Shown here one piece after another: positions 1-64,000 of a stretch of DNA of 64,000 nt (positions are counted from its first letter, which is position 1; every line of letters starts with the position of its first letter). The notes under the pieces were generated by a model. It made no database searches. It had not been told where the DNA came from and saw only the letters and a program-made list of their open reading frames with translations. Source of the stretch: Candidatus Woesearchaeota archaeon. Lineage in GTDB: Archaea > Nanobdellota > Nanobdellia > Woesearchaeales > SKGA01. Location: the NCBI GenBank assembly GCA_016926395.1, contig JAFGOT010000014.1:32058-96057 (forward strand). The letters are read 5' to 3'. Both the position numbers and the translations under genes were made by a program.

Positions 1-1470
1 GAAGTAGAAGCAGAAGTGGATAATTATGTTCAAAGAACAGAACGTGAAAAAGTAATTCCAATCCAAGCGAGAGGAAATGCTCTTGTTGTAGCTTATGTTT
101 CCGAAAATGAAGCGAAAAAACACGGGGCTAATTTTGCTTTTGAACTTGAAAACATGATTAATCTAATAAAAAAAGCAAATGATTTGAATATTCCTGTGTT
201 TATTATTGAACAAGAATCTCAGAATGTAACTATCAAAAATGACGGCAAAAATAAAGTCGTGCAATGGCAAGAATTTGATGTTCTAAAAGAAATAAATGCT
301 TTAATGGTTCCTGAAACATGGACTTTTGTAAGTTCTAAAAACGATGTTGGTTCCATATTTGATAATTCAAATCTTGGAGAATTATTAAAAGAAAACAACA
401 TTGATACTATTACTTTAGCTGGTTGGGATCAACAATTTGCACTAAGAGAAACAATAATTGACGCTAAAGAAAAAGGCTATAGAATATTTACTAGTTTTGA
501 TATCATACAAGGTTCAATAATTGGTGAACAAGAAAAAGTACGAGATCGAAAAGAAAAACAAAGATGGGAAGATAGTCAGCTAACACCTTTTGAAAAAGGA
601 ACGAGTGAATATGTTTCTGTTAATAAAGGAAAAACATTATTTAAAACAATAGACAGTGATGCAAGAAACGGAAACACAGGAGAAATAGTGGAGAGATACA
701 GTCCTGAGTCATTACTTAAATTTTATGAACAAAATACTAACTTAGTTGATTCATACAAGCAAATTCCTTTCTACTCTTTAGAACCAACTTATGAAGATGT
801 TGTAATAAGAGAAGAGAAAATAAAACCAAAAACTTCAAGCACAACAACGGCTGCTGACAAACCAACTCCAAAAGTTGATGAAAAAGAAGTTTTAAAACAA
901 AAACAAGACTTAATACGTCAAGAACAAGAGAAAAATCTAAAGAAAATAAAAATTCAAAGAGACTTGATGACAGAAAGAATTGAAGCAGTATGTTATGGTT
1001 ATGAATTAAAGGGAATTGGTAAAAACCAAATAGCTGTTCAAGCATATCCTGATTTTAGTTCGGACCCAAAAATAGAACGAGAATGTGATAATTGGAAATC
1101 AATAAACGGTGGTCGAAGAAGTGTTAGTGATGTTCCTTCTAATTTGCAATATGCTGGTTATGATGCTGATTTAGCAGAATGGAACTCTTTACTAGCTGAA
1201 CGAGATAATTTGATGAAACAAGCAAGGGATCCTTCTAAAGTTTTAGCTTATACTGATGGCGACTATGAAATTATTGAATGTACTTGCAGTCCAACTGGAA
1301 AATGTTCTTATCCAAGCAATCTTTTGGGAGTGACTTGCGAGACTTGTTGCGCTTCCGGAGACCAATTTGGTGATTATAAAATTATAGAATGTACTTGTGC
1401 TTCAGGAAGTAAATGTTCTTATCCAAGCAATTTACTTGGTGGCTCATGTGAAAAATGCTGCAAAGCATAA
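1..1470 (+). CDS. 5'-truncated protein: degenerate isochorismatase-like domain, charged linker, C-terminal Cys-rich tandem repeats
   Basis: Frame is open from base 1. LIKKANDLNIPVFII...LGELLKENNIDTITLAGWDQQFALRETIIDAKEKGY resembles the cysteine-hydrolase fold with the catalytic Cys position as Ala. Two GDYxIIECTC..CSYPSNLLG..CExCC repeats at the end. Confidence 0.6.
   Translation, partial: EVEAEVDNYVQRTEREKVIPIQARGNALVVAYVSENEAKKHGANFAFELENMINLIKKANDLNIPVFIIEQESQNVTIKNDGKNKVVQWQEFDVLKEINALMVPETWTFVSSKNDVGSIFDNSNLGELLKENNIDTITLAGWDQQFALRETIIDAKEKGYRIFTSFDIIQGSIIGEQEKVRDRKEKQRWEDSQLTPFEKGTSEYVSVNKGKTLFKTIDSDARNGNTGEIVERYSPESLLKFYEQNTNLVDSYKQIPFYSLEPTYEDVVIREEKIKPKTSSTTTAADKPTPKVDEKEVLKQKQDLIRQEQEKNLKKIKIQRDLMTERIEAVCYGYELKGIGKNQIAVQAYPDFSSDPKIERECDNWKSINGGRRSVSDVPSNLQYAGYDADLAEWNSLLAERDNLMKQARDPSKVLAYTDGDYEIIECTCSPTGKCSYPSNLLGVTCETCCASGDQFGDYKIIECTCASGSKCSYPSNLLGGSCEKCCKA
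1258..1467 (+). repeat. Two in-frame Cys-rich coding repeats, period 111 bp (37 aa)
   Basis: gactatgaaattattgaatgtacttg at 1261 and gattataaaattatagaatgtacttg at 1372; shared aaatgttcttatccaagcaat. Confidence 0.9.
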
Positions 1471-1520
1471 TTTTTATTTTTTTTAATTCTTTTTTAGAAA
1501 TAAATAATAAAAATAAAAAC

Positions 1521-2795
1521 CTATTTACTAGGTCTTATTTCTGTTATTCCCATCATGTAAGGATGAAGGACTTTAGGAATAGAAACACTGCCATCTTCGT
1601 TTTGGAAAGTTTCAAGAATAGTAACTAAACCACGAGATGTTGCAATAGCGGTATTGTTAAGAGTGTGAGGAGTAAACTTCTCGCCCTTATCCTCAGCTCT
1701 AATTCCAAGACCTCTAGCTTGATGAGTGGTAAGATTAGAACAACTACCAACTTCAATCCATTCATCTCGACGAGGAGAATAAACTTCAACATCATATTGT
1801 ATGTGTTTTAGAACTCCAAGGTCGCCAGTACAAATTTGAAGAGTACGAGTAGGAAGACCAAGAGAAGTAAAAATCTCAACAGTAATTCCCCACATTTCAT
1901 CAAAGAACTTCATAGATTCTTCAGGCTTACAAATAACAACCATCTCAACCTTATTGAACTGGTGAGTTCTGAATAATCCTTTTTCGTCAAGGCCATGACT
2001 GCCTTTTTCTCGACGGAAACACATAGAGTAAGAAGTGTGCTTTATAGGAAGTTTCTGTGCCGGGATAAGTTGACCAACATAACGACCAATAAGAGCATGT
2101 TCAGAAGTACCTATTAAGTATAAGTCTTCATCTTCAATCTTGTAAATCATAGCTTCCTGGTCATTAAGATCAGTAACAAAGTCAATGATATTTTTTCTAA
2201 GCATCAGAGGAGTTTCAACATAGTGAAAACCTTTTTTATGCATAGTTTCAATAGCATAACGAATAAGAGCCTGATTTAGCAAAGCAAGTTCACCTTCCAA
2301 ATAATAAAAACCAGCACCAGAAGTCTTAGCAGAAGATTCAAAATCAGCAACGCCTAAATCTTCAGCAAGAATTTGATGAGGTTTAACTTCTTTTTTAACA
2401 GGCTCAGGTCCAAAACGTTTAACTTCAACATTTTCACTATCGTCTTTTCCTTGAGGAACAGATTCATGCATAAGATTAGGGATTTTCTTTAACTGAAGCT
2501 TGATTTCTTCGTATAATTTGTCAGCCTTATCTTCAATATCCTTAATTTCTTGAGGGATGGACTTAGCTCTCTCTAAAGCTTCACTAGCATCTTTACCCGC
2601 TTTTTTAAGATCGTTAATCTCTTTAGAGACTTTATTACGTTCAGAACGAAGGTCGTCAGCTTGTTTTTTAAGAGTACGCCATTCTTGATCGGAAGAAGAG
2701 ACTACATCGACTATGGAGGTATCTGCATAGCCCTTCCTAATCATGTTGTCTTTAACTACTTGAGGTTCTTCTCGAATCAAGTTTATATCCATCAT
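1521..2795 (-). CDS. serS: Seryl-tRNA synthetase
   Basis: N-terminal coiled-coil arm; YLIGTSEH, CFRREKGSHG..GLFRTHQFNKVE, EVGSCSN, HTLNNTAIATSR class II motifs. Confidence 0.98.
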   Translation of the reverse strand: MMDINLIREEPQVVKDNMIRKGYADTSIVDVVSSSDQEWRTLKKQADDLRSERNKVSKEINDLKKAGKDASEALERAKSIPQEIKDIEDKADKLYEEIKLQLKKIPNLMHESVPQGKDDSENVEVKRFGPEPVKKEVKPHQILAEDLGVADFESSAKTSGAGFYYLEGELALLNQALIRYAIETMHKKGFHYVETPLMLRKNIIDFVTDLNDQEAMIYKIEDEDLYLIGTSEHALIGRYVGQLIPAQKLPIKHTSYSMCFRREKGSHGLDEKGLFRTHQFNKVEMVVICKPEESMKFFDEMWGITVEIFTSLGLPTRTLQICTGDLGVLKHIQYDVEVYSPRRDEWIEVGSCSNLTTHQARGLGIRAEDKGEKFTPHTLNNTAIATSRGLVTILETFQNEDGSVSIPKVLHPYMMGITEIRPSK

Positions 2796-2821
2796 TGTAA
2801 TACTTGTAAAATCAGAGGAGA

Positions 2822-2829
2822 TTTATAAA
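2822..2829 (-). promoter_or_regulatory. TATA box of serS (likely leaderless transcript)
   Basis: TTTATAAA about 27 nt upstream of the ATG, typical archaeal spacing. Confidence 0.55.
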
Positions 2830-2849
2830 TATGGGGGTTTGAATGCTTT

Positions 2850-3338
2850 TTATTGTTCGTATATGTTGAATTCTATTGAGCTTGTTATGAAGCTTATTCT
2901 TGTTATTATCAATGAATATTCTTTATTCTCTATTTTGAATGTTGTTGAATCTCCCACATAAACTTCGCTAAAATTTTTTTCTAGATTGAAGTTTATTTTC
3001 GCTTGTTGATTAACATTAACATCAATAAGTCCCAATATGAATTTTCCATTAAATAGTGTTTTGCTATTGCCTTTTGTTATGATTCATGGTTCGTTGTTTG
3101 GGACTCTTAGTTCACTTATTTGTTTAATTTCTTTTTCTTCAGTTATATTTTCTTCTAATAGTGTTTGTGTTATGATGTTACCGGTGTTAATTGAGTTGTT
3201 AATTCCATTAATAATTATTTGATTGTTTTCGTTATTTGTTGTTTTTCCTATGTTGCTATTCATTAATCCTATTATTGCTGCTATAAAGAGGATGATTGCT
3301 GTAATAAGACTTATTGTTTTTGTTGTTTTTATTTTCAC
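2850..3338 (-). pseudogene. Membrane-anchored hypothetical protein interrupted by one in-frame TGA (3084-3086)
   Basis: ORFs 3084..3338 and 2850..3035 are in the same frame. The codons between them are open (IITKGNSKTLFNGKFI). N-terminal TM/signal helix. Confidence 0.7.
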
Positions 3339-3357
3339 TTTTGTTTTTTCCTATTCT

Positions 3358-3660
3358 TTATTTTTTACTTAATGCCGAAAGTAACCAAATAAGTCCTAAT
3401 CCTATTAATGCTCCTTGACTAACTTTTAACTTTGCAGATTGTTCTGCTAATTCTCGTTGCATGTTGTTGTTCATCTGAACGTATTTTACTCGTTCGTTTC
3501 TTTCTTGTTCTAGTTGTTGGTTCGCTTTATGCGCTTCTTGGTCGCTAGTTAAAAGAATTTTTAGCAGTTCTGGTTGGTTTTTTAGTTCGTCAATAACTTT
3601 TTGAGGGTCTTTCTCAAAATGTTCCATTAATTGTTTTCTTAATTCATTTGTTAATGTCAT
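3358..3660 (-). CDS. Coiled-coil protein with C-terminal hydrophobic anchor
   Basis: Q/E-rich helix followed by GALIGLGLIWLLSAL. Confidence 0.7.
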   Translation of the reverse strand: MTLTNELRKQLMEHFEKDPQKVIDELKNQPELLKILLTSDQEAHKANQQLEQERNERVKYVQMNNNMQRELAEQSAKLKVSQGALIGLGLIWLLSALSKK

Positions 3661-3887
3661 ATTTGATATATTTGTTTATTATTTTATAAATTTTTCTGTT
3701 TATGTTTATAAATAAATTAAAATTTGAGAATGAATTGGGTAAATTGAGAAAATTTTCAGGACACCTTTTTTGGTGTTTAATGGGCGTGTCTGGTGTAATG
3801 TTCGTGGTAGTTTAATTAAGCTGAGCTGTTGGCTAAAAGTCCATCTCTAATCTCATTCTATCGAAACGATATTAATGCTTAACTAAT

Positions 3888-4007
3888 TTATTTTGTTTTA
3901 TTTTTAGTTCCTGGAGTTTTTCGCTTTGGTTCGTATCTTTTTTCGTGTTCTTGTTTACTTTGTCTTTTTCGATCTCGAGGACCTTTTTTTGTTAAATCAT
4001 CTGGCAT
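3888..4007 (-). CDS. 39-aa basic small protein missing from the ORF track (MPDDLTKKGPRDRKRQSKQEHEKRYEPKRKTPGTKNKTK)
   Basis: Read by hand. GGTGA Shine-Dalgarno just upstream of the ATG. N-terminus recalls DUF3606-type proteins. Confidence 0.6.
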   Translation of the reverse strand: MPDDLTKKGPRDRKRQSKQEHEKRYEPKRKTPGTKNKTK

Positions 4008-4132
4008 TTTTTATCACCAGTTTATTTTGGTCATTTTTTTGATTTAAACTTTATTCTTGTTTTAGGATATTTTTCATTGGTTATCCCAAACTCTAAATAA
4101 AGTATTTAAATTGGATTTTCCCTATTTTATTT

Positions 4133-5482
4133 ATGGATGTTCCTTTAGTGCAAATAAGTCCTGACTTAATTTCTTTTGACCCTCAAAATCCCCGGTCAGA
4201 ATCTTCTGAGAAAATAGAGACGGATTATAAATTCACTCAACTTAAAAAATCAATTGAGTTATTTGGTGTTTTTGTTCCTCTAATTGTAAGACAAGTAAAA
4301 TCAAAAACAAAACCTTATCGTTTGGTTGATGGAGAAAGACGTTTGAGAGCTGCTTTAGCATGTAACAAGCCCTTTGTTCCTGTTCACATAATTGATGGTA
4401 ATGGTGAGCGGGCTAAGGTTTTGGCTTATCAAATACATATGAACAGAAAAGATTGGACCAAATTAGCGGAACTAAAATCAATAAAGGATATTGTTCATGA
4501 AATAAAACTTAAGAATGATGATGATGATTTTGTTCGTAAAGAGCTTTGTGATAAAACCAGCATGGACTTAGCTCATGCTACTGATATTTTAACAATTTTG
4601 AAGTATGATTCTGAAACTATAAAAAAAGTTGAAGAGGGTTTAATTTATAGAAGTTATTTTATAGAATTAGAACGTTATTTTATACCTGCTTTAAAAACTG
4701 ATTTTCTTTCTTTGTATAACCATTATGGAGAAAAGAGATTAAGGAAGATTTTATCAAAAAAAGCTGAAGAAATAAAATTGGGAAAAACAAGTTTTTTAAG
4801 AAATAATTTTATTAAACCTTATTTTGAAAATATTATTGACAAGCCTAAGTTGAGGCGTGTTATTAAAGATTTTCTTGATAATCCTGATCGTGATTTACGA
4901 GATAGTGTTAAGAAATTGGAACGTCGATCAAGTAAAGTTAAGAAAGCTTCTAAGAAAAAGTCTTCTAAACAAAGACCGGTTGTTGATGTTATTGAGGTTC
5001 CAGATGAAATTGACCACTTAGTCAAGCTTTTCGATATTGAGAAGCTCTTAATTTCTTCTAATGTTTTTGATTCTATATTTAATAATTTAAAACAAGCCAT
5101 TGTCGAATTTGAAAGGAGAACAGGATATTTAGTGACTAATGAAATAAAACTTCAAAATGTTATTTACACTGTTTTAAGATCTTTGTTTAAGTCAACAGAG
5201 TTTGAGAATCCTACTGGTAAAGTTTGTTCTACAAGCAGTAAAGTAGATTTTATTTTAAAAAAGCATGGCATTGTAATAGAGATTAAGTATGTTAGAGATC
5301 GTCGTCATGCTAAAAATATTCATGATGAATTAGCTATTGATTATGCCAGATATAGGCTTTCTCCTGATTGTAATAAAATAATTAATTATGTTTATGACCC
5401 AAATAATTTTATTACCAATCCTGATTTGACTGTTTCGGAATTGAAAAAGTCTCTTCCGGAAGCTAATCATTATGTTCAGTAG
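4133..5482 (+). CDS. ParB/Srx-like domain fused to a C-terminal PD-(D/E)xK restriction-endonuclease-like domain (REase_DpnII-MboI-like)
   Basis: LKKSIELFGVFVPLIVR..YRLVDGERRLRAA (ParB); KVDFILKKHGIVIEIK...ELAIDYARY..SPDC.KII.YVYDP (REase). Confidence 0.75.
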   Translation: MDVPLVQISPDLISFDPQNPRSESSEKIETDYKFTQLKKSIELFGVFVPLIVRQVKSKTKPYRLVDGERRLRAALACNKPFVPVHIIDGNGERAKVLAYQIHMNRKDWTKLAELKSIKDIVHEIKLKNDDDDFVRKELCDKTSMDLAHATDILTILKYDSETIKKVEEGLIYRSYFIELERYFIPALKTDFLSLYNHYGEKRLRKILSKKAEEIKLGKTSFLRNNFIKPYFENIIDKPKLRRVIKDFLDNPDRDLRDSVKKLERRSSKVKKASKKKSSKQRPVVDVIEVPDEIDHLVKLFDIEKLLISSNVFDSIFNNLKQAIVEFERRTGYLVTNEIKLQNVIYTVLRSLFKSTEFENPTGKVCSTSSKVDFILKKHGIVIEIKYVRDRRHAKNIHDELAIDYARYRLSPDCNKIINYVYDPNNFITNPDLTVSELKKSLPEANHYVQ

Positions 5483-5490
5483 TTATTAAA

Positions 5491-6621
5491 ATGAAAAACA
5501 TTCTTTTAGTCGAACCTGATTTTCCTGTTTCTAAGAAAAGTAAGAATCATTCTAATTTTCTTCCTATTGGTCTACTTAAATTAGCATCTTATCATCGTAA
5601 GCAAGGCAATAAAGCAAAACTTATTCGAGGTTTGAAAAAAGCACATTTTACGCCTGATAGAATTTTGATAACTTCTTTGTTTACTTATTGGTCTGATTAT
5701 GTTAGAGATGCAGTGCAATTTTACAAACAAGCTTATCCTTCTGCTAAAGTCGAAGTTGGTGGAATTTATGCAAGTTTAATGCCGAAGCATTGCAAATATT
5801 TTACTGGTTGCGATAAAGTTGTTGTTGGTCAATTAAAAATGGCAGATAAGTGTAAACCTGCTTATGATTTAGTTAATGTTGATTATCAAATTATTCATGG
5901 GATGAGAGGTTGTATTAGACAGTGTTCTTTTTGTGGTATTTGGAGACTTGAAAAGAACTCTTTCAAAACTGCAGAAGAAATTAAAAAAGAGATTTGTTTT
6001 AATAAGTTAGTTTTTTATGATAATAATATGTTAGTTAATCCTCATATTGAAGAAATTCTTGAAATGTTAGCAACAACAACTTATAATGGTAAAGTTCTTA
6101 ATTGTGAGTGTCAAAGTGGTTTTGATGGTAGAATTCTTGCCGAAAAACCTCATTTGGCAGAATTATTAAAAAAAGCTAGATTTAAAGATATTCGTTTGGC
6201 TTGGGATTGGGGTGTTAAAACTTATCCGGTTGTTGAAAAGTGGTTAACTATTCTTGATAATGCTGGTTTTAGTAGAAAATCGGTTTTCTTATTTATGATT
6301 TATAATTGGGATTTTAAATTTGAAGAAATGGAAGAAAAAAGAAAAAAATGCTATGAATGGGGGGTGCAAATTGCTGATTGTAGGTTTAGACCCCTTAATC
6401 AATTATTTGACAGATATAATGGTCGTATAAAACAAACAAATATTGATTATTTTATTCATAAATATTGGACCGATTATCAAGTAAAGAGATTTAGAAAGAA
6501 TGTTCGTTTGCAAAATATTTGTATACGTTATAACATTCCTATTGAAAATTATCGAAAGGAGTTGGAGGGTACTCGCTCTTCTTCAAAAAAATTAGTTGAA
6601 TTTGGTTCTATGGTTTCTTAG
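5491..6621 (+). CDS. Radical SAM protein with cobalamin-binding-like N-terminal domain
   Basis: ILLVEP..PIGLLKLAS..KVEVGGIYASLMP N-terminal domain; RGCIRQCSFC CX3CX2C motif; FYDNN. Confidence 0.85.
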   Translation: MKNILLVEPDFPVSKKSKNHSNFLPIGLLKLASYHRKQGNKAKLIRGLKKAHFTPDRILITSLFTYWSDYVRDAVQFYKQAYPSAKVEVGGIYASLMPKHCKYFTGCDKVVVGQLKMADKCKPAYDLVNVDYQIIHGMRGCIRQCSFCGIWRLEKNSFKTAEEIKKEICFNKLVFYDNNMLVNPHIEEILEMLATTTYNGKVLNCECQSGFDGRILAEKPHLAELLKKARFKDIRLAWDWGVKTYPVVEKWLTILDNAGFSRKSVFLFMIYNWDFKFEEMEEKRKKCYEWGVQIADCRFRPLNQLFDRYNGRIKQTNIDYFIHKYWTDYQVKRFRKNVRLQNICIRYNIPIENYRKELEGTRSSSKKLVEFGSMVS

Positions 6622-6679
6622 AGTGTGCACTGGTCAGTTGATGATCCATTTTTTAAGTTTTAATCTTACTATCTTTGTT

Positions 6680-6886
6680 ATGAGTCGATATATTATTCTC
6701 GAAATTGGTAAGTCCGCATATACTGAGTTTAAGAAAAAATCAGGAGATTTTGAAGAAACTTGTGATGCTATTCTTGTTGATGATTTGGATGCTGATTCAA
6801 AAGAAGATGCTTATAATCAAATGTTTTCAAAAGAAGAGCATTCTGATAAAGATTTTGACCAATTAGTTGTTCTTGAGGTTGTTTGA
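6680..6886 (+). CDS. Small acidic hypothetical protein (68 aa; start revised to ATG 6680)
   Basis: D/E-rich MSRYIILEIG...; the upstream part of the track ORF overlaps the radical SAM gene end. Confidence 0.6.
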   Translation: MSRYIILEIGKSAYTEFKKKSGDFEETCDAILVDDLDADSKEDAYNQMFSKEEHSDKDFDQLVVLEVV

Positions 6887-6928
6887 TATTCTAAACATTT
6901 ATTAACTAACGAGTCAAATTTTTATTTT

Positions 6929-7698
6929 ATGGATTTGCATATGTTTCAGCAATCAGTCTTGGATTCATATACTAGTAATTCTCAAAAAGCTCGAGTATTA
7001 ACGGAAAATTGGTTTGCTTCTCAAATGTACTGTCCTTGTTGTTTGAAACCTAAGATTTCTGTTTACAATAATAATAAAAAAGTAAGTGACTTTTTTTGTG
7101 ATTCTTGTAGAAATGATTTTCAATTAAAAAGTTCTAAAAACCGTTCGGGCGTAAAGTTTTAGATGGGGAGTATAATACTATGATTTCTGCTGTTGATTCG
7201 GGTTCATCTCCTAGCTTTTTTATTCTTCACTACTCTTCCGAGGATTGGGTGGTTAAATCACTTTCTTTGATTCCTAAATTTTTTGTAACACATTCGATGA
7301 TTGAAAAACGAAAACCTTTGTCTTCTACTGCTAGAAGAGCGGGTTGGACTGGTTGTAATTTTTTGTTAGACAAACTTCCTTTAGAGGGGAATATTCCTAT
7401 TGTTATTAACGAGAAAATTCAAGATAAAACAAAAGTTAATGCACTTTGGAATAAAATGTTTTTTATGAATTCTAAGAGACCTTCTTTTAGGGGTTGGACT
7501 TCTGATGTGCTGAAAGTTGTTCAAGAACAAGATTCGTCCTTTTCTTTATCCGACATTTATTTGTATGACTCCTACTTTAAAGAATTACATCCTGAAAATA
7601 ATAATATTAGAGCGAAGATAAGGCAACAGTTACAAATTCTTAGAGATAATAAAATTATTAGATTTAAAGGAAATGGTATTTATGAGAAATTAAAATAA
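6929..7698 (+). pseudogene. dpnI: DpnI / Dam-replacing-family methyl-directed endonuclease, split by a frameshift at A5 (7136-7140)
   Basis: YTSNSQKARVLTENW, CPCC...FCDSC, LKS, RKPLSSTARRAGWTGCN, KIRQQLQILRD match DpnI. The -1 frame from 7141 reads PFGRKVLDGEYNTMIS and joins both ORFs. Confidence 0.9.
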
Positions 7699-7703
7699 TG
7701 TTT

Positions 7704-8297
7704 TTAATCAAATAATCCTTTTATTCCGCTAACAATATCTTTACCAACATCTGAAATTGTGTCTACAACATTGTTTACAACTTGTTTTACACTTTCGACA
7801 GCTTCTTTTACTTCTTCAACAATAAAATTTCTGACTATTTCTGTTAGTTCAATTTGTTGAGAAAAATGTTTTTTGATAAGAATTGGTTTTTCCATTATTA
7901 TTATGTCGCCTTCCAGAGTTGCATAAGTTTTCTTCATAGTAATAAGGTTTTTGGCAACTTCACTGCTCATGTGCCAATCTAATCTTTGACTAACTTTTAT
8001 TATTGTCATATCCCGAGGTCTTAATGTTGTTTTACCTATTTCTCCTTCTGAACGATATTCATTAAAACTCACTGAATAGTCAACTCTTTTAGCAGATATT
8101 CTAAAAATGCTTGGATTGTAAACATAAACATCAGCATGAATTGTGAAGCCATCTAGAGAAACGTCTGTTATGTCTGTTATTTCCGTATTCTTAACTTCTA
8201 TATTTTTTATTGATTGAATGTAAAATATTCCAAAACTAATTAAGATAATAGTTATTGGTATTAAAATACTAAAAATTATTGTTGTTGTTTTACTCAT
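7704..8297 (-). CDS. Membrane-anchored LEA14/WHy-like domain protein (start likely 8297)
   Basis: N-terminal TM; ADVYVYNPSIFRISAKRVDYSV beta pattern; ATG overlaps the upstream stop. Confidence 0.6.
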   Translation of the reverse strand: MSKTTTIIFSILIPITIILISFGIFYIQSIKNIEVKNTEITDITDVSLDGFTIHADVYVYNPSIFRISAKRVDYSVSFNEYRSEGEIGKTTLRPRDMTIIKVSQRLDWHMSSEVAKNLITMKKTYATLEGDIIIMEKPILIKKHFSQQIELTEIVRNFIVEEVKEAVESVKQVVNNVVDTISDVGKDIVSGIKGLFD

Positions 8298-9036
8298 CGG
8301 ACATAAATCTCCAACCACTATTTTTTGGCTCTAGTTCTGCGTATAGTTCTTGTCCCCACTCTTGGATATCCGTAAATGCTAAACCCGCATTTTTGTAAAC
8401 CCAGTCAATTTCTTCAGAGATTTTTTTTACTGCTTGTTTATCATCTGTTTTTATTGCTGATTCATAACTATTGGAGAAACCATTATTTGTGAAATTTATC
8501 GAACCTAGAAATGCGTGTTCATTATCTATGACATAAACTTTAGAATGAATTAAATATCCTCGCCCTCCATTTTCATCTTCTCTACTACTAAATATTTTTA
8601 GTTTGAATATTGGTTTGTATTTGTATTCGTTTGTTCTCATAGTAAAGAATATTATTGCTGATATTATTGCTCCTAAAACTAGAATTAATAATGCTGGTGC
8701 TGCGAAAGATAAAAATAACATAAACATACCTATTCCTGAGCTTATCCAGAATCCGTTTTTTCGAGTTTGAACTTTTTGGTCATGGATGATTTGTTCTTGT
8801 TCTATAATTTCTGTAGGATCAAAACTATTATCTCTGTTATTTGCAAGATTATCAGATGTTATTAATGTAATTTTAACCCCTTTTTTGTGGAGTTTAATTA
8901 ATTCTCTTATATAATTTGTCGACAAATATGGAGAAACTATTTTAACTTCTTTTTTGGCTCTTTGTATTACATTGAGGCAATGAGAACCCGCGTCTCGACC
9001 TAAGAAGATTGAACAGTTGGCTTTGTTTATGAACAT
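8290..9036 (-). CDS. Phospholipase D/Nuc-family single-HKD protein with internal TM hairpin
   Basis: IVSPYL and HSKVYVID..AFLGSINFT..G..SYE motifs; hydrophobic insert between them. Confidence 0.85.
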   Translation of the reverse strand: MFINKANCSIFLGRDAGSHCLNVIQRAKKEVKIVSPYLSTNYIRELIKLHKKGVKITLITSDNLANNRDNSFDPTEIIEQEQIIHDQKVQTRKNGFWISSGIGMFMLFLSFAAPALLILVLGAIISAIIFFTMRTNEYKYKPIFKLKIFSSREDENGGRGYLIHSKVYVIDNEHAFLGSINFTNNGFSNSYESAIKTDDKQAVKKISEEIDWVYKNAGLAFTDIQEWGQELYAELEPKNSGWRFMSDE

Positions 9037-9093
9037 ATGTGAACTTTTGACTTTTCCTTATTTAAGGTTTTTGTTCAGAATGGGATAACCCCT

Positions 9094-9588
9094 TTAATAA
9101 TCATCATCGGGGTAGAAGTCATCATCGTCTTGGAATTTGTTTAATCTGAAATTGTTAATCTTTGGGATTATTGGAGGGATTATTGGTGGTAGTGGTTTGT
9201 TAAACGAGCTGTTGAATTTGTTATTAAATCCATCATCATAATCATCATCGAACTGTTTATTTCCAAAATTAGTATTTATTGGTGGGATGTATGGTTTATT
9301 GTATGAGCTGTTAAATGAATCATGTAGATCTCTTCGTCTGTCTTCTTCCATTCTGTCAAACATTTCTTGTTGTTGTATTCTTTGTTCTTCTTTTCTGTCT
9401 AGTTCTCTTTGTCTTGCTTTTTCTTGTTGACCTTTAACTAAATTATCGTATTCTCTGCAGGCTCCTTCCCATTGTTTAATAAAAAAATAACTACCTGCGC
9501 CTGTTCCTGGATGTCTTCCTGGTCCGCTTCTAAGAAGATTTCTTTGATATGGTGTCAAACCATCATCGTCATCATCAAAATAGCTCAT
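9094..9588 (-). CDS. Low-complexity D/N/P-rich hypothetical protein
   Basis: Open 164 codons; two FNSS.NKP..PP..N..NK..DDD repeats. Confidence 0.6.
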   Translation of the reverse strand: MSYFDDDDDGLTPYQRNLLRSGPGRHPGTGAGSYFFIKQWEGACREYDNLVKGQQEKARQRELDRKEEQRIQQQEMFDRMEEDRRRDLHDSFNSSYNKPYIPPINTNFGNKQFDDDYDDGFNNKFNSSFNKPLPPIIPPIIPKINNFRLNKFQDDDDFYPDDDY

Positions 9589-9630
9589 AATAGACCTATT
9601 TGGTTTAGAATTTATAATATTTGTGTCTTT

Positions 9631-11841
9631 TTAAGGCTGATACTTAAGCTCTTTCTTTGTGCCTGAGGCTTTGTTTGCTTTCTTCTTTTTCTCTATTTCT
9701 TTTGAGAAGTCGTGATTTTCATAATCTGGATACTTTGGCTCTTTTGTGCTTAGTCTTAATGCAATTTTTTTTATTGTGGATATTATTATTTTAAGAATAA
9801 TTATAATCATAATTACTAAACTCACAACAGATATTATGGTTGCAACTTCCATTGTTGAATCATTCTCGTCAAGTCCTAAAACTCTAGCAATAAACTTTGT
9901 GACTTTTGCGTTGACTACGTTTGTTGCAACCATTGCCTTTTGAACTGGTGTTAAGTTAACGAGCTTTGTGGTTTCTACTGCCTCAATTACTTGTCGCTCT
10001 CCATAACTATCAGTGTATTCTATTTCTATTACTATGTCATTTTCATTAAAACCAAGATTACTTCCTGCTAATGTAAATTCAAACTGTTTGTTTTCATCAA
10101 AAACAGGAAAATTCCATTCTTGAATAAATAGAGGATGTTTAACTCTAACAATCGCATCCTTAGCCGAAGCAAATGATTCTTTATTTACTTGAATTGTTAA
10201 TGCTTTTTGATCTTTAAATCCTATTGTGTCATCAATGCTAACATTTCCTATACTCAGTTTTGCATTATCAATTGCTTTAAATGTTACATAAATATCTGCG
10301 CTAGTGCCTTTTTTGGTTTGGGTTAAAGTTAATGTTCTAACACCTATTTTCTCAGCACTATAAGTAAATGTAACTTCATCATTTAGGTTTTCGATCTTTT
10401 TACAATTAACATCAAGACAGACACGAAGTGGAAGCTGTGCATCAAGGAAAGGAGAGCAGGTTATTTCAATAGTATCATTAATCATAACTTGACCAGGAGA
10501 AGAACAATAAACTTCAACAGGAATTTTTTGGTCTTCACTGATTAAAAATTGACTCATATAATTCTTGCCATAAATTTCTCCTCTATCAAGAACGGTAACT
10601 TTTGTCGTTGCTGGTCCTCCTTCAACATATGCTGTGAACGGATATGTATAAATCATGTATGGGTCAAGATTAGAGCTTGACTTGATTAAGAAAGGTATTG
10701 TCTTAACCTCATATGGTTCTAAAAAAATAAATTGTGTAAGTGGTCCTTCTTGTTCTATTTCTAAAGTGTTGGCCATCTGAACAAATTCAACAATATAATG
10801 GTTGGCAGTATTTTTAATCTCTAAATAAATAACATCATATGATCCAAAACCAATTGCTTCCTCTTCAGCATAAAGACGAGTCTTTGTAGCTTTATCTTTG
10901 AAAGGTCCTGTTTTTATAACGTCTGTTGCGAATTCTAAACTTCCTGTGTTAACATCGTATGTGTCTTGTTGACCTTTATGAGAATACTTTATGCTATTGC
11001 TTGAACCATCAACATCTTTACGAAGAGAAATGTGACTTGCATCAACATAACCTAACTGTCTATATGTGATATCAAATGGAACCCAACCAACATCGGGGAA
11101 ATAAACTTCAGCCCAACCATGATTGCCCCAAGGATAATCAAACAAATCAGAATCAGTATATGCGACGCCTGAAACGAAACGAGCAGGAACGCCAAGTTCT
11201 CTGTTAAACGAGATGAACAAATTAGTTATTTCATCACAAACACCCCGTCTCTCTTTCATAACCCACGAAGAAGGTTCATTAGCATCGGCAGTTACTGAAC
11301 TAAGATTGTATTGAATGTTATCTTCAACCCAAGTTGCAAGAAAAAACTCAAGCTCAAACAAATCATCGATTCCATTTGCTAGATTACTTGCTTGTTGTCG
11401 GATATCATTATTAGAATCAATACTTTCTGTGAACTCAGTATATTTAGCAACATCATTAGGGATGTCGGTTATTGGAAAAGGTATTTTTTTAGTTATTGGA
11501 GTTCTTGTTCCTTGAGTTTGAATTACAGATTCAATATTAAAACCAATATAGTTCTTAGAATAACCCTCTTCTCTAAATGTTATTTTGTCATCTTCAATTT
11601 TATATGGTGTTGGTTTGAATGCAGAAGAAATAACTTCCTGACGATACGTATTTTGAGGAACTAAATAAAGAGTAGAATCAAAATATTCCATAACAACAGG
11701 AATTTTAAGAGGAATGATGTTGATATCATTTTCAATAGTCTGCTTTAAGGTCATAGACTCATATTGAGTATATTCATTAGCACTTGCTAGAGAAATCAAT
11801 AGTAAGAATATAATAAAAATAAACAAACCTCTTTTCATCAA
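9631..11841 (-). CDS. Secreted, C-terminally anchored transglutaminase-like protein
   Basis: Signal peptide; GVCDEITNLF..LGVPARFVSG, HGWAEVY, WVPFD (Cys-His-Asp triad); C-terminal TM. Confidence 0.85.
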   Translation of the reverse strand: MMKRGLFIFIIFLLLISLASANEYTQYESMTLKQTIENDINIIPLKIPVVMEYFDSTLYLVPQNTYRQEVISSAFKPTPYKIEDDKITFREEGYSKNYIGFNIESVIQTQGTRTPITKKIPFPITDIPNDVAKYTEFTESIDSNNDIRQQASNLANGIDDLFELEFFLATWVEDNIQYNLSSVTADANEPSSWVMKERRGVCDEITNLFISFNRELGVPARFVSGVAYTDSDLFDYPWGNHGWAEVYFPDVGWVPFDITYRQLGYVDASHISLRKDVDGSSNSIKYSHKGQQDTYDVNTGSLEFATDVIKTGPFKDKATKTRLYAEEEAIGFGSYDVIYLEIKNTANHYIVEFVQMANTLEIEQEGPLTQFIFLEPYEVKTIPFLIKSSSNLDPYMIYTYPFTAYVEGGPATTKVTVLDRGEIYGKNYMSQFLISEDQKIPVEVYCSSPGQVMINDTIEITCSPFLDAQLPLRVCLDVNCKKIENLNDEVTFTYSAEKIGVRTLTLTQTKKGTSADIYVTFKAIDNAKLSIGNVSIDDTIGFKDQKALTIQVNKESFASAKDAIVRVKHPLFIQEWNFPVFDENKQFEFTLAGSNLGFNENDIVIEIEYTDSYGERQVIEAVETTKLVNLTPVQKAMVATNVVNAKVTKFIARVLGLDENDSTMEVATIISVVSLVIMIIIILKIIISTIKKIALRLSTKEPKYPDYENHDFSKEIEKKKKANKASGTKKELKYQP

Positions 11842-11887
11842 TCAAAAAAGAGGGATTTGACTTTAAAAACCTTATGTTAAACCAGTT

Positions 11888-12601
11888 TTAATCAAGAAGA
11901 TTAATACCAACAAATTCACCGTCTGATGTGAATCTATCTATTTCTTTAAACTCTAAAGGTCCGTCACCTAGCATCTGAGCGGTGAAAAACTCAACATCTG
12001 GGTAAACTTTATCTTTAAGAGCTTCATCTCTGGTCATAAACAAATTCTCTCCTTCTCTGTCCTTAGATTTTAACTCTCCAGATAATCCTGTTGCTAAGAA
12101 GAAGAATCCTATAACATGATGGGTTAATTCATTTGTTTCTTTATCATAAGTTCTAAAATTAGTAATAAGACGAAGTTCAAATTTTTCTGCGCTCATTCCT
12201 GTTTCTTCAAGTAATTCTCTGGCTGCTTCTTCGGGCAGACGAGAACCAAATTCTACTTTTCCACCTGGAATTCCTACATAATTTAGAAATGGTTGTTTAG
12301 CACGACGATTCATAAGAAGTTTATCGCCATCTTTTCCAAGGACAAAAGTGCAAACAATCGGTTTTTTCTTCTGGACAATATCAACACCATCAATGCTAGC
12401 AATTAAGTGTATGCCTTCGCTTGTAAGTTCGTAAATATCTTCGTTTTTCTTAACAATGTCCTCTTCAACAAGTTTGTTTAGATAATATGCAAACTTATTA
12501 GAAGGAACTTCATCTCGAAGCTTATTATAGCTCATGCCCTTATTGTACATTAATTTTTTTAGTATTTGTTGTGATATGTCCATCTTAAAGTTAGAAAACA
12601 C
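11888..12601 (-). CDS. Winged-HTH + NUDIX hydrolase fusion
   Basis: N-terminal wHTH; GGKVEFGSRLPEEAARELLEETG Nudix box. Confidence 0.85.
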   Translation of the reverse strand: MFSNFKMDISQQILKKLMYNKGMSYNKLRDEVPSNKFAYYLNKLVEEDIVKKNEDIYELTSEGIHLIASIDGVDIVQKKKPIVCTFVLGKDGDKLLMNRRAKQPFLNYVGIPGGKVEFGSRLPEEAARELLEETGMSAEKFELRLITNFRTYDKETNELTHHVIGFFFLATGLSGELKSKDREGENLFMTRDEALKDKVYPDVEFFTAQMLGDGPLEFKEIDRFTSDGEFVGINLLD

Positions 12602-12703
12602 TAGCTAGTATAAAAAGATAAATGTCTAATAATTTTGACAAAGAATTACTAAACTTAAAAATCTATGGAAAGGTATAAAAACTACTAAAACAAGATTTTT
12701 TGT

Positions 12704-13381
12704 ATGGGGGCAATTGCAGGTATAGATGAGGCTGGTCGAGGACCGGTTTTAGGGCCTATGGTTATGGCGATAGTAGCTTGCGAACCAAAAGACAAAATAC
12801 TTTTACAAAAAATGGGTGTAAAAGACTCCAAACTCTTAACTCCTAAGAAAAGAAATGATTTATTTCGTTTAATACGAAAACACTTTGCTCATGCAATAAT
12901 AAACGTTCCTGTGGATGAAATCGACAAACACGTTGATGGAAAAACATCCTCCCTAAACAGACTTGAAGCAATAACAAGCGGGAAACTAATACGTCGAATA
13001 TGTGAAAAAACTTCTGTTTCTAAAGTAATACTTGATCTTCCAAGTAAGAATAAAGAAAGCTACATAAAAGATGTGAGAGAAAAATTATCCTTTCCAGAAA
13101 ATGCTATTCCTATAACTGCAGAATACAAGGCAGACCTTAATCACATAGAAGTATCTGCTGCGTCAATTCTTGCAAAAGTAACAAGAGATAAAGCGCTTAA
13201 AACAATGGAGAAAAAAATAGGTGTGCAAATTGGTTCAGGATACCCTGCAGATCCAAATACAATAAAATCATTGGATGAAAATTTTAAATTATTAGTTAAA
13301 GAAAAATTAGTTAGAATGAGTTGGAAGACTACAAAAGAACTAATTGAAAAACATGCTCAAAGGAGACTTGGAGATTTTTAG
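12704..13381 (+). CDS. rnhB: Ribonuclease HII
   Basis: GIDEAGRGPVLGPMV, KDSKLL, VSAASILAKVTRD, GSGYP. Confidence 0.97.
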   Translation: MGAIAGIDEAGRGPVLGPMVMAIVACEPKDKILLQKMGVKDSKLLTPKKRNDLFRLIRKHFAHAIINVPVDEIDKHVDGKTSSLNRLEAITSGKLIRRICEKTSVSKVILDLPSKNKESYIKDVREKLSFPENAIPITAEYKADLNHIEVSAASILAKVTRDKALKTMEKKIGVQIGSGYPADPNTIKSLDENFKLLVKEKLVRMSWKTTKELIEKHAQRRLGDF

Positions 13382-14007
13382 TTTTGCTTTTTTCTAAAAA
13401 TAAATATTATTGATAAAAATAAATATATTGCTACAGTGCTTACTATATAATTTATTATTTGAAAAGAATATTTTCCTTCTTTAACTTCGGGTATTTTATT
13501 AGAACCAAGCATGACAAATGAAGATTTTGAATCAGCTTCTATTTTTAAAATAAGTTTTGTTGCTTTTTCTTCAGGTGTAACTTGAAATGTGCACCTTGCT
13601 TCATCTAGGACGTATTCATAATTAAATAATAATGACATTTCACAAGGTATTGGAAAAACATTTAATTTGAATAATTTTAACTCAACATAAGGATAATTAA
13701 GATCTGTTAGAAAAACCACTTTATTTGCGATTTTAGTGGCGTTTTGATTAAGTTTCGTCCATATTTCTGTTTTCTGTTTTTCAAGACTAGAAACAATATC
13801 TGGATTAGGTTGAATTTCGATTTTGTCGTTGATTTGTTTTATTTCATTTATTTTTTCTGTAAATACTATTTGAGCATCAATATAATTTTTAATTATCGGA
13901 GGAAAAACCAAGAAAGATATTAAGAATAGAATAAAGAAAATCCCTGTAATTATTAATTTTAATTTAGTTGGCTTAAAAATTTCAATAATCTTTTTTTTAA
14001 AGCTCAT
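13378..14007 (-). CDS. Membrane protein, unknown function
   Basis: N- and C-terminal TM helices. Confidence 0.65.
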   Translation of the reverse strand: MSFKKKIIEIFKPTKLKLIITGIFFILFLISFLVFPPIIKNYIDAQIVFTEKINEIKQINDKIEIQPNPDIVSSLEKQKTEIWTKLNQNATKIANKVVFLTDLNYPYVELKLFKLNVFPIPCEMSLLFNYEYVLDEARCTFQVTPEEKATKLILKIEADSKSSFVMLGSNKIPEVKEGKYSFQIINYIVSTVAIYLFLSIIFIFRKKQN

Positions 14008-14043
14008 AATAATTTTTTTGACATTGTAGATATTTAAATATAT

Positions 14044-14967
14044 TTAATTAAGAACAGAATTTATCGCATCAAATAACTCTTCTTGATTCTTTGCGTCATT
14101 AAGCATCAAACGTGCTTTTGATCCTCCTTCTATTCCTTTAGTGACGTGCTGTGCCTGAAGCTTTTGATGAAGAAAAGGAATGTCGTATTCTTTTGCCAAC
14201 TCAAGATAGCGTTTGAAAAGAACAGATCTCTTTTGATTTGTAAGAGGTTCATAATTGCCATTAGATAAAAAATCTTTAACTTGAGAAAACAAATAAGGAT
14301 TACCTGAAGCGCCTCGACCAATTGCAACACCTGAAATATAATCTTTATCAAGTCTTTGTTTTGCAATCTCTGGAGAATTAATATCACCATTACCAATAAT
14401 AGGAATAGAAACTTCTTTAGCAACATTTTTTATGACTTCCCAATCTGCAAGACCACTGTAACCTTGCTTTTGAGTTCGACCATGAATTGTAATAAATGAC
14501 GCGCCTGCTTTTTCAAGTTCTTTTGAAACAACTAATGCTTTGTCTGGCTTGTCAATACCTAAACGAATTTTAGCACTCACAGGAATTGAAACAGAATCAA
14601 CAATTTCTCTAACGATTTCTCCGGCCAGTTTTGGATTTCCTGTTAATTCACAACCGGCACCAACATCCATAACTTTAGTTACTGGGCAACCCATATTAAC
14701 ATCAATAATATTACATTTACTTTCAACAAGACTTGCAGCTTTAGTCATTGAATCAGGTTTAGAACCAAAAAGTTGGATAGCAAAATTATTTTCATTACTA
14801 GCTTTTATTATTTGTTTCCAAGAATTTTCTTGATGACGAATTAAACCTTCTGCACTAGTTAATTCACTAACAGTCATATCTGCTCCATTCTCAACACAAA
14901 GAGAACGAAAAGCAACATCTGTAATACGTGCCATTGGTGCGAGATTAACTTTATACTTAAAAGCCAT
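14044..14967 (-). CDS. dusB: tRNA-dihydrouridine synthase
   Basis: LAPMARITD, QLFGS, DVNMGCPV, KIRLG, IHGRT, GNGDI. Confidence 0.95.
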   Translation of the reverse strand: MAFKYKVNLAPMARITDVAFRSLCVENGADMTVSELTSAEGLIRHQENSWKQIIKASNENNFAIQLFGSKPDSMTKAASLVESKCNIIDVNMGCPVTKVMDVGAGCELTGNPKLAGEIVREIVDSVSIPVSAKIRLGIDKPDKALVVSKELEKAGASFITIHGRTQKQGYSGLADWEVIKNVAKEVSIPIIGNGDINSPEIAKQRLDKDYISGVAIGRGASGNPYLFSQVKDFLSNGNYEPLTNQKRSVLFKRYLELAKEYDIPFLHQKLQAQHVTKGIEGGSKARLMLNDAKNQEELFDAINSVLN

Positions 14968-15072
14968 AAAAAAAGAACTATTTTTTTTATTTATAAATGC
15001 ATCTTTTCACGCAAAAGCTGCACAAAATTGGTGGAGTAAATTTGGTAGCACAAAAAAGTTAGAATGAATATT

Positions 15073-15108
15073 AAAAAAGAAAAAGAAGCGAGGAAATGGC
15101 TCCTCGCT
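15073..15108 (-). terminator. GC stem-loop followed by U-tract
   Basis: AGCGAGGA/TCCTCGCT 8-bp stem (15087-15108), followed on the minus strand by TCTTTTTCTTTTTT. Confidence 0.55.
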
Positions 15109-15203
15109 CTTTGGTGTGTTTTTAGATCAAAAGAGGGCGTGAGCTCTTTTGACCTGAGGGCAGGTGTGTGTGAGGTCGAAAAAAACAAAATTGTTTTTTA
15201 TGA

Positions 15204-15377
15204 CTATAACTGAAAATCTCTATATCCTTTAAGAAATGCCACTTCGGCAGTTTCCAAAGCATCATCTTCAAGTAGTTGTTGGGCGTAATCTTCTTGATAT
15301 ATATCCAGAGCATCGCCCAGCTCTAAATACTCATCAAATTCTCTATCTAAATCTTGTTGCAACGTTTTTAGATTCAT
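15204..15377 (-). CDS. Small acidic protein, paralog of 21237..21389
   Basis: GGAGGGGG SD before ATG 15377; C-terminal EVAFLKGY motif. Confidence 0.75.
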   Translation of the reverse strand: MNLKTLQQDLDREFDEYLELGDALDIYQEDYAQQLLEDDALETAEVAFLKGYRDFQL

Positions 15378-15525
15378 TAAAACCCCCTCCACGAAGTATG
15401 TTAATTTGTTGTATAGTAATTATAGGTTGCTTTCTTTTTAAATGGTGTTAAGAATAGTTACAGACTCTGTATCTGTATTTTTAATCCGTAAAGCTTAAAA
15501 GTCAATCATCATCTTACTTTTTCTT

Positions 15526-16203
15526 ATGAGGATATTAAATGTAGATGCTCCGCTATGGTTTATACAGTGTGAGATAGGAATTCAACTAATTTTTGCCATC
15601 GTAACGCTTCTAGTGGCTTTTTATGCATACAGAGTGTATAGAATTGCTAGACAAAAAAATTCTTTTTATCTTGGCGCCGGATTCTTAAGCATAAGCATCG
15701 CATACTTCATACAAGCTTTTTTTAACTTTTTATTACTAAGACGAGTGACGACTTGTGGTTTCTTAAGTTTCATGGCAGGACACCCTGTTCAGTCAACAAT
15801 GACTTTAAGTGTATTGGTGGTTTTTTTACACATGGTGTTTATGGTGGCAGGATTTTCAGTACTATCATATATAACACTAAAAGAAAGAAACATAAAATCA
15901 TTTTACTTAATACTTGCATTATCTATTGCATCGCTTGTTTTTGCAGCAAATATGTCGATAATGTTTTATGTCTTACTAACAATAATGTTAGCATTTATTA
16001 CAATACAGTATAGTTTAAGGTTTAACAAAAAACCAACTACAGATACATTCATCGTGTTCTTAGGTTTTGGCATGGTGTTTTTAGGAACAATACAACTAGC
16101 ACTGGCATCAGCTCTTGGTGCACTTTACGTTTCAGGTCACATAGTAACTTTAGCAGGTTATTTTTTACTATTAATCAATTTAATGAGAGTGGTTAGAAAA
16201 TAA
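15526..16203 (+). CDS. Multi-pass (about 7 TM) membrane protein, putative sensor
   Basis: Alternating hydrophobic helices; directly upstream of a wHTH gene. Confidence 0.7.
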   Translation: MRILNVDAPLWFIQCEIGIQLIFAIVTLLVAFYAYRVYRIARQKNSFYLGAGFLSISIAYFIQAFFNFLLLRRVTTCGFLSFMAGHPVQSTMTLSVLVVFLHMVFMVAGFSVLSYITLKERNIKSFYLILALSIASLVFAANMSIMFYVLLTIMLAFITIQYSLRFNKKPTTDTFIVFLGFGMVFLGTIQLALASALGALYVSGHIVTLAGYFLLLINLMRVVRK

Positions 16204-16299
16204 TTGTTGTTAATTTTTTTTAGGTGAGTTTATCTTTTTTATTTGAGGTCAAAGTGTGCAAAAATAAATCATTTTTGAACATTTTAACAGGAGTTAAAA

Positions 16300-16593
16300 G
16301 TGAGTAAAAAACGAGGTCGTTTACAAATAATTTATGACATATTACAGGCAGTTCGAGCTAAAGGCGGAACTATAAAACCAACTCACTTATTATACAAATC
16401 AAACTTATCTCATCAAATGATGGGTGAATACTTAAAAGAATTAATGGGGAAAAACTTCATAAAAGAAGAAGTGGGACCTAAAGGAAAATCAAAAGTTTAT
16501 GTTCTAGCACCAAAAGGTTATGACTATCTAACTGAATACAAAACAGTAACTAGATTTGTAGAATCATTTGGATTAGAAGATGAAGAAGTTTAA
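16300..16593 (+). CDS. Archaeal winged-helix transcription regulator (HTH_45-like)
   Basis: KRGRLQIIYDIL..KPTHLLYKSNLS..YLKEL..Y.L.PKG pattern; AGGAG SD. Confidence 0.85.
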   Translation: MSKKRGRLQIIYDILQAVRAKGGTIKPTHLLYKSNLSHQMMGEYLKELMGKNFIKEEVGPKGKSKVYVLAPKGYDYLTEYKTVTRFVESFGLEDEEV

Positions 16594-18590
16594 ACCATAA
16601 CAACATCGTGTTCTGATTTTATACCATAAATAAATACATAATTCCAAAATATTCCTTTCCATCGACCAATTTTTACAGCAAAACCTGCACGACGAAATTC
16701 TGCTCTTAGTTGATCAAGGTTATTAGACCAAGAAGAGTTAGGAATAAAACCAAAGAAGTCACTGAATTCAACAAAACAAATTTCTCCATGTTCAGGAAGG
16801 GTTTGAGCCATATCTTTTAAGACTAGATGAATATTTTGAATATAATCAAGAGAACCGATTGAAATGATAGCATCAACTTCGTGAATACTTGGATGAAGAC
16901 GACTAATAAGATGTTCATCATGGATTGGTTCAATATTTACTATTCCTTTTTTCTTAGCACGCTTCTTGATAATTTCAACATTTCCTTCGGATAAATCAAC
17001 AGGAATAACTTTACCTTGAGGGCCAACAACATTTGCTAAGTCAAGACTTAAAGTTCCAACAGTAGCATGAAAATCAACAACTGTCTTGCCATGTAAATCT
17101 TTAAACTCTCCAATAATTTTTTTACGAAGACTTCTTGGAAGATTATACTCCTCAAAGAAAACCGCGAATCGAGCAAAACGATTATTCATTTTTCTAGTCG
17201 CTTCAGGATTATAAAATAAAATAAGCAATACGTAAACAGGAATACCAACAGCAATTAAACTAACTGCTTTCCAAATAAGATGAACTTCTCCAGTCAAACG
17301 CATATATGAGAAAATAAGTAACCCAAAGATACCAACAAGAATAAACGGTCCAATACTTCCAAAAGGGAGTTTGAAAGGACGTTCAAGTTCTACATACTTT
17401 TTTCTAAAAATAGGGATGGTTATCATTGTCAAACTAAGAACCACAAGAACCAAAAGTAAGAAAACTTCATGAATTAATTTGTATGGATCATGATGATGTC
17501 TCATGTATAAAAAAAACATGAAAGCAGTAAAAATGGAGATTGCTATGCTTTGAAATAAAATACTTCGGTGAGGGGTTTTGAATTTTTTGTGAAGCTCTGT
17601 AAAACTTTCAAGTAAAAGACGGTCTCTTGCTAAACTTCTAAGAAGGTTAGGACCGATGAAAATCCAGACTAGAGCGGGTGTGATAATCATAAATGCAGTG
17701 CCTAAAAATAGTGCTTGCTGAGCTATAGTTCCGTGCCAAAGAGTACTTAGAATATCTTTGTGAGGTATTAGGGCTGAAGAATATTTATTAATTGGAAACA
17801 TACCAATAGAACCAATAACGTAGATTAAAGTGGTTACTGCTGCAACTGATAGTGCTGCTATGATTGCTTTAGGAATGGTTCGTCTAGATTTTGCTTCTTC
17901 TGATAAGAATGTGATAATTTCCATTCCCATAAAGGCCTCAGAAATAATAAATGTTGTAGCAAATAAAATAAGAAGACTAAACCCTGAGGTCTGACCAAAC
18001 AAACTAAAAAAATTACTAACCGCACCAGTTGAACTAAGAGAGATTGCTTCGATATTAAAAAATAACGGAAGAATCTGAAGGACTACTACGGACACTGTAA
18101 TTATTGATAGAATGACAAGAACTAACTTGTTTAAAGTTAATCCTCTAAAAACTAGGAAGTTAAGAAGAGCAATGATTGCAATACCAACTGCAAGTTTAAA
18201 CAAATAATCCATCATGGTATTTGCAGGATAAAAATATTCTAAAGCCCAAACAACAGCTAAACTAGCACTGATGTTTCCTGCAATCCAAGAAGTCCAACCA
18301 ACAATGAATGCCGTGAAGTGACCGTATGCTTTTTTTGCATAAACATACAGGTCGCCTGCTTTTGGAAACATAGAAACCAGTTCTGCTAACGCCATAGCAA
18401 TATAAAGACCAATACCAAAAGTTACAAGCCAAGCAATAAGCGATCTAGCGCCCATCATTTGAACACCAAGACCTGGAAGATATGTTAACGAGCTTGCAAA
18501 AATAGCGTTAAGAGTGATAAGAAAAATAACTCCAAAACCAACTTTTCTTCTAGTTGGCACTCCTTCAACTACGCCCTCGTTTTCAATCAT
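16590..18590 (-). CDS. APC-family amino-acid permease fused to a C-terminal class I SAM-methyltransferase-like domain
   Basis: LITLNAIF, ELVSMFPKAGDLYVYAK, LSEEAK, LARDRLL..HKKFKTPH; C-terminal Rossmann-like VVDFHATVG..VIPVDLS. Confidence 0.85.
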   Translation of the reverse strand: MIENEGVVEGVPTRRKVGFGVIFLITLNAIFASSLTYLPGLGVQMMGARSLIAWLVTFGIGLYIAMALAELVSMFPKAGDLYVYAKKAYGHFTAFIVGWTSWIAGNISASLAVVWALEYFYPANTMMDYLFKLAVGIAIIALLNFLVFRGLTLNKLVLVILSIITVSVVVLQILPLFFNIEAISLSSTGAVSNFFSLFGQTSGFSLLILFATTFIISEAFMGMEIITFLSEEAKSRRTIPKAIIAALSVAAVTTLIYVIGSIGMFPINKYSSALIPHKDILSTLWHGTIAQQALFLGTAFMIITPALVWIFIGPNLLRSLARDRLLLESFTELHKKFKTPHRSILFQSIAISIFTAFMFFLYMRHHHDPYKLIHEVFLLLVLVVLSLTMITIPIFRKKYVELERPFKLPFGSIGPFILVGIFGLLIFSYMRLTGEVHLIWKAVSLIAVGIPVYVLLILFYNPEATRKMNNRFARFAVFFEEYNLPRSLRKKIIGEFKDLHGKTVVDFHATVGTLSLDLANVVGPQGKVIPVDLSEGNVEIIKKRAKKKGIVNIEPIHDEHLISRLHPSIHEVDAIISIGSLDYIQNIHLVLKDMAQTLPEHGEICFVEFSDFFGFIPNSSWSNNLDQLRAEFRRAGFAVKIGRWKGIFWNYVFIYGIKSEHDVVMV

Positions 18591-18609
18591 ATGCTAATCA
18601 GAATTCAGT

Positions 18610-19569
18610 ATGAAATCTTTTATTTATAAATACTATGCTAAGAAATATAAGAGAAACCAAATTTTGAACCTTTGTTGGGGACTAAGGGTAACATTTGATA
18701 GAGAACAAGCAAAAAAAGTCTTAATAAAACCTTTCAAAGAAAAAGGACGGACATTTATTGAAGAAAATGGTGATTTACAATATCCAAGATTGTTTTTTAA
18801 CAAATTATCAAAGTCAGAAACTCAAGAAAGATTAACATTACTAACTTATTTCTATGTGTTATTTGATACGCAAAAACAATCAAGATATCACTATAGAGAT
18901 ATGCTTAAATTATATGTTGCTGATAATAATTTTCTCACACTAGAAAATATATTGAAAAGAAACCATGAACAAGCTAAAAAATTTGTAACCAATAATTTAG
19001 GGACGATGGCAAAAAAAGGCGTTTATCTTATTGATGGTTACACCCGAATAAAAACCGAGTATGATTCGAACATCATGAATCTTGTTGATAAAGATGTAGC
19101 AATAACACAAAAAAGAATAGAAGCAATGCCAGGATTTGGAGATCAAGTAGCGGGATTGTTCTTACATACTTTACGTGATAATAAAATATTCAAATTTGAA
19201 AATGAGGAAGACTTATGTCCGAAAGTGGATTTTCATGATTATAATTTAGGAGTTTCAACAGGAATAATAAAAGATCTCCATGGAGAAACACCCCAAACAA
19301 GAAAAACATTATACTCTCAATTTTTAAGAGACTTAGCAAAAGAAGAAAACATAAATATTTTTGATTTGGATTCTTACATGTGGGCAATAGGACAAATATG
19401 TGTTCAAAAAAATATTTCTCTTTGTGAATATCAATGTCCTTTATCTAGTTTGTATGAAGGACCAAGAACATTCTATCTAAAAAATGATTACAGCGAAAAA
19501 GCAACAACAAAAAAGAATAAAAAAATTGCAGATGAACTACAAGTAAAATTAGGATTTAAGTTTGATTGA
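18610..19569 (+). CDS. HhH-GPD glycosylase-superfamily protein, atypical
   Basis: MPGFGDQVA HhH, KVDFH Asp motif, C-terminal CX7CX3CPL partial Fe-S loop. Confidence 0.55.
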   Translation: MKSFIYKYYAKKYKRNQILNLCWGLRVTFDREQAKKVLIKPFKEKGRTFIEENGDLQYPRLFFNKLSKSETQERLTLLTYFYVLFDTQKQSRYHYRDMLKLYVADNNFLTLENILKRNHEQAKKFVTNNLGTMAKKGVYLIDGYTRIKTEYDSNIMNLVDKDVAITQKRIEAMPGFGDQVAGLFLHTLRDNKIFKFENEEDLCPKVDFHDYNLGVSTGIIKDLHGETPQTRKTLYSQFLRDLAKEENINIFDLDSYMWAIGQICVQKNISLCEYQCPLSSLYEGPRTFYLKNDYSEKATTKKNKKIADELQVKLGFKFD

Positions 19570-19571
19570 TC

Positions 19572-20123
19572 TCATCTATTCTTATAGAGAATTTTTGCGA
19601 AATCATGCAAGTCAACTATTCTATTTGCAAACAATTCAAAACCTTCATACCCTTCTAAATTTTGATTAACCAAACCAACAGGTTGATACTTTGCAAGCTC
19701 AATTAATTTATTTCCATTTTTTGGAGAACAAAAACCCCAAACATAAGGATGGTGTTCAGGGAGTGTGCTATTAAGACCAACAGAACTAGAAACCGTAACA
19801 TACCCTGAGGCATTAAGAGCAGTAACAAGACTAACAATACCAATTTCGGCAGGGATAGAAAAATCAATCTCATCTGCGAACTCTTCTAGTATTGATTCAA
19901 AATCAACAGGATTGGAAGAGAATTTAGCTGCTTCTATAAGAAATTCCTTTTCTTTATCAACCATTAAATGATAATCAAACCAATCATAACCACGAGCATC
20001 ATTATAATCTTCATTAATAACAATACCTTTACTTTCCAAAAAACTCTCGGGAGGAATTTTTAATTTGCTTGTTTTAAGAGATTGTTCTAAATTAATATCA
20101 AAATAAGGATACCACATAATCAA
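19572..20123 (-). CDS. Hypothetical protein
   Basis: 183-codon ORF coupled to the upstream gene. Confidence 0.6.
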   Translation of the reverse strand: MIMWYPYFDINLEQSLKTSKLKIPPESFLESKGIVINEDYNDARGYDWFDYHLMVDKEKEFLIEAAKFSSNPVDFESILEEFADEIDFSIPAEIGIVSLVTALNASGYVTVSSSVGLNSTLPEHHPYVWGFCSPKNGNKLIELAKYQPVGLVNQNLEGYEGFELFANRIVDLHDFAKILYKNR

Positions 20124-20794
20124 TCACCAATCCTTCTAACTCTAGCACCAATGTTAAAAAGTTGAAGAATTTTAGTTTTAGCATCAACAGATTTAGGAAT
20201 AAAATATTCTCCCTTTCGTTCACTAAAAACAACTAATCCATCTTCGAGCAAAAATTTATCTTTTTCATCTTGAGCATAAGGAAGAATATTTCCTTTGTAA
20301 AATAAATTAAAATAATTATTCTCTTCTTCTTCCATAAAAATATTATATGAAAGACCAAAATTAACCATTTTATTAGTATCGGCAACTCTATTGCTAATTA
20401 AATTTTCAAGAGTCTCAATTGGTGTAAGAACATCTTTGTTATATGTTGTTTTTTCTAAAGCAACTTTATCCAAACGAGACTCTCCTTTGATAACAACGTA
20501 GTTATCAAGATGCCAACAAGAATCCTTTTTTGAATAAAAAAACTTTTCAAGCAAATCATCATTTTCACTAGTTTCAATATATGTAGAATCATTAGGCATA
20601 AAATATGTATAAGATATATCAACAAAACGATTAATATCAATCGATAATTTACGTTCTTCTTGATTATAAGAAATATCTCCAAGATGAGTGTTAAACATCC
20701 CAAAACGAATATCATAATTAAAAGTTTGAGCAAAACCAGACTGGAGAGTAAAAACTGTAGCCGCTGTAATAAGAGACTTCTTTAACCAATTCAT
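20120..20794 (-). CDS. Secreted hypothetical protein
   Basis: Sec signal peptide ending GFA-Q; beta-rich body. Confidence 0.65.
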   Translation of the reverse strand: MNWLKKSLITAATVFTLQSGFAQTFNYDIRFGMFNTHLGDISYNQEERKLSIDINRFVDISYTYFMPNDSTYIETSENDDLLEKFFYSKKDSCWHLDNYVVIKGESRLDKVALEKTTYNKDVLTPIETLENLISNRVADTNKMVNFGLSYNIFMEEEENNYFNLFYKGNILPYAQDEKDKFLLEDGLVVFSERKGEYFIPKSVDAKTKILQLFNIGARVRRIGD

Positions 20795-20869
20795 TAAAGA
20801 GAGAAGAATAAATTAGGGTTTTTAAGGGTGTTGATTGAGTTAAAAAGAGGCTTTATTTTATTATATGTT

Positions 20870-21023
20870 GGAGAGAAGATTCATTTTACTACAAATATCA
20901 AAAACTTGTTTTTGTTAGATTTGTTAAAATGTCCCAATAATCTTTGATTATTGAGGATGAACTGTTGAGGTTCACTCTATACGTTATTACGTTTCAAAGA
21001 AATGGGATAGCGGAGAGAGGATT
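20870..21023 (-). mobile_element. tRNA-iMet-linked 142-bp palindromic mini-element bounded by a direct repeat of the tRNA 3' half
   Basis: AATCCTCTCTCC (21023-21012) repeated as AATCTTCTCTCC (20881-20870). Shares a 37-nt module and the TGTAGTAAAATG end with the element at tRNA-Ser. Confidence 0.7.
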
Positions 21024-21082
21024 TGAACCTCCGACCTCGGGGTTATGAGCCCCGCGAGCACTCCTGACTGCTCCACCCCGCT
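21008..21082 (-). tRNA. Initiator tRNA-Met (CAT)
   Basis: Full cloverleaf, A1-U72, GGG/CCC anticodon stem, TTCAAAT T-loop; TTTAAATA box upstream; no encoded CCA. Confidence 0.97.
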
Positions 21083-21236
21083 ATAAAAAGGATAAATCTA
21101 GGAAGGAGAGGGCTATTTAAAAAGCTTTGCTTGAAAAGGGCTTTATTTGTCGCTTTTTTAACTTTTTTAGAATTAGATATTACTAAGAAAAAAGAAAAGA
21201 AAGGAAAAAGAGTTTGCGCGAAGTTTTGAGTTGTTC

Positions 21237-21389
21237 TTAGGCTAGTGCGTCTAGGTAACCTCTCATGAACGCTTCTTCTTCAGGATCTATCTCGTCGTTA
21301 TAGATCTCCTCTTCTATGATTTGCAAGTCATAGAAGTCCTCTTCATCTATTTCTCGTTTTAACTCTTGAAGCTCTGATTGGAATTTCAT
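21237..21389 (-). CDS. 50-aa acidic protein missing from the ORF track (MKFQSELQELKREIDEEDFYDLQIIEEEIYNDEIDPEEEAFMRGYLDALA)
   Basis: Read by hand; GGAGGTGG SD; polyU tract downstream; paralog at 15204..15377. Confidence 0.85.
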   Translation of the reverse strand: MKFQSELQELKREIDEEDFYDLQIIEEEIYNDEIDPEEEAFMRGYLDALA

Positions 21390-21474
21390 CCCATACCACC
21401 TCCTGAGCTTTTATAATATTTATACTACAAAAACTGATATAAATAGTTTGCGAAGGACTAATTTTCACGCTATT

Positions 21475-21798
21475 TTAGTGCAATTTTTTATTAAAATAAA
21501 CCTTGCTTATTTTGACGTTAAAATAGTCTCCATCTTTTAATTGTAAAACGTTTTTTACAAATGGATTTACAGAAATCCTATTTGAAGAATCAATTTGTTG
21601 ATAGTCATAAATTCCTTCGTATGTTGTTTTATTATTTTCTGGAAGGATGTATTCAAGATGGATGTAGTCATTGGTTTTTAGACTTAAAAGCTCTCTTGTT
21701 GTAATTGGTATTGTTGCACGTTTGGTATTGTCTGTAACTTTAAGAGTTATTTTTTCTGTTCGAGGAGAATGCATTAAACCTTCAAGATCTTCATTCAT
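21475..21798 (-). CDS. Tandem AbrB/MraZ-like swapped-hairpin DNA-binding protein
   Basis: RATIPITTRELLSLKTNDYI and NRISVNPFVKNVLQLKDGDYF repeats. Confidence 0.65.
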   Translation of the reverse strand: MNEDLEGLMHSPRTEKITLKVTDNTKRATIPITTRELLSLKTNDYIHLEYILPENNKTTYEGIYDYQQIDSSNRISVNPFVKNVLQLKDGDYFNVKISKVYFNKKLH

Positions 21799-21907
21799 AG
21801 AACGATGAAAATTAAAATAGAAATAAAAAGGTGAGCATTATTGCTCTTTATCAAAAAAAGCTTTTTGCTCTTTTAGATAAAAATGGAAGAGGAAGTCATC
21901 CCATTCA

Positions 21908-22258
21908 TCAGAAGACATATCCTTCCTCCTCCACTGTCCTAGTGTATCCAAGTCGTTCACCATCGAAATCAAAGTGGGTGAAATACTCTTTGATTGTGCT
22001 CCAGTCCGGTTTAGTGCTTAAGAGCCATTTTAGAACGTGTTCTGTATAACAATAAGCACAAACATTCATACGATTATTACTGACGATGCAAAAGTCGTCT
22101 CCACTAACCTTCAGTGGAATAATCTCAGCAGATGCTTCGTAAAAAGATTCTAACATCTGTGGTCTTGACTCTTGTAGCCAAGTCGCTATTTGTTCTTCTA
22201 TCCTCTGGGGTGACAGAGGGTTTGTTATTTGTTCTTCACATAGAACACAGGCTCCCAT
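21908..22258 (-). CDS. Small Cys-containing putative Zn-binding protein
   Basis: CVLC and CAYC pairs; GAGGT SD. Confidence 0.75.
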   Translation of the reverse strand: MGACVLCEEQITNPLSPQRIEEQIATWLQESRPQMLESFYEASAEIIPLKVSGDDFCIVSNNRMNVCAYCYTEHVLKWLLSTKPDWSTIKEYFTHFDFDGERLGYTRTVEEEGYVF

Positions 22259-22727
22259 TTTTTTTTACCTCATTTTGTTTAGCTTATTTATGGGTTCTTA
22301 GAAATTGTTTGTCGATATGCAAAAAACCAGAAGCGGACTGTCTTCTATAGAAATCGAATTTCAACTTTAGAATTAGTTTTTGCTTTCCTTGGTTGTCGTT
22401 CGATTTCCGGTTTTTCGGTTCGATTTACAACATCCAAGGATTCATAAACGCTTTATTATCAATGGATAGCTTACTAACTACATCAAAGACCACGCAGGTT
22501 AGCCGATAATGTAGATTCATATCCATTATAATTTATTTTTTGTGATGGTCATATTTAAACATTTCGTAAATATTGTTTTTTTCAATTAACTTTTCTTCGT
22601 TATTTTTTACTATCTTAGTATACAAAAAAGGCCAAAAAATAGAAATGTTTATAAACTATTTTTCCCAGTTTCCAATCAATCCTATTAATAAACGCTAGTT
22701 TAGCGCGAAATTGAGGTGTGAATTAAC

Positions 22728-23267
22728 ATGATGAAAAATATGAAAGGACAAGCAGCTATGGAGTTCTTAATGACCTATGGTTGGGCAATTCTTGTTGTAC
22801 TATTAGCAATTGGTGCTCTAGCAGCATTCGGTGTATTTAATTTAGACAAATACGCAGCATCAACTTCAGGTTTTGAAGGACAAAAAATGGCTGCAGTAAA
22901 CGATGGTATGGTAATTAGTTTATCTGGCAATTACGTTGAAATCGCTTTAACAAACCAAGTTGGAACATCTGTAACATTACCTTTAACAGGTACTTTAGTT
23001 CCTGAACCAGGTACTGTTTGTACATTAAATCCTGCTGGTGCTGTTACTGCAACTTACAAAGATCCTGCAACAGGAAACTATACTGCTTTGGATTCAGCTA
23101 CTATTCTTAGACAAGGAGATACTTTTGTAGTGCGATGGTCTTGTAATGGTGCAGCAAGTGCATCTCAAGGAGACGCATTCGAAGCAACTTTAACATTCGA
23201 TTACATCAACGTTGAAACTGGTCAATCTAGAACAATGACTGGAACAACTAGAGGACGATACGAATAA
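22728..23267 (+). CDS. Archaeal type IV pilin (probable major pilin)
   Basis: Class III signal KGQAAMEFLMTYGWAILVV; GAGGTG SD; own terminator. Confidence 0.9.
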   Translation: MMKNMKGQAAMEFLMTYGWAILVVLLAIGALAAFGVFNLDKYAASTSGFEGQKMAAVNDGMVISLSGNYVEIALTNQVGTSVTLPLTGTLVPEPGTVCTLNPAGAVTATYKDPATGNYTALDSATILRQGDTFVVRWSCNGAASASQGDAFEATLTFDYINVETGQSRTMTGTTRGRYE

Positions 23268-23280
23268 ACCTTAACAGGTT

Positions 23281-23332
23281 AACTGTGATCAGAAATCTGT
23301 GATCAGTTACTTTTTTTCTTTTTCTTTTTTCT
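23281..23332 (+). terminator. Hairpin + U-tract after the pilin gene
   Basis: aactgtgatcagaaatctgtgatcagtt followed by long T runs. Confidence 0.55.
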
Positions 23333-23377
23333 AATTCTTAATAACATTTAAAAATAGGTGATTTGATTTTTGACTTT

Positions 23378-25286
23378 ATGGAAGAAGGAGCACAATTATC
23401 ATTTCCAGTAATATTGCTAATCACAATAAATAGTATACTGGGGACTGGAATATTTTTTCTTACCTGCAGTAGGTGCTAGAGAGGCAGGTTTGTTTGCTAT
23501 TATTTCTTGGCTTATAATGGGTTTGATTGCTATAATGTATAGTATGGTTTTTGGTGAATTGGTTAGTCGTTATCCAAAAGAAGGTGGTGTTTTTGAATAT
23601 GCAAAGGAGGCGTTTGGATTCTTCCCTAGTTTTTTGCTTGGTTGGATGACTTTAATTGCAGCTAATGTAACTATTGCAATGCTTATGGTTGGGGCAATAA
23701 AATATGTCGGTCCAAACTTGAGTAATTTATTCATAGCAGGAATAAGTATTCTATTTATTTTGGCATTTAATTTTGTTGCTTTTAAGGGGTTGAAAACGGG
23801 CAAAGTAATGTTATTAACTTTTGCAGGCATAACATTAGTTGCTGTTTTGGGAATATTAATTCCTGGACTAATAAACTTTAATCCTGCTAATTTCACTAAT
23901 TGGTTATCTCATGAAAGTTTTGCTGGTTTTGGATTTAATGTTTCAGGGTTAGTAGGTGGCTCAGTGATTATTTTTGGAACTATTTTTTTTATTGCAGAAA
24001 CTTTTTTCGGTTGGGAAACTGTTACTTTTTTAGCAGAGCAAGTTAAAAACCCAAAAAAAATAATGCCTAATGCATTAGTCAAAGGAACTGTTTTGATTTC
24101 GATTTTTTCATTATTATTCGTGATTGCAAGTAAAAGTATTTTACATTGGAGTGTTTTAGCAAATTCTTCAACTCCTTTAGCTGATCTTGCAAGTGCTGTT
24201 TATGGACCTGCAATGATTCCTGTGTACAGCATCTTAGTTTATCTAGCGATAATTGGTAGTGTGGCGGGGTGGATAGTTGCGGCTCCAAATCTACTTGTAG
24301 CTTTGGCAAAAGATAAATTATTTATTCCTTCTTTTGCAAAAAAGCACCCTAAAACAGGAACTCCTTACAAAGCAATATTATTTCAAACAATTGTAACTTC
24401 TGTATTGGTAATAATTGGAGCTGGAAGTTATGAAACTCTTCTTCACTTATTAGTTCCTTTAGTTTTGGTTTTATATGGCAGTGTTGTCTTAAGTTTATTA
24501 TATATTAGAAAGAAAAACAAAGAGTTTGATGGATATAAAGCTCCTGGTGGTTTAGTATTGCCCATTTTTCTTTTACTATTCACTTTAGCTTTGGTTTTGA
24601 TGTGGGGTTTTCAAGAGCATAATGCTATAGAAACTGTTGAAGTATTAATCACTTTTCTAGTTTTAGGAATTCCTGTATTTTTGTTGATGAATTTCCATCA
24701 CAATCCTCATGCAAGTGTTACTTTTCAGAATAAAACAGTTGGACTTTCGAAATTTCTGGAAAGGTTATTTTTGCCTAAAAAAATACGAGTTAGACTTCTT
24801 GAAAAAATGGAGAATCACCACAAGGTGTTGTTTTTAGGGGCCGGATCTGGAATTTTAATAAAAGAATCTTCTATTCCCAAAGAGAACATAATTGTGATTG
24901 AACATTCTGAAAGTTTAGCTAATCATTTAAAAAACCGTTTTCCGACAATAGCGGTTATTCATGATGAACACGCAGTATCAAGATTACACCCTGACATAAA
25001 AAAAGCTGATGTTGTTGTTAGTGTAGGGATGCTTGCTCATATACAAAGTTTATCGATGCATCTAAAACAGTTACATAATATCCTTCCAGAGAATGCTTTG
25101 ATACGTTTTTTTGACTATTCAAAATTTTATAAAGTAATATCTAATAATATTCCCGAAATTGATGAGCTAAAGAAAGTTTTTAGAGAAAACGGATTTTCAG
25201 TTAGGGTTGAAGAAATAAAAGGTATTTTTTGGAATTATTTGATAATAGAAGGCGTTAAAACTGATTTAGATGTTGTTTATATGTGA
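23378..25286 (+). pseudogene. Second APC permease-methyltransferase-like fusion, frameshifted at T6 (23453-23458)
   Basis: ATG 23378 gives MEEGAQLSFPVILLITINSILGTGIFF; removing one T continues LPAVGAREAGLFAIISW into ORF 23490..25286. Confidence 0.85.
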
Positions 25287-25335
25287 TTTTTATTAATCGT
25301 TACTTTTAAATAATCTCTCGCTTCAAAACAATCTA

Positions 25336-25755
25336 ATGAGGAGGGTGAGATCTAGTTCTGGTCAGGTGGCAATGGAGTACTTGATAGTATTCTTGATGGC
25401 TTTTTTTATGACCATGCCTCTTATAATAATCTTTTACACGCAATCAAATAACTTTGAAGACGATATTTCTGTGGCTCAAGCAAATAAATTAACTTCAGAA
25501 CTAATCGATGCTGCAGAAGAAGTTTATTTTCTTGGGAGTCCATCTCAAAAAACGGTTGATGTGACGTTTCCAAATGGATTGCAAGAAATAACCATTGAAT
25601 CAAATTCGCTCATATTAAACATGACATCAAAAGGAGATGACTATTTGGTTTATGGAGATACTTTGGTTAATTTAACGGGTATTTTACGAACAAGCCCGGG
25701 AAGAAGACCGGTAAAAGTTGTTGCGACAGGAACTGGAGTTCAAATAACTGATTAA
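25336..25755 (+). CDS. Minor pilin / class III signal peptide protein
   Basis: SGQVAMEYLIVF. Confidence 0.85.
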   Translation: MRRVRSSSGQVAMEYLIVFLMAFFMTMPLIIIFYTQSNNFEDDISVAQANKLTSELIDAAEEVYFLGSPSQKTVDVTFPNGLQEITIESNSLILNMTSKGDDYLVYGDTLVNLTGILRTSPGRRPVKVVATGTGVQITD

Positions 25756-25785
25756 TGAAATGCTCTTCTTCCAAGTTTTAAGAAA

Positions 25786-26196
25786 ATGATACATACTAAA
25801 AAAGCACAAGTTTCGATAGAATTTATCATTCTTTTAACGATGAGTGTCTTTATGATAATAACTTTTATGATTGCAATAAAACATGTATCTGATCAAAAAT
25901 TATTAAAAAAAACATTAAACGAACTAGATGACTTGGGCAAGAGTGTTCAACAAGAATTGATGCTTGCATCACAATTAAATGATGGTTATGTTCGAGAAAT
26001 ATACATTCCAGCAAGGCTTTATGGAGTGGATTATTCTCTAAATACAAGCGCAGTCTCTGGAACGGTGATGTATCTAAATATTTACTACGAAGGTGTTGAA
26101 TTATTTTATTTAATTCCCTACATACAAGGAGATGTAAAAACAGGACTTAACACAATATCAAAAAATAACAATACGGTAATGGTATCTCAAACATGA
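25786..26196 (+). CDS. Minor pilin / class III signal peptide protein
   Basis: KKAQVSIEFIILL. Confidence 0.85.
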   Translation: MIHTKKAQVSIEFIILLTMSVFMIITFMIAIKHVSDQKLLKKTLNELDDLGKSVQQELMLASQLNDGYVREIYIPARLYGVDYSLNTSAVSGTVMYLNIYYEGVELFYLIPYIQGDVKTGLNTISKNNNTVMVSQT

Positions 26197-26702
26197 TGAA
26201 ACGAAAAGGACAAGTGTTTACACTGGATTTTTTTATTGGCTTATTTGCATTCATTGTATTATTAGTTATAGGTTTTACACAATTATTTTCTTTCTTACCA
26301 AATTCTGATTTTAAACAATTATATGGTGATGCAACTTATTTATCAAATGTTTTAGTCGATTCAGGTTATCCTACTTATTGGAATTCAACAAACGTTCTTC
26401 TTCCAGGACTCGCTGACAATCATCGATTAAATGTTACTAAATTACACGAGTTCGAAAATATTTCTTATACTAACAGTAAATTATTATTTCATATCACTTC
26501 TGAATATGTTTTCTTTTTCAAGAATCAAACGGATTATTTGAATTTATCAAATTGTACTTATGGCTATCCAATATCTGTTAACATAACTAGTTGTGAGCCT
26601 AATTTATTATCTTTTAATTATAAAAACTTAGTAAAAACTCAAAGACTATTGGCTTATGATGGGAACATTGTGACAATGGTGATTTACACGTGGAAAAGAT
26701 GA
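26193..26702 (+). CDS. Pilin-like protein
   Basis: KRKGQVFTLDFFIG. Confidence 0.8.
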   Translation: MMKRKGQVFTLDFFIGLFAFIVLLVIGFTQLFSFLPNSDFKQLYGDATYLSNVLVDSGYPTYWNSTNVLLPGLADNHRLNVTKLHEFENISYTNSKLLFHITSEYVFFFKNQTDYLNLSNCTYGYPISVNITSCEPNLLSFNYKNLVKTQRLLAYDGNIVTMVIYTWKR

Positions 26703-29371
26703 ATAATAAAGGAATATACTACTCAATGGATGCTTTATTAGCAGGACTTCTATTTGTAGGTGTAATTTTATTATTATTTCAAAACAGTTTTTATGAACCA
26801 AATACTGATCAACAAAATTTCTTGTCCCAGGATTTATTAGCATCACTTGGATCGATAACTTTAGGAGAATCAAATTATCCGATGATTACTGCAGAATTAT
26901 CTTCAGGGCAATATGTTGATGCTAACAACACCGTACTTGAGCTTATTGGAATTTATTGGGCATTAAATCAAACGCAAAATGCAACAAAGATTATAACTCG
27001 CTTTGTAAATGGAACCGTTCCAGATCAACTTTACTTACAACTAAATCTCGATGGTGATGACTTGTATCCATACCAAAACTCAACAACTCCAACAAACATA
27101 ATTGGTGGGCGGAGAATGATAACTGGAATCGCGCAAGGAAAACCTTTAACTGGTTTTAGTTCTTCAGCATATTTAAAAAAAGTACGAAACAAAAAAACAT
27201 CTTCTTATGCTTATTTTGGAGGATATTATGCTCAAGGAAATATTTCAACAACACTAAATCTTCCAAGTGACTTTTCATCATCAAGAATAATTTCTGCTCG
27301 AATAAATATTGAAACTCCTGGAACATTTGATTTGCTGATAAATGGCAATGTTTGCTTAAATGACGTAACTGGTTTAACAACAACTGTTACGTCATGGGAT
27401 TTAATAAATTGTAATTCTAGCTTTAAACCAAACAAAAATAATATTTCATTTATTTATTCAAGTGAACTTAATGTATCTGCAATATCTGGTGGTTTAATAA
27501 AAGTAACATACACAACAGACACCTTAAAAGAAATAATTCCAACAGGGTATAAAAGATATTACTTGCCAGAAATTCAAGGATTCATAAACGTTTATGACGC
27601 TTTCTCTGCGCAAGGATTAATTGATTCTTGGAATTTGAATATGACTTTTTACAACGAATACGATACTTTTGTGACTATAGGAAATGAAACCATTTTTATC
27701 GCACCTGGAAGTAATACAACACAAAACATATTTTTCTCAAGAAATAATGCATCCTTGCCACCAACAGAAATTCCACTAAGGGTTGGAACAACAAATCTTT
27801 CAAACATAACAATTGTTCAATCAGGTGATCCATCTGACTCGTTTTTAGTAACTGATGTATCTGGAAGTATGGATGATTGTGGATTATATTATACAGAAAA
27901 TGTTACCTATTGTGGTTATGATTATAAATTTTGGTTCTGGTGGACTTACACTGAGTGTCCTTATACAGGATCATGTGTTTCAAATGAATGTGGAGGATCT
28001 ACAACGACTCAAAACCATGTTATTTATGATAAAACAGTTTCAACTTGTAACAAAACTTTGATGGAGTTAGCAAAAGAAGCTGATGATTTATTTGTTGATG
28101 TGGTTCTTGGAAACTCAACGTTAAATGAAATTGGATTGATAGATTTTTCAACTAATGCTAATACTCCAACTGATCTTACAAACATTCCAGGTGTATTGCA
28201 CAGCGAAATATCAACTTATTCTGCAGGAGGAAATACTTGTACTTGTTGTGGTATAAATAGAGCAAAAGATTTGCTTTTATCTTCAGATGATGATAAGTTT
28301 ATGGTTGTACTAAGTGATGGAGAGCCAACCGCTTACTGTAATGGATTTAGTGATTATACTGGTTCAACTGGAGATAACACTCAGGCAAGAAATGATGCTA
28401 TTGCGTCTGGACAAGAAGCTTGTGCAAATAACATAACTGTTTATACAATTGGATTTGGAGAGGGAATGTCTGCTCAAGGACATGATATAATGAGACAAAT
28501 AGCTTGTAATGATTCATTATATTATAATGCTTCTAATGCTGGAGACTTAGCAGAAATTTATGAAAATATTTCTCAAGATATTTTAGTTGCAGCAAATTAT
28601 TCATCACAAACAATAAACATAGTTGGAAATTTTACAATCGCAAATTTATCAAAAGATTCATACATTGATTTGTACTACACACCTATTGTCCAAGAAGATA
28701 ATCAAGGTAAATTATCGATGGTGTTTGAATCAGCTCCATTTGGTGGTTGCACATCGTCTGTAAGCATACCAGGAGGGGTGTTAATTGAGGATGCATATGT
28801 AACCTCTTTCTCAAGTAATCATTGGACGAAAAAATTAGATGTAAATGGTATTAATGTATTTAATTTATCGGAGTATGGATCTGATTATACTTTACTTGGG
28901 GATCCTTTCATCATACAAGTTCCATCTGCAGTTTTAATTCCTGGAGCAACGAATAACTTTACACTTGAAGTTGGCGATAACCCTGTTAACATTTCAAGTT
29001 GTTCACCAAATAATACTTTTATCTACACTGCTTTAATTAATGCTTCAACACCGCGAGGAGAAACTTATGAAGAACATGAAGGTTGTACTTGGATTGTAGA
29101 ATCTGAAACAGGAAAAAATTCCACTATAAAAATTCCTAAAGATTATTCAGGTCCAAATAATTGTTCGTATACTTCCGCAAGCATTAGTTATAATGTATTA
29201 GATGCATACGACTCTGCGACTCACTTCTTATTATCGCAATTAGATCCTGACAATAATGGAAAAATAATTGTTGACTTAGCAGAATCAGATTTAGAAATAA
29301 CAATAACTTTGGTTAGTGGAATTCCATATCTTTGGGGTCCCACTCTTGTAGGAACTCAAGTAGGTAGTTAA
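26690..29371 (+). CDS. Large pilin-like protein with vWA (MIDAS) domain, putative pilus-tip adhesin
   Basis: NKGIYYSMDALLA leader; LVTDVSGSM, GGNTCTCCGI, VVLSDGEP, VYTIGFG; many N-x-S/T sequons. Confidence 0.85.
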   Translation: MEKMNNKGIYYSMDALLAGLLFVGVILLLFQNSFYEPNTDQQNFLSQDLLASLGSITLGESNYPMITAELSSGQYVDANNTVLELIGIYWALNQTQNATKIITRFVNGTVPDQLYLQLNLDGDDLYPYQNSTTPTNIIGGRRMITGIAQGKPLTGFSSSAYLKKVRNKKTSSYAYFGGYYAQGNISTTLNLPSDFSSSRIISARINIETPGTFDLLINGNVCLNDVTGLTTTVTSWDLINCNSSFKPNKNNISFIYSSELNVSAISGGLIKVTYTTDTLKEIIPTGYKRYYLPEIQGFINVYDAFSAQGLIDSWNLNMTFYNEYDTFVTIGNETIFIAPGSNTTQNIFFSRNNASLPPTEIPLRVGTTNLSNITIVQSGDPSDSFLVTDVSGSMDDCGLYYTENVTYCGYDYKFWFWWTYTECPYTGSCVSNECGGSTTTQNHVIYDKTVSTCNKTLMELAKEADDLFVDVVLGNSTLNEIGLIDFSTNANTPTDLTNIPGVLHSEISTYSAGGNTCTCCGINRAKDLLLSSDDDKFMVVLSDGEPTAYCNGFSDYTGSTGDNTQARNDAIASGQEACANNITVYTIGFGEGMSAQGHDIMRQIACNDSLYYNASNAGDLAEIYENISQDILVAANYSSQTINIVGNFTIANLSKDSYIDLYYTPIVQEDNQGKLSMVFESAPFGGCTSSVSIPGGVLIEDAYVTSFSSNHWTKKLDVNGINVFNLSEYGSDYTLLGDPFIIQVPSAVLIPGATNNFTLEVGDNPVNISSCSPNNTFIYTALINASTPRGETYEEHEGCTWIVESETGKNSTIKIPKDYSGPNNCSYTSASISYNVLDAYDSATHFLLSQLDPDNNGKIIVDLAESDLEITITLVSGIPYLWGPTLVGTQVGS

Positions 29372-29372
29372 G

Positions 29373-30356
29373 ATGAAATTAAAGATTAAAAAAATGAACA
29401 ACAAGGGATTCACATATTTAATCGCTGTATCTTTTCTAATTGCCACACTTATAGTTGTATATTTAAGCGCTACTGATTATGGATTTCAAGATCAACAAGA
29501 ATTGTACAAGAACCGAATTGTTGCAATGGATAATTTTGTGAGTGACTTTAATCAAGACGTGCATCGAGCAAGTTATATTGCTTCATTTAGAACTTTACTT
29601 TCTTTAGAAGATTATGTTGCTGTCAATGGAGAATTCTTTAACAATACTGAAGATCAATTCAAAGAAACATTTTATTATGGTCAAATAAACAGATCTGAAG
29701 CTGAACTTATGAATGGTTCTAGTTTTGAAGATTATTTATCCAGGGTTAATGTTGTGGCTGAAAAAATTGGAATACACTCAAATGTTACTGTTACAGATAT
29801 AACTCTTTCACAATCTGATTTTTGGTCCATAGATGTGGTGATAACTGCTCTTGTTAATATTACTGATAACCATAACATTGCATCTTGGAGTTTTGAAAAA
29901 AATTATTCAACAAACGTTCCAATATATGATTTAAGAGATCCTCTTTATAGTACTTTTACATTCAATCGAGTTCCAAACACAATAAGAAAACTAGATGTTC
30001 CTTACTTGGTTAATGGAACAGACACTTTTAACTTAGAAACGCACATTAATGGTTCTTATTATCTAGAATCAACTGATGCGCCAAGTTTCCTACAAAGATT
30101 TGAAAATAATTTGAGTCCAAGTCCTTATGGTATAGAAAGTATTGTTAATGTTGGTTTAATCTCAGCCCAAGAAGTTGGTGTTTGCGAAGATTGTATCAAA
30201 GTTGATTATATGTATTTTAATGGTTTAACCGATACCAAACTTTGTGATGTTCAAAACATTAATCCAAATACTTACTTTGTAATTCCTCTAAATCAAAACG
30301 AAACTTATGAAGTTTCTAATTTGACTTTTTCTACTGGTGGAAGTTGTAATACTTAA
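29373..30356 (+). CDS. Pilin-like exported protein
   Basis: NKGFTYLIAVSFL leader; operon position. Confidence 0.7.
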   Translation: MKLKIKKMNNKGFTYLIAVSFLIATLIVVYLSATDYGFQDQQELYKNRIVAMDNFVSDFNQDVHRASYIASFRTLLSLEDYVAVNGEFFNNTEDQFKETFYYGQINRSEAELMNGSSFEDYLSRVNVVAEKIGIHSNVTVTDITLSQSDFWSIDVVITALVNITDNHNIASWSFEKNYSTNVPIYDLRDPLYSTFTFNRVPNTIRKLDVPYLVNGTDTFNLETHINGSYYLESTDAPSFLQRFENNLSPSPYGIESIVNVGLISAQEVGVCEDCIKVDYMYFNGLTDTKLCDVQNINPNTYFVIPLNQNETYEVSNLTFSTGGSCNT

Positions 30357-30476
30357 TTATTTTTGATAAAACCTGTTAATTTGATTTAAAGTTAGAAATA
30401 AAGAAAAATTCATTTGAACTATTGTATAGTAGTTACGCAAGATATATAAGAGTAATTTATCCCTTTTTTTATTAGT

Positions 30477-31622
30477 ATGAAGAATATAACGACAGGTATT
30501 GACAGATTGCTCCAGTTAGTAGAAGAGCGTAAAAAGATATCTGCTGAAACTGCCGCAAAAGAATTGAATCTTGGTAAAGATGTGATTGAAGAATGGGCAG
30601 AAATATTAGAACAAGAAAAAATAGTAAATTTATCATTCAAATTCTCAAAAATGCATATTGAAGCGAAAAAAATAACTGAGAGAACAGTATTTGATTCTGC
30701 AAAACAAATATCTTCACAAAAAGAAGCATTTCATAGAAAGATTGAGTCGACAATAAAATCAATCGACAACGAATCGGCAGGTTTTGAAGAAATAAGATCT
30801 GAGTTTGAAAAAATCCAAGGTCACATTAAAGACGAACTAGAAACCGTAAGGAAAGAAATGAAAGAGCTAGAACATTTCGATGCCCTGAAAAAAAATATTG
30901 AGAAAGACATTCAGACACAAAAAAAAGATTACGAATTATTTACTAAAGCTTATGATGAAGAGATGAAGACGTTTGAAAAAAATTATTCATCTTCAATTGA
31001 AAAACTAAAAAAAGAACAAGACACACTAAAAAAACTTCAGGATTCAATAGTAGGTCTTAGAAGCGATAAACAAGAAATTGAAAAAATAATAAAAGAATCT
31101 TTACAACGATTAAAAGACGTTGAAAAGAAAGCAGATGAACAAATAGTTGATATGAAACAAACAGAAAAAACTATTGATAAATTGAAAAAAGAAATTGATG
31201 GTCTGTCAACAAATATTAAAGTTTCACGTGCTAAGAACCTAAAAACACTTGCTAAAATTGTTGGTGAAGGAAGAGAGAGAATAACTAAAGATCATGAAAA
31301 CCTTCTAAAGAATGCACAATCCAAAGTTACTGAATTAAAAGACTATGCTGATGCTGGAGAAAAAATATACAAAAAATTCTCTGATAAATTTATGAAAAAA
31401 ATCGAAACAGGAGATTTAATCTCTGAAATCGAAAAAGAAAAAAACGACTTAAAAGATGAATTGATTGAACTTGATAAAAAAGTTCAAACTTTTAATGCAC
31501 TTAAGGGGAGTGTTGAAGTAAAAGATCAATTCAAAGAAATTGAAGCAAAAATATTTTCTTATGAAGAAAAAAGACACAAACTAAGCGATAAAATAAACAA
31601 ATTGCTTGGGATGATGAAGTAA
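30477..31622 (+). CDS. N-terminal wHTH + long coiled-coil protein (pilus-locus accessory)
   Basis: TGIDRLL..W..ILEQEKIV..FKFSK N-terminus shared with 47976; K/E heptads. Confidence 0.75.
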   Translation: MKNITTGIDRLLQLVEERKKISAETAAKELNLGKDVIEEWAEILEQEKIVNLSFKFSKMHIEAKKITERTVFDSAKQISSQKEAFHRKIESTIKSIDNESAGFEEIRSEFEKIQGHIKDELETVRKEMKELEHFDALKKNIEKDIQTQKKDYELFTKAYDEEMKTFEKNYSSSIEKLKKEQDTLKKLQDSIVGLRSDKQEIEKIIKESLQRLKDVEKKADEQIVDMKQTEKTIDKLKKEIDGLSTNIKVSRAKNLKTLAKIVGEGRERITKDHENLLKNAQSKVTELKDYADAGEKIYKKFSDKFMKKIETGDLISEIEKEKNDLKDELIELDKKVQTFNALKGSVEVKDQFKEIEAKIFSYEEKRHKLSDKINKLLGMMK

Positions 31623-31665
31623 TAAGAAAAGACTTAATTTATTTTTTAAAAGGGGTGGATGGTAA

Positions 31666-33345
31666 TTGCCAACTAATAAAAAAACTAAAGCTGTTAAAAA
31701 ATCTACAAAGAAAACCGCTAAAAAAAGTGTTAGCAAAAATTCTAAATCAAAATCATTAGCTTCAAAAAGTAAAGCTAAACAAAAGACATCTAAGTTAGAA
31801 ACAGAACACGTTGGAACTCAAACGCATGAAATTGATGACTATAAATACTTATCTGGCGATATACCTATTCGAATAACAATAAAAAAACACCCTCACGAAT
31901 TTGTTCCGATATATGACTTAGAAATAGCATCTATTAGTGATACAACAAAAATAATGCTTGAAAAAATAAGACAAGAATTAATCAAAAAAGTAAGTCTTGG
32001 AATTGCAGATCTTAGTGATGTTAAAAAATCAGATGTGGTTGAAGAACGATTTGAAGAATTGATTCAAATCCTAGTTGAAAAATACTTACCTGATTCCGAT
32101 CTTGAAACAACACATTTCTTAACTTCTTATCTTCGTATTAAAAGTCTAGGGCTTGGAAATTTAGAATTAATAATGGATGATCACCAACTAGAAGAAATTG
32201 TTATTAATCAAGCAAACGAACCTGTTTGGATATTTCATAAAAAATATGGTTGGCTAAAATCAACAACTTATCTAAAAGATGAAAATCAAATCAGACATTT
32301 TGCAAGTATCATTGGAAGACGAGTAGGGCGTCAAATAACTGTTTTAACACCTCTTCTTGATGCTCACCTAAATGGTGGGGATAGGGTTAATGCAACACTT
32401 AGTCCTGTTAGTACTGCAGGTAACACCATAACAATTAGGAAGTTTTCACGAGACCCTTGGACAATAACTAAGTTTCTAAAAGCAGGAACCATATCTGAAG
32501 AAGCGGCTGCTCTAGTGTGGTCTGCAATACAATACGAGATGAGTGCATTAATCGTAGGTGGAACCGCATCTGGGAAAACAAGTGCGCTAAACGTATTTGC
32601 AAGTTTCTTCCCACCAAACCAGAGAATAATTAGCATTGAAGATACAAGAGAAATTAGGCTTCCAAAATTTCTGCATTGGGTTCCTTTAAACACTGTGATG
32701 TCAAACGCTGAAGGAAAAGGAGAAATAAGTATGGGTAACTTACTTGTTAACAGTTTAAGGATGCGTCCAGACCGAATACTTGTAGGTGAAGTACGTAGAA
32801 AGCAGGAAACAGAAACATTATTTGAAGCAATTCACACAGGTCACTCAGTATACGCAACATTTCACGCAAACAACGCACAAGAAGCAGTTGATCGTTTAAC
32901 AAACGCACCACTTGATGTTCCAAAGATTATGCTTCCAGCGATTTCAATTCTAGTCGTTCAATATAGGAACCGAAGAAATGGAAAACGAAGAACTTTCCAA
33001 ATAGCAGAGATAACTTCAAAAGGAGATCCGAATGTGTTGATGCAATACGATGCTAAGAATGATGTATTAAACCCTGCTTCAAGAATGATTGAAACTTTAC
33101 TTAAAGGAAAATCGGCGTTCTATGATACTATAAAATCCTTTACTGGAATGGATAACAAAGAATTGATCCAAGACCATAATGAAAAAGTAAAAATTCTAAA
33201 ATACTTAGTTGAGCACGATATAACTTCAGTTGATGGTGTTGGTCGAATAATGGCTGAATATTATACTGATAAAGAAAATTTAATGAGATATGTGAATACT
33301 AATAAAGAATTCCCTATGAACGTTGCGAAAGATGAGGCCGTGTAA
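31666..33345 (+). CDS. Type IV pilus assembly ATPase (VirB11/TadA/PilB-FlaI family), copy 1
   Basis: GGTASGKT Walker A, SIEDTRE, LRMRPDRILVGEVR, TGH. Confidence 0.95.
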   Translation: MPTNKKTKAVKKSTKKTAKKSVSKNSKSKSLASKSKAKQKTSKLETEHVGTQTHEIDDYKYLSGDIPIRITIKKHPHEFVPIYDLEIASISDTTKIMLEKIRQELIKKVSLGIADLSDVKKSDVVEERFEELIQILVEKYLPDSDLETTHFLTSYLRIKSLGLGNLELIMDDHQLEEIVINQANEPVWIFHKKYGWLKSTTYLKDENQIRHFASIIGRRVGRQITVLTPLLDAHLNGGDRVNATLSPVSTAGNTITIRKFSRDPWTITKFLKAGTISEEAAALVWSAIQYEMSALIVGGTASGKTSALNVFASFFPPNQRIISIEDTREIRLPKFLHWVPLNTVMSNAEGKGEISMGNLLVNSLRMRPDRILVGEVRRKQETETLFEAIHTGHSVYATFHANNAQEAVDRLTNAPLDVPKIMLPAISILVVQYRNRRNGKRRTFQIAEITSKGDPNVLMQYDAKNDVLNPASRMIETLLKGKSAFYDTIKSFTGMDNKELIQDHNEKVKILKYLVEHDITSVDGVGRIMAEYYTDKENLMRYVNTNKEFPMNVAKDEAV

Positions 33346-34140
33346 ATGAGCTATAAGCAACTAGCAAAGAAATTTCCCGGACTAAAAGAAAAATTAAAAT
33401 CTGCTGGAATAGTTGATACTCCAGAAGAATACGTAAAAAAAACATTCATGACTGCTGCAATGTTTGCAGGAGGACTAACTGCTGTTGTATTAATAATATT
33501 TCAAGCATTATGGACTTTAATAGTTCCATTTATTGTAGGTGTTCCAATATTTTTATACTTGATGAAATATGTAGATGTTAGAATAGTACAACTACAAAGA
33601 CAGATAGATGAAGAAATTGTTTTTGCAGGAAGATTCTTAATTATAGAATTACATTCAGGAGTTCCAATTCACGAAGCTTTTGAAACACTTGCAGCTAATT
33701 ATGAAACAGTTGGTGTTTATTTTGGAGAAATAGTTGATAAGATGTATTTAGGAACGGCACTTGAAGAAGCAATAAATGATGTTCTCTTAAATTCGCCATC
33801 TCCAACACTTAGAAGAATATTGTGGCAATTATTAAATTCTATGAAAACAGGAAGTGATGTTGCACCTGCACTCTCTTCTGTAATTGAACAAATTGTAAAA
33901 GAACAAGATATAGCAGTAAAAGAGTATGGTAAAAAACTCAATCCTTTGGCAATGTTTTATATGATGCTTGCTGTTATAGCGCCAAGTTTAGGAATTGTAA
34001 TGCTTGTGGTTCTTGCAACATTTGTAGGTTTTAGTTTGAGCTTAACAGTTCTTTTAGCAATTGCTGGATTAATTGGATTTGTACAATTAATGTTTATGAC
34101 AATAATGAAATCATCACGACCACCCATTAGTATGGGTTAA
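33346..34140 (+). CDS. Type II secretion F / TadB-TadC platform protein
   Basis: T2SSF pattern (GTALEEA, EYGKKL) with TM helices; follows the ATPase. Confidence 0.88.
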   Translation: MSYKQLAKKFPGLKEKLKSAGIVDTPEEYVKKTFMTAAMFAGGLTAVVLIIFQALWTLIVPFIVGVPIFLYLMKYVDVRIVQLQRQIDEEIVFAGRFLIIELHSGVPIHEAFETLAANYETVGVYFGEIVDKMYLGTALEEAINDVLLNSPSPTLRRILWQLLNSMKTGSDVAPALSSVIEQIVKEQDIAVKEYGKKLNPLAMFYMMLAVIAPSLGIVMLVVLATFVGFSLSLTVLLAIAGLIGFVQLMFMTIMKSSRPPISMG

Positions 34141-34149
34141 AAATGTAAA

Positions 34150-35397
34150 ATGGGATTATTAAAAAACGCAGTGGAAAAATACAAAACGGCAAAAATTAAG
34201 TTAGATTTAGCGAGAGCTAAGAAAAAAGAATTGGAAGAAGAAAGAAGTCATCTTATCTACAACGCAAAAAAATCAATGGAGAAAAATTCTTCTAATGAAG
34301 CAAACTCGGAGAAAAAAACCGAAAAGAAAAAAACAACCACTCCGATTAAGAGCAGAGCAATAATTAGTAAATTTGATAAGAAAAAAACAGTTCAAAAAAG
34401 AAGATTCTCCAGATTTCTAGAAGATTTTCTTGAAAAAGCAGGGATAGAAAAAAAGCCAAAAGAAATAAGTAAATCAGTAATTTTTGTTTCAATAATCTTA
34501 ACATTCATTTCCATAATTGCATTTATTATTTATGGATTAACTAATTTTTTGTCATCTAATGCTTATTTTGTCTTTATACCTTTAATCATAATTCTTGGTT
34601 CGGTATTTTTTTATATTGCAAGTTTGATAACTTTATTTATTTACTTTGACTTTAAAATTTATCAACGAACAGGACAGATAGAAGATGTTCTGCCTGATTT
34701 TCTACAGCTTGCATCTGCGAACATAAGTGCGGGAATGCCAATTGATAGGGCATTGTGGTTTGCTGTAAGGCCTCGTTTTGGAGTGTTGGCAAAAGAGATG
34801 GAAGAGATTGCAAAAGCCACATTTACCGGAAGCGAACTTGATGAAGCATTGATTAAGTTCACACAAAAATATAAATCACGATTACTAAAAGAATCAGTCA
34901 ATCTAATAATCGCCGGATTAAAATCAGGAGGAGAATTAGGAGATTTACTGAATAAAATTAGTGAGAACATTCAACAAACAAAAATAATGAGAAAAGAAAT
35001 AAGTGCAAGCGTTATGACTTATGTTATTTTTATAGGGGTGGCTTCAGTTCTAGCAGCACCTTTGTTATTTGCTTTAAGCTCTCAATTATTGCATGTGGTA
35101 ACTGGAATATCGGGTGACTTTGATACATCTGCAATGGAAGACATGCCTTCTGGCGTGATGCCAATATCATTTAATTTTGGATCGGGAGAAAGCGTAAAAC
35201 AATCAGATTTTAAGATATTTTCATTTACTTTAATAGTAATAACTTCTTTCTTTGCGGCTGCCATAATAGGTGTAATCCAAAAAGGTAATGCAAAATCCGC
35301 ATTAACTAAGTTTCCAATGTTTCTGGTAATTTCTTTAATAATATTCTATGTTTCTAACAAATTTTTAGGAATACTGCTTGGCGGCCTCATGGGGTAG
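34150..35397 (+). CDS. Type II secretion F / TadC platform protein
   Basis: IEDVLPDFLQLASANISAGM, GGELGDLL; Lys-rich N-terminus. Confidence 0.88.
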   Translation: MGLLKNAVEKYKTAKIKLDLARAKKKELEEERSHLIYNAKKSMEKNSSNEANSEKKTEKKKTTTPIKSRAIISKFDKKKTVQKRRFSRFLEDFLEKAGIEKKPKEISKSVIFVSIILTFISIIAFIIYGLTNFLSSNAYFVFIPLIIILGSVFFYIASLITLFIYFDFKIYQRTGQIEDVLPDFLQLASANISAGMPIDRALWFAVRPRFGVLAKEMEEIAKATFTGSELDEALIKFTQKYKSRLLKESVNLIIAGLKSGGELGDLLNKISENIQQTKIMRKEISASVMTYVIFIGVASVLAAPLLFALSSQLLHVVTGISGDFDTSAMEDMPSGVMPISFNFGSGESVKQSDFKIFSFTLIVITSFFAAAIIGVIQKGNAKSALTKFPMFLVISLIIFYVSNKFLGILLGGLMG

Positions 35398-35460
35398 AAA
35401 GCTTTAAAAAGGACTTTGAAGTCTCTGATTCTTACAAGCGTAACTATTGCGTTTGTTGTT

Positions 35461-35575
35461 TTTCATTGGCTTTTTTTTGCTGTAGTCGTATACAATGAAA
35501 GTCTTAGATTTTCAAGCATGCGACCTGTCTGAAAAGATTTTTTGTTTCATTGGCTTTTTTTGCTGCGGTCGCATA
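35461..35575 (+). repeat. Degenerate direct repeat (period about 84 bp) of the tRNA-Ser leader and first 14 nt
   Basis: tttcattggc(T8)gctgtagtcgtata at 35461 vs tttcattggc(T7)gctgcggtcgcata at 35545. Confidence 0.85.
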
Positions 35576-35643
35576 GTCTGGTATTGCGCAGGATTGCTAA
35601 TCCTGTCCTTTTAGGATCGAGTGTTCAAATCCCTCCCGCAGCG
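35562..35643 (+). tRNA. tRNA-Ser (GCT)
   Basis: GCTGCGG/CCGCAGC acceptor, CAGGA-TTGCTAA-TCCTG anticodon arm, TCCT-TTT-AGGA variable arm, G73; one T-stem mismatch. Confidence 0.95.
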
Positions 35644-35782
35644 CCTTTTTTCATTCTATATTGTTTTTATCATGTAGTCGGAATTTGAACACTACAAAAA
35701 TCAGAGATTTTTGAGGCATTTTAACAACTCTGTTGCATTTCAAAGAAATGTAGAGTTGTAGTAAAATGAATCCCTCCCGCAG
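35628..35782 (+). mobile_element. tRNA-Ser-linked 141-bp palindromic mini-element bounded by a 14-bp direct repeat of the tRNA 3' half
   Basis: AATCCCTCCCGCAG at 35628 and 35769; internal hairpins; homologous to the element at tRNA-iMet. Confidence 0.75.
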
Positions 35783-35843
35783 TGCTCTTCTTTTCTCGAT
35801 TTTTCTATAAAGTTTTATAAATTAAATTTCATTTTCGTCATTT

Positions 35844-36878
35844 ATGGGGGACATAAAACTTTACAAGAATGGCTTACGCTATATTATTGATATACCAAAA
35901 GACGATGTTTCTCATGCTACTTTTTTCTCAAATCATTTTAGAATAAGAGATCATAAACGAGGCTTTCCTGTTACTTTTCAAAGAGAAGAAAGTTTAGATG
36001 ATATAGTTAGGTTTAATTTTAATACACGAGATTTTTTAGAAACTCTTTTTGACAAATACTCTAGTGATGATTTATTCCCTTACTTGCGATATGTCACCAA
36101 AACAACTGATGAAGCTAAAGTTTGCTTTGATGAACTTGAATCTTCGGAGCAGTTTTATGAATTTGGGTATGTTATTAGGGCTAATAGTGGTAATAATCGA
36201 TGGGGTTATTATCAAGTATATGTTCCTGGACGAAGTAAGGATGATTTGAAAAAAATGTTCTTTTCAAAGTATCATAGTACTTCTAAACATAAAAACAACC
36301 GAGCAAACGGTTTCTCACCTCTACTTAGACTTTCAACAATGAACTTTTTAGATTACATGGCAAACATGCCTCCAACTATGAAGATTTCAGAACAAAAATA
36401 TTTAATGAGCAAGATGGCAACAGGACGTCTTTCAACATCAGAAGGAAAAGATTTTGTTGATAAATTACTTAACTTAACTGTTGATAACGCAGATAAATTA
36501 TATTTACGAATGCTAAAACGATGGGCTGGGCCTATTATTTTATTTGATAATACTAACGATTTGGATAGAAATTATGATGTGGATTTTGATAACTATAATT
36601 TAAGTGAAGACATGTTAAAATTTTTTTATCCTGTATTTAGGGATGAAAAATATCCTATTCCTGATTTAAAATTTGAAAACGGGGAATTTACGACCATGAC
36701 TCCACAAGAGGCAATGTTTAATCCTCGTGGTAAGCCTAATGAAATGGCTAGAATACTTCTAGAAAGCAAGAAACACAATGCTCCTGAGGCGAGAAAGATG
36801 GATTTACACATTCTAAACCGTATAAAAGAGCTCCAGGCAGAGTTTGAAGATAATATGCGGGCTATGAATGAGTTTTAA
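35844..36878 (+). CDS. Hypothetical protein
   Basis: 344-codon ORF, no recognised motif. Confidence 0.65.
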   Translation: MGDIKLYKNGLRYIIDIPKDDVSHATFFSNHFRIRDHKRGFPVTFQREESLDDIVRFNFNTRDFLETLFDKYSSDDLFPYLRYVTKTTDEAKVCFDELESSEQFYEFGYVIRANSGNNRWGYYQVYVPGRSKDDLKKMFFSKYHSTSKHKNNRANGFSPLLRLSTMNFLDYMANMPPTMKISEQKYLMSKMATGRLSTSEGKDFVDKLLNLTVDNADKLYLRMLKRWAGPIILFDNTNDLDRNYDVDFDNYNLSEDMLKFFYPVFRDEKYPIPDLKFENGEFTTMTPQEAMFNPRGKPNEMARILLESKKHNAPEARKMDLHILNRIKELQAEFEDNMRAMNEF

Positions 36879-36976
36879 AAGCTAACATTCGAAAGGTTTT
36901 TAAATAAAAAGCGACTTAGACTGTTTGAAATAAGTATTCTTAGATAAGAAATTTTTCTCTTAGAGGGTGAATAAAT

Positions 36977-37615
36977 TTGAACGATTCCCAGATGTTAAAA
37001 ACAGGTACTACAACGGTAGGATTAGTATGTAAAGACTGCGTAGTTTTAGCAGCAGATACTCGGGCTACAGCAGGTAGCTTAATTGTAAATAATGATGTTG
37101 ACAAAGTATTAGAAGTTACAAGTCATATGGCTTTAACAATGGCTGGAAATGTTTCTAGCATTCAAATGCTTGTAAAATATCTAAAAAGCGAGCTTGAATT
37201 AAGACAAATTCAATTAGGTCGAAATTCAACAGTTAAAGAAGCAGCAACTCTTCTATCAACATGGGTTTATGGATTAATCCGACGACCAACAATGATGCCA
37301 GAAATTGCTCACTTAATTTTTGCAGGTGCAGATAAACACGGAGTACATCTATATGATATATTCCCTGATGGGTCACTTACAAAAGAAAAAGATTATGTTT
37401 CAAGTGGATCTGGAAGCGTATTTGCTTATGGCGTTCTAGAAACACATTACAAAAAAGATATGTCTCAAGATGAAGGAATTAAATTAGCAGAAAAAATAAT
37501 TGATGCAGCAATTCAAAGAGACACAGCAAGTGGTAATGGAATTAATATTTTTGTAATTAACGCTGATGGTGTTAAAAAAGTATTAACTAAAAGAGTTAAC
37601 ACTCATTTTCAATAA
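36977..37615 (+). CDS. psmB: Proteasome beta subunit
   Basis: KTG/TTTVG propeptide cleavage site, AADTRAT, GSGS. Confidence 0.97.
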   Translation: MNDSQMLKTGTTTVGLVCKDCVVLAADTRATAGSLIVNNDVDKVLEVTSHMALTMAGNVSSIQMLVKYLKSELELRQIQLGRNSTVKEAATLLSTWVYGLIRRPTMMPEIAHLIFAGADKHGVHLYDIFPDGSLTKEKDYVSSGSGSVFAYGVLETHYKKDMSQDEGIKLAEKIIDAAIQRDTASGNGINIFVINADGVKKVLTKRVNTHFQ

Positions 37616-37797
37616 ATTAATTTATTGACTATTTTTTTTATTTTAATTTATTTTTTTACTTAATTTTTAAAGAGAATTTTTCTCAAATTATACATTAAAC
37701 GACAACAAAGTTGACTTGTAAAATAAACTATAACAAACATGGAAATTATAAACTATGACGTTGATGAAAGTGTTAGGACTTTTTAGATGTCATTTTT

Positions 37798-39708
37798 TTG
37801 ATGGTTAAAAAAATGGTAGCAGAAATAATTAAAGAAATCTTAAAGATTGTACCAAAAGAAAAAATTAGTGATGCAGTATTTGAAGGCGCTAATATTGTTC
37901 TATATACTAAAGATCCTGAGTTCTTAAAAGATGATTCAGGAGTTATCCGAAATGCAGTTGGGAAAGTTAAAAAACGAATAGAATTAAGACCAGACCCTAG
38001 CATCTGTATGGAGCCAACAAGAGCAGAAAAAGAATTTGCTAAATTAATTCCTGAAGAAGCAAACTTAGGTTATGTGCACTTTGATCCACAACGTTCAGTT
38101 GTAGTAATAGAGGCAGAAAAACCAGGACTTGTGATAGGAAAACAAGGAGAAACTCTTAGAGAAATAAGAAATCAAACCCATTGGGTGGTACAGGTTCAAC
38201 GGAAACCACCTATTCGTTCACAAATAATTGAAAATATTCGAAGCGTACTATATGAAAATTCTGATTATAGAAGAAAATTCTTAAACAAAGTAGGTGAGCG
38301 AGTCTATAATGGCTGGCTAAGACAGAAAAAAGAAGAATGGGTGCGAGTAACATATTTAGGAGCTGCACGTCAGGTTGGGAGATCTGCAATCCTTCTTCAA
38401 ACTCCAGAAAGTAGAGTGTTGCTTGATTGTGGAATGGATCCTTCATCAATAGATGGAGCCTATCCTATGCTTGAAGCACCTGAATTCAAAATAGATGAAC
38501 TTGATGCAATAATCATATCTCATGGACATTTAGATCATGTAGGATTCTTGCCTTATTTATTCAAATTTGGATACAAAGGTCCAGTTTATTGTACTGCACC
38601 AACAAGAGATATAATGGCGTTAATCCAGCTTGATACTGTGAAAATTGCAGTGGGCGATGGACGAGATCCAATTTATACAAGCGAAGAAGTAAGAGAAGTT
38701 GTAAAACACACAATAGTTTTAGACTACGAAGAAGTAACTGACGTAACTCCTGATGTAAGACTAACATTTTACAACTCAGGGCACATGTTAGGTGGTGCTA
38801 TGGTTCATCTTCACATCGGAAACGGACTTCACAACATGCTTTACACTGGCGATATTAAATACGTAAAAACAAGTTTATTATCTCCTGCAATAACAAACTT
38901 TCCTCGTCTTGAAACTTTGATGGTTGAAGGAACATACGGTTCAAAAGATGCAGTGGTGCCTCCAATAAAAGAACAAGAGAAACACATAACTGATATGATT
39001 ACTAAGACTATTGAACGGAAGGGTAAAGTTTTAATCCCAACACTTGGTAGTGGTAGAGGTCAAGAAATGCTTGTTCTAACACAAAGACTGATTGCACAAA
39101 AGAAAATACCAAACATTCCAATTTACATTCATGGAATGGTGTGGGATATAACTGCTATTTATACAGCATATCCTGAATTCTTAAACCCTGCAATAAGAAA
39201 TCAAATTTATCATGTAGAAAACAACCCATTCTTAGCGGAAAACGTTACTCGAGTGGGAAGTAATAAAGAGAAACAGCAAATAGTAGAAAGTGATGAACCT
39301 TGCTTAATATTAGCAACTAGTGGAATGCTTGTTGGGGGAGCGAGTGTTGAATACTTAAAATCTCTTTGTGAACAAGAAAAAAACACTCTAATCTTCTCAT
39401 CTTACCAGGCTGAAGGAAGTTTAGGTAGAAGAATAATGATGGGTGAAAGAACTATTAGTTTTCCTAATGGAACAAACGCTCCAGACGTTTACCATATAAA
39501 AATGGAAGTCTCTAAATTTGACATTTCAGGACATGCAGATAGAAAAGAACTTATGAGTTTTATTTCTCATTGTAATCCAAAACCAAAAAAGGTCATAATT
39601 AATCACGGAGAAAGATCTCGTCTAATAGATTTGGCAAGTAGTGTACATAAAAGTTTTAGGGTGGAAACTGTAGTTCCTCAAAACTTAGATGCAGTTAGAA
39701 TTAGATAA
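37798..39708 (+). CDS. aCPSF1/FttA beta-CASP ribonuclease with KH domains
   Basis: KH domains; SHGHLDH, SGHMLG, GHAD, NHGE; conserved position after psmB. Confidence 0.96.
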   Translation: MMVKKMVAEIIKEILKIVPKEKISDAVFEGANIVLYTKDPEFLKDDSGVIRNAVGKVKKRIELRPDPSICMEPTRAEKEFAKLIPEEANLGYVHFDPQRSVVVIEAEKPGLVIGKQGETLREIRNQTHWVVQVQRKPPIRSQIIENIRSVLYENSDYRRKFLNKVGERVYNGWLRQKKEEWVRVTYLGAARQVGRSAILLQTPESRVLLDCGMDPSSIDGAYPMLEAPEFKIDELDAIIISHGHLDHVGFLPYLFKFGYKGPVYCTAPTRDIMALIQLDTVKIAVGDGRDPIYTSEEVREVVKHTIVLDYEEVTDVTPDVRLTFYNSGHMLGGAMVHLHIGNGLHNMLYTGDIKYVKTSLLSPAITNFPRLETLMVEGTYGSKDAVVPPIKEQEKHITDMITKTIERKGKVLIPTLGSGRGQEMLVLTQRLIAQKKIPNIPIYIHGMVWDITAIYTAYPEFLNPAIRNQIYHVENNPFLAENVTRVGSNKEKQQIVESDEPCLILATSGMLVGGASVEYLKSLCEQEKNTLIFSSYQAEGSLGRRIMMGERTISFPNGTNAPDVYHIKMEVSKFDISGHADRKELMSFISHCNPKPKKVIINHGERSRLIDLASSVHKSFRVETVVPQNLDAVRIR

Positions 39709-39812
39709 TTAATTCTCACATCTACTTTTGGCCAAATAACTTCCTTTTATAGATGAAATGACATTTCTTTCTCGGAAAGGTTTATATATGCTAATTTATA
39801 GGTTTAAAGATA

Positions 39813-40346
39813 ATGGCTGATGATTGGAAGAAATGGAAGGAAAGTTCCTATTCTAAGAAAGAGGTCTTTGAATGGCCTTTAACCTTTAAATATAGAGGAG
39901 AGTTTGATTACGACGGCTTGATGAATGTCATTCGTTCTTATTATGCTAAAAATAAATTTGATAAGTTAGATGAACCTAAATTTAAATATAAAGTAGGTGG
40001 TGGCGGAAAAGCCGAAGTTGAATTTACTTTATTTAGCGAGATGAAGGCAACTGGATTTACAAAAGTAAGTCTTACTATCGATGGTCACATGTGGAATGTT
40101 GAACGTGGGAAACCTACAAATGGAAAAGTTCAACTAAAAATTCAATCAGGATTCATCCATGACTATGGAAAAGGATTTGACGAAAACAGTAAACTTCAAA
40201 GATTTATGCTACAAAAAATATACACTCCTACTGGGAAAGGAGTAGCCTATGCTGATGTTAAATCTGAAGGTAAAAAGAATGCTGAAAAGGTAGCCAATGG
40301 GCTTTTGAATGAAATAAAAAGCTTTATAGGTGTGGAGTGTGTATAA
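39813..40346 (+). CDS. Hypothetical protein, tandem paralog A
   Basis: FKYRGEFDYDGLMNVIRSY resembles the next ORF. Confidence 0.7.
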   Translation: MADDWKKWKESSYSKKEVFEWPLTFKYRGEFDYDGLMNVIRSYYAKNKFDKLDEPKFKYKVGGGGKAEVEFTLFSEMKATGFTKVSLTIDGHMWNVERGKPTNGKVQLKIQSGFIHDYGKGFDENSKLQRFMLQKIYTPTGKGVAYADVKSEGKKNAEKVANGLLNEIKSFIGVECV

Positions 40347-40358
40347 TTAGGTGTAACG

Positions 40359-40859
40359 ATGGCAGAATATTTGGCAATAACATCAGGAAAATTTTCATAC
40401 ACTGGACTTATTTCAATAACTGGCGTGTACAAATTTATAAAACAATTCATGGCAGAGCATGGATATAGTTTTAATGAGATGAATCACACTGAACAAATTT
40501 TTGAAGATGGAAAACACATCAATCTATTTATTTTAAGTGATAATAAAGTAAATGACTATGCTGAAATCGATTGGGAGATAAGTCTTAATTTTACTAATTG
40601 CCAAGAAGTGAGTGTTGAAATTGAAGGAAGACCAGTAAAGATGCATAAAGGAAGTGTTTCTTTATCTGTAGAATTATTCCAGAAATCTAATTATGATAAA
40701 AGCTTTGAACAAAATGCTTTTCAATATTTTATAAGAACAATTCTAGATAAATATGTAGTAAAGAATTATCTTAACCAAACAAAGGCGAGAGCAAAAAAAG
40801 ACTTTGCTGTCTTTATGGACCAAGCAAAAAGTTATATTAACTTAGAAAAGTTTGTTTGA
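40359..40859 (+). CDS. Hypothetical protein, tandem paralog B
   Basis: FSYTGLISITGVYKFIKQF; GGTG SD. Confidence 0.7.
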   Translation: MAEYLAITSGKFSYTGLISITGVYKFIKQFMAEHGYSFNEMNHTEQIFEDGKHINLFILSDNKVNDYAEIDWEISLNFTNCQEVSVEIEGRPVKMHKGSVSLSVELFQKSNYDKSFEQNAFQYFIRTILDKYVVKNYLNQTKARAKKDFAVFMDQAKSYINLEKFV

Positions 40860-41922
40860 TTTGAGAATGAATAAGTATAAAACTACAGGAGAACAAATGT
40901 TTTTAGTTGCTTCTATATTCTTTTTTTTAATAAATTTATTTTTTCAAAACGCTTTACATTCCTATCTTGATTTCTCTTTCTGGTGGATTTTAATATTTTT
41001 AATGTATCCAATAGTTCATTTGCTACAATTTAGAATAAATACAAGAGCAACAAATTATATTTATACAGGAGTTATACTTCTAACAATATATCAGTTATTA
41101 TTTATTTTCGTAAGTTTGTTTGCTTATATAGTTGATATAATTTTCAAAATTCTTATTCCTATGAGCTATTTATTAATTTTTAATCTTGTGATTTTAATAA
41201 TTGGATTTATTTATTCAGAAATAATAGTTGTAAGAAAATTATCAATAAATTCCCCTAAAATAAAACAAAAAACACGAATTGTTCAAATTTCAGACTTACA
41301 CGCACACGGGATTTCTTCAGAAAGTTTAATATCTAAAGTAGCTAAAAAAGTTAAAAAACAAAAACCCGATATTCTTGTAATAACTGGGGATTTATTTGAT
41401 TATTATGGTTTGCCTTCTAAGAACTCTCTTAAAGAAATTAACGCATTAAAAATTCCAACATATTATGTTTATGGAAATCACGAAAATATGTTATTAAGAG
41501 ATTACGCCTCAAAATTAATTGATGACTCTAGTGTGATTCCTTTGGTAAATGAAAACATCAAATTTAATGAACTACAATTAATAGGCCTTGATGATTGTAA
41601 TAATGGATGTTTAAATGATGGACTTAAAAAACAGCAAATAGACAATGAAGCTTATTCGATATTATTACAACATAAACCAATAAATGTTGAAAACATCTCT
41701 AAAAAAGGAATTGATTTAATGCTCAGCGGCCATACGCATGGAGGGCAATTTTTCCCGTTTAATTTGCTTCTAAATATGACTTGGAAATATCTTGGCGGAT
41801 ATTATAGAGTTAACGACATGAATCTATATGTATCTAGAGGGACGGGGACTAAATCATTTCCATTTAGACTGTTTATACCAAATGAATTAACTGTTGTGGA
41901 TTTGTTACCTCAAACTAAATAA
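40852..41922 (+). CDS. Membrane-anchored metallophosphoesterase (YkuE-like)
   Basis: SDLH, GDLFD, GNHE, QH, SGHTHGGQ, VSRG motifs after N-terminal TMs. Confidence 0.93.
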   Translation: MFDLRMNKYKTTGEQMFLVASIFFFLINLFFQNALHSYLDFSFWWILIFLMYPIVHLLQFRINTRATNYIYTGVILLTIYQLLFIFVSLFAYIVDIIFKILIPMSYLLIFNLVILIIGFIYSEIIVVRKLSINSPKIKQKTRIVQISDLHAHGISSESLISKVAKKVKKQKPDILVITGDLFDYYGLPSKNSLKEINALKIPTYYVYGNHENMLLRDYASKLIDDSSVIPLVNENIKFNELQLIGLDDCNNGCLNDGLKKQQIDNEAYSILLQHKPINVENISKKGIDLMLSGHTHGGQFFPFNLLLNMTWKYLGGYYRVNDMNLYVSRGTGTKSFPFRLFIPNELTVVDLLPQTK

Positions 41923-41955
41923 ACTTTTTAAAGGGTCATTTACTTTTCTAATTTA

Positions 41956-42921
41956 ATGAAAAGACCTGTATACTTTGAGAGAGCTTTGTTCTTTAGTTGG
42001 TACTGTGGTCTTGGAGATTGTACTTTTTGTTATATGTCAACTCTAAAAGACAATAAAACAGACCCTAAATTAGCTCGACGAAGGTTCTCATCAATATTTG
42101 CTGAAGCATTAATATCAAAAGTTATGGGTTGGAAAATTGAGTTTATTTCTGGTGGTTATGATTCATACACTAAAGATGAACTAGTTTATTTAGTTAAAGG
42201 CGTGTATGAAATTACAGGTCAAAAACAGTGGCTTAACTTAGGAACTTTATCAAAAAAAGAGCTGGAACTTTTCAAACCCTATACTGAAGGTTTTGCAGGA
42301 ACAATAGAGACTGTAAATTGGGAACTAAGAAAAAAAGTTTGTCCAAGTAAAGTTTTGCCACCTATTTTCACCTCTTTTGAATTTTGTGACGAACTAAATA
42401 TAAAAAAATCTATAACTATTATAATTGGTCTTGGTGAAACTGAAGATGATATTCCTGAATTAATTAAATTCATTAAAGAATACAATATTGATAAAATTAC
42501 TTTTTATGCATTAAATCCTCACGAAGATACTTGTTTTACAAAATCTCCTGAAAAAGAATATTATGCAACTTGGATAAGAAAAACAAGAGAATCATTCCCT
42601 ACGTTACCTATAGTTGCCGGTGCTTGGCTTGACAAAACGGACTACTATAAAGCTGTTTTAGAAGCAGGAGCAACAAGCATAACAAAAATTCCTTCAATAA
42701 GAAAATTTGGATCTGATGAAGTTCGTGAAATTGTTAAATCAGTGGAAGAAGCAGGTTGTGAGTTCCAAGGAACTTTAACTGAAATGCCAAATGTGAATTG
42801 GGAAAAATTAGTTAAAGATCTTCCAAGTGAAACTTTTGATGATAAATTAAAAGAAGAAATAGTTGGGAAACTAAATAGCTATTTGAAAAAGATGAGAAAA
42901 GGCTCTTTTACCAATAATTAA
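41956..42921 (+). CDS. Radical SAM protein, BioB/HydE/HcgA-like, CX4CX2C
   Basis: WYCGLGDCTFC; SGG, IET, IGLGET, LNP motifs. Confidence 0.8.
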   Translation: MKRPVYFERALFFSWYCGLGDCTFCYMSTLKDNKTDPKLARRRFSSIFAEALISKVMGWKIEFISGGYDSYTKDELVYLVKGVYEITGQKQWLNLGTLSKKELELFKPYTEGFAGTIETVNWELRKKVCPSKVLPPIFTSFEFCDELNIKKSITIIIGLGETEDDIPELIKFIKEYNIDKITFYALNPHEDTCFTKSPEKEYYATWIRKTRESFPTLPIVAGAWLDKTDYYKAVLEAGATSITKIPSIRKFGSDEVREIVKSVEEAGCEFQGTLTEMPNVNWEKLVKDLPSETFDDKLKEEIVGKLNSYLKKMRKGSFTNN

Positions 42922-43759
42922 TTTTCTTTAGATATTCTCTCATTTCAATTGCTGCTGTATCTTGTGAGTCTCGGCTTTCAGAAATGACTGTTGGAGACAT
43001 TTTAAATTCTTTAATTAAATCACAAAATGGTTCGGGATGAGGTTTGTAATCTCTCTCGGTGTGAGCTCTGTGACGTATTTCTCCTTTATCATTGTATTCA
43101 AGAGGTGCAAAATGACAATGAAGATTTCTTAATCCTTCTTTTCCTAAACCTTTTTCAATTTGTTCAAAAATAATTCGAAAATCATTCTTTGATTGTAAAA
43201 AACCACCATCTCTTGCATGAAGATGGCCAAAATCAACACAAGGGGCTAAGCCTTCTATTTCACTACACATTTCTATGACTTCACTAACACTTCCTAGTTG
43301 AGATTTTTTCCCCATCACTTCTGGATTTATGGTGGTTTTGATTCCAACATCTTCTTTCCATTTACAAAGATTTTTTAGTTCTTTTTTTAATTGAGAGAAT
43401 GGATTTGTTCCATTATAATATCCTGGATGAAGAACTGCACTTGTAGCTCCCATGATGTGTGCTCGAGTTAAACTTTTCTTAACACGTTCACGACTACGAA
43501 GAACTACTTCTTCTTTATCGCTTGTTAAAACAACAAAGTATGGACAATGAACGCTGAGTTTTATATTTCCTTTTTTAGCGTTATCACCCATTATTTGAGC
43601 ACGTTCGTCACTCATTTTAACACCGTGAGTGAATAGAACTTCGTATGCGTTAAGTCCTATGCTATCGATCCAAAGAGGAGCAAGAAGTCTGTCTTTTTTA
43701 AATTCGGATTCGAAGAAATTTGGTGGATTACCGCTAGTACCAAGATGTACTTTACTCAT
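42908..43759 (-). CDS. nfo: Endonuclease IV (AP endonuclease family 2)
   Basis: SVHCPYF, LHPG, PEVMGK..QLG, CVDFGHLHAR, HCHF, GEIRH. Confidence 0.88.
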   Translation of the reverse strand: MSKVHLGTSGNPPNFFESEFKKDRLLAPLWIDSIGLNAYEVLFTHGVKMSDERAQIMGDNAKKGNIKLSVHCPYFVVLTSDKEEVVLRSRERVKKSLTRAHIMGATSAVLHPGYYNGTNPFSQLKKELKNLCKWKEDVGIKTTINPEVMGKKSQLGSVSEVIEMCSEIEGLAPCVDFGHLHARDGGFLQSKNDFRIIFEQIEKGLGKEGLRNLHCHFAPLEYNDKGEIRHRAHTERDYKPHPEPFCDLIKEFKMSPTVISESRDSQDTAAIEMREYLKKINYW

Positions 43760-43797
43760 ATTGAAAATTTATTTTTTTAAGTTTATATTTGTTTCTT

Positions 43798-46191
43798 TTA
43801 GAAAAAACTATCTAGCCCTGATTGTTTAGAACCTTTCATGACATCCTCAAATGAACTATCAAGAAGACCAAGAACACTATCTGCAATTGGTTTGATTTGT
43901 TTTTCAATGTAATGATCATAATCTAGTGGTGCGAGTATTTTCTGGATTGGTTGTGGACCTTCAAGAGTTATAACATATTCAATAATGCTACCTTCTATTT
44001 TATCAAGCATACGTGCCGCTTTAACGTGAGGGGGGGTTGTTTTGGTATAGCTTTCAACGTCTTTACGCAAAGATTTTCTATAAACTAATAGTTCATCCAA
44101 TTTTCCTGATTTAATATCATCAACAAAATTAGAAACAAAATTTTCTATTGCTTCATCTTTGGCATCGCTAAAAATTAAATCAAGAAGTTTAAGTTGAAAT
44201 TCTTTAGCAAGTTCGGTCCAGTCACGACGGACAAATTCGAGACCTGTAAAATCCAACTGTTCTTTTTGACTTTCAGTTCCTAATCCTGTAACTTTCAATC
44301 CTGCATAACGTTTTTTAGCACCAACTTCTGTTCCTCTAGCTTTTGGCATAAAAAATTTCTTGAAAAGTTTTTCATATTCTAACTCTAAAACAGAATTCGT
44401 ATTATATTTTTCTTCGATGTGTTTTTGAATAAATTTGTTTAAATCTTTTTCAATAGATTTACCTATATTGTCTGCTTCGAGAAGATCTTTTGTCTTGACA
44501 TCAACAAAAACAGAATCTGTATCTCCATAAATAACATCATAACCTTGTTCTTCAAGACGAGATGCTGTTAATTTAATGAAATATTGTCCAAAAGAAGTTA
44601 TTGAGTTGGATAAGTTTCTAATATGATATCTTGAATTTGGACTTGCAAGAACCCCGTACATAGAATTCATCAAAATCTTAATTGCATAACGTGCCAATTC
44701 GTTTCCTTGTCTTCGAGCAACATCACGTTCATCCCACAAAGTTTTAAGCATAGACGGCATAATTCCCTCTTCATTCCTAAAAACTGCATCGTTTGGGGCA
44801 ATAATATATTGATCTTTGTCATTAACGTCAATTTCTTGTTCTAAGTATTGTTTTTCACCAACATAAGAATAGGGATCAATATTAAACGTTCTCATAAGAG
44901 ATGGATATAGTGATTTAAAATCAAGAACTAACACATTATCATAAATTCCTGGTTTGGAAGAACGAACATATCCTCCAATTCCTTCTTCACTATTTGTAGG
45001 TCTAGTGCTTGGAGCAACAACTCCTTTTTTTCTAAGTTCACGCAAATACAAAGAATCAAAACTAGCAATGCTTGCTTTAACAGAATCCATGTGAAGACCT
45101 GTTAATAATGATCGCTGCATAGTTAAGTCATAAACGCCACTTTTAATTATAATATCGTATGTTAACCGAGAATCTTTGATGTTGTATGCGATGAATTGCT
45201 TTGGATTATTAGTATACATTTCATCAATTATTTCAAAACGTTTATCTTCTTCAATTAATTTACTGTCATTTAGAAAGTGCTTAGCAGCAGTGTTAAGTTT
45301 GTAATCGTCAAGTTTGATGAATGATGATTTTAATAATTGAATACCATCAAGAATTACTCGGCCATACGCATTTGCTGATGAGTCTCTAAAAAAAGAAGAT
45401 TCTATTCTTAATGAACTATTTCTATCGTCACGACCAATATTAAATGATAATTTGTAAAACTTTGCTCTTTCAAGAATAACTTTCAAGTCAAAATCAATAA
45501 CGTGCCATCCTGTTATTATATCAGGGTCATATTCTCTTATAATTTTGAAAAACCAAGATATTAAATCTTGTTCTTCTGAAAATAATGTTATGTTTTTATC
45601 AAATTCTTTTTCGAATTTACTTACTGAATCGTTTTTTAGAATTCCTGCAAATTCTTCTTTGTCTGTTGCAAACGAGATTGAGTAAATTATATTTGCTTTG
45701 GCGTCAGTCTCAATGTCAAAAGCTATCATTTTAGGAGAACATTTTTTTACTATTTCTGGAGTTTTACTTACTGGATTTATTTCTGGATTAACGAATAATA
45801 TATCTGTATACTTGCCTTTTAGTTCTTCTCCCTTGATATCTAATAATGCAAGAATTCCTTTATCCATCAAAAAACGGCGAGTAAATTGAATGTCTGCTTC
45901 AAAACAAGGAACATCGCTTTTTTCAAAAAGAGACCGAAGCTCAGGAACTTCTTTTGGACTTAAGGTATTAATCTTAAGAACAGGTTCTTTTTGCATTGTT
46001 GTAAGTGTTGTTTCTTCCGCTGTGATTTCTGCTTTTATTAATTTTTTATCTTCTTTTCTAATGAAAAAATAAGGGGTGTATGGAACTTGAATTTCAAATG
46101 ATTTTTGATTCTCAAGTCTTCCAAACAAATGAACTATTGTAATATTATTTTCTGTGGTATAATGACTGTTTGTGATAAATCCTAAAACCAT
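43798..46191 (-). CDS. polB: Family B DNA polymerase with intact exonuclease motifs
   Basis: FDIET, GWH..DFD, YNIKD; DFKSLYPS, KILMNSMYG, YGDTDS. Confidence 0.96.
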   Translation of the reverse strand: MVLGFITNSHYTTENNITIVHLFGRLENQKSFEIQVPYTPYFFIRKEDKKLIKAEITAEETTLTTMQKEPVLKINTLSPKEVPELRSLFEKSDVPCFEADIQFTRRFLMDKGILALLDIKGEELKGKYTDILFVNPEINPVSKTPEIVKKCSPKMIAFDIETDAKANIIYSISFATDKEEFAGILKNDSVSKFEKEFDKNITLFSEEQDLISWFFKIIREYDPDIITGWHVIDFDLKVILERAKFYKLSFNIGRDDRNSSLRIESSFFRDSSANAYGRVILDGIQLLKSSFIKLDDYKLNTAAKHFLNDSKLIEEDKRFEIIDEMYTNNPKQFIAYNIKDSRLTYDIIIKSGVYDLTMQRSLLTGLHMDSVKASIASFDSLYLRELRKKGVVAPSTRPTNSEEGIGGYVRSSKPGIYDNVLVLDFKSLYPSLMRTFNIDPYSYVGEKQYLEQEIDVNDKDQYIIAPNDAVFRNEEGIMPSMLKTLWDERDVARRQGNELARYAIKILMNSMYGVLASPNSRYHIRNLSNSITSFGQYFIKLTASRLEEQGYDVIYGDTDSVFVDVKTKDLLEADNIGKSIEKDLNKFIQKHIEEKYNTNSVLELEYEKLFKKFFMPKARGTEVGAKKRYAGLKVTGLGTESQKEQLDFTGLEFVRRDWTELAKEFQLKLLDLIFSDAKDEAIENFVSNFVDDIKSGKLDELLVYRKSLRKDVESYTKTTPPHVKAARMLDKIEGSIIEYVITLEGPQPIQKILAPLDYDHYIEKQIKPIADSVLGLLDSSFEDVMKGSKQSGLDSFF

Positions 46192-46277
46192 ATTATTAGA
46201 ACATTATTCTTTATTTATAAACCCTATCATCAACACAAACCTTTTTAAAAAGAGTTTATTTAAAAAAGACTATTAAG

Positions 46278-46814
46278 ATGGTGAGAAATCTTAGAAACTC
46301 TAGAAAAGGAGCCTATTTTTTTGTACTTGATGCTATAATTGGCATTCTAATATTTGCAACAACTGTTTTTATAATTGCTGGCTTTAATACGTTTAAACCC
46401 GCGACAGGAGCTCTTTCTCAACAACTAGATTTATTATCGGCTGACCTTTATGAAACTGAACTTCGAAATGTTGATATCACTGCTGATTTTTTCTTAGATT
46501 TAAAGCAAAACCATCCTTTATATGATCCTTATTTGACGGTTGATGAATTTGTTTATTTTTTAGTTTTATCAAGTGAAACTGATAAAGCATCTTTATTGGT
46601 TGGAAATTTAACTAATTGGCTTGTTCCTTCTTATGGTATTAACTATTCAATAACTTATGGATCGAACATAGTAACTGTATTTTATAGGGACTCGACGATA
46701 ACAACATATGAAGATAGTAGATCAAGTTTAGCTAGAGAAAAAGTTACTGTTTTAGGTTCAAATATGACTAATTTTATTGAACCCGGATTTTCTTCGGTGG
46801 TGATTTGGAGATGA
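46278..46814 (+). CDS. Pilin-like protein
   Basis: RKGAYFFVLDAIIG class III-like leader. Confidence 0.75.
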   Translation: MVRNLRNSRKGAYFFVLDAIIGILIFATTVFIIAGFNTFKPATGALSQQLDLLSADLYETELRNVDITADFFLDLKQNHPLYDPYLTVDEFVYFLVLSSETDKASLLVGNLTNWLVPSYGINYSITYGSNIVTVFYRDSTITTYEDSRSSLAREKVTVLGSNMTNFIEPGFSSVVIWR

Positions 46815-47917
46815 ATAAATCACACTTAAATAAAGCTCAATTGTTTTCTATGATGGCCATATTTATGTCTGCTCTTTTTATCATAATGTTTTCAGGTTTA
46901 ACTCATGTAGCATTAAATAAAGATGTGGAAATAATTGAAACAGAAATTGCTAGATTTGGGACTTTGGCTGAAAGCTTAGATTACTTTGTTCACAAATCAC
47001 TTGATACATCTGGATTTATAATTTTACACAACTCAGCCCAAAAATTATATGAAGACTGTGGAGGTTCACCAACTCCTGCTTGTTATTTTAGCAACTTTAC
47101 ACAAACATTTTATGATTGTTTAGATGTGGGTGAGTCATCTGATGGTTGGGATTGTATGGGTGATATTGACCCTCCTAATCATAACGCATCATATAAAGCA
47201 CAACTTGAATTCTTAGCTGATGAACTTGAAAATCGCTATGCTGATTTGCAAATAAATATTTCTGATACAAAGGTGGGGGTAAGACAATCCGGGCCTTATA
47301 CGTTTGAACTAACTGCCGAAGTTGAACTTGCAATGATTAGACCTGGTTATTCTTGGGATCGTTTTTTTAATGTAACTCGAGAAGTTAATGTTATGGGAAT
47401 GAATGACCCTGCACTATCTGCTTTTAGAATAAATAAATCTATTTTAGTTCATCCAACGGAAGGGGAACTTATGACTGTTGCTTCACTTAGTGGGAATTAT
47501 TATAGGATTGCACAAGTAGTTAATGATTCATATTATATTCGAGATAATCGTTCAGGTATTTCAATAACTGAAATGTTTGAAGGAGTGCGATTGGTAACTC
47601 CTAATAATGATACTCATCCTTTTGGAATTACGTGTGTGTTACCATTAGATTTGGTAGAAGATGGATCAGGAGTTCTTCAAAACAGAGATAATCGTTCTCT
47701 TCTAGAGCATCAATTCTTGGGCGATTTTTTATTTACTGGAGGGAATACTCTTTTTAGGTTTGATGATGAAAATTTTTATGGTGTTGATGATGATATTATT
47801 GTTGATTCTGGTTTCTTTGCAAGGTTAAGTATTCTAAATTTTAAGTATGTTGGAAATTGTTGCAGGGATAGTCAATATTATGGTGTTGATGGTGCTTGTG
47901 ATAATAGTTGCGGTTAG
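46805..47917 (+). CDS. Pilin-like exported protein with Cys-rich segments
   Basis: NKAQLFSMMAIFM leader; similar position and style to 29373..30356. Confidence 0.72.
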   Translation: MEMNKSHLNKAQLFSMMAIFMSALFIIMFSGLTHVALNKDVEIIETEIARFGTLAESLDYFVHKSLDTSGFIILHNSAQKLYEDCGGSPTPACYFSNFTQTFYDCLDVGESSDGWDCMGDIDPPNHNASYKAQLEFLADELENRYADLQINISDTKVGVRQSGPYTFELTAEVELAMIRPGYSWDRFFNVTREVNVMGMNDPALSAFRINKSILVHPTEGELMTVASLSGNYYRIAQVVNDSYYIRDNRSGISITEMFEGVRLVTPNNDTHPFGITCVLPLDLVEDGSGVLQNRDNRSLLEHQFLGDFLFTGGNTLFRFDDENFYGVDDDIIVDSGFFARLSILNFKYVGNCCRDSQYYGVDGACDNSCG

Positions 47918-47975
47918 TTCTTCACTGCAAAATGGTTAATAAACTTTATAACTCTTTTTTAAAATAAATATAGCC

Positions 47976-48434
47976 ATGGACGAGGTGAGAGTCGAGACAG
48001 GAGTAGATGAACTAATACGGTATCTACGAACTAAGGGGAAGGTTAGTCTAAAAGAGGCTTCTACTCATCTAAACATTCCAGAACAAACACTTCAATTATG
48101 GCTTGATTTCTTGGTTGAAGAAAGAATAATTGGGATGGAATACAAATTCACAAAACCTTACATATTTCTAAATGAGGATGATAAATCCCAAATACTCGAT
48201 TCAAAAGAAGAACAAAAAAGAGACGTTACTATTGATACTTTTAAAGAAGAATTCTTTTCAAATGCGAAGAGAAAACAAATGCCCGAATCAAAAATACCTA
48301 TGCTTTGGCAAGCTCATCTATCAACAGATATAGAAAGACAAAAAGAATTTTTTATGGCAGAGGCGGATAAGCGATCAATAAAAAATCCGGAAAAAGTGTT
48401 TGCTGTTTACAAACGAAGATTACTTGAGATGTAG
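47976..48434 (+). CDS. wHTH protein, paralog of the 30477 N-terminus
   Basis: TGVDELI..W..FLVEERII..YKFTK. Confidence 0.75.
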   Translation: MDEVRVETGVDELIRYLRTKGKVSLKEASTHLNIPEQTLQLWLDFLVEERIIGMEYKFTKPYIFLNEDDKSQILDSKEEQKRDVTIDTFKEEFFSNAKRKQMPESKIPMLWQAHLSTDIERQKEFFMAEADKRSIKNPEKVFAVYKRRLLEM

Positions 48435-48439
48435 AAAAT

Positions 48440-49195
48440 ATGGATATAGTTGCATTTTTAAAAAAAGACATTGTCACTTTCTTGGAAAACGCGTCTAAAT
48501 ATGGTACTGCGGAGAACAAAGCTGTTGAGGAGGAGCTATCGTCTCTACTCTCACCAAGTTCGTCTTCAACAGATGTCTCCTCTTCTAAAAAATCTGAACA
48601 ACCAATTCAACAAACAGTGAATGTAACAATCGCAAAAGATATGGTAGAAAACGCTATCAAAGAAATTAAAGAAGAGAAAACAACACTCCCTCCTATTAAA
48701 GTTCCTGAAGAAAAACCAATAGAAAAGAAAGTAAGTCCAGAAAAGTTAGATGAAATTCAAAAGCAGATAATTGAATTAGACAATTATGTAAAAAATTCAA
48801 ATATTCAAGAGACATTAAAATTATACAACCGATTAAAATTATTAGTACTAACTGTGACTTTAGATAAAGAACTTCAATCAAAATTATATACTTCTCTAAA
48901 AGATGCTGCAATCTTTCTAAACAAGAATAAAACACATTTAGAAGATAGTTTACAAGATAAATCAAAAAAACAAAAAAAGAAAGTGGAATCTTTAGAGAGC
49001 CACGAAAAAGAACACGAAACAGCAACCGTTTCAGATACTGGAAATACTTTTGAAATGCCAAGTTACATTAGGGCATTAAAAGCAATAAAAGAACACGATA
49101 AGGTTACTGCGCTTGAATTATTAGTAAGTCTTTCAAAACAACATCCAAAGAATAGAGCAATAAAAATGAGGCTAAGAGAGGCATTATATCTCTGA
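48440..49195 (+). CDS. Helical hypothetical protein in pilus module 2
   Basis: 251-codon ORF, charged, TPR-like C-terminal helix pair. Confidence 0.65.
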   Translation: MDIVAFLKKDIVTFLENASKYGTAENKAVEEELSSLLSPSSSSTDVSSSKKSEQPIQQTVNVTIAKDMVENAIKEIKEEKTTLPPIKVPEEKPIEKKVSPEKLDEIQKQIIELDNYVKNSNIQETLKLYNRLKLLVLTVTLDKELQSKLYTSLKDAAIFLNKNKTHLEDSLQDKSKKQKKKVESLESHEKEHETATVSDTGNTFEMPSYIRALKAIKEHDKVTALELLVSLSKQHPKNRAIKMRLREALYL

Positions 49196-49201
49196 TTTAA
49201 A

Positions 49202-50710
49202 ATGGACGGACAACAAGAACAACTAGACAGATACTCATTAACCGTAAACGATGTTTTGGTAGAAATAAATATAATCCGGTATAGAAATCATCCTGTTGCA
49301 AAATACTTAATCTCTATTACGAATATAAGCGATACCACAAAATTGATTCTTGAAAAAATAAGGCAAGACTTTATTCAACGAATTGATTTTTCTGCAATTG
49401 AGAATTTCGAATCAAATGATCTTGAAAAAATTCAAAACAGATTCCGACGAGAAATAAGTGCACTATTAAAAAAATATTTTCCAGATTTAGATGAAAAATC
49501 TGAATCAATGCTTTCAAATTATATTATTGAAGAAAACTTAGGATTTGGAAAAGTAGATATTTTGTTAGCAGATGAAAGAATAGAAGAAATAGTTATCAAT
49601 TCACACACTGAACCTGTTAGAGTCTATCATAAACAATACGGTTGGCTTGAAACAAATGTTAAAATAGTGACTGAAGCTAGAATAAGACATTACTCTTCTA
49701 TGATTGGACGAAACGTTGGAAAAGAAATAACTGCTCTTAGTCCATTAATGGATGCACACTTAAAATCAGGAGACAGGGTTAATGCAACACTAACGCCAAT
49801 CAGTACTGCAGGTAACACAATAACGATTAGGAAATTCGCAAAAGATCCTTGGACTATTCCAAAATTCATTCAAGCTGGAACCGTATCTCTTGATGGAGCT
49901 GCATTTATGTGGCTTTGTATACAACAAGAGCTTTCTATTCTTGTAGCTGGGGGAACTGGTTCTGGGAAAACATCTATGCTTAATGTATTATCAAATTTTT
50001 TCCCACCAAGTCAACGTATAATTACAATTGAAGATACACGAGAACTTGTATTACCAAAAATAATGCATTGGGTTCCACTTGCAACTAGGCTTCCAAACCC
50101 TGAAGGAAAGGGAGGCGTTACGATGCTTGATCTTCTAGTAAACAGTTTAAGGATGCGTCCAGACCGAATACTAGTAGGGGAAGTACGTAGAAAAGAAGAA
50201 GCACAGATCATGCTTGAAGCAATGCATACAGGTCACTCAGTATATGCTACAATTCACGCTAACAATGCAGATGAAGTAGTTGTACGTCTTTCAAACCCAC
50301 CTATTAGCATTCCAAAACCAATGCTTTCATCAATTGGATTAATATGTGTTCAAAACAGAAACAGAAGAACTGGAAAACGAAGAACATTACAATTAGCAGA
50401 AGTTCTTCCATCGGGCGATCCAAACGTAATACTGCAATTAAATGTACGAGATGATATATTACAAAAAATGAATGAAAGCCAAGTAATCTATGATAAACTA
50501 GAATTATATTCAGGAATGTCAAGAGAAGATATCCAAAAAGATATTGAAAGCAAAAAGAAAGTTTTGCAATGGTTAATAGACAACCAATTTTTTGACATAG
50601 AAACAGTAGGTAAAGTAATGTCTCAGTACTACATGGGAATACTTGATATGGATAATTGGAAAGATCAACAAGAAGAATATGCTCAAGACTTAAAAGAGCT
50701 AAAATCATAG
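49202..50710 (+). CDS. Type IV pilus assembly ATPase, copy 2
   Basis: GGTGSGKT, TIEDTRE, LRMRPDRILVGEVR, TGH. Confidence 0.95.
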   Translation: MDGQQEQLDRYSLTVNDVLVEINIIRYRNHPVAKYLISITNISDTTKLILEKIRQDFIQRIDFSAIENFESNDLEKIQNRFRREISALLKKYFPDLDEKSESMLSNYIIEENLGFGKVDILLADERIEEIVINSHTEPVRVYHKQYGWLETNVKIVTEARIRHYSSMIGRNVGKEITALSPLMDAHLKSGDRVNATLTPISTAGNTITIRKFAKDPWTIPKFIQAGTVSLDGAAFMWLCIQQELSILVAGGTGSGKTSMLNVLSNFFPPSQRIITIEDTRELVLPKIMHWVPLATRLPNPEGKGGVTMLDLLVNSLRMRPDRILVGEVRRKEEAQIMLEAMHTGHSVYATIHANNADEVVVRLSNPPISIPKPMLSSIGLICVQNRNRRTGKRRTLQLAEVLPSGDPNVILQLNVRDDILQKMNESQVIYDKLELYSGMSREDIQKDIESKKKVLQWLIDNQFFDIETVGKVMSQYYMGILDMDNWKDQQEEYAQDLKELKS

Positions 50711-50719
50711 GTAAATAAT

Positions 50720-51529
50720 ATGTCGTTTGTAAAGTATATACTTTTAAAACATCCTCTTCTAAAAAAAGAAATGCGAATGGCCGGAGTTCCTATAGATCCG
50801 GAAGGATTCGTAAAAAAATCTCTTAAAAGTGCTATTTTTATGGGCTTTATAGTTTTTGCAGGTTTATTTTTTTTAATGGGGAAAGAAAATCCCTCTCTTT
50901 TCAAACCTTTAGTTGGTGGTTTGTTAGTTGGTTACTTTTCATTTGCTTTTTCATTTAGAAAACTACAAGTAAAAATACAAAAAAAAGGAAAACAAATAGA
51001 TAGAGATGTACTTTTTGCAGGACGATTCTTACTTGTAAAACTAAATAGTGGTAAGCCTTTAATTAATGCATTAGAAGAAGCATCAAACGGATTTGGTTAT
51101 GCTACAAAATATTTTCAAAATATTATGAGGGATTTGCATTTAGGTACTTCTTTAGAAACAGCTCTTGAAAGAGCTACGGAATACTGTCCATCTGAAAGTT
51201 TAAAAAAAATATTGTTTCAAATAACTAACGCATTAAAAATTGGTGTTGATGTAACTGATTTCTTGCAAGCAGTGCTTGATGAAATATCGGAAGAACAATT
51301 AAGTCAAATAATTAGGTATGGAAAGAAACTATCTAGTTTAACGATGTTTTATATGCTTGGAGCAATAATTGTGCCAAGTTTGGGAATGACTTTGTTTGTT
51401 GTTGTTGCAGGGATGATAAATATTAATTTAGATTGGGTTGCTTTTGCAATAATAATATTTGGACTTGGAATAATTCAATTCGTGTTTATTACATTATTTA
51501 GGTCAGCAAGACCAAACCTTGATTTGTGA
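50720..51529 (+). CDS. T2SSF/TadB-TadC platform protein
   Basis: Paralog of 33346 (FAGRFL, GTSLETA, YGKKL). Confidence 0.88.
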   Translation: MSFVKYILLKHPLLKKEMRMAGVPIDPEGFVKKSLKSAIFMGFIVFAGLFFLMGKENPSLFKPLVGGLLVGYFSFAFSFRKLQVKIQKKGKQIDRDVLFAGRFLLVKLNSGKPLINALEEASNGFGYATKYFQNIMRDLHLGTSLETALERATEYCPSESLKKILFQITNALKIGVDVTDFLQAVLDEISEEQLSQIIRYGKKLSSLTMFYMLGAIIVPSLGMTLFVVVAGMININLDWVAFAIIIFGLGIIQFVFITLFRSARPNLDL

Positions 51530-52568
51530 GAAGAAGAAAATGGGAGCTATGAGAGAATTTGGAAAGGCATTTGTGCCTGAAAAAATGTTTGGATTTAAAA
51601 TCCGAGCTAATCTTAAATCCTATCTTCTAACTGCAGGTTGCCCTGATGTGCCTTATGATTTTTTTGGAATATTATTCTTAGCAACAGCTGCAGTAACTTA
51701 TTTTATATTTATGGGTCTAGTTTATCCAGTAGTTCATGGAATGAATTTTTTGGTTGGTTTAGTTTTACTGTTTGTTGCTTGGGCTGGGATACAGCTACTT
51801 TTGGTGTTTATAGTATGTTTTATGATATTCTTTTTTCTAAATATTAAAGTCTATAAAAGAACGAAAGAAATTGAAAGTAAGCTAGCAGATTTCTTAGTTT
51901 TGGTTTCTACTAATTTGAAAGGAGGCCTTTCCTTGGAACAAGGTCTTTGGGCTGCAATTAGACCTGAGTTTGGTTTATTGGCTGAGGAGATGACTTTAGT
52001 TTCAAAAAGAGTTATGACGGGAAATGATTTAACAGAAGCATTAAATGAATTTGTGCAAAAATATGATTCTCCTTTATTACAGAGAAACTTCTCATTAATC
52101 ATAGGGGAAGTAGAAACTGGAGGAAAGATTGTTGTTGTTATTGATAAGGTAATTGAATCATTAAAGAAAACAAAAGCACTAAAAGATGAGATGAGTGCTT
52201 CAGCTGTTAGTTATATGATATTTATTGGTGTAATTGTAATTGCTGTAGCTCCAGCATTATTTGCTCTTGCATATAGATTATTATTTATCATAACAAACTT
52301 TACATCCTCAATTGGTTCCTCAATGTCCGGAACAGGAATTGCAAACGCAATAAACTTTAATACTGAAGTCGATACGGGGCTTTTTAAGAATTTCTCAATA
52401 TGGGCCCTTGCAACTATTTCTATATTTAGTTCGATGATTATTTCAATAATAGAGAAAGGAGATATTAAAGGGGGATTAAAATATATTCCTGCATTTACTA
52501 TCGTTTCAATAGTTCTTTACTTGATATTTATGGCAGGATTAGAAGCAGTGTTTGGAGCTGTATTTTAG
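51519..52568 (+). CDS. T2SSF/TadC platform protein
   Basis: Paralog of 34150 (LADFLVLVSTNLKGG, RPEFG). Confidence 0.88.
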   Translation: MICEKKKMGAMREFGKAFVPEKMFGFKIRANLKSYLLTAGCPDVPYDFFGILFLATAAVTYFIFMGLVYPVVHGMNFLVGLVLLFVAWAGIQLLLVFIVCFMIFFFLNIKVYKRTKEIESKLADFLVLVSTNLKGGLSLEQGLWAAIRPEFGLLAEEMTLVSKRVMTGNDLTEALNEFVQKYDSPLLQRNFSLIIGEVETGGKIVVVIDKVIESLKKTKALKDEMSASAVSYMIFIGVIVIAVAPALFALAYRLLFIITNFTSSIGSSMSGTGIANAINFNTEVDTGLFKNFSIWALATISIFSSMIISIIEKGDIKGGLKYIPAFTIVSIVLYLIFMAGLEAVFGAVF

Positions 52569-52610
52569 TTATAAAGATAACTAGAATTAAGAATTCTAAA
52601 TTTTATTACT

Positions 52611-53126
52611 CTAACAAGAATCATCACAAGAACTTTCAGATTCTTCATCATTTGGATTAAAAACTTTTTTCAATTTTCTGGACTTAGAAAGATGATTGCT
52701 AAATATTCCTTCTTTAACCCGTCCGACACCAACAAAATCATTATTATGTTTTACAATAACGTACTGTTTCTGAAAATCTTCATTTTCACAAACTAAGTTT
52801 TCACCTTTGATATACTCTTCAAACTGTAAATCGTTTATTTCAAAAATATTTTTTGTAGCAAGAGGTCCAATCATTTGAGTGCCCTCTAAAGATAATCTAA
52901 AACCATCAATCATAAAAGTTCCAAAATAAAGCCCAAAAGCGTTAGTCCTAAGAGCTTCTTGATCTAAATCAAAAATTTCTTTATTACAAACATAAACACG
53001 TTCTCTTTTATTCAGACAAAAGTAAACAAGATTATCAGGAATTTCATTAATACCAAATTGTTCATTTAAGGTTTGACGAATGTGTTTTCTATCCTTGGAA
53101 TTTAGTATTATTATTTCTGCTTTCAA
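52611..53126 (-). CDS. NIP7/RsmF-associated PUA-domain protein
   Basis: GLYFG..FRLSLEG..; YIKGENL..YVIVKH..VGVG PUA pattern. Confidence 0.6.
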   Translation of the reverse strand: MKAEIIILNSKDRKHIRQTLNEQFGINEIPDNLVYFCLNKRERVYVCNKEIFDLDQEALRTNAFGLYFGTFMIDGFRLSLEGTQMIGPLATKNIFEINDLQFEEYIKGENLVCENEDFQKQYVIVKHNNDFVGVGRVKEGIFSNHLSKSRKLKKVFNPNDEESESSCDDSC

Positions 53127-53145
53127 TTTTTTTACCTTTATTTTT

Positions 53146-54906
53146 TTATTTTCCCCAGAATGGATCTTCTTTTCTTTTAATCTCGGCGATTTCTCTTAAG
53201 ATTTCAATCTCTTCTGCAGATAATAATTTACTGTGTTTTTTTAATTCTCTAAAAATAGGAGGGGGGATGTCAGTGTATAAAATGTCGCCTTCGTTGACTT
53301 GTCGACCTGCTGTGATGTTAGGAAGACTAATTGCGGCTTGTTTTCCTTTGTCTAAAGTTTGATGATTTTTTTTATCGGCTTGAATTTCTTTAACAGAAGT
53401 TAATTTGTCTCCTCCTTTTTTCATTAAAGGCATATTAGTTGTAAGTTGGCCTTCAAGGACTTCAACACCGACAACACAGGGATTTGATTGACGGAAAATG
53501 CAGTTTGCTAAGATCTCAATTTTTGCAGGTCGCATCAAACCATCAAGTTTTTGGGCAGCAATTTCTTTTTCTTTTTCTTTTGACCATTCTTCGTAAGTTT
53601 CAATTATTCGATAAATGACATCATTAGTGATTATTTTTATGTGATCTGTTGAAGGAACACTAGGAATATTGAAACCAAGAATAACTGAATGTAGTGGTTC
53701 TTTATCGTAACTAGTTTGTGCGTCAGTTAAATCTTTTTTAGAAATTGGACCAACACGAGCAGCACGAATTTTAAATCCTTTTTCTCGAAGAAGAACATTA
53801 AGTGCTTCTAAACTTCCAATGTTATCTGCTTTGATAATTATTCCTTCATCATCAAGAGGTATGTCTGCTTCGCTAATTTCTCTTTCAACCATTTCTTTTG
53901 TTTTTTCTAAAGTATCTTTATTACAACTGTAAAGCGGCATACCAGAAATAACTCCTTCCATTTCAGGGCAGGAAACTTTAACGCCTGTTGCTGCGATGAC
54001 TTCTTTTACTGATTTAAAACCTGATTTTTTATCTCTCATCTCTCGATTTGCTTCAGGTTCAAACATCGCCTTAACTTTAGTAACCAAAGCACCGTTTAAA
54101 GTACCAATAACAACCACGTCATTAGTTTTAAGAGTGCCATTGTAAAGAATAACATCCATTGTTTTTCCAAGACCTTGTTCTTCTTTAACTTCAAGAACGG
54201 TACCTTTTGCAGGACCGGAAACTTCTAATAATAAGTTTTTTTCAAGATATTTTTGAGCTAAAGCGGAGATGACCATTAACGTTTCAGGAAGACCAACTCC
54301 TTTTAGGGCTGATACTGGGATGATTGCAACTTGTGTTGTAAAATCCGTTACCCTATCAAAACGATCGGCAGTAATTTGAAATTTATCATAAAGTTGTCCA
54401 ACTAGTTCATACATTTTAGTTTCGAAAGTCTGCCCGACTTCAGGAGATTGACCTGCAATAGAACCAAGAACTGGTTTGTTATCAACACGGAATCTTGGAA
54501 GAAGATCTAATTTGTTAGCGGCAATAATAAAAGGAGTTCTAGCTGCTCGTAAGATTTCAATAGCTTCAATAGTTTGAGGTTTAAAACCTTCATTAATGTC
54601 AACAACGACAATAGCAATATCTGCTAGAGATCCACCTCTTTTTCTAAGAGAGGTAAATGCGGCGTGTCCAGGAGTATCAATAAATAAGAGTCCAGGAATA
54701 GTAAGTTTAATGCCCATTTTCCCCAAGAGTTCACCACATTTGTTTTGAATGGTTTCTAAAGGTACGATTGATGCACCGATTGCTTGAGTTATAGCTCCTG
54801 CTTCAGTAGCCAGAATATTTGATCCTCTAATAGCATCAAGAACGGAAGATTTACCATGATCTACATGGCCAAGGACAGAAACAATAGGACTTCGAATTGA
54901 ACTCAT
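53146..54906 (-). CDS. infB: Translation initiation factor IF2/aIF5B
   Basis: GHVDHGKS, GAITQAIGA, DTPGHAAF, NKLD. Confidence 0.98.
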   Translation of the reverse strand: MSSIRSPIVSVLGHVDHGKSSVLDAIRGSNILATEAGAITQAIGASIVPLETIQNKCGELLGKMGIKLTIPGLLFIDTPGHAAFTSLRKRGGSLADIAIVVVDINEGFKPQTIEAIEILRAARTPFIIAANKLDLLPRFRVDNKPVLGSIAGQSPEVGQTFETKMYELVGQLYDKFQITADRFDRVTDFTTQVAIIPVSALKGVGLPETLMVISALAQKYLEKNLLLEVSGPAKGTVLEVKEEQGLGKTMDVILYNGTLKTNDVVVIGTLNGALVTKVKAMFEPEANREMRDKKSGFKSVKEVIAATGVKVSCPEMEGVISGMPLYSCNKDTLEKTKEMVEREISEADIPLDDEGIIIKADNIGSLEALNVLLREKGFKIRAARVGPISKKDLTDAQTSYDKEPLHSVILGFNIPSVPSTDHIKIITNDVIYRIIETYEEWSKEKEKEIAAQKLDGLMRPAKIEILANCIFRQSNPCVVGVEVLEGQLTTNMPLMKKGGDKLTSVKEIQADKKNHQTLDKGKQAAISLPNITAGRQVNEGDILYTDIPPPIFRELKKHSKLLSAEEIEILREIAEIKRKEDPFWGK

Positions 54907-55018
54907 CTTTAATCACTAATAAGAAGAACATCTATGTCATTTATAAAGTTTGTTTGATTGATTTAGTCTATATTTTTAATGAATAAAGTTTAAAAAGGAT
55001 GGAGGACCACGATTATAT

Positions 55019-55750
55019 ATGCAAACTAGGATAAATAGAGTAAAAAGCAGAAAATTAAGTATAACAACAATTCTTTTGTTACTTAACACATTCGTATTTA
55101 TACTGCAACTTGCAGTTCCAAAACTGTTTACTAATTTATCTTTAACTTCTGGTCAAACGTTAACACATCCATGGACTATATTTACATCGATGTTTATGCA
55201 TGCAGGATTTTCACACTTACTTTTTAACATGTATGCTCTTCTTATTTTCGGTTCTCTAATAGAACAAAAAATTGGAAGAAATAGATTCTTGTGGTCTTAT
55301 TTGCTCTCTGGAGTTGTCGCTGCGTTATCTTTTGATTTTTACAATCAAATTATGGGAACAGCGGGTAGTGCTGTTGGAGCAAGTGGAGCAATAATGGGCA
55401 TATTAGGACTTACAATAATGCTACTTCCGCAACTAAGAGTTGCATTCTTTTTTGTAATACCAATGAGTATGAGAACTGCGGGAATAATATTTGCACTAAT
55501 AGATTTATTTGGATTATTTAATCCAGCTTCGGGAATCGCACATATTGCTCACTTAGGAGGATTGGCAGTGGGATTATTACTTGGTTATTATTTTATACGT
55601 AAAAAAGTTGGATTTCAAAAACAATTCATTAGAGTTAATATTTCTTCTAAACCTAAACCTAAAAATAATCCTGCGGATTCTAACTATGAAAAAACTATTG
55701 AACTAACGCAAGAAGATATTGATGGTTACTTTAAATACGGAAAAATATAA
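55019..55750 (+). CDS. Rhomboid intramembrane serine protease
   Basis: HLLFNM, GASGA, AHLGG. Confidence 0.95.
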   Translation: MQTRINRVKSRKLSITTILLLLNTFVFILQLAVPKLFTNLSLTSGQTLTHPWTIFTSMFMHAGFSHLLFNMYALLIFGSLIEQKIGRNRFLWSYLLSGVVAALSFDFYNQIMGTAGSAVGASGAIMGILGLTIMLLPQLRVAFFFVIPMSMRTAGIIFALIDLFGLFNPASGIAHIAHLGGLAVGLLLGYYFIRKKVGFQKQFIRVNISSKPKPKNNPADSNYEKTIELTQEDIDGYFKYGKI

Positions 55751-55777
55751 AAAGGTTGATTTTAGTTAGATTGTTTA

Positions 55778-56659
55778 ATGGCTATTAATCTAAAACTAAC
55801 TCCTGCTGAAGTTGAATTCTTAAAATCAAAAAAAATAGGCTTAGTTCTTAGTGGGGGAGCTAGTCGAGGATTTGCAGAAGCAGGAGTGATGAACGTATTT
55901 GAAAAACATTCCATTGAACCTGTTGCTATTGTTGGAGCTTCAGTTGGTTCTTTAGTTGGTGTTTGCGTTGCTGCAGGTAAATCTGCTAGTGTGTTAGAGT
56001 CAGAATTTTTAGAACATAAACCTTTTACTTGGCGAGATATTTCTATGTTTAGTCATTCAGGATTGCTCAATGCAGAACATATTGTTAGTAGGATACTGAA
56101 AGTCTTAGATGTAGAAAAATTTTCTGATCTTAGAATTCCTCTTAAAGTAACTGCAACCAACCTTAACACTGGAAAAGAAAGAATATTTTCATCAGGAAAA
56201 TTAATTGATGCATTAGCTTCAAGTATTGCATTTCCGGGAGTTATTGCGCCAAGAAAAATTGGTCGGCACTGGTATGCTGATGGGGGAGTTAATAATCCTA
56301 TTCCTGTTCATTTACTTCCAAAAAATGTGGATTTAGTTATTATAGTTGATGTGACTGGAAAACTAAGACCTCTCGAAGATAATTCTTCTACTTTAACTCT
56401 TCTTAAAAACGTATATGAGATTATGCTTCATCACATAAGTAATAGGGAAATAGAGCGAGCGATGTTAGAGTATGATTCAATCCTTATTCAACCACCCGTT
56501 GGAATTTATGGGTTATTCAATTTTAGCACAGAAAATGCAAAAAGCATGATTAGAACGGGTGAAAAAACTGCAAGAGAAGCCATTAAAAAAGGAATAAAGC
56601 GACTAAAAGCTAAAGAACGTAAATTGGAACAACTGGCAACTCCTAATATTTCTTCTTAA
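55778..56659 (+). CDS. Patatin-like phospholipase
   Basis: SGGASRG, GASVG, DGG. Confidence 0.95.
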   Translation: MAINLKLTPAEVEFLKSKKIGLVLSGGASRGFAEAGVMNVFEKHSIEPVAIVGASVGSLVGVCVAAGKSASVLESEFLEHKPFTWRDISMFSHSGLLNAEHIVSRILKVLDVEKFSDLRIPLKVTATNLNTGKERIFSSGKLIDALASSIAFPGVIAPRKIGRHWYADGGVNNPIPVHLLPKNVDLVIIVDVTGKLRPLEDNSSTLTLLKNVYEIMLHHISNREIERAMLEYDSILIQPPVGIYGLFNFSTENAKSMIRTGEKTAREAIKKGIKRLKAKERKLEQLATPNISS

Positions 56660-56770
56660 AAAAAAGCTTATTTTACTTTGAAACAGTTAAATTTGATGTT
56701 TTTAGACGTTCTATGGCCAAACTCTTAAACAATAATCTTTATAAATGAACTCTCTTTTCTAGGGCATACA

Positions 56771-57151
56771 ATGGCAATCCTACAATTACGATCCAAAAGA
56801 AAATCAACTGGAGGTCGATATAAACGACCACAAGTTAAACGTCTATCTAGACTTGGAGGCTTACCAGTACTAACTAAAATTGGAGCTTTAAGAAAAAAGT
56901 CTCTAAGAGTATCTGGAGCTAATACAAAAGATAAATTATTATCTGCAGACAAAGCAAACGTTTTCAATCCAAAAACTAAAAAACATGAAGTTGCGGAAAT
57001 AAAAACAATTGCTGAAAACCCTGCAAACAGACACTTTGTTCGACGAAATATTGTGACAAAAGGTAGTGTTATCGATACAAGTATTGGTAAAGCAAAAGTT
57101 ACTAGTCGACCAGGTCAAAACGGATACGTTGACGCAGTTCTTTTAGAATAA
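56771..57151 (+). CDS. rps8e: 30S ribosomal protein S8e
   Basis: RKSTGGRY, NPANRHFVRRNIVTKG, VTSRPGQNG. Confidence 0.97.
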   Translation: MAILQLRSKRKSTGGRYKRPQVKRLSRLGGLPVLTKIGALRKKSLRVSGANTKDKLLSADKANVFNPKTKKHEVAEIKTIAENPANRHFVRRNIVTKGSVIDTSIGKAKVTSRPGQNGYVDAVLLE

Positions 57152-57211
57152 ACCTTTGGTTTATTATTTTTTTATTTTTTCTACTTTATTCTGCTTGCAA
57201 AAAAACAATTT

Positions 57212-58480
57212 CTAATTTTGTCTTTTTAAGAAATACAATGTTGCAATAAATAGTCCTAAAGGAATTAGAAAAAACATGTTTGCAACACTTGAATTAAACA
57301 AAACTGCTTCTTTAAGAGATATCATCTCAACTTGAACTGGTAAGATGTTTGAAATTATCTGCAAACCTTTTGGCAGAAGTTTGACAGGGAAAAACATTCC
57401 TGATAAAAACATTGCTGGAAGAGTAATTACTAAAGAAATGAGTAATGCAACTCCTTCATTGTCGCTAAGAAGACCAATTAAGAAACCAATTAGTGAATTG
57501 ATTAAACTAATTAAAAGAACTGCTTTTATCATTGGAATAAAATTAATTGTGATGTTTGCTTTGAATATCAAGAAAAGTATAAAAATTATTACGAACTGTG
57601 CTAAACTAATAAGAAAGAAAAAAACTATTTTTGAAATAACATAAACCCAAGGAGAACTATTGCTTGCTCGAAGACGAGAAAACATTTTCATTTTTTTATC
57701 TGAAATCACTCCGGTCGATGATAACATTAAAACAAGGAACAAGTTAAGAATAACAAATAAAGGTGCTAAGCCTAACGCTAGAGAACTGTGAGATTCAAAA
57801 ACGCCAACCTTTGCAACATTTATTGGAGTTGCAACGAACTGAGGATCTAAATTTGCAAGAGTGTCTATTTGATTTTGAACTTCAAGAGCTTTGTTTCTAA
57901 TTGACTTTGGAATTAAAAGAGAATCGGTTGTTTCAACAATTATTTCTGTGCCTTCACTTACTTGCTGGCTTTGAGTTTTAATCTCTGTTGCAAATACTTT
58001 AACGATTTCTTGTTGGAATGGACTTAATGCACTATCAATACGCCAAGAAACCATTGAAGAAGTTCCTGCATCTGTATTATCATAAAGAACTTCAAGACGA
58101 GACTGTTGCAAATCCTCAAGACGTGATGAAAAACCCTCTGGAATAATTATACCAAATAGAAATTTTCCACTACGAACATTTTCTCTAAGAATGTCTGAAC
58201 AGTTATTATCTGTTATTATTTGAACATCAAAATCACTCATAGAATTCAGTGCATTATGTGTGGTTTGAGTATTATCAAAATCACAAACGCCTAAACTAAT
58301 ACCTCTCATTGAAGTGCTAAGAGTAAAGATGTATATGATGCCAAGAATTAAAGGCAGTGCAATAGAAAGATAAAGATATTTTTTTCTAGTAATAAGAACT
58401 TTCCACTCCTTAACAAACATACCCCAAAAACTAATTGGTATTTGACTAATTTTTTTTATTGCTCTGCCTGGAATGCTCAT
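57212..58480 (-). CDS. ABC-2 type transporter permease
   Basis: Six-TM ABC-2 layout with extracellular loop; LSGMFFPV. Confidence 0.9.
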   Translation of the reverse strand: MSIPGRAIKKISQIPISFWGMFVKEWKVLITRKKYLYLSIALPLILGIIYIFTLSTSMRGISLGVCDFDNTQTTHNALNSMSDFDVQIITDNNCSDILRENVRSGKFLFGIIIPEGFSSRLEDLQQSRLEVLYDNTDAGTSSMVSWRIDSALSPFQQEIVKVFATEIKTQSQQVSEGTEIIVETTDSLLIPKSIRNKALEVQNQIDTLANLDPQFVATPINVAKVGVFESHSSLALGLAPLFVILNLFLVLMLSSTGVISDKKMKMFSRLRASNSSPWVYVISKIVFFFLISLAQFVIIFILFLIFKANITINFIPMIKAVLLISLINSLIGFLIGLLSDNEGVALLISLVITLPAMFLSGMFFPVKLLPKGLQIISNILPVQVEMISLKEAVLFNSSVANMFFLIPLGLFIATLYFLKRQN

Positions 58481-59433
58481 ATTGTATCTACCTTTAAAAA
58501 TAGTTCATCAAGACTAGGTTCTCTAAAACCAACTTCATAACAATCAACATTAAGTTTTTGAATAAATTTTATTAGATATGCTTTTTGACCAGGATTAATA
58601 ACTGAAAGCATCATGTGGCGACCAAACAAATCAAGAATTGTAATTTCATGTTCTTTACAATAATTTTCTATGTGTTGTTGATTGGTCTTACTAAGATATG
58701 GAAACTCAAGTTCAAGAATAAAATGTGTTTTTAGTTTTTTCTTAATATCTTCAAACTTACCTTGAGTGTAAACTTTACCTTTGTGTAACAGAACAATTCG
58801 GTCACAATGAAGTTGAGCTTCTGAAAGCATATGAGTTGTAAGCATGATTGTTTTATGTCTTCGTTTTTCTTGCTCTAAAAAATGCCAAAGAAGTTTTCTA
58901 TTTTTAAAATCGAGACCAACAAAAGGTTCATCAAGAATGTAAAGTTTCGGTTTATGAAGAAGAGAAACAACAATATTAAGACGAACTTTTTGACCGCCTG
59001 ATAATTCGCTTGGGAAACGATTCAATGAGATTTTATCGAGTTGCAAAATATTAAGGAGTTCTTGAGCTGAAGATAATGATTTAGTCTTAGAAAGGCCATT
59101 TAATGAACCAAAAAAAATAATGTTGTCTTTGATTGAAATATCTTGGATAAGGGAAATTTCTTGGGGAACAAAACCGATATCTTCCTTTGAAAAATTTCTA
59201 CTAAAACCGCTAATACATATTCTGCCTCCAAACTTTTTAGTTAGTGTTCCTGCAACGAGATGTAAAAATGTTGATTTACCTTCTCCACTTCGACCAACAA
59301 TTGCTACAATTTGACTATTTGTGATTTGAAAATTGAAATTAGATAAGACTTCTTTAGCACCGTAGCTAAAATCAATATTTTTGGCCTGTAGAGGCTTTCT
59401 TCTCTTGGTTTTAAACTTAAGCCACTTCATCAC
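58477..59433 (-). CDS. ABC transporter ATP-binding protein
   Basis: GRSGEGKS, LSGGQ, LDEP, TTH. Confidence 0.95.
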   Translation of the reverse strand: MMKWLKFKTKRRKPLQAKNIDFSYGAKEVLSNFNFQITNSQIVAIVGRSGEGKSTFLHLVAGTLTKKFGGRICISGFSRNFSKEDIGFVPQEISLIQDISIKDNIIFFGSLNGLSKTKSLSSAQELLNILQLDKISLNRFPSELSGGQKVRLNIVVSLLHKPKLYILDEPFVGLDFKNRKLLWHFLEQEKRRHKTIMLTTHMLSEAQLHCDRIVLLHKGKVYTQGKFEDIKKKLKTHFILELEFPYLSKTNQQHIENYCKEHEITILDLFGRHMMLSVINPGQKAYLIKFIQKLNVDCYEVGFREPSLDELFLKVDTI

Positions 59434-59537
59434 TATAATTTACTAACTCCTTATTTATAAGGTTAATCTTAGATTAATTTTAGCTGAAAACTTCTTTTAA
59501 ACAAACCTTTTTAAATACCAATGACTGATAAGACTTT

Positions 59538-59876
59538 ATGGATTTAACAATTATAATAATAATTGCAATAATACTTGCAGTATTAATTGTAAGTTTCATT
59601 TGGAAGCTTCTAAAAACTGTTTTAAAAGTAGCTATAGTTGCGGTAATCGCATTTGCTATATTTATGTTAATAACTTCTGTGATTAAACCTGACACTGATG
59701 TGGCTGGTCCTATAAACGATACTGCCGTAAATGTTACGAACGTGACTAACGAGATAACTGCGCAGGTAACTGGTTTTGTATCTACTACTTTCGAAAAAGC
59801 AAAAGCTAACACGAAAAAGGCAATAGCTGAAAATATGTTGGAAGAAGCGGAAAGTGATTTGAAAGCTTTAGAATAA
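59538..59876 (+). CDS. Small membrane protein
   Basis: Two N-terminal TM helices. Confidence 0.7.
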   Translation: MDLTIIIIIAIILAVLIVSFIWKLLKTVLKVAIVAVIAFAIFMLITSVIKPDTDVAGPINDTAVNVTNVTNEITAQVTGFVSTTFEKAKANTKKAIAENMLEEAESDLKALE

Positions 59877-59892
59877 AAAGAGGATAAATAAA

Positions 59893-60351
59893 ATGGGTTT
59901 TTTAGGTAATTTACTAGGGAAGAGAAAGCACGAATATGATGCTTTGGAAGATGAACCTATAACTGGTTACGACCCTGCTGCTTCTGAATCTAAAGTTAAC
60001 AACTATTTAGGTAAATCTTATGATGATTCTTTTAGTGATTCTCGAGATCCTTTAGCAGGCCATACATTTGAGGATTCAGGTTTACCGCCTGAACCAGAAA
60101 ATAATTATTCCCCCTCTGTTGCTAGAACTCCAAGTGGAGTTAGTGCACAAGAAATGGCTGACAAATACTTAAAACAACAAGAGTATGCGGCAAAGCAACA
60201 GCAACAACCTCAACAGAGTGAACAAATGAGTCATAAAGAAGAAATAATTAATCTAAAACTAGATTCAATGAAAAATCAATTGGATGCTTTAAGCCAACGA
60301 ATGCAAAGAATAGAACAACTCTTAACCCAGAATCAAAACAAACGATGGTAG
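59893..60351 (+). CDS. Hypothetical protein with C-terminal coiled coil
   Basis: GAGGA SD; disordered N-terminus; coupled to lspA. Confidence 0.7.
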   Translation: MGFLGNLLGKRKHEYDALEDEPITGYDPAASESKVNNYLGKSYDDSFSDSRDPLAGHTFEDSGLPPEPENNYSPSVARTPSGVSAQEMADKYLKQQEYAAKQQQQPQQSEQMSHKEEIINLKLDSMKNQLDALSQRMQRIEQLLTQNQNKRW

Positions 60352-60803
60352 AAAATAATAAGCTGATTTTTACTTTAGGTCTAATAATACTTTTTCTTGA
60401 TCAATTCACAAAACAATTAGTTAAATCATTTTCGGTAAATACTTCTGGTCATTTTGTCGATATAACTTTTACAACAAACACTGGCAGTTTATTTAGTTTA
60501 TTTGCAGGAGCTTCACTGGTAAATATTATTTTTATAGTTTTGAGTTTATTTGCAATTGGAATCTTAATTTACTTATTTAACGAAGAAAAAATATTTCTTA
60601 GAAAAATTTCTTATATAATTATTGTTTCAGGAATATTGGGTAATTTTATTGATAGAATTATTTATGGGAAAGTAATTGATTTTATTAATTTCCATTTCTG
60701 GCCAATATTTAACTTAGCAGATTCTGCTCTTTTTATTGGTGTTATAATTTCACTTATTACTTTAATTAAAGAAAAAGAACCATCTAATAATTCTAAGAGA
60801 TAG
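60345..60803 (+). CDS. lspA: Signal peptidase II (lipoprotein signal peptidase)
   Basis: LDQFTK, NTGSLFS, GNFIDR, VIDFI, FNLAD. Confidence 0.92.
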   Translation: MVENNKLIFTLGLIILFLDQFTKQLVKSFSVNTSGHFVDITFTTNTGSLFSLFAGASLVNIIFIVLSLFAIGILIYLFNEEKIFLRKISYIIIVSGILGNFIDRIIYGKVIDFINFHFWPIFNLADSALFIGVIISLITLIKEKEPSNNSKR

Positions 60804-60819
60804 ACTAATTATATTTTAT

Positions 60820-61176
60820 TTAGAATTCGTCTTGATTTTCTAAGTCTTTTAGATAACCTTTTGTTCGAAGCCATTTAGCTTGGATAGGTCTGTATTTGAA
60901 GATGATGTCTCCTTTTTCCTCTCCACCAAATTCCCAAGGCTCAACAAGAACGATGTCGTTTTCACGAACCCAAAGGCTTCGTTTCAATCGACCAGGAATA
61001 CGACAAACACGCTCATTACCATCCAGACATTGAACACGACATCGAGAACTGCCTAATCTTGCAACAAGTAATCCAAGAATTTCGTTTCCTCTTGGAAGTC
61101 GAACTCTTCGAATTTCATCTGCTTCAATTTGTTCTTGTGTTCTATTATCTGTTCCTGGTTTAATGTATGCCATCAA
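60820..61176 (-). CDS. eif1a: Translation initiation factor aIF-1A
   Basis: RVRLPR, RLG..R..V.CLDG.ER.CRIPGR, W..ENDIVLV.PW. Confidence 0.96.
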   Translation of the reverse strand: MMAYIKPGTDNRTQEQIEADEIRRVRLPRGNEILGLLVARLGSSRCRVQCLDGNERVCRIPGRLKRSLWVRENDIVLVEPWEFGGEEKGDIIFKYRPIQAKWLRTKGYLKDLENQDEF

Positions 61177-61253
61177 TTCTATGAAACAAAGGTCTATTTA
61201 TATACTTATCGTAGAATTGCCGTTTGAAGGGTTGAAAAGAGAGTTTGATTAAA

Positions 61254-61499
61254 TTAAACTCTTTTTCTAGAGTATTGGTGAAATACTATTTTATATTTTT
61301 CTTCAATTGGACTTAAGATGTCTTTGGCAAAAAGACGTTTATCTTCGTTGTCATCAAAAACAGTTTGTATGTTAAAACCATTATATTCATCAACATTTTT
61401 TTCTACAACAACGAGGTTTGGATGATAGTTAGTTCCAAATTTGTTATCTGAAAGTTTACTAAGTCTTCTAATTATGGTTGTTAATTCGTGAGTTTCCAT
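61254..61499 (-). CDS. Small hypothetical protein
   Basis: 81-codon ORF between spt5 and aIF-1A. Confidence 0.55.
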   Translation of the reverse strand: METHELTTIIRRLSKLSDNKFGTNYHPNLVVVEKNVDEYNGFNIQTVFDDNEDKRLFAKDILSPIEEKYKIVFHQYSRKRV

Positions 61500-61572
61500 A
61501 AAAGAACTAATTGATGACTGGATTAAAAACTTTATTATTTTGATAAAAAAGAATTAAAAAATAAAATAAGAC

Positions 61573-62052
61573 TTATTCTTCGTCCTCTTCATCTTCTCGA
61601 CGGATAACTTTAACTGCATCCATTGAAAGAGTGATAGGAATAGGAACTGCTGCTTCAAGAAGTTCGACAACAACTTCTTCTTTTTGTCTATCAATTCTAG
61701 TGACTTTTGCTTTTTCACGTTTGAAAGCACCGCTGATAATTTCAACAATGTCATTTTTCTTGATATTCATGTCTTTAGCAACTTGTTCAAGCATGTGTTC
61801 AATTTCTTTAAACTCAACAATATTTGGAAGTAATCCTCGTGCATAAGGAATGCCAAAAGCTGCTTGTTCTGCGTCACTACGAGAAGCTGCTTCAACGAAA
61901 ATGTAACCTCTCATACCGTGTGGTCTGAAAACTGCATAGACTGGTAATTTTTTTCTCTTAGCGTTGCTAGAGAGAAAACTAAGAACTTGATCTTCTCTGT
62001 TAGCTGTAGTTCTAAGTGCGAAAATTTCTGATGTTTTTTGTTGTTCTTCCAT
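61573..62052 (-). CDS. spt5: Transcription elongation factor Spt5/NusG
   Basis: GYIFVEA NGN domain; KOW (DIVEIISGAFK..AKV). Confidence 0.97.
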   Translation of the reverse strand: MEEQQKTSEIFALRTTANREDQVLSFLSSNAKRKKLPVYAVFRPHGMRGYIFVEAASRSDAEQAAFGIPYARGLLPNIVEFKEIEHMLEQVAKDMNIKKNDIVEIISGAFKREKAKVTRIDRQKEEVVVELLEAAVPIPITLSMDAVKVIRREDEEDEE

Positions 62053-62062
62053 TATCAGTCAC

Positions 62063-62233
62063 CTAAATTAATTTTTCAATAACATGAACTATGAATCCAA
62101 TAAATCCGATTAGTAAGATACCAAGACCTGAAACTTTAACGATTGCTTTAAACTCGTCTTTAGTAGGTTTTTTGGTAATTCGAAAAACACGGACGCATTC
62201 TTTGTAAAAAGATTTAACTTTAGTAATGTTCAT
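62063..62233 (-). CDS. secE: Protein translocase SecE/Sec61-gamma, missing from the ORF track
   Basis: Read by hand: MNITKVKSFYKECVRVFRITKKPTKDEF..GLGILLIGFIGF; conserved ftsZ-secE-spt5 order. Confidence 0.95.
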   Translation of the reverse strand: MNITKVKSFYKECVRVFRITKKPTKDEFKAIVKVSGLGILLIGFIGFIVHVIEKLI

Positions 62234-62307
62234 TATAATTCACCGTTAGAATATGACATGCGCTTTTAAATGTTTCTGCAAAATAAGTCAAATTCATTTA
62301 AAAAGGT

Positions 62308-63426
62308 CTAGTCAACGAACTCTATGCCAAGATCGTTTTCAATTTCTTTCTTTCCTTCGAATTTGCCTGATTTACGACCTGTAATCTGAGTGCTGTGAAC
62401 TCCTGTAACGATTAACATTACTCGAATTGTTCCTTCAAGGTCTTCACTAATTTGAGCTCCCCAAATAATACGTGCATCGTCTGCTAATCGTTCGCTAATT
62501 GCTTCAACAACTGTTTTTGCTTCTTCTAGTTTTAAATCGTTTCCACCAGCAACGTTAATTAAAGCACCATTTGCGCCTGAGATGTCTACATCTAAAAGAG
62601 GGTTGTTAACTGCTTTTTCAACAGATTCTGAAGCTCTATTATCTGTATCTGACTCTCCAACACCAATTAATGCAACGCCACCATTGCCCATTACTGCCCT
62701 AATGTCTGCAAAGTCAAGATTTACAAGACCTGCTTTAGTAACCAATTCTGCAATACCTTTTACAGCATTAGTAAGAATTTCATCAGCTACTTTGAAAGCT
62801 GTATGGAGTGGAAGATCGCTTGCAATTTGTAATAATTTATCGTTTGGAATAACTATTAATGTATCAACGTTCTTTTCTAAAATTTCAAGACCTAAAAGTG
62901 CATTTTCTGTTCTACGTCCACCTTCCATATGGAATGGTAATGTGACAATTGCGACAGTAAGTGCGCCTGATTTTTTAGCAATTTCTGCAATAACAGGGGC
63001 TGAACCAGTACCTGTTCCTCCTCCTAAACCGCATGTGATAAACACCATGTCGCTTCCTTGAATTGTATTTCTAAGATCTGATTCGGATTCTTTAGCGGAT
63101 TCTTCACCAACTTTAGGTTGTCCGCCTGCACCAAGCCCTTTTGCTAAATCTCGTCCAATAAGAACTTTTTTATCTGCAGAAGTGTATAATAAATCTTGAG
63201 CATCGGTGTTAACTGCGATGGTTTCAGTACCAATTATACCTACTTCAGAAATACGGTTGATTGTATTACATCCACCGCCTCCTGCGCCAATAACTTTAAT
63301 TTTTGCTTTTTGATTAGAAAGTAACTCTTCCAGTTCGGCATCGATAACGTTATCTGGCCGATTTCTTCTTGGTTGTTCTTCACGCATTGAAGCGTTCTGC
63401 ATAGCATCTTGAATAAATGAATCCAC
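62308..63426 (-). CDS. ftsZ: Cell division protein FtsZ
   Basis: [28 protein letters not shown]. Confidence 0.98.
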
Positions 63427-63526
63427 TTTAAAACCCCGCGTTAGTATATTCTAACCCCTTTTCTATAACAAATTAAATGAGTTGATTGATTTATAAATTT
63501 TTGGAATGGAGTTTGTTTAAAAAGGA

Positions 63527-64000
63527 CTACTTTTCGTGTTTTTCGTATTTCATATAATAGCCTAATTCTTTGGCATTTGAAACATAAGTATCAAGAGATT
63601 TTTTTTCATCAAAATTTTTATTGTATTTTATTGTATTAAGACTAATGTTGTTGTGATAGTACTGTTGTTTTTTTGGATCTTCATATTTTTTTTGGTTTGT
63701 TATTATTTGGTTTTTCTTCAACAACTGATTCTTTTGCAGATTTCCCAAATATGGATTTTATTATTGAAAAATATTTTCTTGTATGGGTGTTATCTGAGAA
63801 TTCATTACTGTTTTTTGCGTATGTTAATATTTGATTATCTTCTTTGGTTAATGCTTCTAGTCCATAAGTCCACTTTATTTTATTTGCATCCACTACTTGG
63901 GATATTATTTTACAACCGTGAAACCATTTGTCCATATATTTTTTTGTTGTTTCGATAGTGTTGTAGTCTGCGACGGATGGCGGTGCAGTTTCTAGTGGGT
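63527..64000 (-). pseudogene. 5'-truncated hypothetical gene, probably frameshifted at an A8 run (63686-63693)
   Basis: The frame of 63681..63935 is open to the window end. Removing one A joins KPKK to YEDPKKQ of ORF 63527..63748. Confidence 0.5.

What the first reader, a model, noticed from the sequence alone, without database searches (positions are those of the whole stretch)
4133..7698. Candidate new DNA modification/restriction system: ParB-REase + cobalamin radical SAM + small acidic protein + DpnI
Seen: four co-oriented genes (the first two only 8 nt apart) with a visibly T-rich coding strand, unlike the A-rich core genes, and no conventional methyltransferase. Established: DpnI cuts G(m6A)TC; cobalamin-dependent radical SAM enzymes typically methylate unactivated C or P; ParB/Srx domains bind or hydrolyse nucleotides and occur in DNA-modification and defence loci. 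Inference: the radical SAM enzyme could install an unusual self-mark on DNA or a nucleotide, the ParB-REase could restrict unmarked DNA, and DpnI could target Dam-methylated invaders or host DNA.
Basis: partly seen in the sequence, partly recalled or inferred. Interest (0 to 1): 0.8.

Follow-up and report, generated by a model that had tools for sequence, protein, structure and literature searches.

The report
Radical SAM restriction cassette plus DpnI
A small archaeal genome carries an inserted defence island in which a DNA-clamp-nuclease fusion is paired with a very conserved, unstudied radical SAM enzyme that probably marks the cell's own DNA in a chemically new way, next to a separate, broken DpnI-type restriction module.

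Summary
The four co-oriented genes exist as described, with three corrections. The DpnI homologue is split by a frameshift at an A5 run (7136-7140). The "T-rich strand" is not distinctive. The small acidic gene belongs with DpnI, not with the radical SAM (rSAM) pair.

The locus is two modules inside a ~6.8 kb island (about 2796-9630) inserted between SerRS and a transglutaminase-like gene.

Module 1 is a ParB CTP-clamp-like protein fused to a PD-(D/E)xK nuclease, plus a B12-domain-type rSAM enzyme.
- 38 of 40 ParB-seeded metagenome loci with room carry the rSAM downstream.
- All 8 ParB-REase relatives with room carry it, 9-33 nt away.

The rSAM is 50-70% identical across archaea and many bacterial phyla. 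It closes at least seven unrelated restriction-like operons: GHKL, ParB-REase/HEPN, CxC-DndE, DISARM-like, SNF2, HerA and DndB-HEPN. These mostly lack methyltransferases. It also occurs alone in phage contigs. The best reading is a self-marking DNA-modification enzyme, which is inferred, not shown.

No PADLOC model and no paper was found.

The parts
2796..9630 (.). Accessory island of about 6.8 kb inserted between SerRS (1521-2795, -) and a transglutaminase-like gene (9631-11841, -)
   Evidence: In same-genus genomes G015 and G128, SerRS and the transglutaminase-like gene are adjacent. In G069, RNase HII abuts SerRS. No convincing flanking att repeats were found.
4133..5482 (+). ParB-REase fusion, 449 aa: ParB NTD plus HTH (residues 1-265, GERRLRA at 67-73), a Lys/Ser-rich disordered linker (266-290) and a PD-(D/E)xK nuclease domain (328-439; D372, E383-x-K385)
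   Evidence: Pfam ParB_N and REase_DpnII-MboI. NCBIfam parB_part covers residues 7-169. The model has pLDDT 84.8. Foldseek matches CTP/CDP-bound ParB, KorB, Noc and Spo0J at E 5e-10. Alignment A2 shows the C-terminal domain swapped between REase, HEPN-like or none.
5491..6621 (+). Radical SAM enzyme, 376 aa: an N-terminal B12-binding-type Rossmann domain plus a radical SAM barrel. Cluster motif C141-x3-C145-x2-C148. Further invariant residues are C101, C107, C287, C297 and C344
   Evidence: 27 sequences, mean column identity 64%; pLDDT 85; AprD4, MgmA, TsrM, MiaB/RimO, OxsB, CysS, TokK at E 1e-10 to 1e-6. No sequence match in the PDB.
6680..6886 (+). Small acidic protein, 68 aa, partner of DpnI
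   Evidence: 22 representatives at 35-65% identity in the hit table and alignment A3. It lies directly beside DpnI in L176, L177 and L179, with no ParB or rSAM in those loci. It is absent from all 160 rSAM/ParB loci.
6929..7162 (+). DpnI homologue, N-terminal fragment (profile positions 4-70), ending at a premature stop after the frameshift
   Evidence: Pfam PF06044 at 92 bits. tblastn against intact homologues.
7136..7140 (+). A5 run where the DpnI reading frame shifts (frame +1 to +3)
   Evidence: Frame switch between ...QLKSSK and PFGRKVLDGEY when aligned to the L098 and L086 DpnI proteins. The same truncated product is present in a Logan assembly.
7180..7698 (+). DpnI homologue, C-terminal fragment: catalytic-domain positions 85-182 plus the DpnI_C winged helix
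   Evidence: Pfam PF06044 at 99.9 bits and PF17726 at 92.2 bits. PADLOC mREase_II at 162 bits.
8290..9036 (-). HKD/PLD-family nuclease-like protein (DrmC/NucT-like), island neighbour. Membership in the cassette is not shown
   Evidence: Pfam PLDc_2 at 73.9 bits, PADLOC DrmC, NCBIfam DrmC/NucT. A related PLD gene lies just upstream of the ParB-REase in L087.
7704..8318 (-). LEA_2-like protein overlapping the PLD gene by 29 nt, island neighbour
   Evidence: weak PF03168 match, below the cut-off.

Best explanation
The locus holds two defence modules in one inserted island.

Module 1 (4133-6621) is a modification-restriction-like pair.
- The radical SAM enzyme is inferred to place a non-methyltransferase chemical mark on the cell's own DNA.
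- The ParB-REase is inferred to be a CTP-switch-type DNA clamp (ParB NTD plus HTH) that loads on DNA and delivers its tethered PD-(D/E)xK nuclease to DNA lacking the mark.
- The rSAM is a constant, horizontally mobile module that different restriction-type machines recruit in place of a methyltransferase. Phages capture it alone to protect their DNA.

Module 2 (6680-7698) is a separate pair: a small acidic protein plus a DpnI-type methyl-directed endonuclease. It is native to this archaeal order and is inactivated here by a frameshift at an A5 run.

Shown: gene structures, domain and fold assignments, obligate ParB-rSAM linkage, partner swapping, phage orphans, island insertion, and the DpnI break.

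Inferred: DNA as the substrate, self-marking, clamp-and-cut restriction, and the chemistry.
For: 1. Linkage. 38 of 40 ParB-seeded metagenome loci with at least 3 kb downstream carry an rSAM of at least 40% identity downstream on the same strand. All 8 full-length ParB-REase loci with room have it 9-33 nt away.

2. Partner modules. Of 74 full-length rSAM-seeded genome loci, 67 have a recognised partner module and 6 of the other 7 sit at contig edges. The partners are:
- GHKL/MORC-like ATPase plus PP_RS20740-like protein;
- ParB plus REase, HEPN-like domain, or neither;
- SF2 helicase plus DndD/CxC ABC ATPase plus DndE-like protein;
- DrmB plus DrmC plus DrmE-like (DISARM-like);
- SNF2; HerA; DndB-HEPN.

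3. Methyltransferases are scarce. They are detectable in only about 22 of 160 loci and in none of the DISARM-like ones. Canonical DISARM and CxC-DndE systems carry methylases or Dnd modification genes (PMC10853773).

4. Phage orphans. The rSAM stands alone beside a large terminase (L083) and near a primase and exonuclease (L082). L083 is sister to a cellular CxC-DndE copy with 100% support. Several of the nearest ESM Atlas clusters are mostly viral.

5. Tree. Partner labels change at least 53 times. The window's rSAM sits in a 99%-supported clade mixing ParB-HEPN, GHKL and ParB-REase partners from archaea and Bacteroidota.

6. Conservation. Sequences are 50-70% identical across domains. This fits a universal substrate such as DNA rather than the variable partners.

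7. ParB part. It matches CTP-bound ParB, KorB and Noc and keeps GERRxRA. The nuclease keeps D...ExK.

8. Module 2 is separate. DpnI plus the small protein are adjacent in L176, L177 and L179 without ParB or rSAM.

9. Island.. The true rSAM family was found only in this genome among 401 genomes of the phylum.
Against: - No experiment or modification signal is available. DNA as the substrate is inferred from context only.
- The closest solved folds act on proteins, small molecules or tRNA (MgmA, AprD4, TsrM, MiaB), none on DNA.
- Some loci do carry methyltransferases, including a Dam-type gene directly after the rSAM in the closest genome relative L003. A conventional methyl mark could therefore protect against some of the nucleases.
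- The Pfam B12-binding and Radical_SAM hits are below the gathering scores.
- Defence genes usually evolve fast, so the extreme conservation of the rSAM is atypical.
- The DpnII-MboI-type domain shows no pairwise similarity to a bona fide DpnII, so its specificity is unknown.
Confidence: 0.55

Rival explanations
1. All four genes form one integrated system. The rSAM makes a mark that is neither unmodified nor N6-methyladenine. The ParB-REase cuts unmarked DNA, and DpnI (with its small partner) cuts Dam-methylated invaders. Together they give three-state discrimination.
For: - DpnI homologues lie directly beside ParB-rSAM cassettes in L086, L095, L098 (same order as here: ParB, rSAM, DpnI) and L111.
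- Dam-type methyltransferases lie beside others: L003, L035, L036/L160 and L162.
- Only 12 of 401 genomes of the phylum have DpnI above the cut-off, so adjacency in 5 loci is far above random expectation.
- L176 shows the same logic with a conventional enzyme: PF01555 methylase, DpnI, small protein and DpnII in one locus.
- GATC is the most under-represented 4-bp palindrome in this genome, at O/E 0.57.
Against: - DpnI plus the small protein occur without ParB or rSAM in three relatives.
- The other DpnI-linked cassettes lack the small protein.
- DpnI is broken here.
- Most of the 160 cassettes have no DpnI.
- Defence genes cluster in islands anyway.
- GATC specificity of the ParB-REase is not supported by similarity to DpnII.
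Confidence: 0.15
2. The rSAM is the effector, not the marker. On activation by the partner sensor it converts a nucleotide into a toxic or chain-terminating analogue (viperin-like) or destroys a cofactor, which aborts infection.
For: - Radical SAM enzymes are known defence effectors: viperins, and Ophion OpnA (bioRxiv 10.1101/2025.09.30.679545).
- ParB/Srx domains bind or hydrolyse NTPs.
- High conservation would fit a universal small-molecule substrate.
Against: - The partner operons already carry nucleases (REase, HEPN, PLD) as effectors.
- Phages carry the rSAM alone beside packaging and replication genes.
- The rSAM occupies the slot of modification genes in DISARM-like and CxC-DndE systems.
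- There is no fold similarity to viperin among the top hits.
Confidence: 0.12
3. The rSAM modifies or matures a macromolecule other than DNA. It would either post-translationally activate its partner protein or modify tRNA or rRNA.
For: The best structural matches include protein methylases (MgmA), tRNA/protein methylthiotransferases (MiaB, RimO, MtaB) and TsrM. MiaB-like genes follow three cassettes.
Against: - The partners are unrelated proteins, while the rSAM stays 50-70% identical and swaps partners often. This argues against a partner-specific substrate.
- Phage orphan copies have no partner.
- The family is sporadic, present in 1 of 401 genomes of the phylum, unlike housekeeping RNA-modification enzymes.
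Confidence: 0.1
4. The genes are unrelated neighbours and the rSAM is a metabolic enzyme that happens to lie in an island.
For: Weak Pfam scores. Sources annotate it only as a generic 'Fe-S oxidoreductase'.
Against: Linkage in 38 of 40 and 8 of 8 loci, 9-33 nt gaps or overlaps, and the same-strand terminal position in 67 of 74 loci across many phyla.
Confidence: 0.02

Closest known systems
CxC-ABC/DndE (PbeABCD-like) and Dnd phosphorothioate modification-restriction systems
   Same: In about 19 of 80 genome loci the same rSAM family closes operons of SF2 helicase plus DndD/CxC-type ABC ATPase plus DndE-like protein. Other loci use DndB (ParB superfamily). As in those systems, a DNA-scanning core is coupled to a swappable modification gene and nucleases (PMC10853773).
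   Different: The window has no DndA, C, D or E. The modification slot is filled by a radical SAM enzyme instead of DndA/DndC or cytosine methylases. The chemistry is unknown. The paper does not mention this enzyme.
DISARM (DrmA/B/C/E plus DrmM methylase)
   Same: Eight loci have DrmB-like, DrmC (PLD) and DrmE-like genes followed by the rSAM. The window's island also has a DrmC-like PLD gene.
   Different: No methylase was detected in those loci, and the rSAM stands in its place. The window lacks DrmA, DrmB and DrmE.
Dpd 7-deazaguanine DNA modification/restriction system
   Same: A non-methyl DNA modification made by enzymes recruited from other pathways, coupled to ATPase/nuclease restriction genes and spread by horizontal transfer. 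This comparison rests on general knowledge and on earlier scan notes.
   Different: No DpdA/TGT or preQ0 genes are present. The single rSAM here is of the B12-domain type, not QueE-like. Not tested beyond the domain scans.
DpnI / DpnII GATC cassettes of Streptococcus pneumoniae (Type IIM and Type IIP restriction)
   Same: The locus has a DpnI homologue with both of its domains and a nuclease domain of the DpnII-MboI Pfam family. Relatives show Dam or DpnI at the same position beside the cassette. DpnI has a small co-transcribed partner here, and the pneumococcal dpnC has a co-transcribed partner gene dpnD; no homology between the two partners was tested.
   Different: DpnI is frameshifted. The REase domain has no detectable pairwise similarity to a true DpnII. 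No Dam methylase is present in this genome. ParB and rSAM are foreign to the classical cassettes.
Class B (cobalamin-dependent) radical SAM enzymes and their B12-domain relatives (TsrM, MgmA, OxsB, TokK, CysS, AprD4) and MiaB/RimO methylthiotransferases
   Same: The two-domain fold (Rossmann plus rSAM barrel) and the CxxxCxxC motif.
   Different: About 12-14% identity and no sequence-level hit in the PDB. Five further invariant cysteines are not explained. None of the known members acts on DNA.

Membership tests
Radical SAM superfamily | CxxxCxxC motif for the [4Fe-4S] cluster in a partial TIM barrel | tested here: met
   C141-x3-C145-x2-C148 is invariant in 27 sequences. The barrel fold matches AprD4, TsrM and MiaB at E 1e-10 to 1e-8. 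Pfam PF04055 scores only 24.2 bits against a 29.5 cut-off.
Class B cobalamin-dependent radical SAM methylases | N-terminal cobalamin-binding Rossmann domain that actually binds cobalamin, and methyl transfer | tested here: inconclusive
   PF02310 scores 24.1 bits against a 32.1 cut-off. The fold matches TsrM, MgmA, OxsB, TokK and CysS, but AprD4 and MiaB equally well. Cofactor binding and chemistry cannot be tested with these tools.
ParB/Noc/KorB CTP-dependent DNA clamps | ParB N-terminal NTPase domain with the GxxRxxA box plus an adjacent HTH DNA-binding domain | tested here: met
   PF02195 at 41.9 bits, and TIGR00180 at 58.8 bits against a 58.45 cut-off, covering residues 7-169. GERRLRA lies at 67-73. 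Foldseek E 5e-10 to CDP/CTP-bound ParB, KorB and Noc. CTP binding, loading site and sliding were not tested.
Type II restriction-modification system (DpnII/MboI type) | REase with a cognate DNA methyltransferase in the same locus | tested here: not met
   The PF18742 REase domain is present at 93.2 bits. No methyltransferase lies in the island, and there is no D12 or C5 methylase in the 82.5%-complete genome. There is no pairwise similarity to a true DpnII.
Type IIM methyl-directed endonuclease DpnI | Intact catalytic domain (PF06044) plus C-terminal winged-helix domain (PF17726) in one polypeptide | tested here: not met
   Both domains are present (92, 99.9 and 92.2 bits), but the ORF is split by a frameshift at 7136-7140. 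Intact homologues are 256-258 aa.
Dnd / Ssp phosphorothioation systems | DndA/IscS, DndC, DndD and DndE (or SspABCD) genes | tested here: not met
   None were found in the window by Pfam, NCBIfam or PADLOC. DndD/DndE-like and DndB partners occur only in other loci of the rSAM family.
DISARM | DrmA helicase plus DrmB (DUF1998) plus DrmC plus methylase | tested here: not met
   Only a DrmC-like PLD gene (8290-9036) is present in the window.
Any PADLOC-DB v2 defence system | A model hit for the signature genes | tested here: not met
   The rSAM has no hit. The ParB-REase hits only Aga_Helical-REase models through its nuclease domain. DpnI hits mREase_II.

The most novel reading that the evidence does not exclude
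The conserved rSAM family is the first radical SAM (B12-domain-type) enzyme that modifies DNA for self/non-self discrimination. It would install a mark that is neither a conventional N- or C5-methyl group nor phosphorothioate. Many unrelated restriction machines read this mark, and phages steal the gene. In ParB cassettes linked to DpnI or Dam, the mark would let a cell attack both unmethylated and Dam-methylated foreign DNA.
Probability: 0.4. Interest if true: 0.9.

Novelty: new variant of a known kind. Interest (0 to 1): 0.75.

Why it matters
If the rSAM enzyme marks DNA, it defines a new chemistry of epigenetic self-marking, alongside methylation, phosphorothioation and 7-deazaguanine.

- The family is widespread: 2341 homologues at E <= 0.001, across archaea, many bacterial phyla and phages.
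- It would explain how DISARM-like, CxC-DndE, MORC-like and ParB-nuclease systems that lack methylases avoid self-attack.
- It would provide a new base or backbone modification for biotechnology and for sequencing-based detection.
- The ParB-nuclease fusions would extend the CTP-clamp paradigm from chromosome segregation to immunity.

Tried and rejected
Neighbourhoods came from the search for related loci and the genome search instead.
- The compositional claim (T-rich strand) is rejected.
- Rfam found nothing in 2800-9700, and only two tRNAs in the whole window.
- No convincing flanking direct repeats or att sites.
- No PDB sequence match for the rSAM.
- Only distant (about 25%) relatives on plasmids.
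- My first clustering lumped the GHKL and ParB partners together. Domain probes showed they share only a HEPN-like C-terminal domain in a few members.
- The small acidic protein as part of the rSAM pair is rejected.
- GATC specificity of the ParB-REase from homology to DpnII is rejected as untestable by sequence.
- GATC depletion is suggestive only, and the controls are small. O/E values are 0.57 for the genome, 0.50 for ParB-REase contigs, 0.77 for same-genus loci without the cassette and 0.48 for relatives with DpnI.
- Nine literature searches (eight by topic plus one for the PP_RS20740 locus tag) and the targeted reads found no description of the family. Krishnan et al. 2020 and Makarova et al. 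2011 are not held, so prior mention there cannot be excluded.
- The IQ-TREE run did not finish, so FastTree was used.
- Methyltransferase detection used jackhmmer from four seeds plus motif regexes. It is coarse and could miss divergent methylases.


Full report
**Observation**

The window has four co-oriented open frames on the + strand:
- 4133-5482, 449 aa;
- 5491-6621, 376 aa, 8 nt after the first;
- 6680-6886, 68 aa, with 18 acidic against 8 basic residues;
- 6929-7698.

Pfam results:
- Gene 1 has ParB_N (residues 7-87, 41.9 bits) and REase_DpnII-MboI (328-439, 93.2 bits).
- Gene 2 has weak B12-binding and Radical_SAM hits, both below the gathering scores.
- The last gene has DpnI and DpnI_C.

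PADLOC has no model for the radical SAM (rSAM) protein.

Three points of the first description need correction.

1. The DpnI homologue is split. The N fragment (6929-7162) and the C fragment (7180-7698) lie in different frames. Alignment to intact 256-258 aa homologues places the shift in the A5 run at 7136-7140. The same truncated N fragment is on record from a second (Logan) assembly, so an error of a single assembler is unlikely.
2. The coding-strand AT skew of the island genes is -0.07 to +0.02. That lies within the spread of the other genes of the window (0.05 +/- 0.11), and GC content does not differ.
3. The small acidic gene is real but belongs to DpnI (see "The DpnI module" below).

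**Host and island**

aCPSF1 (836 bits, above the equivalog cut-off) and a family B polymerase show an archaeon. The assembly is 1.02 Mb in 40 contigs at 32% GC and is 82.5% complete.

In same-genus genomes, SerRS is adjacent to the transglutaminase-like gene (G015, G128) or to RNase HII (G069). Window positions of about 2796-9630 are therefore a ~6.8 kb insertion. Besides the four genes, the insertion carries on the opposite strand an HKD/PLD (DrmC/NucT-like) gene, an overlapping LEA_2-like gene and a poly-Asp ORF.

No att-like repeats were found.

The true rSAM family was found only in this genome among 401 genomes of the phylum, and in none of ten same-genus genomes.

**The rSAM protein**

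- It has 2341 homologues at E <= 0.001. The best 120 are 57-80% identical and come from Nanoarchaeia/Woesearchaeota, Bacteroidales and unclassified bacteria.
- An alignment of 27 has 64% mean column identity. The invariant cysteines are C141-x3-C145-x2-C148 and five others: C101, C107, C287, C297 and C344.
- The AlphaFold model (pLDDT 85) matches AprD4, MgmA, TsrM, MiaB/MtaB/RimO, OxsB, CysS and TokK at E 1e-10 to 1e-6. There is no sequence-level PDB hit.

The fold is therefore a B12-domain-type Rossmann domain plus an rSAM barrel. Neither cobalamin use nor the reaction can be read from the sequence.

**Co-occurrence, forward direction**

Eighty genome loci seeded with the rSAM span Bathyarchaeota, Methanobacteriota, Thermoplasmatota, Asgard, DPANN, Bacteroidota, Chloroflexota, Bacillota, CPR, Omnitrophota and others.

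The rSAM is almost always the last gene of a co-directional operon. Of 74 full-length copies, 67 have a recognised partner set, and 6 of the remaining 7 sit at a contig edge.

The partner sets, annotated by Pfam and NCBIfam and by domain probes, are:
- GHKL/MORC-like ATPase plus a PP_RS20740-like protein (about 20 loci);
- ParB with a C-terminal REase, a HEPN-like domain, or neither;
- SF2 helicase plus DndD/CxC-type ABC ATPase plus DndE-like protein (about 19 loci);
- DrmB-like plus DrmC plus DrmE-like (8 loci);
- SNF2 plus ParB-like proteins;
- a HerA-like set;
- DndB-HEPN.

**Co-occurrence, reverse direction**

Eighty metagenome loci were seeded with the ParB family.
- Of 40 with at least 3 kb downstream, 38 carry an rSAM of at least 40% identity downstream on the same strand.
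- All 8 full-length ParB-REase relatives with any room have it 9-33 nt away.

**What the rSAM does**

Four lines of evidence favour a DNA self-marking role.

1. The partner operons are restriction-like and already contain nucleases (REase, HEPN, PLD). They mostly lack methyltransferases: I detected one in about 22 of 160 loci and none in the DISARM-like loci. The method was coarse.
2. In DISARM-like and CxC-DndE contexts the rSAM stands where canonical systems have a methylase or DndA/DndC. The Aravind-group analysis of Dnd systems describes exactly such swapping of modification genes on a DndD/CxC-DndE core, but does not mention this enzyme (PMC10853773).
3. Phage contigs carry the rSAM alone: beside the large terminase (L083), near a primase and exonuclease (L082), or with only the DndE-like gene (L081). 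In the tree, L083 is sister to a cellular CxC-DndE copy with 100% support. Several of the nearest ESM Atlas clusters are mostly viral. This mirrors phage orphan methyltransferases.
4. The tree needs at least 53 partner changes. The window's copy sits in a 99%-supported clade mixing ParB-HEPN, GHKL and ParB-REase partners from archaea and Bacteroidota. A substrate common to all contexts fits 50-70% identity better than the variable partners do. DNA is the obvious candidate.

All of this is inference from context. No modification has been observed.

**The ParB-REase**

- The model (pLDDT 84.8) has a ParB NTD plus a helical HTH region. This part matches CDP/CTP-bound ParB, KorB, Noc and Spo0J at E 5e-10.
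- GERRLRA is kept at residues 67-73.
- A disordered Lys/Ser-rich linker (266-290) joins it to an alpha/beta nuclease domain with D372 and E383-x-K385.
- Relatives keep the ParB part and swap the C-terminus for a HEPN-like domain (Rx4H) or drop it.

The likely mechanism is an NTP-gated DNA clamp that carries a nuclease. This is inferred.

The nuclease domain has no pairwise similarity to a true DpnII, so GATC specificity cannot be claimed.

**The DpnI module**

- The 68-aa protein has 22 representative relatives at 35-65% identity in the hit table (alignment A3).
- In the phylum it occurs in 5 of 400 other genomes.
- In three of these it is directly beside an intact DpnI, with no ParB or rSAM: L176, L177 and L179. 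The C-fragment is 68-72% identical and the N-fragment 61-66% identical to the window's.
- It is absent from all 160 rSAM/ParB loci.

The small protein plus DpnI is therefore a separate two-gene module of this archaeal order.

Even so, DpnI homologues lie directly beside ParB-rSAM cassettes in L086, L095, L098 (same order as here) and L111. Dam-type methylases lie beside others: L003, L035, L036/L160 and L162. Only 12 of 401 phylum genomes have DpnI above the cut-off.

L176 has a PF01555 methylase, DpnI, the small protein and a true DpnII in one locus. If the usual specificities hold, that combination requires a protective mark other than Gm6ATC.

GATC is the most depleted 4-bp palindrome in this genome, at O/E 0.57. 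The other values are 0.50 in ParB-REase contigs, 0.77 in same-genus loci without the cassette and 0.48 in relatives with DpnI. These controls are small.

A functional link between the cassette and GATC methylation state is therefore possible (about 15%) but not shown.

**Comparison and novelty**

The cassette works like a modification-dependent restriction system. It shares partner modules with Dnd/CxC-DndE and DISARM. The window meets the defining gene sets of none of them (see the membership table).

I found no paper describing the family. This rests on nine searches (eight by topic plus one for the PP_RS20740 locus tag) and several targeted reads. Two relevant papers are not held.

Earlier follow-ups of this scan reached the same reading for this rSAM family on three other genomes. 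I re-derived the linkage, the partner diversity and the phage orphans independently here.

I rate the finding as a new variant of a known kind. It is a restriction-modification-like defence with a radical SAM enzyme in the modification slot. If the predicted DNA chemistry is confirmed, the upside is high.

Noticed in passing
L176 (G240:C17) about 6481-9066: One locus in a related archaeon has a PF01555 DNA methylase, an intact DpnI, the small acidic protein and a true DpnII endonuclease (PF04556) in a row. Under their usual specificities these enzymes should be mutually exclusive.
   Followed up: partly
window 7704-9036 (- strand); L087 3876-4691: An HKD/PLD (DrmC/NucT-like) gene overlaps a LEA_2-like gene by 29 nt in the same island. 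A related PLD gene sits immediately upstream of the ParB-REase in L087.
   Followed up: partly
window 4079-4088 and 9081-9090: A perfect 10-nt inverted repeat (GGTTATCCCA / TGGGATAACC) brackets the stretch from just before the ParB-REase to just after the PLD gene. Chance is not excluded in 7 kb of AT-rich DNA.
   Followed up: no
G000 contig C12, L165 1381-3023: A CcrM-like beta-class adenine methylase lies convergent with a second DrmC/NucT-like PLD protein. This may be a PLD-type restriction-modification pair elsewhere in the genome.
   Followed up: no
L018 8274-9590, and L021 and L027 downstream of the rSAM: A MiaB-like methylthiotransferase gene (UPF0004 plus Radical_SAM plus TRAM) lies downstream of the rSAM in three loci of different or unresolved phyla (directly after it in L018; two and four genes away in L027 and L021).
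   Followed up: no
L199 (Marinitoga camini virus 1, KP836355.1) 4001-5083: A cultured temperate virus encodes a 33%-identical relative of the rSAM, convergent with HerA- and NurA-like genes. This could be an experimentally tractable relative.
   Followed up: partly
whole genome G000: GATC is the most under-represented 4-bp palindrome (1829 observed against 3185 expected, O/E 0.57), and no D12 Dam methylase was found.
   Followed up: partly
window 3084-3660 (-) and 9094-9588 (-): These island ORFs have no family match: two small ORFs upstream of the cassette and a poly-Asp ORF at the far end. The 472-nt T-rich gap at 3661-4132 has no Rfam hit.
   Followed up: partly

Follow-up and report, generated by a model that had tools for sequence, protein, structure and literature searches.

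What is the short stretch that separates the tRNA-iMet gene from a second copy of its own 3' part? The window (the whole 64,000-nt stretch of DNA analyzed here) lies in a 1.02-Mb assembly (32% G+C; 40 contigs; 82% complete) of a very small DPANN-type archaeon. We refer to this genome as G000 and to the genomes of its relatives by labels such as G001 to G040; "same genus" is used in these comparisons for a deep group (55 to 62% identity between orthologous proteins). TATA-like boxes before the tRNA genes, canonical introns in five tRNA genes, and a splicing endonuclease gene support the archaeal nature of G000. We take the tRNA-Met(CAT) gene at the locus to be of the initiator type from its A1-U72 pair and from the three G-C pairs of its anticodon stem. 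A reading made from the letters of the window (the sequence-only reading) had proposed a 142-bp mini-element here, homologous to a 141-bp element at tRNA-Ser(GCT). The features of both loci and of a third copy are listed in Table 1.

Table 1. Features of the three G000 copies (window coordinates unless a contig is named; numbering of tRNA positions is that of the tRNA).
Feature	Position	Strand	Evidence
tRNA-iMet gene, intact, presumably functional, no CCA encoded	21008..21082	-	ARAGORN (21005/21008-21083); Rfam tRNA, 57.7 bits
Met, proximal repeat copy (tRNA positions 58-69), begins AATC in the T-loop	21012..21023	-	Sequence reading; repeat geometry
Met, left part of insert, locus specific	20958..21007	-	No alignment with the Ser or Ile copies; fold
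Met, small hairpin within left part	20990-21004	-	Fold
Met, left part, 8-nt antisense copy of T-stem and start of T-loop	20967-20974	-	8/8 match
Met, sense GTTCA (T-loop half), directly abutting the unit	20958-20962	-	Sequence reading
Met, conserved two-hairpin unit, 76 nt	20882..20957	-	Alignment A2; fold z, -2.4; covariance model R1, 99.5 bits
Met, hairpin I: 3-bp foot, one unpaired base, 8-bp stem, 3-nt loop	20932-20957	-	
Met, hairpin II: 7 bp, 2-nt bulge on 3' strand, 6-8 bp, variable apical hairpin	20882-20931	-	
Met, distal displaced copy of tRNA positions 58-69, 11/12 identity	20870..20881	-	142-nt repeat spacing
tRNA-Ser(GCT) gene, intact, host of the sister copy	35562..35645	+	ARAGORN; Rfam, 49.8 bits
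Ser, left part of insert, locus specific, opens with a T-run	35646..35690	+	Sequence reading
Ser, antisense copy of T-arm/T-loop, 13/14	35680-35693	+	Match reached by 0/200 shuffles
Ser, two-hairpin unit; a different small hairpin replaces the apical part of hairpin II	35691..35768	+	Fold z, -2.7; R1, 91.3 bits
Ser, distal copy of tRNA 3' part, 14 nt exact, 16/17 overall	35769..35785	+	Sequence reading
Ser, decayed upstream copy of leader and first 14 nt of the tRNA	35451..35492	+	35/41 versus 35537-35575
Third copy, behind intron-containing tRNA-Ile(TAT)	Contig C22: tRNA, 4729-4840; distal copy, 4616-4632	-	

The repeat geometry of the sequence-only reading was confirmed. At tRNA-iMet, 11 of 12 nucleotides of the tRNA 3' part recur with a spacing of 142 nt, and at tRNA-Ser the repeat starts at 35628 and again at 35769 (spacing, 141 nt). 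All of the hairpins that had been listed were present by sequence reading and by folding, and a 37-nt module (20917 to 20953 versus 35695 to 35731) matched at 31 of 37 positions, with one compensatory change from A-T to T-A. The homology of the two elements was upheld in part: they are homologous noncoding hairpin inserts at the same point of the T-loop, but only a unit of 76 to 82 nt is common to them, and their left parts are locus specific. Local alignment of the Met and Ser inserts gave a score of 28 (shuffled sequences, 9.7 ± 1.6; z, 11), with the homology confined to the right 74 to 78 nt; the left ~50 nt did not align. Neither a recombinase gene nor cargo was present between the Met and Ser repeats (130 nt), a region full of stops. 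The 123-nt inserts have no terminal inverted repeats; the inverted repeats that they contain are the internal hairpins.

A scan for further copies revealed a third one in G000, at tRNA-Ile(TAT). Here a perfect 17-nt repeat has a spacing of 114 nt; the equal length of the Met and Ser elements is thus a coincidence and not a family trait. The Met copy was identical to the Ile copy at 64 of 78 positions (z, 25) and to the Ser copy at 52 of 74 (z, 11). The repeat starts at T-loop position 58 at all three loci, and the sequence to the right of each unit is AATC, i.e., T-loop position 58 onward. The Ile locus also contains an antisense T-loop copy, weaker than that of Ser. The trailers after the distal copies showed no visible duplication in the three G000 copies (z ≤ 1). 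A 16-nt word at the right end occurred only at the Met and Ser sites, in the window as well as in the whole assembly, and a search of 400 genomes of the order recovered the strict right-end pattern of the Met, Ser, and Ile copies from G000 alone.

The shared unit is gene-less and consists of two adjacent hairpins, as determined by alignment of the three copies (alignment A2) and folding. Column identity in A2 was 83%, and the copies were 70 to 82% identical. The structure comprises 26 base pairs, with 96% of 78 cells paired in these three related sequences (control with slid pairing partners, 35 to 47%). Double changes affected six of the 26 pairs and single-sided changes none, in a set of three sequences that is small for covariation and whose members may share ancestry. 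RNA fold z-scores of the three units were -2.4, -2.7, and -3.8. The distal tRNA copy starts immediately after the last base of the 3' strand of hairpin II. The apical hairpin of the Ser unit is a different small palindrome, and a similar palindrome is present in the left part of the Met insert; small palindromes thus seem to be exchanged as modules. Generic terminators, which had been named as a possible explanation of the similarity, are excluded by the sequence conservation over three loci, by A+T-rich stems with no T-run after them, and by the compensatory changes. No Rfam family matched the unit.

The distal Met copy had been described as having a decayed acceptor strand. Beyond position 69, three of its four bases do differ from the acceptor end, but this may mean either that the repeat simply ends there or that the copy has been decayed or truncated. 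Because these bases mismatch the acceptor end, the distal copy is unusable as a tRNA 3' end, and the 5' acceptor strand cannot pair with it. Given that GTTCA stands directly to the left of the Met unit, the distal "copy" is a partial tRNA copy that was split at 57/58 by the unit. The distal and functional Met copies have in common a G000-specific spelling of positions 63 to 69, and relatives spell these positions otherwise, indicating that both copies arose within the G000 lineage.

To cover the wider family, a covariance model (R1) was built from the three G000 units and searched in G000 and 40 relatives. R1 recovered the three copies at 91 to 99 bits and detected weaker two-hairpin units at 25 to 43 bits in G000 and in 25 of the 40 relatives; four of these matches were inspected in G000 and eight among twenty fetched loci of relatives. 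Five of the inspected units from related species lay behind tRNA genes, i.e., tRNA-His in G011, tRNA-Ser(GCT) in G016, tRNA-Ser(TGA) in G007, and tRNA-iMet in G001 and G017. All eight tRNA-linked units (Met, Ser, Ile, and these five) have the orientation of the tRNA and end directly before the T-loop AATC. To the left of the unit, the sense T-loop half GTTCA follows directly at Met and at G011 His, while antisense T-loop copies of 9 to 14 nt were found in G016, G007, G001, and G017, and pieces of 12 to 14 nt stand beside units in G001, G017, and G010.

The view that the element is strictly tied to tRNA genes did not hold, as related units were also found in intergenic positions and inside a protein gene, without duplication. 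Four G000 units (on contigs C17, C22, C36, and C39) are intergenic and lack any repeat. In G015, a 56-nt unit interrupts an open reading frame (ORF) for a Bro-N protein (assigned by Pfam), and its removal restores a frame of 309 amino acids; G040 has a decayed copy of this gene with two units, both at positions where the G015 gene is continuous. These three insertions (55 to 56 nt) are exact and free of flank duplication or local rearrangement. The long repeat is therefore not an automatic consequence of insertion. No conserved 4- to 5-nt target word was found to the left of the units. Hairpin I alone is a dispersed repeat: its exact 8-3-8 word occurs at five G000 loci (reversed control, 0), and approximately 15 G000 loci match the word with no more than two changes, some of them through compensated stems.

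Repeat lengths differ widely, being 12, 14 to 17, and 17 nt in G000 and 28 to >88 nt in relatives, with none at Bro-N. The repeat at G011 His is exact over at least 88 nt, extending from the tRNA end through the trailer and into the unit as far as the loop of hairpin I. The array continues with an older, shorter unit and then a decayed third tRNA end, an arrangement to be expected if end, trailer, and unit had entered this gene repeatedly at its T-loop. At G001 iMet, the repeat also runs into the trailer (28 nt exact, plus 36 nt at ~80%).

The presence of the units is patchy. Empty loci had been proposed as a check, and among the 20 iMet loci of relatives for which the sequence continued at least 200 nt downstream, 17 were empty. 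Two others (G001 and G017) are occupied at that point by a different unit, with an exact repeat of 17 nt. The contigs of three relatives end exactly at the iMet gene, as is expected given that repeats break assemblies. The flank of iMet showed no synteny with that of the nearest relative, G013.

Copies of gene ends in G000 extend beyond the three loci of Table 1. At least 10 of the 28 recognized tRNA genes, these three included (Asn, two Ser, two Gly, Val, two Leu, Ile, and iMet), have a copy of the 3' end downstream, and three protein genes also carry a copy of their own end. The spare ends of one protein gene are synonymously recoded with identical amino acids, which plain in-place duplication and drift do not explain. 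In tRNA-Gly genes of the genus, CCA is encoded in 1 of about 10 proximal copies versus ~40% of the distal copies and of the empty genes. The rarity of CCA in the proximal copies is what one would see if a minimal new end had been added on the upstream side of the original, but the same pattern would result from a repeat that stops at the discriminator base. Copies made by reverse transcription or tRNA priming would bear the CCA of mature tRNA; distal copies at several tRNA-Gly and tRNA-Ser sites do carry CCA, as do ~40% of the empty genes of the genus. Neither a reading of the 40-nt inserts at tRNA-Gly as mini-tRNAs nor a hairpin foot copied from the target was significant against shuffled sequences.

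We consider that the unit is a gene-less, nonautonomous, structure-dependent mobile DNA module, whose movement we infer from its distribution; the probability that we assign to this reading is roughly 0.45, i.e., somewhat short of an even chance. It is suggested by three G000 copies at different tRNAs that share only the unit and its maintained pairing, and also by the constant T-loop junction, the exact insertion into a dispensable gene, the patchy presence, and the decay of the distal copy. Function would reside in the folded unit, as single-stranded DNA or possibly RNA, and not in a protein of its own. It would enter DNA precisely and without target duplication, preferring the universal T-loop word TTCA|AATC (57/58). 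Insertion into a single-copy essential tRNA gene would be survived only if an intact 3' end were kept upstream, so that the unit would be seen between the intact tRNA with its locus-specific trailer and a displaced partial copy. The latter (position 58 to the end) would then decay, as at iMet. The spare end may arise by joint movement of unit, trailer, and tRNA end back into the T-loop of the gene, or the hairpins may promote duplication. The long repeats at G011 His and G001 iMet would fit the former route, by co-mobilization or re-entry of end, trailer, and unit. Several points weigh against the mobile module: no mobilizing enzyme was detected among those searched for, the evidence for co-mobilization comes from relatives only, and the recoded spare ends of a protein gene are not accounted for. 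In addition, the antisense T-loop pieces to the left of many units would not be predicted by a simple insertion.

A mobilizing enzyme would have to act in trans, and the only recombinases detected in G000 are four Xer-like tyrosine recombinases (one each on contigs C18 and C6 and two on C30), none of which reaches the XerA cut-off; the nearest ones lie on other contigs. A region of three clustered recombinase genes on contig C30 contained no hairpin units and no meaningful repeats. Neither reverse transcriptase (RVT_1) nor Cas1 (PF01867) was found in G000, a result from an 82%-complete assembly that does not imply absence. Y1 transposase (PF01797) was found neither in G000 nor in any of the 18 genomes of the family and was found in 5 of 41 relatives, and the units are abundant in genomes without it. 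This bears on the comparison with PATEs (nonautonomous IS200/IS605 derivatives) and REP elements, moved by Y1 (HUH) transposases or RAYTs, which are likewise gene-less and tens of bases long, have hairpins in place of terminal inverted repeats (TIRs), insert exactly without target site duplications (TSDs), are strand specific, and keep their structure by compensatory change. Unlike these elements, the present units occur without Y1 in 18 family genomes and without a conserved 4- to 5-nt left target word. Members of the PATE/REP family are not known to be surrounded by a partly duplicated gene end. A transposon with TIRs and TSDs, or a MITE, was rejected: there are no TIRs, the repeat length is variable, and the insert is only partly homologous among copies. 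Casposons target the 3' ends of tRNA genes and make a repeat of ~14 to 15 nt (PMC5137440). They differ from the units in that G000 has no detected Cas1, TIRs are lacking, the repeat ranges from 12 to >88 nt, and units also insert without any repeat.

A bolder form of the mobile-module reading, which we regard as doubtful, holds that the units are a new structure-guided class of mobile DNA in DPANN archaea. The folded unit would bring the flanking T-loop halves together so that they mimic an intact T-loop, which could allow exact insertion or removal of the unit by a host Xer-like recombinase or by the replication machinery itself; together with end and trailer, it could re-enter the same tRNA gene and leave a spare end. 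If so, the units could seed new noncanonical tRNA introns. A possible model is provided by integron attC sites and CTX-type attP sites (Xer), which are tiny, act as folded single strands, depend on structure more than on sequence, and use a host recombinase in trans. Unlike attC sites, the units are dispersed, form no cassette array, and lack attC-type core words, and G000 has no integron integrase (best TIGR02249 score, 66.8 bits; cut-off, 265). We know of no gene-end copy made by integration at dif or attI.

An unlikely explanation, although one with a familiar geometry, is that a larger tRNA-integrating element lost its interior and left its att arms, the hairpins being sites for a recombinase or accessory arm sites. 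As a variant, a tiny replacement-end cassette could still be recombined at the T-loop by an Xer-like recombinase, perhaps as folded single-stranded DNA. The direct repeat from the T-loop to the end of the gene is classic att geometry, and archaeal tRNA integrase elements (SSV and pNOB8 types) resemble the present loci in that the repeated tRNA 3' part begins within or close to the T-arm, with an intact tRNA on one side and a displaced copy on the other. In G000 itself, tRNA-Arg(TCG) harbors a resident 7.4-kb SSV-type element that has a split integrase and a repeat of 16 nt. Also consistent with such an origin are the four Xer-like recombinases in a 1-Mb genome, the CCA pattern at tRNA-Gly (a new end upstream of the original), the recoded spare protein ends, which recall the replacement ends of integrative elements, and the G011 array, which fits the re-entry of a circle of end, trailer, and unit. 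However, the inserts here measure 113 to 142 nt in all, contain no integrase or cargo, and are conserved on one side only, the arm beside the proximal copy differing among the three copies. Separate deletion events would not yield one and the same 76-nt unit at three loci. The att arms of the resident element lack these hairpins, and a link to it was rejected, only a 10-nt and an 8-nt word being common to it and the Met insert. Related units without any repeat also occur between genes and within one. Searches for a larger element with such ends gave none in G000, none in the 400 genomes of the order, none in scans of viral and other genome contigs, and none among the metagenome matches listed: the hairpin word gave essentially chance matches in unrelated bacteria and phages and no new member of the family, and a loose pattern of the right module in metagenome contigs gave essentially chance matches among those listed. 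Double-stranded circles of 60 to 160 bp are mechanically unlikely, which further counts against this origin.

Less likely still, the direct and inverted copies of the tRNA end may be by-products of replication or repair, in which palindromes provoke breaks, fold-back priming, and template switching, and the unit spreads by templated insertion with no dedicated mobility. In yeast, short templated inverted duplications form at breaks via fold-back, according to two reports (PMC11724301, PMC10622511), and the short inverted T-loop copies beside the units resemble such products. One breakpoint of the G011 repeat lies in the loop of hairpin I, apical hairpins have been swapped between copies, and no transposase was found, all of which a repair origin would accommodate. 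It would not account for the same junction (before AATC) and orientation at eight tRNA genes or for three precise ORF insertions without local rearrangement, and random repair products would not need the compensatory changes that keep the stems paired.

There is a slim chance that the unit is a functional trailer RNA, i.e., a structured processing, stabilizing, or regulatory element or a small RNA that is kept by selection and was copied with its tRNA context. The covariation and the fold z-scores support a structure, read-through transcripts could include the unit given its tRNA-sense orientation, and the antisense pieces could pair with the T-arm. Oligo-T terminates archaeal transcription, and the T-run right after tRNA-Ser should thus end transcription before the unit is reached. 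The lack of an Rfam match, the absence of the unit at 17 of 20 orthologous iMet loci, and the disruption of an ORF also argue against a function in tRNA trailers. A promoter inside hairpin II was rejected, its TATA-like word not being kept in the Ile copy, and no boxes of a C/D-box or H/ACA guide RNA were seen by eye in the antisense piece.

A former or latent T-loop intron at 57/58, cut by the splicing endonuclease, with the intact upstream tRNA arising from intron loss via partial duplication, is highly improbable: although the unit splits the T-loop exactly at Met and G011 His, EndA is present, and canonical introns are common in the tRNA genes of G000, the distal Met copy cannot form the acceptor stem, the 55- to 56-nt ORF insertions have no exon pairing, and the bulge-helix-bulge (BHB) motif is no better than chance. 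In the BHB scan, the tRNA-Ile intron of G000 scored 14/14 and the Met and Ser constructs scored 13 and 12, values reached by 0.47 and 0.49 of shuffled units, respectively; the best placements did not restore a tRNA. The noncanonical BHB introns of Thermoproteales, for which transposition has been proposed, resemble the units in being hairpin-rich, common to different tRNAs, and located at the T-loop. They differ in that an intact tRNA stands upstream of the unit here, so that no splicing is needed at these loci.

The mobile modules would belong to a wider family of small mobile hairpin modules that is apparently undescribed. In full-text literature searches, we found no account from DPANN archaea of hairpin modules that accompany duplicated gene ends. 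Routes via mobile elements and reverse transcription were tested in a 2026 preprint on the tRNA introns of Asgard archaea, which found none to be general and did not describe these hairpin units. New here are the third copy, the covarying two-hairpin structure, the 57/58 junction, the duplication-free ORF insertions, and the negative BHB and Y1 tests. DPANN genomes are tiny and tightly packed, and how selfish DNA is tolerated and spreads in them is poorly known; in G000, about one third of the recognized tRNA genes have a spare 3' end beside a small hairpin module, an arrangement also seen at the ends of protein genes. If the modules move in a structure-guided manner without an enzyme of their own, they would represent a novel strategy by which mobile DNA persists at essential genes while sparing the host, and a testable source of tRNA gene rearrangements, perhaps introns, in archaea. 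On the practical side, the repeats break assemblies at tRNA genes and mislead the annotation of tRNAs and att sites.

The 5' side of tRNA-Ser(GCT) provides a further case. Between the gene's leader and the decayed upstream copy of that leader (Table 1) there is a small hairpin of the same general type, and the 5' end of this gene thus has the same architecture, a gene-end copy with a hairpin, as the 3' ends.

The conserved gene for a 297-aa protein, which lies outside the window in the genome assembly that holds it (G000), carries a spare copy of its own end. Its product terminates in FQKSLGK-stop. Beyond this stop codon come a hairpin and then a repeat of the seven codons with their stop, in which 7 of the 8 codons have another spelling; the changes include a switch between serine codon families. 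The bases immediately 3' of the stop codon repeat the beginning of the duplicated segment in antisense, which places the stop codon within a stem-loop. The C termini of the orthologues differ between species, and spare ends matching the gene's own C terminus were found in several of the relatives' genomes (G010, G011, G004 and G001, with G007 and G006 as less clear cases).

Features discussed in this part (L, fetched loci; C, contigs of G000; G015 and G040, relatives' genomes)
Feature	Location	Remark
End region of the 297-aa gene, with spare end	G000:C22:15084-15140 (L327)	Outside the window
Orthologues of the 297-aa gene	L332, L334-L337, L339	
Two-hairpin unit in Bro-N-domain gene	L371:1507-1562	G015
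Two-hairpin units in Bro-N-domain gene	L366	G040
tRNA-Leu gene with shared downstream composite	G000:C20:5853-6070	
tRNA-Leu gene with shared downstream composite	G000:C2:20164-20420	
5' region of tRNA-Ser(GCT)	Window 35451-35575	
Tandem tRNA-Thr genes	G000:C9:23306-23529	
Tyrosine-recombinase-like ORFs	G000:C30:441-6427	

Upstream of tRNA-Ser(GCT), a decayed duplicate of the leader and first 14 nt (35/41 identical) is separated from the true 5' end by a small hairpin. This is the architecture of a gene end with a displaced partial copy of itself and a hairpin between, here at the 5' end. Two tRNA-Leu genes of G000 share a 3' composite consisting of a sense T-arm piece, a hairpin of a T-loop-like word with its antisense, and a CAAAAATC-type hairpin; the acceptor end is kept in one copy and absent from the other.

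In G015 and G040, two-hairpin units of 55 to 56 nt split a Bro-N-domain gene exactly, and the flanks are not duplicated. Since the gene in G015 is intact apart from its unit, either the insertion happened very recently or the RNA is freed of the unit or read in a way that bypasses it.

In three relatives, the last base of the initiator tRNA-Met gene is also the contig boundary (L002 in G012, L021 in G005, and L022 in G008), suggesting that repeats behind this gene broke the assemblies. One of the tandem tRNA-Thr genes of G000 was assigned the anticodon AGT by ARAGORN, which, if this reading holds, would be unusual for an archaeal tRNA-Thr. Three tyrosine-recombinase-like ORFs, one with internal stops, lie inside 6 kb of G000, and other Xer-like genes are on C18 and C6; the number of such genes is high for a 1-Mb genome.

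Follow-up and report, generated by a model that had tools for sequence, protein, structure and literature searches.

The locus considered here raises the question of why the 3' end of an intact tRNA-Ser(GCT) gene from a Candidatus Woesearchaeota archaeon recurs without a single change 141 nt downstream, and what the DNA between the two copies represents. In the window, i.e. the whole 64,000-nucleotide stretch analyzed, the initial annotation had described this interval as a fixed-length, T-loop-targeted palindromic element of tRNA genes, either a minimal integrative element mobilized in trans or a structured trailer of the pre-tRNA. The insert is one member of a family of gene-less hairpin inserts located at the ends of tRNA and protein genes. 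We consider it with good confidence to be a non-autonomous mobile insert and not an RNA gene or an intron. The following features were assigned at the locus (window coordinates).

35456-35577, + strand: mirror-image event on the 5' side of the tRNA-Ser gene (repeat families D1, D3 and D4, and sequence).
35562-35645, + strand: intact tRNA-Ser(GCT) gene (ARAGORN; Rfam tRNA model, 49.8 bits).
35628-35641, + strand: left direct repeat X1, the functional copy, comprising the 3' part of the T-loop, the 3' strand of the T-stem and the 3' strand of the acceptor stem.
35646-35651, + strand: run of six T immediately 3' of the tRNA, opening the AT-rich left part of the insert (sequence reading).
35674-35695, + strand: hairpin A, whose loop and 3' arm contain the complement of the tRNA's own T-arm.
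35695-35713, + strand: family core, a 19-nt palindrome CAAWAATC-NNN-GATTWTTG with 8-bp arms and a 3-nt loop.
35717-35768, + strand: second hairpin, hp2, with a two-tier stem and a terminal hairpin (DNA fold; fold of the three-copy alignment).
35769-35782, + strand: right direct repeat X2, the displaced and non-functional copy of the tRNA 3' end.

X1 comprises the final 14 nt of the tRNA ahead of the discriminator region. The exact repeat reported initially was recovered: X1 and X2 (35628-35641 and 35769-35782) are identical over 14 nt at a start-to-start distance of 141 nt, and past X2 a T is found where the tRNA has C72, followed by unlike sequence. The run of six T behind the tRNA is likely an archaeal terminator, as oligo-T stretches terminate archaeal transcription. 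Within hairpin A, the segment 35680-35693 is complementary to the 5' strand of the T-stem and the T-loop of the tRNA at 35620-35633 (inverted repeat I2, 14 nt, 93% complementary). The 19-nt palindrome is separated by a 3-nt linker from hp2, the right end of which abuts the right repeat exactly. Palindrome and hp2 together form the centroid DNA fold with a z-score of -4.3, and none of 200 shuffled sequences folded as well, in agreement with the internal palindrome and the long stem finishing at the repeat that had been noted before. The 127 nt between X1 and X2 contain no open reading frame, so the insert has no coding capacity and no integrase gene, and repeat analysis of the locus showed that its ends are not inverted repeats. 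A U52-C62 mismatch, absent in congeners, is present in the T-stem of tRNA-Ser(GCT) (window 35613-35637), and the complementary segment of the insert matches the unusual T52.

On the 5' side of the same gene, the leader and the first 14 nt of the tRNA are duplicated with a period of approximately 84 nt around a degenerate core-like palindrome (35496-35514), which indicates that tRNA-Ser bears inserts on both sides. Of the copies in this 5' duplication, the one adjoining the promoter-like box (at about 35400-35412) is truncated. A gene on contig 11 with an insert at its 5' end shows the same order, with a core-like palindrome just past the upstream, non-functional copy.

A sister copy is present in the window on the opposite strand.

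20867-21083, - strand: initiator-like tRNA-Met(CAT) gene with a 142-nt insert (the tRNA itself at 21005-21083).

Its core was located at 20935-20953, its hp2 at 20882-20931, and a degenerate right repeat extends from 20881 downwards. The tRNA-Met and tRNA-Ser inserts share the palindrome, the 3-nt linker, the two-tier stem and the right end, with a spacing of 142 nt at tRNA-Met. Behind tRNA-Ile(TAT), on a different contig, a third long-form copy has a spacing of 114 nt. When the three long-form copies were aligned, 5 of 23 aligned pairs had changed on both sides with pairing kept; three of these five lie in the basal stem of hp2, and compensatory pairs are present in both tiers. The initial claim that the initiator tRNA copy retains the fold through compensatory changes was thus borne out, its right repeat being degenerate.

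The 28 tRNA genes predicted by ARAGORN in the 1.02-Mb assembly were scored for whether 10 nt or more of their final 25 nt recur within the next 300 nt downstream. Ten of them repeat their 3' end in this way, compared with 0/28 upstream and 0/28 in random DNA; tRNA-Met is an eleventh, degenerate case. These downstream repeats are not due to chance. At nine tRNAs the two copies enclose a core palindrome that fits the pattern CAAWAATC-NNN-GATTWTTG exactly or with one mismatch, namely at Ser, Met, Ile(TAT), Gly(GCC), Gly(TCC), Leu(TAG), Asn, Val(CAC) and Leu(TAA). Inserts range from 42 to 142 nt overall, with short forms of 56-62 nt and others of 97-117 nt. In the short forms at Gly(GCC), Gly(TCC) and Leu(TAG), a T-run is followed by an imperfect antisense copy of the repeat and then by the palindrome and 2-3 linker bases; each folds into a single long imperfect hairpin in which asymmetric unpaired bases adjoin the palindrome. 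The distal (right) copy has decayed at tRNA-Met, Val(CAC) and Leu(TAA), and a tandem array is present at tRNA-Leu(TAG). A fixed length, as initially proposed, is incompatible with the 114-nt copy at Ile(TAT), the short forms and the copies of 97-117 nt. The supposed targeting of the T-loop holds in part: the starts of the duplications range from the 5' strand of the T-stem through the acceptor stem. The repeats measure 11-82 nt and follow no ruler.

At least two other hairpin families in this genome follow the same design, and their exact repeats reach 82 nt. One of them, here termed family B, has five copies, some of them with exact 35-82-nt repeats at gene ends; one copy lies in the window at about 15000-15050. 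At window positions 16259-16290, just upstream of an open reading frame, a degenerate core palindrome precedes the opening bases of the hp2 motif; this is probably a decayed solo remnant of a long form. The notion that a T-loop complement is a native feature of tRNA trailers was discarded, as only 3 of the 28 tRNAs have one of at least 8 nt, and two of these three bear inserts. On contig 11, a 9-nt T-loop complement lies 14 nt past tRNA-Arg(CCT), with no palindrome or repeat nearby, and may be an insert remnant.

The core palindrome with flanking duplications also occurs at the 3' ends of protein genes (contigs 24, 2 and 22) and at one gene start (contig 11), so the specificity for tRNA genes assumed at first was wrong. 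On contig 10 of relative G052, copies of the last 12 codons and the stop codon of a protein gene flank the core palindrome; this stretch is recoded, with synonymous changes in most codons. A conserved coiled-coil gene with a fast-evolving tail is an insertion hot spot: several of 13 congeners carry independent hairpin inserts behind it (judged by eye). The duplicated ends of this gene encode each genome's own tail, e.g. FQKSLGK, FQRSMSK, FQKANK or FQKSS, each before the stop codon. The copies of a tail differ only synonymously, including switches between the codon families of six-fold degenerate amino acids and switches of the stop codon. Coiled-coil tails duplicated in two or three copies were observed. 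In these recoded cases, the antisense segment pairs with X1 as a perfect 8-14-bp hairpin across the stop codon, and X2 remains unpaired. Differences that are exclusively synonymous imply that both copies were under coding selection until recently, and such recoding does not fit a fresh target-site duplication followed by neutral decay. This speaks for an insert that brings along a substitute gene end (X1) and for a chromosome that keeps X2; the pairing of the antisense segment with X1, and not with X2, is as expected if X1 travels with the insert. The recoded protein tails represent a clean signature of recent coding selection on both copies and point to frequent insertion and excision in natural populations.

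The exact core pattern was found in 24 of 61 genomes sampled across the order, whereas the reversed control pattern was found in none of the 61. The distribution is uneven, with nine exact sites in the genome studied here versus 0-2 in each of 13 congeners. Six elements from five genomes combine a T-loop complement with the palindrome 4-13 nt behind it. The five genomes belong to three genera and two families of the order; the tRNAs concerned are Ser, Trp, Ile, Ser(TGA) and Ala, and every time the right repeat begins at AATC in the T-loop. At orthologous tRNA-Ser(GCT) loci, three congeners appear to lack an insert (judged by eye), and four others have four different ones, including a tandem pair (sequence reading). 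Insertion at this locus is therefore recurrent, and the presence/absence polymorphism looked for in the follow-up of the initial annotation does exist. Tandem arrays occur in relatives at tRNA-Ser (G005) and tRNA-Glu (G023). In relative G001, the copies at tRNA-Trp and tRNA-Ile(GAT) have a common insert body, and their repeats are specific to each tRNA. The repeats at two loci are 45-65 nt long and take in the complement. In G001, another hairpin insert of 51 nt, with an 11-nt repeat of its own, interrupts the displaced end of tRNA-Ile(GAT), showing that inserts can be nested.

The exact right end of hp2 gave only chance-level matches when 185,579 species genomes were searched, and no core lay upstream of any of them, which suggests that this hp2 subfamily is private to the genome studied. 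A metagenome scan for close relatives of the same locus returned only relatives with 49-69% identity, and an exact-protein look-up identified one contig with the same 446-nt spacer. The left part of the insert showed no significant homology to the DNA past X2 for Ser, Met and the G016 copy. The bare 19-nt palindrome was observed in GC-rich phage-like contigs (53-59% GC) as an intergenic repeat and in 113-nt tandem arrays. This repeat has unrelated GC-rich hosts and matches no Rfam family, and it is probably unrelated to the insert family.

Candidate mobilizing enzymes were searched for in the genome, which is 82.5% complete. A co-occurring integrase or HUH transposase had been suggested as a test. 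Four or five genes encoding tyrosine recombinases similar to Xer or integron integrases are indeed present; none of them reaches the NCBIfam cut-off for XerA or IntI in the 82.5%-complete genome, none is linked to any insert copy, and no hairpins, repeats or palindromes were found next to them. The HUH half of the suggestion found no counterpart, as no Y1 HUH transposase (PF01797) or RAYT gene was detected in the 82.5%-complete genome. The search covered Y1 HUH, TnpB, Cas1 and reverse transcriptase: TnpB gave a sub-threshold match only, and neither Cas1 (PF01867) nor a reverse transcriptase was found in the genome. The sole GIY-YIG match lies inside a 531-residue open frame. On the 2.6-kb contig 18, an IS91-family Y2 transposase gene adjoins a tyrosine recombinase gene. 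IS91 elements have the target GTTC, which resembles the T-loop; an IS91-type gene occurs in only 4 of 61 relatives, and the genome studied is the only congener carrying one. IS91 was rejected as the general mobilizer, since it is rare among the relatives and absent from congeners with inserts. Three of the four Y2-bearing relatives have at least three core palindromes, a post hoc count from non-independent genomes.

What the insert is not can be narrowed down from these data. The initial annotation had also considered a functional RNA, namely a trailer of the pre-tRNA or an intron in the T-loop, with the acceptor and T arms built from the distal 3' half and the intervening 141 nt looped out or spliced; this is now highly improbable. 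The minimum free energy RNA fold does pair the 5' strand of the acceptor stem with the distal copy, and the T-arm with its internal complement, and hp2 shows covariation. However, the T6 run follows directly behind the tRNA, and tRNA-Ser is complete and scores normally without splicing. At the 5' junction, where splicing would have to occur, the helix is continuous over 11 bp and forms no bulge-helix-bulge. Distal copies have decayed at Met, Val(CAC) and Leu(TAA), and the same inserts stand behind protein genes. In addition, no Rfam family matched: a scan of 35300-35900 with Rfam 15 at E-values up to 1 returned only the tRNA. The insert could alternatively be the deletion remnant of a larger integrase-bearing element or virus that once resided in the T-loop. 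The T-loop is a classic crossover site of integrases, and the attL/attR-like repeat starts in it. Such a scar is nonetheless improbable, as about ten tRNAs bear 42-142-nt inserts of one palindrome and one architecture that contain no gene fragments. Furthermore, the structure is maintained by compensatory changes, complete small units form tandem arrays, and the long-form signature was absent from all viral contigs searched. A local replication error, in which hairpin template switching copies gene ends and the palindromes are merely favored terminator-like sequences, would account for the sense and antisense copies of the neighboring target in each insert, for the perfect hairpins across stop codons, and for the long and exact repeats at some loci. 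It would not account for the same 19-nt core, in long forms together with linker and hp2, at unrelated loci across families of the order, nor for the absence of the reversed control pattern, and is regarded as quite improbable.

Transposition similar to that of MITEs comes closer to the data, though it still appears unlikely. A transposase would nick the strands 11-80 nt apart at gene ends and insert only the body (terminator, complement, palindrome and hp2), and fill-in would then generate the direct repeat. The G001 inserts at tRNA-Trp and tRNA-Ile(GAT), which share the whole body between flanking repeats matching each tRNA, are as expected from such a process. The exactness of young repeats at tRNAs and the uneven copy number among congeners (9 here, 0-2 elsewhere) fit as well. 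On the other hand, repeats of 11-82 nt imply no ruler, and the element has no terminal inverted repeats. Synonymous recoding between the copies at protein genes is close to saturation, a state that a fresh duplication cannot produce. Moreover, the search for Y1 HUH, TnpB, Cas1 and reverse transcriptase genes found none, and the single IS91-type gene sits on a 2.6-kb contig and belongs to a family that is rare in relatives (4/61).

Many copies, polymorphism among congeners and the lack of coding capacity support the reading as a minimal integrative element mobilized in trans. On balance, the best overall explanation seems to be a protein-less miniature insertion that works in the manner of an integron cassette or a CTX-type element. 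According to this explanation, a 141-nt insert would have entered the T-loop of the tRNA-Ser(GCT) gene. In its linear form it comprises X1, which keeps the tRNA intact, the oligo-T terminator, the T-arm complement, the 19-nt palindrome and the second hairpin, and the original gene end X2 would have been displaced rightward, where it is no longer used and may decay. A double-stranded circle of only 42-142 bp would be too stiff to form, so the intermediate should be single-stranded, as with integron cassettes and CTX phage; the free form would thus be a small single-stranded circle. The folded hairpin, built from complement, palindrome, linker and X1, would imitate the target duplex, and a tyrosine recombinase acting in trans, possibly one of the Xer/integron-integrase-like enzymes, would exchange strands at the left edge of X, where few identical bases would be needed. 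Crossover would yield the order gene body/X1, terminator, antisense segment, palindrome, linker/X2, and its repetition would produce arrays.

The cooperation of a hairpin with a tyrosine recombinase is proposed tentatively. The complement in long forms corresponds to the target before interruption (gene body plus X) and not to the predicted circle junction, and so it looks better suited to a guide role than to that of an attC-like R box. The G001 copies at tRNA-Trp and tRNA-Ile(GAT), with their shared body and target-specific repeats, look like duplication at insertion. Owing to these two points, to the 45-65-nt repeats and to the absence of a linked recombinase in the genome, confidence in this mechanism is limited. 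The exact repeats of up to 82 nt in family B and the missing R' consensus of integrons also count against it. A more far-reaching version, which is doubtful, would be that of DNA cassettes programmed by base pairing, in which a target-mimicking arm directs a generic host tyrosine recombinase to arbitrary gene ends. Since such a cassette would supply both a terminator and a recoded substitute for the gene end, the host gene would survive; an altered arm would retarget the element. Retargeting of the arm would explain why one palindrome family is found at many tRNAs and protein genes.

A literature search found no published description of such inserts, and the gene-less hairpin insert family seems to be undescribed. 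The present analysis adds the comparison of tRNA-Ser loci between congeners, the conserved signature with a T-loop complement, the recoded tails followed through several congeners, which favor a carried replacement end, and the cassette-style model. If the model is correct, ultra-small archaea would host a large class of gene-less elements that enter the ends of essential genes and keep these genes alive by supplying a spare end. They would represent a natural recombination system in which target choice might be set by a short complementary DNA arm. Genome annotation would suffer from them as well, through false att sites, mis-called tRNA ends and gene tails that appear duplicated.

Among known systems, MITEs, REP/REPIN sequences and IS200/IS605-derived elements are, like the inserts, short, non-coding, hairpin-rich, multi-copy and transposase-less, and in IS608 an element-internal sequence base-pairs with the target. 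Unlike these types, the inserts have long, variable gene-end repeats (11-82 nt), and their ends are not terminal inverted repeats; no Y1 HUH gene as in IS200/IS605 or REP/RAYT systems was found in the 82.5%-complete genome. Integration of the casposon or CRISPR type is not indicated, since PF01867 was not found in the genome, and an archaeal tRNA intron is incompatible with the 11-bp continuous helix at the 5' junction and the completeness of the unspliced tRNA. Archaeal elements that integrate into tRNA genes by means of tyrosine integrases (SSV-, pNOB8- and pTN3-type) share with the insert a direct repeat of the tRNA 3' part that starts in the T-loop and an intact tRNA at one end, which is completed by the element-borne copy, with the displaced copy at the far end. 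These elements encode an integrase, whereas the 141-nt insert has neither an integrase nor any other gene. Unlike them, one insert family serves many tRNAs as well as protein genes and has an internal complement of the target.

The attC sites of integrons measure about 57-141 nt, a size similar to that of the inserts (42-142 nt). The comparison with integrons takes in ORF-less cassettes and insertion at secondary sites. In their fold, the short forms resemble attC sites, as an imperfect palindrome has inner conserved and outer box pairs, a variable loop and some bases left unpaired; additional hairpins are present in the long form. Like the inserts, integron cassettes are linear forms that start 3' of the crossover, are each flanked by a short repeat and form tandem arrays, and they depend on a tyrosine recombinase in trans, as is proposed for the inserts. 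Arrays of attC sites, mostly without an integrase, have been published for Nanoarchaeota/DPANN (PMC9668308). Integrons gather at the attI platform, whereas the inserts are scattered at the ends of housekeeping genes; no array next to intI/attI was found, and no IntI was identified in the genome. The outer box is target-specific here in contrast to the GTTRRRY consensus of integrons: the R'' RYYYAAC and R' GTTRRRY sequences are absent at the junctions (by eye), which differ between targets. In contrast to integron cassettes, the cargo of the inserts is only a replacement gene end and a terminator. Mobile elements of the CTX-phi type (IMEX) target dif, which the inserts do not, and the inserts are 50-100 times smaller and gene-less. 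In their working, however, CTX-phi-type IMEX resemble the model proposed for the inserts, as a folded single-stranded site imitates the target, host Xer recombinases are used, and tandem arrays are formed.
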